Assembly (NCBI GenBank): GCA_050486485.1
Contig: JBJHDJ010000001.1
Location: forward strand, 1 to 28,251
Direction of reading: 5' to 3'
Origin: Porticoccaceae bacterium
GTDB taxonomy: Bacteria; Pseudomonadota; Gammaproteobacteria; Pseudomonadales; Porticoccaceae
Length of the DNA: 28,251 bases
Both the position numbers and the translations under genes were made by a program. The notes below the pieces were generated by a model. The model was given only the letters and a program-made list of their open reading frames with translations. It made no database searches and had not been told where the DNA came from. Every line of letters starts with the position of its first letter. Positions within the stretch are counted from its first letter, which is position 1. This document shows positions 1-28,251 of the stretch, in pieces.

Positions 1-78
1 CTTGGCCACCAGTTCCGAATAGCCGGGCACCAGGAGGACATCGTCAAAAGTCAGGGCTTCGTAGGCGATTCTCGGCAT
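1..78 (-). CDS. guaB: IMP dehydrogenase, N-terminal fragment (runs off window start)
   Basis: Manual translation from ATG at 78: MPRIAYEALTFDDVLLVPGYSELVAK, matching the GuaB N-terminus (ALTFDDVLLVP); divergent from xseA as usual. Confidence 0.92.
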   Translation of the reverse strand, partial: MPRIAYEALTFDDVLLVPGYSELVAK

Positions 79-114
79 AACCAATCACATCCCGGCGCAT
101 TCAGGAAACGGGCA

Positions 115-143
115 ATTATATCGGTGGGGCCGGGGGCGGTAAA
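115..143 (-). promoter_or_regulatory. Putative sigma70 promoter for guaB
   Basis: Minus strand TTTACC-N17-TATAAT, 36 nt upstream of the guaB ATG. Confidence 0.5.
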
Positions 144-208
144 CCGGAAGTTTGACTACCGCGACGGGCATATACCCATCGCGCACCACTCTCCCCTACA
201 ATGCCGGC

Positions 209-1546
209 ATGACAGAATCCCCGCCAGATCGCCAGATCCTTACCATCAGCCAGCTCAACCGCCGCGCCCGCCAGTTGCTGGAGACCCATTTTTCCCTGCT
301 GTGGGTGCGCGGCGAGATCTCCAATCTGTCGCGGCCCAGCTCCGGGCACTGGTATTTCACCCTCAAGGACAAGGACGCCCAGATCCGCTGCGCCATGTTC
401 CGCAACCGCAACAGCCTGGTGGCGAAGCCGCCGAGGGACGGCGATCAGGTGCTAGTGCGCGGCCGGGTGAGCCTCTACGAGGCCCGCGGCGACTACCAGT
501 TGATCGCCGAACACCTGGAGGCGGACGGCGCCGGCCTGTTGCAGCAGCGTTTCGAGGAGCTGAAAAACCGTCTGGCCGCCGAGGGGCTGTTCGATTCGGA
601 GCGCAAGCAACCCCTGCCCCGGCACCCCACCCGCATCGGGGTGATCAGCTCACCCACGGGCGCCGCTGTCAGGGACATTCTCCATGTGCTGGCGCGACGC
701 GCCCCCTGGATTCCGGTCAGCCTCTACCCGGCTGCCGTTCAGGGACGGGATGCGCCCGGCGAACTCATGGCTGCCCTGGCACTGGCTCAGCGGGACAAGC
801 GCTGCGATGTGCTGATCCTGGCCCGGGGCGGCGGCTCCATCGAGGATTTGTGGGCCTTCAACGACGAGGCCCTGGCCCGCGCCATCGCCGCCAGCACCCT
901 GCCGGTGGTGAGCGCCGTGGGCCATGAAACCGATTTCACCATCGCCGACTTTGTCGCCGACTGCCGCGCCCCCACCCCCTCGGCGGCGGCGGAGCTGGTG
1001 AGTCCGGATGGATGGCAGCTGGCGGCGCAACTGAGCAAGGACGCCAAAGCCCTGACCAGGGCCATGGCGCGCCGCCTGGCTCACTGGCGTCAACATCTGG
1101 ACTGGCTGCGCAAGCGCCTGCGGGGCCCCGCCGACCTGCTGCGGGAGCAAGCCCAACACCTGGATCATCTGGAAATAAGGCTGCTCAACGCCAATCGCCG
1201 TCAACTGGCGAACAGCCGTGAACGGCTCGACCGACTGAGGGCCCGCCTGCAAGCAGCCAGTCCCGCGCGACGCTACGCCCTGCACCGCGTCAACCTGGAC
1301 AATCTGGCAAGCCGCCTTGACAAGGCCATACAGCGCAGGCTCGACCGACACCACCAACGGTTGAACGCCCTGGCCGCCACCCTTCAGGCGGTCAGCCCCC
1401 TCGCCACCCTCGAGCGCGGCTACGCCATCGCCCGCGACCGCGAGGGGCATGTGGTCAAGTCCATCACCGTGGTGGAGCCAGGGGATACCCTCGACCTGAT
1501 GGTGGCGGATGGCAATTTGAGCTGCGTGGTGAAAGACAAGACCTGA
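209..1546 (+). CDS. xseA: Exodeoxyribonuclease VII large subunit
   Basis: Motifs [74 protein letters not shown], LERGY. Start placed at ATG 209 rather than 152. Confidence 0.97.
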   Translation: [445 protein letters not shown]

Positions 1547-1577
1547 ATGGCACAGAATCAAGCTCGTCATGTGCATT

Positions 1578-1677
1578 CCTTCTCCCCTGTGGAGAGAAGG
1601 CCAGGATGAGGGGAAAGCGGCAGAGCCGCTTGATGGCTCGCGGAATCGCCCTCACCCCGGTCCGCTCGCAGGAGAGG
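1578..1677. repeat. Inverted pair of CCCTCACCC...TCTCCC-type palindromic repeats
   Basis: 1578-1613 read on the minus strand is CCCCTCATCCTGGCCTTCTCTCCACAGGGGAGAAGG; 1649-1677 on the plus strand is CCCTCACCCCGGTCCGCTCGCAGGAGAGG (degenerate). Resembles the widespread CCCTCACCC-N-CCCTCTCCC-N-GGGAGAGG intergenic repeat. Confidence 0.65.
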
Positions 1678-1679
1678 TT

Positions 1680-1711
1680 TGATGGGTATCGCTGCGCTCA
1701 ACCCATCCTAC
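1680..1711 (-). repeat. GTAG-type REP, single copy
   Basis: Minus strand GTAG-GATGGGT-TGAGCGCAGCGAT-ACCCATC-A; same sequence at 6281 and 6338, one substitution at 24355. Confidence 0.85.
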
Positions 1712-1765
1712 CGGTGGGAGCCATGCCCTGATCATCGCAGCAAGCACCGGTATGCAACCTGCCAC

Positions 1766-2482
1766 TCAGAAACTGTAGGTCAGCCCCACGCTGGTGAGGG
1801 TGTCGGTGTTCCTCGAATCGTCGGGCACATCGGTGTTGTGCTTGACCGAATAGGCCACCCGCAAGGCGAGCTGGGCGTTGATGGCCACCCGCAGGCTGAC
1901 GACGCCTTCGACGAAGGTGTTGTCGGCGCCCGATTCCACCCCCAGGGTGCTCTCCAGGCGGGTGGTCTCCGTGAGGCGGCGCTGGAAGGTGCTGCCCACC
2001 GTCAGAATGGCCTCGTTGAAGGTTTCGTTGGTGTCCTGCTCCTCGCTGCGCCGATAACCGGCGCCGCCCTCGATATCCCACACCGTGGTTTCGGTGGCGA
2101 TCAGGTGCGCGCCGACACCGGCGCTGAGGGAGGCCTGGTATTCGTAGCCGCTGAAGCGGTTGTCCTGGTAGCGGCCGTTGCCGAATCCGTAATAGCGCTC
2201 GGAAATATCGTACTCCGTCTTGCCCCGCAGGGTGTAGGACTCGGCGCTGCGGCGGTCGTTCTCCGAGGCGTTGAGAGCTTCGATGCGCCCGGTGTGGGTC
2301 CAGCGTTCCTGGGTGTAGGCGATCATCAGCTTGGCCAGCAGTGACTCGCTGCTGGAGTTACCGGAGGCCTTGCTGTAGGCGAGATCCCCCTCGCCGCTCC
2401 AGGCGTTCTCCTCCGCCAGCGCGCTGGCCGGATTGATCAGGGGTGAGAGGCCCAACAGGGCGATTGGCAGGATTTTCTTCAT
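1766..2482 (-). CDS. DUF481/YdiY-family outer-membrane beta-barrel protein
   Basis: Signal peptide MKKILPIALLGLSPLINPASALA; WSGEGDLAYSKASGNS, alternating beta-strand pattern, C-terminal aromatic residue (GLTYSF). Confidence 0.8.
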   Translation of the reverse strand: MKKILPIALLGLSPLINPASALAEENAWSGEGDLAYSKASGNSSSESLLAKLMIAYTQERWTHTGRIEALNASENDRRSAESYTLRGKTEYDISERYYGFGNGRYQDNRFSGYEYQASLSAGVGAHLIATETTVWDIEGGAGYRRSEEQDTNETFNEAILTVGSTFQRRLTETTRLESTLGVESGADNTFVEGVVSLRVAINAQLALRVAYSVKHNTDVPDDSRNTDTLTSVGLTYSF

Positions 2483-2556
2483 CGGCTTTCTCCTTGTCAG
2501 AAGTTACAGCACTGCTCCCGGTGACGGCGAACAGTCCGGCTTGGAGTGAGGGCAGA

Positions 2557-3990
2557 TTATTTTCTGCCCTTGACATGCCTCATCAGGCGCCGCTTTTTGG
2601 CGATTTGGCGCGCGGTGAGGGTGTTCTTCTTGCCCTTGAAGGGATTGTCGCTGGAGCGGAACTCGATACGCACCGGCGTGCCCTGCAGGTCGAGGGCGCG
2701 GCGGAAGGTTTTTTCGAGATAGCGCACATAATGGTTGGGGACATCCTCGGTCTGGTTGCCGTGGATGACGATGATGGGGGGATTGCGGCCACCGGCGTGG
2801 GCGTAGCGCAGCTTGATGCGCCGGCCATTGACCAGGGGCGGTGGATGATCGCTCACCGCGTCCTCCAGGATGCGGGTCAGGCGATTGGTGCTGAGTTTGT
2901 TGGTGGCGGCGGCATAGGCCTTGTGCACCGACTTGTAAAGGTGGCCGACGCCAGTGCCGTGCAGGGCGGAGATGAAATGAATATCGGCGAACTCGACAAA
3001 GCGCAGACGCCGCTCCAGCTCCACCTTGACCCAGTCCCTCTGCTGCTGCTCCAGACCGTCCCATTTGTTGACGGCCACCACCAGGGCGCGGCCGGCATCC
3101 AGCACATAGCCCATCAGGTGCAGATCCTGATCCACCAGACCCTCGCTGGCGTCGATCAGCAGGATCACCACATTGGCGTCAGACACCGCCTGCAGGGTCT
3201 TGACGATGGAGAACTTCTCCACGGTGAGGGATACATTCTTGCGGCGCCGGATACCGGCGGTATCGATCAAGGTGTACTGGCGCCCCTCCCGCTCGAAGTC
3301 GATGTAGATGCTGTCGCGGGTGGTGCCGGGCTGGTCGTACACCACCACCCGCTCCTCCCCCAGCATGCGGTTGACCAGGGTGGACTTGCCGACATTGGGG
3401 CGGCCGACGATGGCGATTCTGATGCCACGCTCGGGAAGTTGTTGCTCGCCCTCTTCCCCTTCGACCTCCTCCTCGTCCATGTCCGCCGACTGGACGGTGA
3501 CCGGGAAGGGCTCCAGCACTTCCTGCATCAGGCCGGACACGCCGCGGCCGTGGGTGGCGGTGGTGGGATACACCTTGTCGAAACCGAGGCGGTAGAAATC
3601 CGCCAGGGCCACATCCGGGTTGAGGCCGTCGATCTTGTTGGCCACCAGGAAAAAACGCTTGCCGCTCTCCCGCAAGTGCTTGGCCAGGGCCTCGTCGGTG
3701 GCGGTGAGGCCATCGCGGCAGTCCACCATGAACAGCACCACGTCCGCCTCTTCCATGGCCTGCAGGGACTGGGCCGCCATGGCGGCGTCGATGCCCTCCT
3801 CCTCGCCGGTGATGCCCCCGGTGTCCACCACCATGAAGCGGCGACCGTGCATCTCCCCCTCGCCGTACTTGCGATCACGGGTGAGGCCGGCGAAATTCGC
3901 CACCAGGGCGTCCCGGGAACGGGTCAGGCGGTTGAACAGGGTGGACTTCCCCACATTGGGACGGCCCACCAGGGCGATGACGGGGAGCAT
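2557..3990 (-). CDS. der: Ribosome biogenesis GTPase Der (EngA)
   Basis: Two GTPase domains ([12 protein letters not shown]...DTGG...NKID; [12 protein letters not shown]...DTAG...NKWD), acidic linker, KH-like C-terminus. Confidence 0.98.
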
Positions 3991-4041
3991 GGGATTGGGT
4001 GCGGTGAGAGTTGGGGGGGCATTTTACATGAAAAGCGTTGG

Positions 4042-4090
4042 GTCTGACGTCTGACGCTGGATGTCTGACGTCTGACGTCTGACGTCTGAC
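4042..4090 (+). repeat. 7-bp tandem array (GTCTGAC)x7, third unit degenerate
   Basis: Units at 4042, 4049, [4056 GCTGGAT], 4063, 4070, 4077, 4084. Confidence 0.95.
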
Positions 4091-4222
4091 GCCAAGATGG
4101 CACGGTGCCACTGGCATGGATCGGCGCACGGTCCCGTGCAGCGTTTGCGTCTATATGAACCATGAGCCAAGTAGAGCTTCCGATTTTCAAGCACCCGACC
4201 TTATTTCTTAGCGGGCTTTTGC

Positions 4223-4250
4223 GTCAGACGTCGGACGTCCGACGTCAGAC
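4223..4250 (-). repeat. 7-bp tandem array (GTCNGAC)x4, inverted relative to 4042-4090
   Basis: Plus strand GTCAGAC GTCGGAC GTCCGAC GTCAGAC; overlaps the last codon and TGA of acs. Confidence 0.9.
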
Positions 4251-6179
4251 CTTTCTGTTAGCAATCAACTCCTCCACCACCCCCGGATCCGCCAGGGTCG
4301 AGGTATCCCCCAGGTTGTCCAGTTCGTCGCAGGCGATTTTGCGCAGGATGCGGCGCATGATCTTGCCGGAGCGGGTCTTGGGCAGGCCGGGAGCCCACTG
4401 GATGATGTCCGGCTTGGCGATGTGGCTGACTTCATCGGCGCACAGGGCGATGAGCTCGCCGCGCAGCTTGTCGCTGGGCTCCTCGCCGCTCATCAGGGTG
4501 ACGAAGGCGTAGATGCCCTGGCCCTTGATGTCGTGGGCATAGCCCACCACGGCGGCTTCCGCCACCGCGTCGTGGAGCACCAGGGCGCTCTCGATCTCGG
4601 CGGTGCCGAGGCGGTGGCCGGAGACATTGAGCACATCGTCCACCCGGCCGGTGATCCAGTAATAACCGTCGGCGTCGCGGCGCGCGCCATCGCCGGTGAA
4701 GTAGTAGCCGGGATAGGCCGTGAAATAGGTGTCCACCAGACGCTGGTGATCTCCGTACACGGTGCGGATCTGGGACGGCCAGGGGGCCTTGATCACCAGC
4801 ACTCCCTGACCGGGGCCATCGATTTCGCGCCCCTGCTCGTCGAGGATCGCCGGCTGCACGCCGAAAAACGGCAATGTGGCGGAGCCCGGCTTGAGGTCGG
4901 TGGCGCCGGGCAGGGGGGTGATCATGTGGGCGCCGGTTTCCGTCTGCCACCAGGTATCCACCACCGGGCAACGGCCCTTGCCCACCACCCGGTGATACCA
5001 CTCCCAGGCCTCCGGGTTGATGGGCTCTCCCACGGTGCCCAGCAGTCTCAGGGTGGCCAGGGAGCACTGCTCCACGAATCGGTTGCCCGCCCCCATCAGG
5101 GCGCGAATAGCGGTGGGGGCGGTGTAGAACTGGGTGACCCGGTGCTTGTCCACCACCTGCCAGAAGCGGGAGGCATCCGGCCAGGTGGGCACCCCCTCGA
5201 ACACCAGACTGGTGGCGCCGTTGCACAGGGGGCCGTAGACGATGTAGGAGTGCCCGGTGACCCAGCCGACATCGGCGGTGCACCAGAAAATATCCCCGTC
5301 CCGGTAGTCGAAGACATGGCGGAATGTCATGGCGGCCTGCAGCAGGTAGCCGCCGGTGGTGTGCAGCACTCCCTTGGGCATGCCGGTGGAGCCGGAGGTG
5401 TAGAGGATGAACAGGGGGTCTTCGGCATCCATCATCTCCGGGGGGCAGTCGCTGGAGGCCTCGGCAACGGCCTCGTGGTACCACCAGTCGCGGCTGTCCT
5501 GCCAGGGTATTTCCCCCCCGGTGCGGCGTACCACCAGGCAGGTGTGGACATTGGGGCACTGGGCCAGGGCGCGCTCGGCATTGCCCTTGAGGGGAATCAC
5601 CTTGCCGCCCCGCAGCCCCTCGTCGGCGGTGATCAGCACCCGGCAGTCGGAATCGAGAATGCGATCCCGCAGGGCGTCCGGGGAGAAGCCGCCGAACACC
5701 ACGGAGTGGATGGCGCCGATGCGGGCGCAGGCCAGCATGGCGTACACCGCCTCGGGGATCATGGGCATGTAGATGCACACCCGGTCACCCTTTTTCACCC
5801 CCCGCAGGCGCAGCACATTGCCCAGCCGGCACACCGCCTCGTGCAGCTCCCGGTAGCTGATATGGCGGCTGTCCCCGGGGTCGTCGCCTTCCCAGATCAG
5901 GGCGGTCCGGTCCGCCCGCTCGGGGAGGTGGCGGTCGATGCAGTTGACACTGACATTGAGCTTGCCACCGCGAAACCAGGCCACCTTGCCGGACTTCATA
6001 TCCGCCTCGAGCACCTCGTCCCAGGGCTTGTCCCAGGTGAGGAAAGCTCGCGCCTGCTCGGCCCAGAACGCCTCGGGCTGCTCCACGGAGCGGCGGTACA
6101 TCTCCCGGTAGCGATCGGCATCGATATGGGCAGTTTCACGCCAGGCTGGCGGCACGGGGTGGACGGGGAATTCGCTCAT
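4245..6179 (-). CDS. acs: Acetyl-CoA synthetase
   Basis: Motifs [65 protein letters not shown] (acetylatable Lys), [10 protein letters not shown]. Confidence 0.97.
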
Positions 6180-6211
6180 GGCAACCTCGTATCCTGTAGG
6201 CTTGGTTGGGT

Positions 6212-6240
6212 ATTAGAAAGGATGCCCCTGACAGTGGCAA
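6212..6240 (-). promoter_or_regulatory. Putative sigma70 promoter for acs
   Basis: Minus strand TTGCCA-N17-TCTAAT, 32 nt upstream of the acs ATG. Confidence 0.45.
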
Positions 6241-6280
6241 GGCTGAACCCTGGCTGTGGCAACGGAAAATTCACGGCCGC

Positions 6281-6368
6281 GTAGGATGGGTTGAGCGCAG
6301 CGATACCCATCAATTCCCCACAGGATAGGATCCGGCCGATGGGTATCGCTGCGCTCAACCCATCCTAC
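6281..6368. repeat. Inverted REP doublet (REPIN/BIME-like)
   Basis: REP at 6281-6312 (+) and 6338-6368 (-), 25-bp spacer, GTAG at both outer ends. Confidence 0.9.
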
Positions 6369-6400
6369 GAGGTGCCAGCCTGATGGGCGGCTGAGGTGGA

Positions 6401-7273
6401 TCAGAGATCTGCCGGGATGGAGCTGTCCAGGGACAGGGAAATATTATCGATGAGGCGGGCGCCGCTGGTGTACATGGCCCCCAGCACGGTGATTTCCCTG
6501 TCGTCCAATGCGGCTGGCTCCAGATTGCGGCTGTTGCACACCGCCAGGTAGTCCACCCGGAAACCGGCGGCCTCGATGCGCTTGCTGCCCTCCGCTTCCA
6601 AGGCGGTAAAATCCTGCTCGCCGTCGCGGATGCGATCCGCCACCCATTGCAGGGTGTCGTGGAGCACCACCACCCGGGGCCTTTCAGCCGCAGTGATGTA
6701 GCTGTTGCGGGAACTCATGGCGAGGCCGTCGGCCTCCCGGTGGATGGGCGCGGCGACGATCTCCACCGCCATGCACAGGTCTTCCACCATGCGGCGGATC
6801 ACCGCCAGTTGCTGGAAATCCTTGATGCCGAACACCGCCAGGTCCGGTTGGACGATATTGAACAGCTTGGTGACCACCGTGGTGACTCCCTCGAAATGCC
6901 CCGGGCGACTGGCGCCGCAAAGCACATCGGTCATGGTGGGGCACATCACCCGGGTCTGGTCCGCCAGGCCGTTGGGATACATCTCCACATCCGTGGGGTG
7001 AAACAGGTAGTCGCAACTGGCGGCCGTCAGCTTGCGCATGTCCTCCTCGATGGTGCGGGGATAGCGGTCCCAGTCCTCATTGAGGCCAAACTGCAGGGCA
7101 TTGACGAAGATCGAGGTGACCACCACATCGCAGTACTGGCGGGCGATGGCGACCAGCTCCAGGTGGGCGTCGTGGAGATTGCCCATGGTGGGCACCAGGG
7201 CGATGCGCCGGCCCTGGGCGCGCTCGGCGGCCAGCGCCTCCCGCAAGCCCTTGATGGTGTGGAATGTCTGCAT
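6401..7273 (-). CDS. panC: Pantoate-beta-alanine ligase (pantothenate synthetase), motif variant
   Basis: [75 protein letters not shown]. Confidence 0.9.
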
Positions 7274-7293
7274 GGCAATGACTCCGGGTAATG

Positions 7294-8721
7294 CTACTGG
7301 CCGTCGGCGAAATAATCCCTGGCGAGGTTTTCAAAGCGGGTGTACTTGCCGAGGAAGGCCAGGCGGCAGGTGCCGATGGGACCATTGCGCTGCTTGCCGA
7401 TGATGATTTCCGCCACACCCTTGTCCTGGGTATCCTCGTGGTACACCTCGTCCCGGTAGACGAAAAGAATGACATCCGCGTCCTGCTCGATGGCGCCGGA
7501 TTCCCGAAGATCGGAGTTAACGGGCCGCTTGTTGGGGCGCTGCTCCACATTCCTGCTGAGCTGGGACAGGGCGATCACCGGGCAGTTGAATTCCCGGGCC
7601 ATGGTCTTCAGCTCCCGGGAGATCTGGGATATCTCCTGCACCCTGCCCTCCCCGGGAATGCTGGCGCTCATCAGCTGCAAATAGTCCACCATCACCAGGC
7701 AGGGTCGGCTCAGTTCGTCCAGCTTCTCCGGTCCCAGGCCCGGATCCCGCTGGCGCAACAACTCGCGATGCTCGCGCACCTGCTGGCGCAAACGGTTGCG
7801 CACTTCGAGAGGGGTGATGCCGGGGGTGTCGTCGATGTAAAGGGGGCGATCCTTGAGGCGCTGAGCGGCATTGGACAGCCGCGGCCAATCATCTTCGGTC
7901 AGGTTGCCACCGCGGATATGGGTCTGGTCGATCTTGCCGATGGAGGACAGCATGCGGATCACCAGCTGGCTGGCGGGCATCTCCAGGCTGAACACCAGAA
8001 CCGGACGCTCCTGGTGCAGGGCGGCGTGTTCCACCATGTTCATGGCGAGGGTGGTCTTGCCCATGGAGGGCCGGCCGGCGACGATCACCAGGTCAGCCTT
8101 CTGCCACCCGGAGGTCATGTGGTCGAGGTCGGCAAACCCCGAGGCCAGGCCGGTGATGTCCAGATCGCTGTTGAACAGTTCGTCGATGCGCTCCACCGCT
8201 TCCCGGAGCAGGTCGTTGACATGGATGAAGCCGCCCTTCTTGGGGCGGTTTTCCATGATCTCGGTGAGGCGCCGTTCGGCCTCCGCCAGCAGCTTGCCGC
8301 TGTCCCAGCCCAGGGGGTTGTAGCCCTTGCGGGCTATCTCGCTGGTGGCGATGATCAGTTGGCGGACGATGGAGCGCTCGAGAATGATCTGGGCATAGGC
8401 CTGCAGATTGGCGGCGCTGGGGGTGCCGGTGGCCAGCTCCACCAGGTAGGCGTCGCCGCCGACTTGCTCGAGTTCGCCGTGTTCCTTGAGGGTTTCCGAC
8501 AGGGTGATGGGGTCGAAAGGCTTCTCCGCGGACGCCAGGCGGCGCATGGTGCGGAAAATGAGCTGGTGGTCCTGGCCGTGGAAGTCTTCTTCCCGCACCA
8601 GCGCGGCGATGCTGTCGAACATCTCGTTGGCCAGCATCAGGCCGCCGAGCACCGCCTGCTCCGCCTCCAGGGAATGGGGAAGCTGCTGCCCGCTGATGGG
8701 ATTTCGCGACAGGTCGGTCAT
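7294..8721 (-). CDS. dnaB: Replicative DNA helicase
   Basis: [16 protein letters not shown], Walker [46 protein letters not shown]; no intein visible. Confidence 0.98.
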
Positions 8722-8796
8722 GTAACCGCTACCGTGAAAGATAAGGTGTGGAGCGCCAGCCCCATGGCCGGCGCTTCCCGGGGATGGACAGCGCCC

Positions 8797-9246
8797 TTAC
8801 TCGGCGACGACCGCCACCTTGATGGTCTGGATGATATCGGCGTGCAACTGAATGTCCACCTCGTACTCGCCCACTTCCCGCAGCGCGCCTTCCGGCAGCT
8901 TGACTTCGCTCTTGGCCACTTCGACGCCGGCGGCGGTGATGGCATCGGCGATGTCGCGGGTGCCGATGGAACCGAACAGCTTGCCCTCGTCACCGGCATT
9001 GGCGGCGATGGTGACGCTGCCCAGCTGCTCCAGCCTGGCGGCGCGCGCCTCGGCGGCGGCCCTGCGCTCGTTGGCGGCCTGCTCCAGTTCGGCGCGGCGC
9101 TGCTCGAAGGCGGCGATGTTCTCCGGGGTGGCGTAGATCGCCTTGCCGGTGGGGATCAGGTAGTTGCGACCGTAACCGGCACGCACACTGACCTTGGCGC
9201 CAATGGCGCCGAGTTTGCCTACTTTTTCCAGAAGAATGACTTCCAT
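8797..9246 (-). CDS. rplI: 50S ribosomal protein L9
   Basis: [13 protein letters not shown]...GYGRNYLIP...GKLFGSIG; start at ATG 9246. Confidence 0.98.
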
Positions 9247-9277
9247 CGTGGATTCCTCGCTTGTGCAAATACGCCGG

Positions 9278-10183
9278 CTACTGGCCCTTGCGGGGGCGCA
9301 GCCGGGCTCTAAAATCAAATACGCTGTCGAGAAACGCTATCCCGACCAGCACCAAACTCAAGGGCCCAAACATCAGCAGCCCGATATACATCAGCACCAG
9401 CCACTGCACGCCCAGTTGCCAGAACTGCACCGCGTGGTGCACCAGGCCGAGACCCGCCAGCAACAGCGGCAGCCCCAGCAGGCTGGCCCAGGTGCCATAA
9501 TCCGCGGCTCCCAGGTTGCAAACCATCACCCCCAACAGCAGGCCGGTGGCCAGCACCCTGTCAAAGCGCAGGGCGTGGAACTCGGCGCGAAAGCCACCGG
9601 GGTTGAACAGCAACGCCTGCCACCAGCGCCCCAGCAACAGGCTGGCGATCAGCTGCATGGCGGTCAGCCAGGCGAGAAAGCCCAGCACGAACACAGCGCT
9701 GGCCTGCTCCAGGCCGATACCCACGGCCATGGCCCCCATCAGCAGATGAAACACCGAGGCTGCCTGGGGCGTCTCGCCTCCCCGCAGGCCATCCAGCACA
9801 ACCTGCAGGTCCGCCAGCAGTGCCGCCATGGCCTCGCCGGCATAACTGGCGACGAGAATGGTGGCGCCACCGCTCACCGCCACGGCGGTGAGCAGGGTCA
9901 GGGGCCACGACAGGGTATTGCGCAGCACCCGGGCCACGGGTATGACACCCGCCACGCCAATCAGCGAGGTGGCCGCCAGCAGTGGACTTACCTCGCCCCA
10001 GTTGATCATCACCAACAGGGGGATGCAGGCCCAGACAAGGACCAGCAGGCCTTCCTGCAGGGGCTGGCGCAGGGTGACCAGGGCCACCGTGGCCGGACTG
10101 ATCAGGGGCACCAGGTTACCCAACAGGGCGACCAGCGACGCCTGCAGGCGCCCGCGCATGATGAACTCCGCCAGGGCGCGCAC
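9278..10183 (-). CDS. Conserved multi-pass membrane protein between rpsR and rplI (DUF2232/YybS-like)
   Basis: GTG start, [13 protein letters not shown]-terminus, multiple hydrophobic segments; position matches the uncharacterised gene in the Pseudomonas-type rpsF-rpsR-X-rplI operon. Confidence 0.8.
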
Positions 10184-10207
10184 CGGGATACCCTTGGCCG
10201 CGACCGT

Positions 10208-10438
10208 TTACTTGTGGCCGTCGGTGTAGGGCAGCAGGGCCAGGTAGCGGGCGCGCTTGATGGCGGTGGCCAACTGGCGCTGGTAGCGGGCCTTGGTGCC
10301 GGTGATGCGGCTGGGAACGATCTTGCCGGTCTCGGAAATATAGCCCTTCAGGGTTTCCAGATCCTTGTAATCGATCTCGGGAGCACCCTCGGCGGAAAAA
10401 CGGCAAAACTTGCGGCGACGATTGAAACGCGGTTGCAT
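10208..10438 (-). CDS. rpsR: 30S ribosomal protein S18
   Basis: RRRKFCRF...IDYKD...[11 protein letters not shown]...[19 protein letters not shown]; ATG 10438 is 7 nt from GGAGG. Confidence 0.98.
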
Positions 10439-10440
10439 GG

Positions 10441-10884
10441 TCATTCCTCCTCGGACTCTTCAGAGTCGTCTTGATCATCGTCTTGGTCAGCTTCTTCCCG
10501 GGCGGCCTTGGCGGCGCGCTCGGCCTCGCGACGCTCGCGACTCTCCTTCTCGGCCCGCTCGGAGCGCTCGGCTTTCATGATCGGCGTCTCATCGGTCTTG
10601 GCCTCGTCGCAATTGATGATCATATTGCGCAGCACCGCGTCGTTGTAGCGGAAGTTGGAGGACAGTTCGTCGACCACATCCTTGCCGCACTCGATGTTGA
10701 GCAGCACATAGTGGGCCTTGTGAATCTTGTCGATGGGATAGGCCAGTTGGCGACGACCCCAATCCTCCAGGCGGTGGATCTTGCCGTTGCCGGCTTCGAC
10801 GATCTTGGAATAACGGTCGATCATCCCCGGAACCTGTTCGCTCTGGTCGGGGTGGACCATGAACACGACTTCATAGTGGCGCAT
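10441..10884 (-). CDS. rpsF: 30S ribosomal protein S6
   Basis: [18 protein letters not shown]...[12 protein letters not shown]...KAHYVLLN, acidic tail ending in EEE. Confidence 0.98.
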
Positions 10885-10888
10885 TGGA

Positions 10889-10935
10889 CCTCCTTACGGG
10901 TAGTAGCCACCCGCCGGTTGCGGTGTGGCAAGGAG
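10889..10935 (-). promoter_or_regulatory. S6:S18 ribosomal protein leader (rpsF 5' UTR autoregulatory RNA)
   Basis: Minus strand CTCCTT-[GCCAC A CCGC AACCG GCGG GTGGC]-TACTACCCGT-AAGGAG: the outer stem sequesters the SD and the internal loop carries CCG, as described for S6:S18 leaders. Confidence 0.7.
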
Positions 10936-10968
10936 CCGGGGGATTACCCCGGGGTTAAAAGGTGGCGG

Positions 10969-10997
10969 ATTTTAGGCGAACCCACCGGGCGATGCAA
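10969..10997 (-). promoter_or_regulatory. Putative sigma70 promoter for the rpsF operon
   Basis: Minus strand TTGCAT-N17-TAAAAT followed by a GC-rich discriminator (CCGCCACC). Confidence 0.6.
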
Positions 10998-11013
10998 GCA
11001 GACTGTCTCTCCA

Positions 11014-11194
11014 GGTAGTGTCTCAGTTTGAAACCTGGTGATGGTGGTGGGGGTGTGGTGTCGGTATTGGGGGGCGTCTGGCAACAGGACGTTGCCAGCC
11101 GAGCCTGTACAGGGATGTACGCATGTTGGCGTACCCCCAATACCGACACCACATCCCCACGCCCCTACAGGGGAGTTTCAAACTGAGACACTAC
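11014..11194. mobile_element. 181-bp non-autonomous palindromic element (MITE or REPIN)
   Basis: Perfect 21-bp terminal inverted repeat GGTAGTGTCTCAGTTTGAAAC; inner 27-bp inverted arms 11047-11073/11134-11160 (26/27 match); flanks TCTCTCCA/GTTCTCCA (6/8 match); no coding capacity recognised. Confidence 0.8.
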
Positions 11195-11353
11195 CGTTCT
11201 CCAGCGGAGTGTACTCCTGGGGACCTCCTGCTCAGGGCCGTGTCGATTATCCAGCGGTCATCTCCCGAACGCCCCCGATTCAGCACTCCCACTGTTCCAT
11301 CCCGGAGCCTTGGCGTTACAATCACCTGGCCCCATCCAGTCGAAGCCCTTGCC

Positions 11354-11533
11354 ATGAAAACAACAACCATCGCCACTTGCTGTTCCGCTGTGCTGGCCCT
11401 GTTGCTGATCGCCGCTTGCGCCCCCGAAGTGGGTAGCGACAAATGGTGTGAAGCGATGAAGGAAAAGTCTTCCGGTGACTGGACGGTCAACGAAGCCGCC
11501 GACTTCGCCCGCTTCTGCATTCTACCGGACTGA
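11354..11533 (+). CDS. DUF3012-family small lipoprotein
   Basis: Lipobox-like LIAA-C followed by APEVGSDKWCEAMKEKSSGDWTVNEAADFARFC, characteristic of DUF3012. Confidence 0.8.
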   Translation: MKTTTIATCCSAVLALLLIAACAPEVGSDKWCEAMKEKSSGDWTVNEAADFARFCILPD

Positions 11534-11542
11534 CTCGGGATT

Positions 11543-12202
11543 TCAGCTCCGGTCCCGGCGGGCCAGGCGTCGCTCCTTGAGGCGATGCCGCCGCGCCTGC
11601 AACTTGACCCGCTGCCGAGCCAGGGACTCACGGGCCTGCCGCGACAGGGTGCGAGCGTGGAACAGGGTCGGCACATTGTAGTGGTTGCGGGAAAGGGTCA
11701 GCACGATGAGCAGCCCCTCCAGGGCCACCCAGGCATGGAACAGCACCACAGCCCTGAACAATTGGGAGTAATCCGCCAGCGTCAGCAGGAAGTAGGCTGG
11801 CGCCAGCAACAGCGCCGCCAGCTTGGCGGCCCAGGTGTGGTAACTGGGCATTTCGCCGAACTTGATCAGGCTGGCGCTGGTGGGAAGCAGGTAAAAGGCG
11901 ATTCCCAGGGCGATGAACCCCAGTTCGCGGCGGAACACCTCCGGCCAGGCCAGGTACAGGCCAAGGAACATCACGCTGTAGGTGAGAAAATCCCCCCAAC
12001 TGTCCAGCTTGGCGCCGAAGTCCGACTGCTGATTGAGCCAGCGCGCGAAAAAACCGTCGAGGGCGTCGGACACCATGCACACCGCCAGCAGGGCGAGGAA
12101 CAGGTGCTGCTGTTGTTGCCAGGCACACACCAGCAACACCGGCGCCAGCACGATGCGCAGGCCACTGAGCAGATTGGGGATGGTAAGCAGACTTCTCGAC
12201 AT
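11543..12202 (-). CDS. CDP-alcohol phosphatidyltransferase family protein
   Basis: TIPNLLSGLR and signature DALDGFFARWLNQQSDFGAKLDSWGD; start at ATG 12202. Confidence 0.88.
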   Translation of the reverse strand: MSRSLLTIPNLLSGLRIVLAPVLLVCAWQQQQHLFLALLAVCMVSDALDGFFARWLNQQSDFGAKLDSWGDFLTYSVMFLGLYLAWPEVFRRELGFIALGIAFYLLPTSASLIKFGEMPSYHTWAAKLAALLLAPAYFLLTLADYSQLFRAVVLFHAWVALEGLLIVLTLSRNHYNVPTLFHARTLSRQARESLARQRVKLQARRHRLKERRLARRDRS

Positions 12203-12234
12203 ACCGCCCCCAGCTCCCCCCATGGACGCGGAAC

Positions 12235-12999
12235 TCACGCGCCGCTCCGCTGGCGCACCGCCTCGTAGAGACAGACCCCCGCCGCCACGGACACATTGAG
12301 GCTGCTCACCGAGCCGGTCATGGGCAGTTTCACCAGGCCGTCGCAGGTCTCCCGGGTGAGACGACGCAGACCCTTGTCCTCGGCGCCCATCACCAGCACC
12401 AATGGCCCCTTCAAATCCGCCTGATAGAGGGTCTGCTCGGCCTCGCCCGCGGTGCCAATCACCCACAGCCCCGCTTCCTGCAGTTGCCTGAGGGTGCGCG
12501 CCAGGTTGGTCACCACCACGAAGGGCACGGTCTCGGCGGCGCCGCTGGCCACCTTGCGCACCGTGGCGGTGATGCCAGCGGAATTGTCCTTGGGGGCCAC
12601 CACCACATCCACGCCGACGGCGTCGGCGGTGCGCAGGCAGGCGCCCAGGTTGTGGGGATCGGTGATACCGTCCAGCACCAGCACCAGCGGCGGGTGATCC
12701 AGCGCCGCCAGATGCTGGAACAGAAAGTGCTCGTCCCGCACCTCGCCGCTTTCACAGAGCGCCACCACCCCCTGGTGGTTGCCGGGAGCCAGGGCCTCCA
12801 GTTCATCGCGGGTGGCATGGACCAGCGGGATCTGGTGCTGCTCGGCGAGACTGCGCAGCTTACCGAGGCGCTGGTCATGGCGGGCGCGCAGCAGATGCAA
12901 CGCCTTCACCCGGCCCGGTTCGGTCTTGAGCAGGGCCTGAACGGCGTGCAGGCCATAGACCCACTCACGGCCGCGATCCCCTGATTCCTTGCCGTGCAT
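12235..12999 (-). CDS. rlmB: 23S rRNA (Gm2251) 2'-O-methyltransferase
   Basis: VYGLHAV, NHQGV, LDGITDPHNLGACLRTADA, VMGAEDKGLRRLT, SLNVSVA; directly downstream of rnr. Confidence 0.95.
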   Translation of the reverse strand: MHGKESGDRGREWVYGLHAVQALLKTEPGRVKALHLLRARHDQRLGKLRSLAEQHQIPLVHATRDELEALAPGNHQGVVALCESGEVRDEHFLFQHLAALDHPPLVLVLDGITDPHNLGACLRTADAVGVDVVVAPKDNSAGITATVRKVASGAAETVPFVVVTNLARTLRQLQEAGLWVIGTAGEAEQTLYQADLKGPLVLVMGAEDKGLRRLTRETCDGLVKLPMTGSVSSLNVSVAAGVCLYEAVRQRSGA

Positions 13000-13004
13000 G
13001 TCGC

Positions 13005-15503
13005 TTACCGCTTTCCGCGGCGACCGGTTCTGCCGCCTGATTTGCCGGAAGGCTTGTCACCCTTGCCGGGAGAGGCGTTCTTGGCGCCTTTGTCGCCATC
13101 GCGGGATTTGGCTCCGGCTCGATTGCCCCGCGCCGATTCCTTGCCGGCCTTGCTCCCCGCGGCTTCATCGTTTCTAGTACGGGAGGATTTGCGGCCAGCG
13201 CCGCGCCGGGTTGACGAGGGCGTGCCATCCGACGAGGTTTGGCGGCCCTTCCCTGATTTGCGGCCGCTGTCCTCCAGCAATTCGAAATCCACCTTGCGCT
13301 CTTCCAGATCCACCCGTGTCACCCGCACATGGACTCGATCACCGAGACGGAACACCCGTCTGGTGCGCTCTCCCACCAGGCGGTGGTGGGCAGCCTCGAA
13401 GTAGTAATAGTCCTTGGGCAGGCCGGTAATGTGGATCAGCCCCTCCACGAACAGGTCGTCCAGCTCCACGAACAGGCCGAACCCCACCACCGAGGAGACC
13501 ACACCGGTGAACTCGTCCCCCACCTTGTCCAGCAGGTATTCACACTTGAGCCAGGTCTCCACATCCCGGGTGGCCTCGTCGGCGCGGCGCTCGGTGAGGG
13601 AGGCGTGCTCGCCGGCCTTGTCCATCCAGGCACTGTCATAGGGGTAGGACTCCGCCGCCGCCATGGGTCTGGCGCCATCGGCGCGCAGCAAGTGACGGCT
13701 GCGCTTGTTGCCCCGCAGCAAACCGCGGATGGCGCGGTGCACCAGCAAATCGGGATAACGGCGGATCGGGGAGGTGAAATGGGTATAGGCTTCGTAATTG
13801 AGGCCGAAGTGACCATCGTTGTCAGGCCGGTACTCGGCGCGACTCATGGAGCGCAACATCACCTGCTGGATGACATGGGCATCGGGACGACCAGCCACCT
13901 GCTCCAGCACCTTCTGGTAGTCCATCGGGGTGGGCGAGCCGCCACCGCCGAGACCCAGCCCCAGCTCCGCGAGAAACTCCCGCAGGCGTTCCAGCTTTTC
14001 CTCCGGCGGACCTTCGTGGACACGGTACAGCACCGGCACCTTGCATTTCTGCAACAGCGTGGCGGCGCAGACATTGGCCGCCAACATGCACTCCTCGATC
14101 AGCATGTGGGCCTGGGTGCGCTGCTGGGGGATGATCTGCTGGATCTTGCGGTGCTCGTCGAACAGGATGCGGGTCTCGGTGGTCTCGAAGTCGATGGCGC
14201 CGCGCTCCTCGCGGGCGGCCCGCAGCACCCGGTAGAGGTCGTGGAGGTGATCGACGCGCTCCACCACATGGCGGAAGCGGCGGCGAATGTCGCTGTCCGG
14301 ATCGTCCCGCTGGGCAATCATGCCCGCCACCTGGGTATAGGTGAGACGGGCGCGGGAGTGCATCACCGCCTCGAAAAACTGGAAGTCCTTGACCTCCCCA
14401 TCCGGCAGCACGGTCATTTCGCACACCATGCACAGGCGATCCACCTCCGGGTTGAGGGAGCACAGACCGTTGGAGAGCTTCTCCGGCAGCATGGGCACCA
14501 CCTGGCCGGGGAAATACACCGAGGTGCCCCGCTGCCAGGCCTCGTCGTCAAGCGCCGAGCCGGGCCGCACATAGTGGGACACATCGGCGATGGCCACCAA
14601 CAGCCGCCAGCCACCCTTCCTGCGGCGCCAGCCGCCCTTCTTCAGGGGTTCGCAGTACACCGCGTCGTCGAAGTCCCTGGCGTCCTCGCCGTCGATGGTG
14701 ACGAAGTGCAGATCCCGCAGATCGATGCGGTTGGCCTTGTCCGATTCCCTCACCTCGGCGGGGATGGCCTTCAGCTCCGCCGCCATGCCCTTGGGCCACT
14801 CGTGGGGGATATTGTAGTTGTGCAGGCTGAGTTGGATTTCCATGCCGGGGGCGCGGTGCTCCCCCAGTACCTGGACAATGCGACCCACCGGCAGGTGCTG
14901 GCGAGACGGCTGGCTGGTAATGGCCACCAGCACCATCTGGCCGCTTTTCGCGCCTCCGTCCTGATCCGGGGGAACGATGATGTCCTGGCTGATGCGCGGG
15001 TTGTCGGGGCGCACGAAGTACACACCGCTCTCGACGAAATAGCGCCCCACCAGCTTGCTGGTGTTGTGGGATACCACCTCGACGATACTACCTTCCGGTC
15101 GGCCGCGCTGATCGTGGCCGGCGATGCGCACCAGTACCTCGTCGCCGTCGAACACCCGGCGCATCTGGCGGCTGGTCAGATAGACATCCTGGGGCTCGCC
15201 GGTGACCACGAAGCCAAAGCCATCTGGATGGCCCACCACGCGCCCCTTGAGCAGGCTCATCTTGTCGAGGGTGCCGTAGCCGCCACGGCGGTTGCTGACC
15301 AGTTGGCCGTCCCGCACCATGGCGCCGAGACGGCGGCGCAGGGCCTCGACGCCATCGGCATCGGCGATGCCCAGGGCCTCGCACAGTTCTTCGTGGGTGA
15401 GGGGACCGACACTGCCGCGCAGCAGGTCGAGGATGAATTCACGACTGGGAATGGGTTTGTCGTACTTTTCCGCCTCGCGGGAAGCGTGGGGATCCGCGGG
15501 CAT
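13005..15503 (-). CDS. rnr: Ribonuclease R
   Basis: CSD (GHPDGFGF), RNB catalytic TIDGEDARDFDDA, HFTSPIRRYPDL, S1 domain, basic C-terminal tail; start placed at ATG 15503 (MPADPHASREAEKY). Confidence 0.96.
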   Translation of the reverse strand: MPADPHASREAEKYDKPIPSREFILDLLRGSVGPLTHEELCEALGIADADGVEALRRRLGAMVRDGQLVSNRRGGYGTLDKMSLLKGRVVGHPDGFGFVVTGEPQDVYLTSRQMRRVFDGDEVLVRIAGHDQRGRPEGSIVEVVSHNTSKLVGRYFVESGVYFVRPDNPRISQDIIVPPDQDGGAKSGQMVLVAITSQPSRQHLPVGRIVQVLGEHRAPGMEIQLSLHNYNIPHEWPKGMAAELKAIPAEVRESDKANRIDLRDLHFVTIDGEDARDFDDAVYCEPLKKGGWRRRKGGWRLLVAIADVSHYVRPGSALDDEAWQRGTSVYFPGQVVPMLPEKLSNGLCSLNPEVDRLCMVCEMTVLPDGEVKDFQFFEAVMHSRARLTYTQVAGMIAQRDDPDSDIRRRFRHVVERVDHLHDLYRVLRAAREERGAIDFETTETRILFDEHRKIQQIIPQQRTQAHMLIEECMLAANVCAATLLQKCKVPVLYRVHEGPPEEKLERLREFLAELGLGLGGGGSPTPMDYQKVLEQVAGRPDAHVIQQVMLRSMSRAEYRPDNDGHFGLNYEAYTHFTSPIRRYPDLLVHRAIRGLLRGNKRSRHLLRADGARPMAAAESYPYDSAWMDKAGEHASLTERRADEATRDVETWLKCEYLLDKVGDEFTGVVSSVVGFGLFVELDDLFVEGLIHITGLPKDYYYFEAAHHRLVGERTRRVFRLGDRVHVRVTRVDLEERKVDFELLEDSGRKSGKGRQTSSDGTPSSTRRGAGRKSSRTRNDEAAGSKAGKESARGNRAGAKSRDGDKGAKNASPGKGDKPSGKSGGRTGRRGKR

Positions 15504-15577
15504 GGAGGGTTTTTTCAAGGAATTCTCTCGGTTATCTGAATGTGCGCCAAGGTTACCAGATTTTTTGGCATTGAGAA

Positions 15578-15606
15578 TTGACAATCCCCGGGGCGCTGAG
15601 TAAAGT
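15578..15606 (+). promoter_or_regulatory. sigma70 promoter for tRNA-Leu
   Basis: TTGACA-N17-TAAAGT followed by the GC-rich discriminator GCGCGCC, typical of stable-RNA promoters. Confidence 0.75.
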
Positions 15607-15640
15607 GCGCGCCTCGACGGGAGCAACTGCCCCCATCGAT

Positions 15641-15727
15641 GCCCAGATGGCGGAACTGGTAGACGCGCTAGCTTCAGGTGCTAGTGACCGCAAGGTCGTG
15701 GAGGTTCAAGTCCTCTTCTGGGCACCA
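15641..15727 (+). tRNA. tRNA-Leu(CAG)
   Basis: GCCCAGA acceptor stem pairing with TCTGGGC, D-loop GGTAGAC, anticodon arm CTAGC-TTCAGGT-GCTAG, long variable arm, GGTTCAAGTCC T-arm, encoded CCA. Confidence 0.97.
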
Positions 15728-15760
15728 TTTCAAGGTTCCAACAGATCCATAGAAATCTCT

Positions 15761-15786
15761 AAAACCCGGTTTTTACCGGGTTTTTT
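15761..15786 (+). terminator. Intrinsic terminator after tRNA-Leu (possibly bidirectional)
   Basis: AAAACCCGGT-TTTT-ACCGGGTTTT-TT. Confidence 0.75.
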
Positions 15787-15844
15787 GCTTTCCGGCTCCT
15801 GTTTCGCCCAGATGGATTCCTACACTCCCTGTATCGACAAGGCA

Positions 15845-15869
15845 GCGCTGAGCCGGCCCGGCTCAGCGC
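15845..15869 (-). terminator. Hairpin just downstream of the SnoaL gene
   Basis: 11-bp perfect stem GCGCTGAGCCG-gcc-CGGCTCAGCGC; weak U-tract. Confidence 0.35.
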
Positions 15870-15879
15870 GGGACTGGTC

Positions 15880-16314
15880 TCAGTTGGCCGTGGCGCTGTC
15901 CCGCTGGGCCTCGACATCGGCCAGCAGTGGCAGGATCTTGGCGTCGGCGAGGATGGTGCAGTAGTACTCGTTGACCACCTTGATCAGGCCATTCTCGAAC
16001 GTGAACACCATGCAGTACTGATTGCAGTAGCGCTCGCCGTTGGAGAGGGTCGCGTTGCCTTCGAATTCCACCGCCACGCGATCGCCTTCCGCGGTGGTGG
16101 TCAGGATTTTTGGCTGCAAGCCCGTCGGAATGGTGTCCTTGAATGCCGCGGTGGTGGCGAGGATGAGATCCCGAGGACGCGGGCCGGAAAGCTGGCCAAA
16201 GCCCTTGGCGATGGTTACCGCGTCGGGGGCCAGGCAGGTCTCCGCCGTCACGGCATCCCCGTCGCTGAAAGCCTCGATAAACTTGATGGCAACCGCCTTG
16301 TTGTGCTCACTCAT
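15880..16314 (-). CDS. SnoaL-like / NTF2-fold (ketosteroid isomerase-like) protein
   Basis: NKAVAIKFIEAF, TAEGDRVAVEFEG, YCNQYCMVFTFENGLIKVVNEYYCT; SD AGGAG. Confidence 0.82.
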   Translation of the reverse strand: MSEHNKAVAIKFIEAFSDGDAVTAETCLAPDAVTIAKGFGQLSGPRPRDLILATTAAFKDTIPTGLQPKILTTTAEGDRVAVEFEGNATLSNGERYCNQYCMVFTFENGLIKVVNEYYCTILADAKILPLLADVEAQRDSATAN

Positions 16315-16392
16315 GAGGGTACGCTCCTGGTTTTTCGTTTATAGAAGTAACTGTTCGTTTGCCGCGTGAAAAGCGGCGTCAATCTGGCGCCG

Positions 16393-17613
16393 TCAGCCCG
16401 CGCCTTGCCCGTCGAAGGCGATGGGTAGGCTGTCGAGCCCCCAGGCGCCCATGAAGGGCCGCCAGGTGAGCTCGCCCGCCAGCCGCGGATTGCCGATGCG
16501 GCGGGCGATGAGGTGAAGCCCTTCCTCCAACTGATTGCGGGCGATGAACTGACCGATGCACATGTGCACACCGCGACCGAATCCCAGGTGGCGGTTGGCG
16601 CGGTCCCGTTCCGGATCGAACCTGTGGGGGTCGGGAAACGCCGCCGGGTCCCGTCCCGCCAGCGGAAACGCCAGGGCAATGAGGGCGCCTTCCGGAAACC
16701 GCACGCCATCGTATTCGAAAGTCTTGGCGACTTGGCGAAAGGGGGTGGCGATGGCGCCAAAGCGCAGCATCTCCTCCACCACCTGACGGCAAAAAGCCAT
16801 GTCCTCGGCACAGCGCTGGTACATCTCCGGCTGCTGCAACAGGGTGTGCATGGTCATGCCCAGCAGGTTTTTCGATGTGTCGTAACCCGCCAGCAGGAAG
16901 GTGAGCAACATGAAGCGCAATTCAATGTCGCTGAGTTGACCGGCATTGCGGGCGGCAATCATGGCATCCAGTTCTGATTCGCCGTTGCCGGCCCCCGCTT
17001 TTTCCCTGTCGATGACGAGTTCGTCGGCGAAGGTCCACAGCACATCAAAGGCCGCCAGGATATCCGGTTTGAGAGCGGGATTGAAGGTGAGGGATGACAT
17101 CTGGGTTTCGAGGGCCGAGCGCACCCGGGGGATGGACTCGGCGGACACCCCGAGCAGCCCGCACATCACCGCAATGGGAAAATGGGCGGCAAACTCGGCA
17201 AAATCGAACTCGCCGCGGGGCACCCATTCGTCGAGCAGGTCGCCGATCACGGTACGCATCAGCGGTCGGATCTCGTTGGCCCGCCGCGGCGTGAACCCCG
17301 CCGCCACGCTGTCCCGCAGGCGTTTGTGGGTGTCGCCGGTGGTGGAGATCAGCATTTCATCCATGAAGCGGCCCCACAGAGAGTCCTGGGCCCCGTAGAA
17401 CTCGACGATGCCGAAAAATCCCGGGCGCAACTCGTCGTCCATCGTCGCCAGGTCCCTGGCGGCCTGGTAGCCGTGGACGATGTAGCCGGCGTCGAAGGTG
17501 GCCAGCCAGGGATGGACTCGGCGGGCCTCGTCGACGAAGTGGAAGGGGTCGCGGTGAAAGGCGGGCAGTTCCACCGGCAACCGGGGAATGGTCAAGTCAT
17601 CGAGCATTGGCAT
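16393..17613 (-). CDS. Cytochrome P450
   Basis: I-helix LLAGYDTS, ExxR (EEMLR), heme-binding [10 protein letters not shown]. Confidence 0.95.
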
Positions 17614-19774
17614 TGGCCTGCTCCCTGGGGGATAGCTTGTTGATGGTGACGGGTACCGCCGACATGCGCGGCATGGCGTTGATCGGCTCCACCTCCTGGT
17701 CGCAGCTTATCAGAGCGTTGACATTCACGCCCGGGGCCCCGTCGCCCAGCAATCCCCCCCAGCAGTGGCTGATGGAGACCACCCCCCGGCGCAGTTTGCG
17801 GTCCGGTTGGACGACGGCTTCCATGCGGCCCCGCTGCGAGGTAATTTCGACAAGGTCGCCGGCTTGCAGGCCCAGGACCCGAAGTTCCTCCGGGTTCAAG
17901 TAGGCCGGGTTGCCGGGATGGCGCTTGAGGGTTGCGCTCAATTGGTTGCCGAGGGAGTTCATGACATCGCCATTGCGCCTGGAGGTCAGCAGGTGGGTAA
18001 AGCCCTCTCCAGCGCCGGGCTGCCGCCACGACTTCGAGCGCCACAGCCGCTCCATTTCCCCCGCCACATCCGCCGGCATCACATCGAACCTGTCCTCGGC
18101 GCCGGCGACGGCGGGTTGCACGATGGCGTGGGGTGGCTGGTAAATCTTGCCAGAGGGGTGGCGCCGGGTATCCTCCACCAGTTGCTCGAAGGTGATCGAG
18201 GAATCGGCCATGCGCATCGACAGCAATTGCTCGGTGGTGGGCGGTGTTTCCCTATCCAGCCTGTGGCCAAAAAAATCCAGCTCCAGCCCCAGTCGTTTCG
18301 CCAGCCCCCAGTAGAGGTACCAGTCGTCGATCAGGTCGGAGTCCGCCGGCGGCGCGAGTACCGGCTCGGTGTACATGGCCCAGCTTTTGGTGAGCACGGA
18401 CAACCCTCCGTAGCTCCACGGTATGTCCGGCCGCTCGTACATCATCAGCGGTGGCAGCACGAAGTCCGCGAGCTTGCCGGTGGCGGTCAGGTACGGATCC
18501 ACCACCACCAGCAATTCCAGAGCACGCAGGGCCTCGGTGATTTTTTCCTGGTCGGGGACGCAGATCGCAGGGTTGGCCCCCTGCACGAACATGGCGCGGA
18601 TCTGGCCCTCCCCCGGGGTGAGGATCTCCTCCGCCAGGGTACTGGTGAGCCGGTCCACACCGAGGCGACCCACGCCGCGGATACGACTGGGGGGCAGGGA
18701 TTCCCAGGAACGCGGGGGCGGAATCACCTGGGCATGAAAGGTCATTTTTGGCGCCACCATGTCCACCACGGCCCTGTCCCCCGCGCGGCGGAAACGGCCG
18801 CAGAGAATATTGAGGGTGTCCACCAGATGCTGGGTCAGGTTGGAAAATGGCGCCATGCTGGGACCGGTGGCGGTGAAGGCCGCGCCGGATTTGCTGTCAC
18901 GGGCGAACAGCTTCGCCGCCGCGCGTATCTGCCCGGGTGCCAGGTCCGCTCCCCACTCCACCTGCTGGTCGGCAAAGGGCTCCACGGCCTGTCGCAGATC
19001 GGCGATGCGCTCCGCGCCCACATGTCGCGCGACGAATTCCCGATCTTCCCAGCCCTCCCGCAGGATGATGCGAATCATCGCCGCGGCGATGGCGGCATCG
19101 CGCCCCGGCAGGGGCTGCAGGAACAGGTCGGCATGGTGGGCGGTTTCCGTGCGACGCGGATCGATGCAGATCAGCTTCAGGCCACGGGCCTTGGCTTTTT
19201 TCAGGATGCGGGATGGATCCGGGCTGAACACCGGCATGGTGGAATGGGAAATCAACGGATTGGAGCCAAACAGCAGGATCACCTCGGACTGGTCGATATC
19301 CTGCAACCCGGCCCCCCAGCCACCCTGGCGCTCGAAGCTCACCGCCTTGGCGGACTGGTCGATGGTGTTGACGGTGAAGTATTGCCGCGAGCCGATGGCC
19401 TCGAGGAAGGCATCCTGCATGTGGTTGGTGGCCACATGGGTACCGGCGGTGCCCTTGAAGCCCGCCACCGCCTCACCGCCGTGGCGCTTGAGAATAGGTT
19501 CCAGCCTTGCGGCAATTTCGTTCAGGGCCTGTTCGCTGTCGATCTCCGCAAAGCTGCCATCCCGTTGCCTTTTCAGCGGCCTTAGCAGGCGGGCCGGCCC
19601 GTGGTGGGCCTCCTCCGCCTGCAACCCCTTGAAACAGACATAGCCGTTGGACATGGGGCTGTCCTTGTCCCCGCGGATCTTGACGATGCGGTTGTGCTCC
19701 TCGTCCACCGTCAGCACCACCCCGCAGAGGGCGGTGCAGATGCGACAGTAACTGCGTTTTTCCCTGATTGCCAT
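17597..19774 (-). CDS. Molybdopterin (bis-PGD) oxidoreductase, DMSO-reductase/FdhF-like superfamily, single subunit
   Basis: N-terminal Cx2Cx3Cx29C-x-K [4Fe-4S] motif, [43 protein letters not shown]-terminal molydopterin-binding domain; no Tat signal; start ATG 19774. Confidence 0.92.
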
Positions 19775-20086
19775 GGACCTTGCCTTGATTGACTGCTCTC
19801 GCCGCCCCATCACCAGCCGAGACCTGCCCATTGCTCCTGGTTGACGCCAAGCGATTTATCCAAGGAACTTCTGAAACCTGGGCCAATACCCCGCCAGGAA
19901 CAGAACCAATGAACACGAACAAGCTGAAGAAGCTGGTTATACGCTATTTATGCTTAGCGGTTTCAACGACCAGCGAAGCTGCCTGACCTTTATATTTTCG
20001 GGAAAGATCTTACTGGAAGAGCGCTTGGCTGGCCATGGATACGAAAGCTCTTGTCTGCGAAAACTCCTGACTACGAAAACTCCCGA

Positions 20087-20407
20087 CTAGGAAAGTTCCT
20101 CAAGACGGCGCAGCCGGGAGTGCATGGCCTCCAGTTCGTCGAGCAGTTCCAGGGCGAGGGCGACACCAGCGATATTGACCCCGAGATCCCGCCGCAAGCG
20201 CACCGCGCGGCGCACGCGGCGCAGGCAGTGGCCCTGGAAACGCCAGCGTCCCCCCGGGGAGGTGCTGACCTCGATCACGCCGTAGTCCACCAGTTCCAGC
20301 ACCTCGTCGCTGGACAGTTCGCAGGAACGGCACAGTTCCGCGAGGCTCAATTCCACCCCCTCCTCGAGGATGTCTCCGGAAAGCAGTCTTTGCAGTTGCT
20401 CGCTCAT
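20087..20407 (-). CDS. cbpM: Chaperone modulator CbpM
   Basis: LSLAELCRSC...ELVDYGVI...RRAVRLRRDLGVNIAGVALALELLDEL (MerR-like fold); directly downstream of cbpA. Confidence 0.9.
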   Translation of the reverse strand: MSEQLQRLLSGDILEEGVELSLAELCRSCELSSDEVLELVDYGVIEVSTSPGGRWRFQGHCLRRVRRAVRLRRDLGVNIAGVALALELLDELEAMHSRLRRLEELS

Positions 20408-20413
20408 GGCTGG

Positions 20414-21367
20414 CTACACTCCCAGGCGCGCCCGTGGATTGAAGTGGAAGGCCCGCGAAAATGCCTCGTAGGCGGCTTTTTCCGCGGCGCCGTGGGCGGG
20501 GGGTAGCACCACCCGCAGTGCCACATAGAGGTCGCCGGGTTCGCGGGCGGGAATGCCCCTGCCCCGCAACCGCAGCTTGCGCCCGGTTTCCGAGTTTGGA
20601 GGTATCTTCAAGTCCACCCTGCCGGACGGGGTGGGCACCACCACGGTGGCCCCCAGGGCCGCCTCCCAGGGGGCCACCGGCAGATCGAGGAACACATCCT
20701 TGCCCTCCACATGGTAGAAGGCGTGGGGCAGGAAGTTGACTTCCAGGTACAGGTCGCCGGCTTGGCCCTGGCCGATGCCCGGCGCGCCCTGCCCCGCCAG
20801 GCGAATGTGCTGGCCCTGGCAAACCCCCTTGGGGATGCGCACATTGAGGGTGCGCTCCACCCATTGCGGCTGGCCGTCAGGCCCCAGCTCGGTATGCTTG
20901 AGGGCAATGGAACGGGTCGCTCCCCGATAGGCATCCTCCAGGTCGATATAGACCCTGGCGTGACTGTCCTCGCCACGGGCGTGAAAACCCCGCCTGCCAC
21001 GGGGGCGGAATCCGCCACCCAAGCCCCCCTGCCCGAACAGGGACTCGAAGAAGTCGCTGAACCCCTGGCCGTCGCCGCCACTGAAATCCCCGCGGTGAAA
21101 TTCGAAGCCCTGATCCCAGTCGGGGGGCGGACGGAATTCCTGACCGGCCCGCCAGTTGGCCCCCAGTTGGTCGTAGGCGGCACGCTTCTCCGGATCCTTG
21201 AGCACTTCGTAGGCTTCGCCCAGTTCCTGGAAGCGTGCCTCGGCATCCGGTTCCTGGCTGACATCCGGGTGGTATTTACGGGACAGCTTGCGGTAGGCCC
21301 GCTTGATATCGTCCTGGGTGGCGTCCCGGGCCACGCCCATGACCTGGTAGTAATCCTTGAATTCCAT
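20414..21367 (-). CDS. cbpA: Curved DNA-binding protein / DnaJ-class co-chaperone
   Basis: MEFKDYY J-domain with HPD, no Zn finger, DnaJ C-terminal domain (PVAPWEAALGA, GRKLRLRGRG). Confidence 0.93.
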   Translation of the reverse strand: MEFKDYYQVMGVARDATQDDIKRAYRKLSRKYHPDVSQEPDAEARFQELGEAYEVLKDPEKRAAYDQLGANWRAGQEFRPPPDWDQGFEFHRGDFSGGDGQGFSDFFESLFGQGGLGGGFRPRGRRGFHARGEDSHARVYIDLEDAYRGATRSIALKHTELGPDGQPQWVERTLNVRIPKGVCQGQHIRLAGQGAPGIGQGQAGDLYLEVNFLPHAFYHVEGKDVFLDLPVAPWEAALGATVVVPTPSGRVDLKIPPNSETGRKLRLRGRGIPAREPGDLYVALRVVLPPAHGAAEKAAYEAFSRAFHFNPRARLGV

Positions 21368-21633
21368 GAAGGGGGAGTTCCTTCGGTATCAACTGTCATC
21401 CCGCGCCCATCACGGATGGGGCGCGGCCGCCCGGCTCCGCCCGCTCAGGGGAGCCACGCTACAAACATGGTGGCAAAGTGGGCTGATATCAAGGCGAGAA
21501 TACTGACGATAGCTCGGCGCCAGGCATGACTTTACCCCATCCTGGCATACGGACTCATTCCCCACTTCTGCATGGGCCGGTGTGCCGTGCCAGGTGATTT
21601 CAGAGGCCAAGCACCTGGCCACCACCGGCGCAA

Positions 21634-23082
21634 TCAGTCCCTGGCATGGCGGGCGGCGATGGCTTCCAGTCGCTGTTCGATATCCGTGGCGGCGAGCCAT
21701 TGGCCGCGCACCATGACACCGGCAATACGCCGGGTATTGGCGATATCCAACAGGGGGTTGTCGTCTAGCAACACCAGGTCGGCGCGGCGACCGGCGCCGA
21801 TGGTGCCAAACTCGCCGGGGGCGCCGAGTACCGTGGCGGCGTTGCGGGTGCCGGTGACCAACGCTTCGAATGGGGTCAACCCGGAGGCCACCAGGCTGGC
21901 CAGTTCCCCGTGAACAGAGAAACCGGGCACATTGAAGAACTGGGGCGCATCGGAGCCCAGGGCCAGCATGGCCCCGCCATCGTGCAGCGCGCGGATAAGC
22001 TCGCGGCGAATCTCCACCAACCGCTGGGCGGCCTCGGGCTGGAAATATGGCTGGGCTTGCAGGTTGTCCTTGTAGTCCACCCAGGTGGCCACCATGTCCT
22101 CGGGCAGGTAGCGCATCTCGGGCCATGCCGCCATGTCGGCGGCGGACTCCGCGGAGGCCAAATTGTCCAGCAAGGTCTGGGTGGGCACATTCCACACCCC
22201 AGCCTCGCGGGTGCGCTCGGCGGCCAGGGGAATGCGTTCGGGATCGATCAGGTCCACCAGGCCGCTGCCGAAGAAACCCGCCTCCCGGTCGCCGATATCG
22301 GCATCCTCCCTCACCAGAAACTCGGCATAGCGGTCAAGATGATCGATGGTCAGTTGGCGGTGCTTCAGGGCGCCCTCCAGGCCCACCTCGGCGGGAATGT
22401 GGCCGGCAAAGGGAATGCCCAGCTCGTGGGCCGTTGCCGCCATGCGGGCATAGGCCTCGGGGGTAATGCTGAACACCTTGAGGAAATCATAGCCGGCGGC
22501 GTGCTGCTCGCGTACCACCCGTTCCGCCGCCTCGGGGTCCGGCACATTCTGGTGAAAGAGTCCCATGCCGGCGGTGTACAGGGTGGGGCCGAGGACTTCG
22601 CCCACGGCGACGCGCTGGCGCAGCTCCAGGTGATAGGGATCGCCGATCATGCCCCTCGCGGTGGTGACGCCGTTGGCCACGAACAGGAACAGCACATCCT
22701 CCACCCCCTGGGGATCGTGGGGGCCGGGGAAGCGCTCGGCCCGCTCCGGGGGGCCGGGAATATGGGCGTGCATCTCCGTCAACCCGGGCATCAGGTAGCG
22801 CCCGGCCCCGACGATCACCGTGGCGTCCGGCGGCACGGCGATCTGGCCGTCGGGAGCCAGCGCCTCGATGCGCTCGCCACGGACGATGACAGTGTGATTC
22901 TCCAGAATCACCTCGTCGTCCATGGGCAACACATTGACGCCGGTGAACACCACGGGTGACGGAATTTGTTGAGGCGAACCTTTCAGCGAGGGTGGCAGCA
23001 GCAACACCGCAAGCGCAAGCCACGCAGCAATGATGGCGCGGCGCGAAAAGGTGCTGGTGGCCAGGGACCGGGGATGATTCAT
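21634..23082 (-). CDS. Metal-dependent amidohydrolase family protein with N-terminal export signal
   Basis: MPGLTEMHAH (HxH), GYDFLKV, FAGH, IDHL, LGSDAP, GRRADLVLLDDNPL; start placed at ATG 23082. Confidence 0.88.
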   Translation of the reverse strand: MNHPRSLATSTFSRRAIIAAWLALAVLLLPPSLKGSPQQIPSPVVFTGVNVLPMDDEVILENHTVIVRGERIEALAPDGQIAVPPDATVIVGAGRYLMPGLTEMHAHIPGPPERAERFPGPHDPQGVEDVLFLFVANGVTTARGMIGDPYHLELRQRVAVGEVLGPTLYTAGMGLFHQNVPDPEAAERVVREQHAAGYDFLKVFSITPEAYARMAATAHELGIPFAGHIPAEVGLEGALKHRQLTIDHLDRYAEFLVREDADIGDREAGFFGSGLVDLIDPERIPLAAERTREAGVWNVPTQTLLDNLASAESAADMAAWPEMRYLPEDMVATWVDYKDNLQAQPYFQPEAAQRLVEIRRELIRALHDGGAMLALGSDAPQFFNVPGFSVHGELASLVASGLTPFEALVTGTRNAATVLGAPGEFGTIGAGRRADLVLLDDNPLLDIANTRRIAGVMVRGQWLAATDIEQRLEAIAARHARD

Positions 23083-23249
23083 GAAAGCCTCCCGAGCATG
23101 TCTATCAGCGGCAAAGCCAACGCCGGCCGCCAAGGAAACAGCCAGCGCGGGAGAGCCGCCGGGGACATTCAAGCATAGGCGGCCAGCGGCCATCTCGCCA
23201 ATTTTGAAGCCAGGACCGAGCCAGGAAGTCGTGGTGATGCCTTGAATGC

Positions 23250-23365
23250 CGTCTGACGTCTGACGTCTGACGCATTGAAACTCACCACTGCCAACTGACA
23301 ACTGACAACTGCCAACTGACAACTGACAACTGACAACTGACAACTGACAACTGACAACTGAAAAC
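23250..23365 (+). repeat. Composite 7-bp-period array: (CGTCTGA)x3, three degenerate units, (CAACTGA/C)x10
   Basis: Read directly; register is continuous from 23250 to 23361. Confidence 0.95.
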
Positions 23366-23420
23366 TTCTCTATAAAACCCCACCAGCGATATCTCTCACC
23401 CCCATGGCGAGCAGCTCACT

Positions 23421-24203
23421 TCAGCCATTGATCCCCGGCTGCGCTGGCTCTTGGAACGCGGCCAGGATCTTGTTGTGGCGATCCTCGAGAATGCCGCGAT
23501 AGAAGGGATGACTGATGATGTAGGGCTCGTCGTTCTCGATGGCCCTCACCACGGCGCGGCCCAGCCACACCGGTTCCATCATCTGGGTTTTCATCAGTTC
23601 GGGGGGAATGAATCCGGCGGCGGCGTCCGCCTCGGACATCTTGCTGCGGGTAAGCCCGGGAAACAGCACGGAGACGCCCACGCCGTGGGGCGCCAGTTCG
23701 TCCCGCAGGGCGTCCGACATGCCGGTCACGGCGAACTTGCTGGCGCAGTAGGCGGCGAAGGTGCCAAACGGCAACAGGCCATTGGCGGACGAGGTGTTGA
23801 CGATATGGCCGCCGCGCTGTGCCCGCATGTCGTCGGCAAAGGTGACAACACCGTGATAGACACCGGTGACATTGATGGCCATGACCCGCTCGAAGGTTTG
23901 CGGTGGGATCCTGTCCAGTGGCGCGCGGGGGTGGGAAATACCCGCGTTGTTGCACAGCACATCCACGCGCCCGAAACGCTCCAGGGTGGCGCGGCGCGCC
24001 GCCTTCCAACTATCCAGGGAAGTGACATCGAGCCGCACGGAAATGGCGTCGGCGCCGAACTGCGCAGCCTTGGCCCTGGCGTGCTCGAGATCGATATCCG
24101 CCAGCACCAGCTTCATGCCCTTCTCGGCAAAGGCCTCCGCCATGCCGCCGCCGATACCGCCACCTCCACCAGTGATAAATGCGACCTTGCCTTCAAGTTC
24201 CAT
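23421..24203 (-). CDS. Short-chain dehydrogenase/reductase (probably NAD-preferring)
   Basis: TGGGGGIG, Asp at the end of beta2 (LADID), NNAG, YCASK. Confidence 0.92.
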   Translation of the reverse strand: MELEGKVAFITGGGGGIGGGMAEAFAEKGMKLVLADIDLEHARAKAAQFGADAISVRLDVTSLDSWKAARRATLERFGRVDVLCNNAGISHPRAPLDRIPPQTFERVMAINVTGVYHGVVTFADDMRAQRGGHIVNTSSANGLLPFGTFAAYCASKFAVTGMSDALRDELAPHGVGVSVLFPGLTRSKMSEADAAAGFIPPELMKTQMMEPVWLGRAVVRAIENDEPYIISHPFYRGILEDRHNKILAAFQEPAQPGING

Positions 24204-24354
24204 GGTTACCTCTCAAGAATGTGCTGTGGAACCATCGTCCGGAAAAGCTGCCTTCCAGACAACCCAACCTGTGGCCCCTGGATTGATGCCTGAACCTTGG
24301 ACGGGTTTAGCGCAGAAAAACCCTTCGATTGAAGTTGCCACGCCTTCCTCTCCC

Positions 24355-24386
24355 TGATGGGTATCGCTTCGCTCAACCCATCCTAC
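24355..24386 (-). repeat. GTAG-type REP, single copy with loop variant
   Basis: 31/32 identical to the 1680 copy (inner GCGAAGC instead of GCGCAGC). Confidence 0.85.
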
Positions 24387-24429
24387 ATGCCTACACGCCA
24401 TTTCTCGCCAGCATCGACAGGAGAGAATG

Positions 24430-25209
24430 TCAGCCCTGGCGCTGCTCCGCCGCCGTGCCGGAAAAGCCAATGGCGTAGCCGCCGTCCACCGGCAGGGCCG
24501 TGCCGGTGATATAGGACGCCTCATCGCTGGCGAGGAACAGGGCGGCGGCGGCAATTTCGCTGGCCAGCCCCCAGCGGTTCATGGGGATCCCGGGCAGCAC
24601 TGGGGCATCCGCGGGCGGTACTTGGTGAATTTCCGACTCCTTGACCAAACCAGTCCAGGTGGTTCCGGGGCACACCGCGTTGACGCGAATGTTCTGCTCG
24701 GCGTAATCCAGGGCGGCGCACTTGGTCATCTGTATCACCCCCGCCTTGGCGGCGCCATAGACGCCGTGACCCTTCCAGCCCACCAGGGCCACCGCCGAGG
24801 CAATGTTGACGATGGCGCCGCCACCGGTTTTGAGCATGGAGATCACTCCATGCTTCATGCCGAAGAACACGCCGCGGACATTCACCCCGTGCACCCGGTC
24901 CCAGTGTTCCGTGGTCTGTTCGTGGAGGGGTTTGAGGCCACCGCCAAAGCCGGCGTTGTTGACCAGGATATCCAGGCGGCCAAACTCCCTCTCCGCCGTG
25001 ACGATCATGTTCTGAACCTGGGATTCGTCCGCCACATCGGCGTGCACCGCCACTGCCGCCGAGCCGATGGTGGCGGCGACCTCGTCCTGCCTGCCGCTGA
25101 TATCGGCACACACCACCCTGGCGCCCTCGGCGGCAAACATCACCGCCATGGCCTTGCCCATGCCGGAGCCCGCCCCGGTAATTACCGCCACCTTGCCTTT
25201 CAGTCGCAT
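24430..25209 (-). CDS. Short-chain dehydrogenase/reductase (probably NAD-preferring)
   Basis: TGAGSGMG, CADIS, NNAG, YGAAK, IRVNAVCPG, GTALPVDGG. Confidence 0.92.
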   Translation of the reverse strand: MRLKGKVAVITGAGSGMGKAMAVMFAAEGARVVCADISGRQDEVAATIGSAAVAVHADVADESQVQNMIVTAEREFGRLDILVNNAGFGGGLKPLHEQTTEHWDRVHGVNVRGVFFGMKHGVISMLKTGGGAIVNIASAVALVGWKGHGVYGAAKAGVIQMTKCAALDYAEQNIRVNAVCPGTTWTGLVKESEIHQVPPADAPVLPGIPMNRWGLASEIAAAALFLASDEASYITGTALPVDGGYAIGFSGTAAEQRQG

Positions 25210-25324
25210 TTCTACCTCAACATCGTGATTGGGTTATTTGTGATGGGTTGTTACCGAGCCTACTGCGGTAGCGGCTAGGCGTCCTGCCTACACAGGCTGA
25301 ATACCCGCAGCCCGGACCCCGGAG

Positions 25325-26077
25325 TCAATACAGTATATCCGTCGTCGCCCGCACCCAAAGCTCCGAGACATCCACCCGCTGGGGCAAGGACACGATAAAT
25401 GCAATCAGCGTGGCGATGTCCTCGGGAATCAGCGCGCCCTCCTGGTGAACATGGTCGCGTATCGCACCGCGGATAGTGTCGTCGCTGATACCCTCCGCCA
25501 CCTCGGTGGCCACGGAGCCCGGCGCCAGCATGCACACCCGGACACCGCTGGGGCCGACTTCCTGACGCAAGCCATCGGTCATGGCGTTGAGCGCCGCCTT
25601 GCTGGTGGCATAGGAATTGAAAACCGGCGAAGTGGTGCGGCAGGCCAGGGAGCCCACATTGATGATATAGCCGCTGCCCTGGGCCACCATGGGCGGCACC
25701 GCGGCATGACAGGTGTAGATGGCGCCCATCAGGTTGACATCCAGTACCCGCCGCCACTGGTCGAGATTGGCGCGCGCCAGGTTGTCCGCCTGGATGATAC
25801 CGGCGGCATTGACGAGAATATCCAGGCGGCCGAAATGCTCCATGGTGCTGGCAACGGCCCCCTTGGCGAAGGCTTCCTGGGAGATATCCCCCGGCAGGGC
25901 CAGGGCCTCGCCACCCGCCAAGCGGATGCTCTCCACCAGGGCCTCCAGGCGCTCCGCGCGGCGCGCTACCGCCACCACCTGGGCGCCGGCCGATGCCAAT
26001 GCGGATGCCGTCGCCCGGCCAATGCCCGAGGACGCGCCCGTCACCAGGGCCACCTGGCCTTGTAGACTACCGGTCAT
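25325..26077 (-). CDS. Short-chain dehydrogenase/reductase (probably NADP-preferring)
   Basis: TGASSGIG, basic ARR after beta2, NAAG, YATSK; start ATG 26077. Confidence 0.9.
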   Translation of the reverse strand: MTGSLQGQVALVTGASSGIGRATASALASAGAQVVAVARRAERLEALVESIRLAGGEALALPGDISQEAFAKGAVASTMEHFGRLDILVNAAGIIQADNLARANLDQWRRVLDVNLMGAIYTCHAAVPPMVAQGSGYIINVGSLACRTTSPVFNSYATSKAALNAMTDGLRQEVGPSGVRVCMLAPGSVATEVAEGISDDTIRGAIRDHVHQEGALIPEDIATLIAFIVSLPQRVDVSELWVRATTDILY

Positions 26078-26306
26078 GGGATACTTCCTGTCGATTTCCG
26101 GAATCAGTTCCGAAGCGTTTATGTGTTTTGGCTTGTGGCAGCGACCGCGCACTCCGAAGGCGGCAATACATCACCACGGGGAATGTACCCGGTACGCCCG
26201 GGTGAGACAACACAGCGACTGTCACGAGCCAGAAAACAATCCCAGTCCCAACTGACTATCACGACCCACTCGCGGAAACTCCGATGGGTTTTGCCGAAAG
26301 CATTGA

Positions 26307-26729
26307 CTACCTGTCGCTGGGATGACTGCCGGCCCCGTCGATCACCGGCACATTGGCGAGGGTGTGGGGGTCAATACCCTCCAGGCAGCCAATATTGAAG
26401 GCATATTGCGTGGGGATAGAGCGCCTCTGGTGATGGGTATAAATTCCGCAGCGAGAACAGAAATAATGGCGGGCAACGCCGGTGTTGAACTGGTAGAGGG
26501 TGAGAAGTTCCTCACCCTCGTCGATGGTGAAGTCCGCCAGGTCCACGAAGCCCATGATGACACCGCGCCGCTTGCAGATGGAACAATTGCACCTGCGCGG
26601 ATCCCGCAGGCCATTCTCGAAACGCACCGTGAACTTGACGCCGCCGCAATGGCACTGCCCTTTGTGGCAGGGCTGTACTTCCAGCCTGTCCACCAGGGGC
26701 TTGTCGCTGAAGGTGAATTGAACCTCCAT
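26307..26729 (-). CDS. GFA/CENP-V family Zn-binding protein (glutathione-dependent formaldehyde-activating-like)
   Basis: GQCHCGGV, CNCSIC, HYFCSRCGI Cys motifs. Confidence 0.88.
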   Translation of the reverse strand: MEVQFTFSDKPLVDRLEVQPCHKGQCHCGGVKFTVRFENGLRDPRRCNCSICKRRGVIMGFVDLADFTIDEGEELLTLYQFNTGVARHYFCSRCGIYTHHQRRSIPTQYAFNIGCLEGIDPHTLANVPVIDGAGSHPSDR

Positions 26730-26792
26730 GGCTTGTCTCCATGATCTGGGTGGCGAAAACCCCGCCGCGGGGTTGCCTCACCGTGGAAAATA

Positions 26793-26821
26793 CCGGTGAC
26801 GGCATGCTGTGCCGTCACCGG
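26793..26821 (-). terminator. Probable intrinsic terminator after the second P450
   Basis: 12-bp perfect stem CCGGTGACGGCA/TGCCGTCACCGG with 5-nt loop, followed on the minus strand by TATTTT; 7 nt after the P450 stop. Confidence 0.6.
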
Positions 26822-26828
26822 CACCCTG

Positions 26829-28112
26829 TCAAGCCGGTTGCAAATCGACATGCAGATTGGCCAGGCCCCGGATGATGAAACTGGCCTCGTATTCCAGGTT
26901 GCGGTTGCCAGGGGGACCGTGGTGCTTCTCGGACAGCCCGATGTCCGAGGTGTGGTCGAAGAATCGCTCGAGGATGACCTTCACTTCGGCGCGGGCCAGG
27001 GGTGCGCCGGCGCAAGTGTGCACGCCGCGACCAAAGGCCAGGTGTTCGCGGATCCTGGGGCGGTTGAGCAGCAGCTCCCTGGGGTTTTCCCAGCGCCGTG
27101 GATCGCGGTTGGCGGCGGCGAGGGCGACCACCACGCGCTTGCCCACCGGCACTTCCACATCGCCAATGCGGGTGGCGCGGCGAGCCACCCGGAAGGTGGC
27201 CTTGGTGGAGCCTTCCATGCGCAACACCTCCTCGATCAGCGCGGATATCAGCTTGGGATCCTCCCGCAGGGTCTGTTGCAGGCCCGGGGTTTCGACGATC
27301 AGACGCATGGCGTTGCTGAGCAACTTGGCGCTGGTGTCCTGGCCGGCGGCGAACATGAAGGTGGCCACCTTCACCACCTCCGGCAGATCCGGCAGGGTGC
27401 CATCCGGGTAGGTGGCCCTGGCCAGCTCGGTGAGCACGTCGTTCCTGGGGTTTTCACGGCGTTCGTGCAGATACTGGAAAAAGAACCGGCCCATGTATTC
27501 AAGAGGGTGCGTGCCGACGGGCTGCCCTTCGGCCTGCATGTTGCCGGGGGGCGGGGCGGCGTCGATCACTTCACGGAACTTCTCGCGATCCTCGGCGGGC
27601 ACCCCCAGCAGGTCGGCGATCACCAGGGTGACATAGGGGGTGGCGATCTCGTTGACAATCTCGCAGCCGCCCCTGGCCACGGCCTCCCTCACCAGTTGGT
27701 CGGCGTAGACCTCCATGAACTCCTCGTTGGCCTTCAGGCGCGAGGGGGTGAACAGTCCGTTGACGATGGATCGCACCGCCGTGTGCCGGCCATCGTCGTA
27801 GGACACCAGCAGCTCGCCGCCTGGAATTTCGTGGCGGTGGGCCTCTATCTGATCAGTGAGATCATCCCCCTGGGGCTCGAAGGGTAGCGGAAAGGCCGCC
27901 CCGGTGGTTGCCCCGTAGGAGGAAAAGTCGCGGTGGTTGCGCAGCACCTCGATGCACTCTTCGAAGCCGGTCACCACCAGGATATCGCGGTTCTTGAGTT
28001 GATAGATGGGCCCCTTGGCGCGAAGTGTCTCGAAGTATTCATAGGGGTCGAGCAGGACAGACAAGTCGGTGAAATAGTCCTTTTCCGTGGGGTCTTGCAC
28101 ATTGATGTTCAT
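26829..28112 (-). CDS. Cytochrome P450
   Basis: I-helix FAAGQDTS, ExxR (EEVLR), heme-binding FGRGVHTCAG; SD GAGG. Confidence 0.95.
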   Translation of the reverse strand: MNINVQDPTEKDYFTDLSVLLDPYEYFETLRAKGPIYQLKNRDILVVTGFEECIEVLRNHRDFSSYGATTGAAFPLPFEPQGDDLTDQIEAHRHEIPGGELLVSYDDGRHTAVRSIVNGLFTPSRLKANEEFMEVYADQLVREAVARGGCEIVNEIATPYVTLVIADLLGVPAEDREKFREVIDAAPPPGNMQAEGQPVGTHPLEYMGRFFFQYLHERRENPRNDVLTELARATYPDGTLPDLPEVVKVATFMFAAGQDTSAKLLSNAMRLIVETPGLQQTLREDPKLISALIEEVLRMEGSTKATFRVARRATRIGDVEVPVGKRVVVALAAANRDPRRWENPRELLLNRPRIREHLAFGRGVHTCAGAPLARAEVKVILERFFDHTSDIGLSEKHHGPPGNRNLEYEASFIIRGLANLHVDLQPA

Positions 28113-28251
28113 CGGAGGTTCCTCTCGGGGGCGGTGCTATCAACAGTGACAATGCCATGAACAATGCCATGGACCTTGCAGGGTGGGATGGATGTCAGTC
28201 CTCCGGCGCCACGGTGACCCGCAGTCCGTCAAGGGCCTCGGTGAGGCGGAT

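What the first reader, a model, noticed from the sequence alone, without database searches (positions are those of the whole stretch)
15880..19774. Translationally coupled molybdoenzyme-P450 pair plus SnoaL gene: candidate ferredoxin-free P450 system
Seen: the P450 ATG (17613, SD GGAG 7 nt upstream) lies inside the last codons of the Mo-oxidoreductase (17-nt overlap), and a SnoaL/KSI-like gene follows 78 bp later. Both enzymes lack export signals, the P450 has intact catalytic motifs, and no redox partner is encoded in the window. Established: bacterial class I P450s need a ferredoxin and reductase; DMSO-reductase-family enzymes move electrons through an N-terminal [4Fe-4S] cluster. Inference: the Mo-enzyme oxidises a substrate or pathway intermediate and passes electrons via its Fe-S cluster to the P450, or the two perform O2-independent and O2-dependent steps on the same scaffold. 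I know of no characterised system with this layout.
Basis: partly seen in the sequence, partly recalled or inferred. Interest (0 to 1): 0.75.

Follow-up and report, generated by a model that had tools for sequence, protein, structure and literature searches.

The report
Conserved molybdoenzyme-P450 catabolic gene pair
A three-gene operon joins an uncharacterised cytoplasmic molybdenum enzyme, an ordinary ferredoxin-type cytochrome P450 and a small NTF2-like enzyme; the molybdenum-enzyme/P450 pairing recurs in other bacteria, so the two probably work in one breakdown pathway, but nothing shows that the molybdenum enzyme replaces the P450's usual ferredoxin.

Summary
On the minus strand, a 725-aa bis-MGD (MopB) enzyme (17597-19774) overlaps a 406-aa P450 (16393-17613) by 17 nt. 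A SnoaL_2 gene follows after 78 bp. None has an export signal, and the window encodes no ferredoxin.

The "ferredoxin-free" inference is not supported:
- The 3.1-Mb MAG has about 22 P450 genes.
- It has a canonical ferredoxin reductase plus [2Fe-2S] ferredoxin pair on another contig.
- Ferredoxin genes sit beside other P450s.
- P450 relatives at 59-64% identity elsewhere lack both a nearby Mo-enzyme and a ferredoxin.
- No Mo-P450 fusion was found.

The pairing itself is real and conserved. Two subclades of this Mo-enzyme family lie next to P450 genes in Gamma- and Alphaproteobacteria and Actinomycetota. Both gene orders occur, often with 4-17-nt overlaps, and sometimes with a different P450 family.

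The Mo-enzyme belongs to a large, uncharacterised family. It is stand-alone and cytoplasmic, has Asp/Gln where formate dehydrogenase H has Sec/His, and has 3-10 paralogs per genome in this genus.

Most likely the genes are a co-pathway catabolic module whose P450 is served by ferredoxins encoded elsewhere. Electron coupling remains an untested minority reading. First-stage notes from two other genomes in this scan describe similar stand-alone Mo enzymes, one inside a P450 island.

The parts
17597..19774 (-). Stand-alone cytoplasmic bis-MGD (MopB/DMSO-reductase superfamily) enzyme, 725 aa
   Evidence: Pfam PF04879+PF00384+PF01568. AlphaFold model pLDDT 81; Foldseek TM about 0.7 to FDH, FdhH, NapA and acetylene hydratase at no more than 22% identity. 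All NCBIfam equivalogs score far below cut-off.
19625..19747 (-). N-terminal [4Fe-4S] (FS0) motif: C10-x2-C13-x3-C17 ... C47, and Lys49 (VCFKG)
   Evidence: Motif positions. C10, C13, C17, C47 and K49 are invariant in 15 homologues.
19358..19360 (-). Asp139 codon at the position of the Mo ligand (TIDQSAK); Gln140 follows
   Evidence: The HMMER alignment to E. coli FdhH (1aa6) puts D opposite Sec140 and Q opposite His141. T137, I138, D139, Q140 and A142 are invariant in alignment A1.
17597..17613 (-). 17-nt overlap of the Mo-enzyme stop with the P450 start; GGGAG lies 7 nt upstream of the ATG
   Evidence: Read directly. The orthologous pair in L005 overlaps by 10 nt. The Mo C-terminal tail in the overlap is not conserved.
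16393..17613 (-). Class I-type cytochrome P450, 406 aa
   Evidence: PF00067. Best solved relatives are 3p3l/3p3o (E 7e-60), then EryF and PikC. Heme loop at 16552-16581, ExxR at 16762-16773, I-helix AGYDT at 16876-16890.
15880..16314 (-). SnoaL_2 / NTF2-like small enzyme, 144 aa
   Evidence: PF12680, 48.7 bits. Model pLDDT 90. Foldseek TM about 0.7 to limonene-1,2-epoxide hydrolase, SnoaL2/AclR, ketosteroid isomerase and NsrQ at 14-20% identity. A 66%-identical orthologue lies 5.4 kb from the Mo-P450 pair in L005.
15761..15869 (.). Palindrome (15845-15869) and terminator-like hairpin (15761-15784) closing the operon before rnr
19775..20086 (-). 312-bp upstream intergenic region (presumed promoter/operator; includes part of a 16-bp x3.4 tandem repeat at 20040-20094)
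   Evidence: The consensus scan found no sigma-70 match on the minus strand, so the promoter is inferred only.

Best explanation
The three genes form an accessory catabolic operon. An uncharacterised, monomeric, cytoplasmic bis-MGD enzyme, a class I P450 and an NTF2-like enzyme probably act on the same hydrophobic substrate or its successive intermediates.

The Mo-enzyme has an Asp-type active site and one surface [4Fe-4S] cluster. The NTF2-like enzyme resembles epoxide hydrolases, isomerases and cyclases.

The P450 probably receives its electrons in the ordinary way, from NAD(P)H through the ferredoxin reductase and acidic [2Fe-2S] ferredoxins encoded elsewhere in the genome. The Mo-enzyme's net-basic Fe-S domain probably docks a soluble carrier of the same kind. 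The direction of its electron flow is unknown.

Shown here: gene structure, domain identities, the Asp/Gln active-site substitution, conservation of the pairing, and the presence of FdR/Fdx elsewhere in the genome.

Inferred: a shared substrate, the ferredoxin supply to the P450, and the chemistry of the Mo-enzyme.
For: The pairing is conserved but flexible, which is the pattern of pathway partners:
- Mo before P450 in the window, L005 and L001.
- P450 before Mo on the contigs of P0282, P0281 and P0354.
- Divergent orientation with P0008.
- A second subclade with both orders: L061 versus L094-L096.
- The partner P450 is co-inherited in some pairs (window/L005: Mo 63%, P450 61%; L061/L094-96: Mo 58-60%, P450 49-50%). 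It is replaced by another CYP family in others (L001: Mo 67%, P450 29%; L068/L061: Mo 73%, P450 27%).

The neighbours are catabolic: SDR in 36 of 80 loci, plus TonB receptors, luciferase-like monooxygenases, acyl-CoA synthetases, PQQ alcohol dehydrogenases, TauD, SnoaL_4 and alpha/beta hydrolases.

Ordinary redox partners exist in this genome:
- An FdR+Fdx operon on C287.
- Ferredoxin genes beside the P450s on C96 and C428.
- About 22 P450s in total.

P450 relatives (59-64% identity) exist without an adjacent Mo-enzyme or ferredoxin.

A 47% paralogue of the P450 on C258 sits between a PQQ alcohol dehydrogenase and the [2Fe-2S] subunit of a xanthine-oxidase-family molybdoenzyme. That layout suggests sequential oxidation after hydroxylation.

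Molybdenum cofactor genes are present: MoeA and a MobA-like gene.
Against: - No substrate, product or expression data exist.
- Tight overlaps (4-17 nt) in several independent pairs, and re-pairing with different CYP families, would also fit a generic protein-protein partnership.
- The Mo-enzyme family has no recurrent electron-transfer partner gene of its own, so its redox partner is unknown.
- No ferredoxin lies next to any member of this CYP family that I sampled, so its ferredoxin is assumed rather than identified.
- The MAG is about 90% complete and fragmented into 597 contigs.
Confidence: 0.6

Rival explanations
1. Electron coupling through a shared ferredoxin pool. The Mo-enzyme oxidises a low-potential pathway intermediate, for example the aldehyde formed after P450 hydroxylation and alcohol oxidation. 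It reduces the soluble ferredoxin, which then feeds the P450. This would partly spare NAD(P)H.
For: - Both proteins are cytoplasmic. The Mo-enzyme keeps the FS0 cysteines and the Lys that link FS0 to the pterin.
- The FS0 domain is net basic, and the genome's Fdx has pI 4.05.
- In one Mo-less locus an NAD-dependent aldehyde dehydrogenase sits beside the related P450.
- On C258 a different molybdoenzyme subunit follows the P450 paralogue.
Against: - This is purely circumstantial. No MopB-family aldehyde oxidoreductase is known (my own knowledge).
- If the Mo-enzyme hydroxylates C-H bonds as the Asp-ligated enzymes do, the potential would be too high to reduce a P450 (established thermodynamics of ethylbenzene dehydrogenase, from my own knowledge).
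- Most family members have no P450 nearby.
Confidence: 0.15
2. The Mo-enzyme is the dedicated redox partner: its FS0 cluster docks on the P450 and delivers two successive electrons from Mo(IV). This would make a ferredoxin-free, substrate-driven P450 system.
For: - Recurrent immediate adjacency with start/stop overlaps in independent lineages and in both orders.
- Re-pairing with different CYP families, as a generic donor might allow.
- No ferredoxin gene next to any sampled pair.
- The 2 x 1-electron output of a Mo/FS0 enzyme matches what a P450 needs (inference).
Against: - No Mo-P450 fusion was found, either among long proteins related to this P450 or among the top 150 family representatives, all of which are 753 aa or shorter.
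- Related P450s work in loci, and probably genomes, where the Mo gene is unlinked.
- About 80% of the Mo family is not near a P450.
- FS0 net charge is the same in linked and unlinked members.
- The P450 keeps the FTPRR motif. From memory I take this as typical of ferredoxin-dependent class I P450s; I did not test it.
- The genome has a canonical FdR/Fdx pair.
- I found no precedent in the searchable literature.
Confidence: 0.08
3. There is no functional link. The adjacency is a by-product of packing many P450 and Mo-enzyme paralogues into catabolic islands of P450-rich genomes.
For: - The genus carries 23-31 P450 hits and 3-10 Mo paralogues per genome.
- The closest Mo homologues (P0005 75%, P0006 76%) are followed by a GST-like gene and an SDR, not a P450.
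- The operon is absent from five same-genus genomes.
Against: - Cognate pairs are co-inherited across classes and phyla: window/L005; P0282+P0011; L061 versus L094-96.
- Immediate co-directional P450 neighbours occur in 5-6 of 80 species-representative loci. My rough expectation is 1-2% per locus.
- The adjacency clusters in two subclades of the tree.
Confidence: 0.07

Closest known systems
Class I three-component P450 systems (P450cam/putidaredoxin/putidaredoxin reductase type)
   Same: Soluble P450 of about 400 aa with an intact heme-thiolate loop, ExxR and acid-alcohol pair. The genome encodes an FAD reductase with a Reductase_C domain next to an acidic [2Fe-2S] ferredoxin.
   Different: No ferredoxin or reductase lies in the operon. 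A bis-MGD enzyme occupies the neighbouring slot that often holds the ferredoxin gene.
Nearest solved P450 structures, PDB 3p3l/3p3o (from memory: AurH of aureothin biosynthesis), then EryF and PikC
   Same: Full-length sequence match, E 7e-60 for 3p3l. Same single-domain class I architecture.
   Different: Those are tailoring enzymes in actinomycete antibiotic biosynthesis. Here the context is catabolic and proteobacterial, and the substrate is unknown.
Monomeric FS0-containing MopB enzymes: formate dehydrogenase H, assimilatory nitrate reductases NasC/NarB, D. desulfuricans NapA, acetylene hydratase
   Same: Same size and four-domain fold (TM about 0.7), the same N-terminal Cys4 motif and conserved Lys, cytoplasmic like FdhH, Nas and acetylene hydratase, and no fixed partner subunit.
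   Different: Identity is 22% or less. The Sec/Cys ligand is replaced by Asp and the adjacent His by Gln. All curated models score far below cut-off. The setting is aerobic catabolic clusters, with many paralogues per genome.
Asp-ligated type II DMSO-reductase-family hydroxylases (ethylbenzene dehydrogenase, steroid C25 dehydrogenase, p-cymene dehydrogenase) and NarG
   Same: Asp at the metal-ligand position. A possible functional analogy as O2-independent oxidisers of hydrophobic substrates, acting alongside or instead of P450s.
   Different: Those enzymes are Tat-exported or membrane-bound heterotrimers with beta (4 Fe-S) and gamma (heme b) subunits. This one is a stand-alone cytoplasmic monomer, scores 69 bits against a cut-off of 985 on TIGR03479, and its fold is nearest to type I members.
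Self-sufficient P450 fusions (CYP102A1 P450-BM3; CYP116B P450-RhF with an FMN/[2Fe-2S] reductase)
   Same: The concept of a P450 physically tied to its own electron source.
   Different: There is no fusion here or in any relative found. The only long relative of this P450 is a P450-alpha/beta-hydrolase fusion (P0124).
NTF2-like small-molecule enzymes (limonene-1,2-epoxide hydrolase, SnoaL2/AclR, ketosteroid isomerase, NsrQ)
   Same: The third gene has the same alpha+beta cone fold (TM about 0.7) and matches Pfam SnoaL_2.
   Different: Identity is 14-20%. There is no sequence match to any solved chain. Catalytic residues are not assignable.

Membership tests
DMSO reductase (MopB, bis-MGD) superfamily | Molybdop_Fe4S4 + Molybdopterin + Molydop_binding domain architecture | tested here: met
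   37, 116 and 57 bits, all above the Pfam cut-offs
DMSO reductase (MopB, bis-MGD) superfamily | N-terminal Cys4 motif for FS0, and the conserved Lys between FS0 and the pterin | tested here: met
   C10, C13, C17, C47 and K49 are invariant in 15 homologues
DMSO reductase (MopB, bis-MGD) superfamily | Fold match to solved members | tested here: met
   Foldseek E 1e-37, TM 0.69-0.74
DMSO reductase (MopB, bis-MGD) superfamily | Binds Mo or W bis-MGD | not testable with these tools
   Only the genomic capacity is seen: MoeA and a MobA-like gene are present
Formate dehydrogenase (FdhF/FdhH type) | Sec or Cys metal ligand followed by the catalytic His | tested here: not met
   Asp139 and Gln140 align to Sec140 and His141 of 1aa6
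Formate dehydrogenase (FdhF/FdhH type) | Curated model TIGR01591 above cut-off | tested here: not met
   203.5 bits against 666
Assimilatory nitrate reductase (NasC/NarB) | Cys metal ligand, and the curated model above cut-off | tested here: not met
   Asp at the ligand position. NF047855 scores 172 bits against 1100
Type II DMSO reductase family (NarG, EbdA, S25DH) | Asp metal ligand | tested here: met
   By alignment position only
Type II DMSO reductase family (NarG, EbdA, S25DH) | Beta (Fe-S) and gamma subunit genes adjacent, a Tat signal or membrane anchor, and the curated model above cut-off | tested here: not met
   No such genes in the window or among recurrent neighbours. FS0 starts at residue 10. 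TIGR03479 scores 69 bits against 985
Class I (ferredoxin-dependent) bacterial P450 | FxxGxHxCxG heme loop, ExxR, and the I-helix (A/G)Gx(D/E)T | tested here: met
   Residues 345-354, 281-284 and 242-246. PF00067 at 96.6 bits
Class I (ferredoxin-dependent) bacterial P450 | Ferredoxin and ferredoxin reductase available in the organism | tested here: met
   C287 carries FdR (Pyr_redox_2 + Reductase_C) next to a 106-aa Fer2 ferredoxin. Further ferredoxin genes sit beside P450s on C96 and C428
Class I (ferredoxin-dependent) bacterial P450 | Turnover actually depends on that ferredoxin | not testable with these tools
   Needs biochemistry
Self-sufficient (fused) P450 systems | Reductase or donor domain fused to the P450 | tested here: not met
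   A 406-aa single-domain protein. No Mo-P450 fusion
SnoaL-like / NTF2-like enzymes | SnoaL_2 profile match and the alpha+beta cone fold | tested here: met
   48.7 bits against 27. Model pLDDT 90, TM about 0.7 to LEH, SnoaL2 and KSI

The most novel reading that the evidence does not exclude
In these conserved pairs the Mo-enzyme is the physiological electron source of the P450. Oxidising a pathway intermediate at the Mo centre would send two electrons, through FS0 directly or through a tightly shared ferredoxin, to the heme. That would give a substrate-driven, NAD(P)H-independent P450 system of a kind not described before.
Probability: 0.12. Interest if true: 0.85.

Novelty: new variant of a known kind. 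Interest (0 to 1): 0.5.

Why it matters
Bis-MGD enzymes acting on organic substrates are known almost only from anaerobes.

This family is large, cytoplasmic, partner-less and Asp-type. It is multiplied 3-10-fold per genome in aerobic, P450-rich degraders, and two of its subclades are genetically tied to P450s.

Working out what it does would:
- add a new reaction class to aerobic catabolism of hydrophobic compounds;
- explain a common annotation that is probably misleading ('anaerobic selenocysteine-containing dehydrogenase', 'nitrate reductase');
- test whether O2-independent and O2-dependent oxygenation are combined in one pathway.

If the minority reading were right, it would be a new way to power P450s and of interest for biocatalysis.

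Cultured strains with a coupled pair, such as Novosphingobium cyanobacteriorum HBC54 (locus L074), make this testable.

Tried and rejected
1. Natural Mo-P450 fusions.
- I joined the two window genes with an X at the junction, only to widen the length filter, and searched the P450 part. The single long relative found was a P450-alpha/beta-hydrolase fusion.
- A profile search of 1.84 billion representatives gave a top 150 that were all 753 aa or shorter.
- Both are weak negatives.

2. Synteny in the genus.
- Five same-genus genomes lack an orthologue of the P450 (none at E <= 1e-40). Their best Mo match is 50% identical.
- The region upstream of rnr differs in the three genomes I fetched. The operon is accessory, so the genus gives no conserved context.

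3. I first took the Fer2 hit after the P450 paralogue on C258 for a P450 ferredoxin. Its sequence and Pfam matches (Fer2 + Fer2_2) show it is the small subunit of a xanthine-oxidase-family molybdoenzyme.

4. The window's amidohydrolase (21634-23343) is not related to the Amidohydro_3 genes that accompany Mo-P450 clusters elsewhere.

5. FS0-domain net charge does not distinguish P450-linked from unlinked Mo-enzymes.

6. Six literature searches found no paper on a MopB-P450 pairing or on this Mo family.

7. The SnoaL protein has no sequence match in the PDB. The fold search gives only the generic NTF2-like class.

8. The consensus promoter scan found nothing convincing upstream of the Mo gene.

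9. The tools could not name the organism.


Full report
OBSERVATION

The three genes lie on the minus strand exactly as described.
- The Mo-enzyme ORF runs 19831-17597. Fifteen homologues start at the Met of MAIREK, so the gene is 19774-17597, 725 aa.
- The P450 runs 17613-16393, 406 aa. Its ATG lies 17 nt inside the Mo gene and is preceded by GGGAG at -7.
- The SnoaL_2 gene runs 16314-15880. It follows after 78 nt and has its own AGGAG.
- A perfect 12-bp palindrome and a terminator-like hairpin lie between SnoaL and the housekeeping gene rnr. The trio therefore looks like one transcription unit.
- The first Fe-S cysteine is residue 10, so there is no room for a Tat signal. Neither the P450 nor SnoaL has a leader.
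- The P450 has all catalytic motifs.
- No ferredoxin, flavodoxin or reductase is encoded in the window.

WHAT THE GENES ARE

The Mo-enzyme has the three MopB domains, the Cys4 FS0 motif and the conserved Lys.
- Its model (pLDDT 81) matches formate dehydrogenases, NapA, NasC/NarB and acetylene hydratase. TM is about 0.7, but identity is only 17-22%.
- It reaches no curated NCBIfam cut-off.
- In the HMMER alignment to E. coli FdhH, Asp139 lies opposite Sec140 and Gln140 opposite His141. Both are invariant in the family. It is therefore neither a formate dehydrogenase nor a Nas/Nap-type nitrate reductase. This confirms a separate first-stage note (e1-5315623).
- It also lacks the subunits, export signal and profile score of the Asp-ligated type II enzymes.
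- The family is large. The top 150 representatives at 50% clustering all score above 370 bits. Sources name it only generically.

The P450 is an ordinary class I type. Its best solved relatives are 3p3l/3p3o, then EryF and PikC.

The third protein is an NTF2-like cone. It is closest in fold to limonene epoxide hydrolase, SnoaL2/AclR and ketosteroid isomerase.

GENOME CONTEXT

The window belongs to a 3.1-Mb MAG with 597 contigs, about 90% complete.
- The operon sits between housekeeping genes: rnr-rlmB on one side, a DnaJ/MerR_2 pair on the other.
- Five same-genus genomes have no orthologue. The best Mo match is 50% identical, and no P450 hit reaches E <= 1e-40. The region upstream of rnr differs in the three genomes I fetched. 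The operon is accessory.
- The genus is very rich in both families: 23-31 P450 hits and 3-10 Mo paralogues per genome.
- The MAG encodes a canonical ferredoxin reductase (Pyr_redox_2 + Reductase_C) next to a 106-aa acidic [2Fe-2S] ferredoxin on C287. It has further small ferredoxin genes directly beside P450s on C96 and C428.
- Many P450s sharing a few ferredoxins is normal for P450-rich bacteria (my own knowledge). The absence of a partner in the window carries no weight.

SURVEY ANCHORED ON THE MO-ENZYME

Eighty species-representative loci were fetched with 6-kb flanks.
- A P450 lies within 6 kb in 15-17 of them.
- It is an immediate co-directional neighbour in L005, L001 and L068 (Mo then P450) and in L061 and L074 (P450 then Mo). 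In L002 a frameshifted P450 lies 402 nt upstream of the Mo gene, and a second P450 follows downstream as Mo, amidohydrolase, P450.
- P450 ties with SDR as the commonest identifiable immediate co-directional neighbour.
- Neighbours overall are heterogeneous and catabolic: SDR in 36 of 80 loci, plus TonB receptors, luciferase-like monooxygenases, acyl-CoA synthetases, Amidohydro_3, aldo-keto reductases, Rieske oxygenases, TauD, CoA-transferases, sulfotransferases and SnoaL_4.
- No electron-transfer subunit recurs.
- The two closest homologues (75-76% identity, on 3.6-kb contigs) are followed by a GST-like gene and an SDR, not a P450. The 68% homologue has a divergent P450 plus a PQQ alcohol dehydrogenase.
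- In the genus, a second Mo then P450 pair is conserved in three species (L094-L096). A convergent pair occurs in a fourth (L097).

SURVEY ANCHORED ON THE P450

I examined the six best P450 homologues that sit on contigs of at least 8 kb (62-64% identity).
- One (P0279) is preceded by a truncated 679-aa gene that could not be identified.
- Three have no Mo-enzyme within 5 kb: P0276, P0277 and P0283.
- P0276 and P0277 share the synteny of P0281: DUF4337, SDR, P450, TetR, LLM. They lack the Mo gene and have a TauD gene instead.
- Two more homologues were chosen because they seemed to share a contig with a Mo hit. P0354 is followed by Mo and then an alpha/beta hydrolase. P0360 stands alone among housekeeping genes.
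- None of these P450s has a ferredoxin gene nearby.

CO-INHERITANCE

A maximum-likelihood tree of 90 family members places the adjacency in two subclades plus one singleton.

Pairwise identities show cognate pairs inherited together:
- window/L005: Mo 63%, P450 61%;
- L061 versus L094-96: Mo 58-60%, P450 49-50%, with opposite gene order.

They also show partner swaps:
- L001: Mo 67% but P450 29%;
- L068 versus L061: Mo 73% but P450 27%.

My rough expectation for an immediate P450 neighbour in a genome with about 30 P450s in about 3,300 genes is 1-2% per locus. The observed 5-6 of 80, concentrated in two subclades, is well above that. Related loci are not independent, and catabolic islands raise the background.

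THE FERREDOXIN-FREE IDEA

Against it:
- no fusion protein was found;
- related P450s exist without a linked Mo gene;
- most Mo-family members are not near a P450;
- a canonical FdR/Fdx pair is present;
- FS0-domain net charge is the same (about +3) in linked and unlinked members, while the genome's ferredoxin is strongly acidic (pI 4.05). This crudely suggests that the Mo-enzyme, like the P450, docks an acidic carrier.

For it:
- repeated tight coupling in independent lineages;
- pairing with several CYP families.

Co-folding and biochemistry, which would decide the question, were not available.

MECHANISM

My best reading (0.6) is a co-pathway catabolic module.
- The P450 oxygenates a hydrophobic substrate, using electrons from the FdR/Fdx chain encoded elsewhere.
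- The NTF2-like enzyme processes an oxygenated intermediate by epoxide opening, isomerisation or cyclisation.
- The Mo-enzyme performs a further oxygen-atom-transfer, dehydrogenation or hydration step, exchanging electrons with a soluble carrier.

One observation fits sequential oxidation after hydroxylation. The P450 paralogue on C258 sits between a PQQ alcohol dehydrogenase and the [2Fe-2S] subunit of a xanthine-oxidase-family molybdoenzyme.

The rivals are ferredoxin-mediated electron recycling (0.15), direct donation (0.08) and chance (0.07).

COMPARISON AND NOVELTY

Each protein is a new member of a known superfamily. What is not described, as far as six full-text searches show, is two things:
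- this stand-alone cytoplasmic Asp-type MopB family, with its paralogue expansion in aerobes;
- its conserved pairing with P450 genes.

Two unchecked first-stage notes from other genomes (e1-4177030, e1-5167006) describe the same kind of stand-alone Mo enzymes, one of them inside a P450 island. That agrees with my survey.

I rate this as a new variant of a known kind, with moderate interest.

LIMITS
- The DNA of several metagenome contigs was not available, so I relied on the tool's gene calls and Pfam tables.
- My ORF calls in fetched loci use a simple GC3 filter and the first start codon, so gap lengths are upper or lower bounds.
- The organism could not be named.
- The sampling of P450 homologues is small.

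Noticed in passing
window 20040-20094: A 16-bp tandem repeat (consensus TACGAAAACTCCTGAC, 3.4 copies, 82% matches) straddles the stop of the MerR_2 gene, about 270 bp upstream of the Mo-enzyme start.
   Followed up: no
window 21634-28112: A second co-directional block of catabolic genes lies upstream: another P450 (26829-28112), a 169-aa ORF with no Pfam match, three SDRs and an Amidohydro_1 protein. A DnaJ/MerR_2 (CbpA/CbpM-like) pair separates it from the Mo operon. The amidohydrolase is not related to the Amidohydro_3 genes of other Mo-P450 clusters.
   Followed up: partly
G000 contig C258 (locus L102 1-4430): The 47%-identical paralogue of the window's P450 sits between a PQQ quinohemoprotein alcohol dehydrogenase and a Fer2+Fer2_2 small subunit of a xanthine-oxidase-family molybdoenzyme. 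The contig ends there. This is a second, different P450-molybdoenzyme adjacency in the same genome.
   Followed up: partly
same-genus genomes G001, G003-G005: This genus carries 3-10 paralogues of the Mo-enzyme family and 23-31 P450 hits per genome of about 3.5 Mb. That is an unusual joint expansion for an aerobic proteobacterium.
   Followed up: partly
protein P0124; locus L106 8425-9270; contig of P0354: A natural P450-alpha/beta-hydrolase fusion (701 aa) is 46% identical to the window's P450. Stand-alone alpha/beta-hydrolase genes flank two P450-then-Mo pairs. This suggests a hydrolase is another recurrent partner of this CYP family.
   Followed up: no
loci L104, L105 versus the contig of P0281: The loci are otherwise syntenic (DUF4337, SDR, P450, TetR, LLM). 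They differ in carrying either the Mo-enzyme gene (between P450 and TetR) or a TauD-family dioxygenase gene (between TetR and LLM), as if the two were alternative modules.
   Followed up: no
L002 4267-5488; L020 2774-4376 and 6001-8177: In two gammaproteobacterial MAGs, the P450 upstream of the Mo gene is split into two overlapping frames, and in L020 the Mo gene is split as well. These are either pseudogenes or long-read assembly frameshifts.
   Followed up: no
window 9278-10183 (minus strand): A 301-aa ORF with coding-like GC3 lies between rplI and rpsF, where priB and rpsR are expected. It has no Pfam match. It may be a mis-called frame over small ribosomal-operon genes.
   Followed up: no
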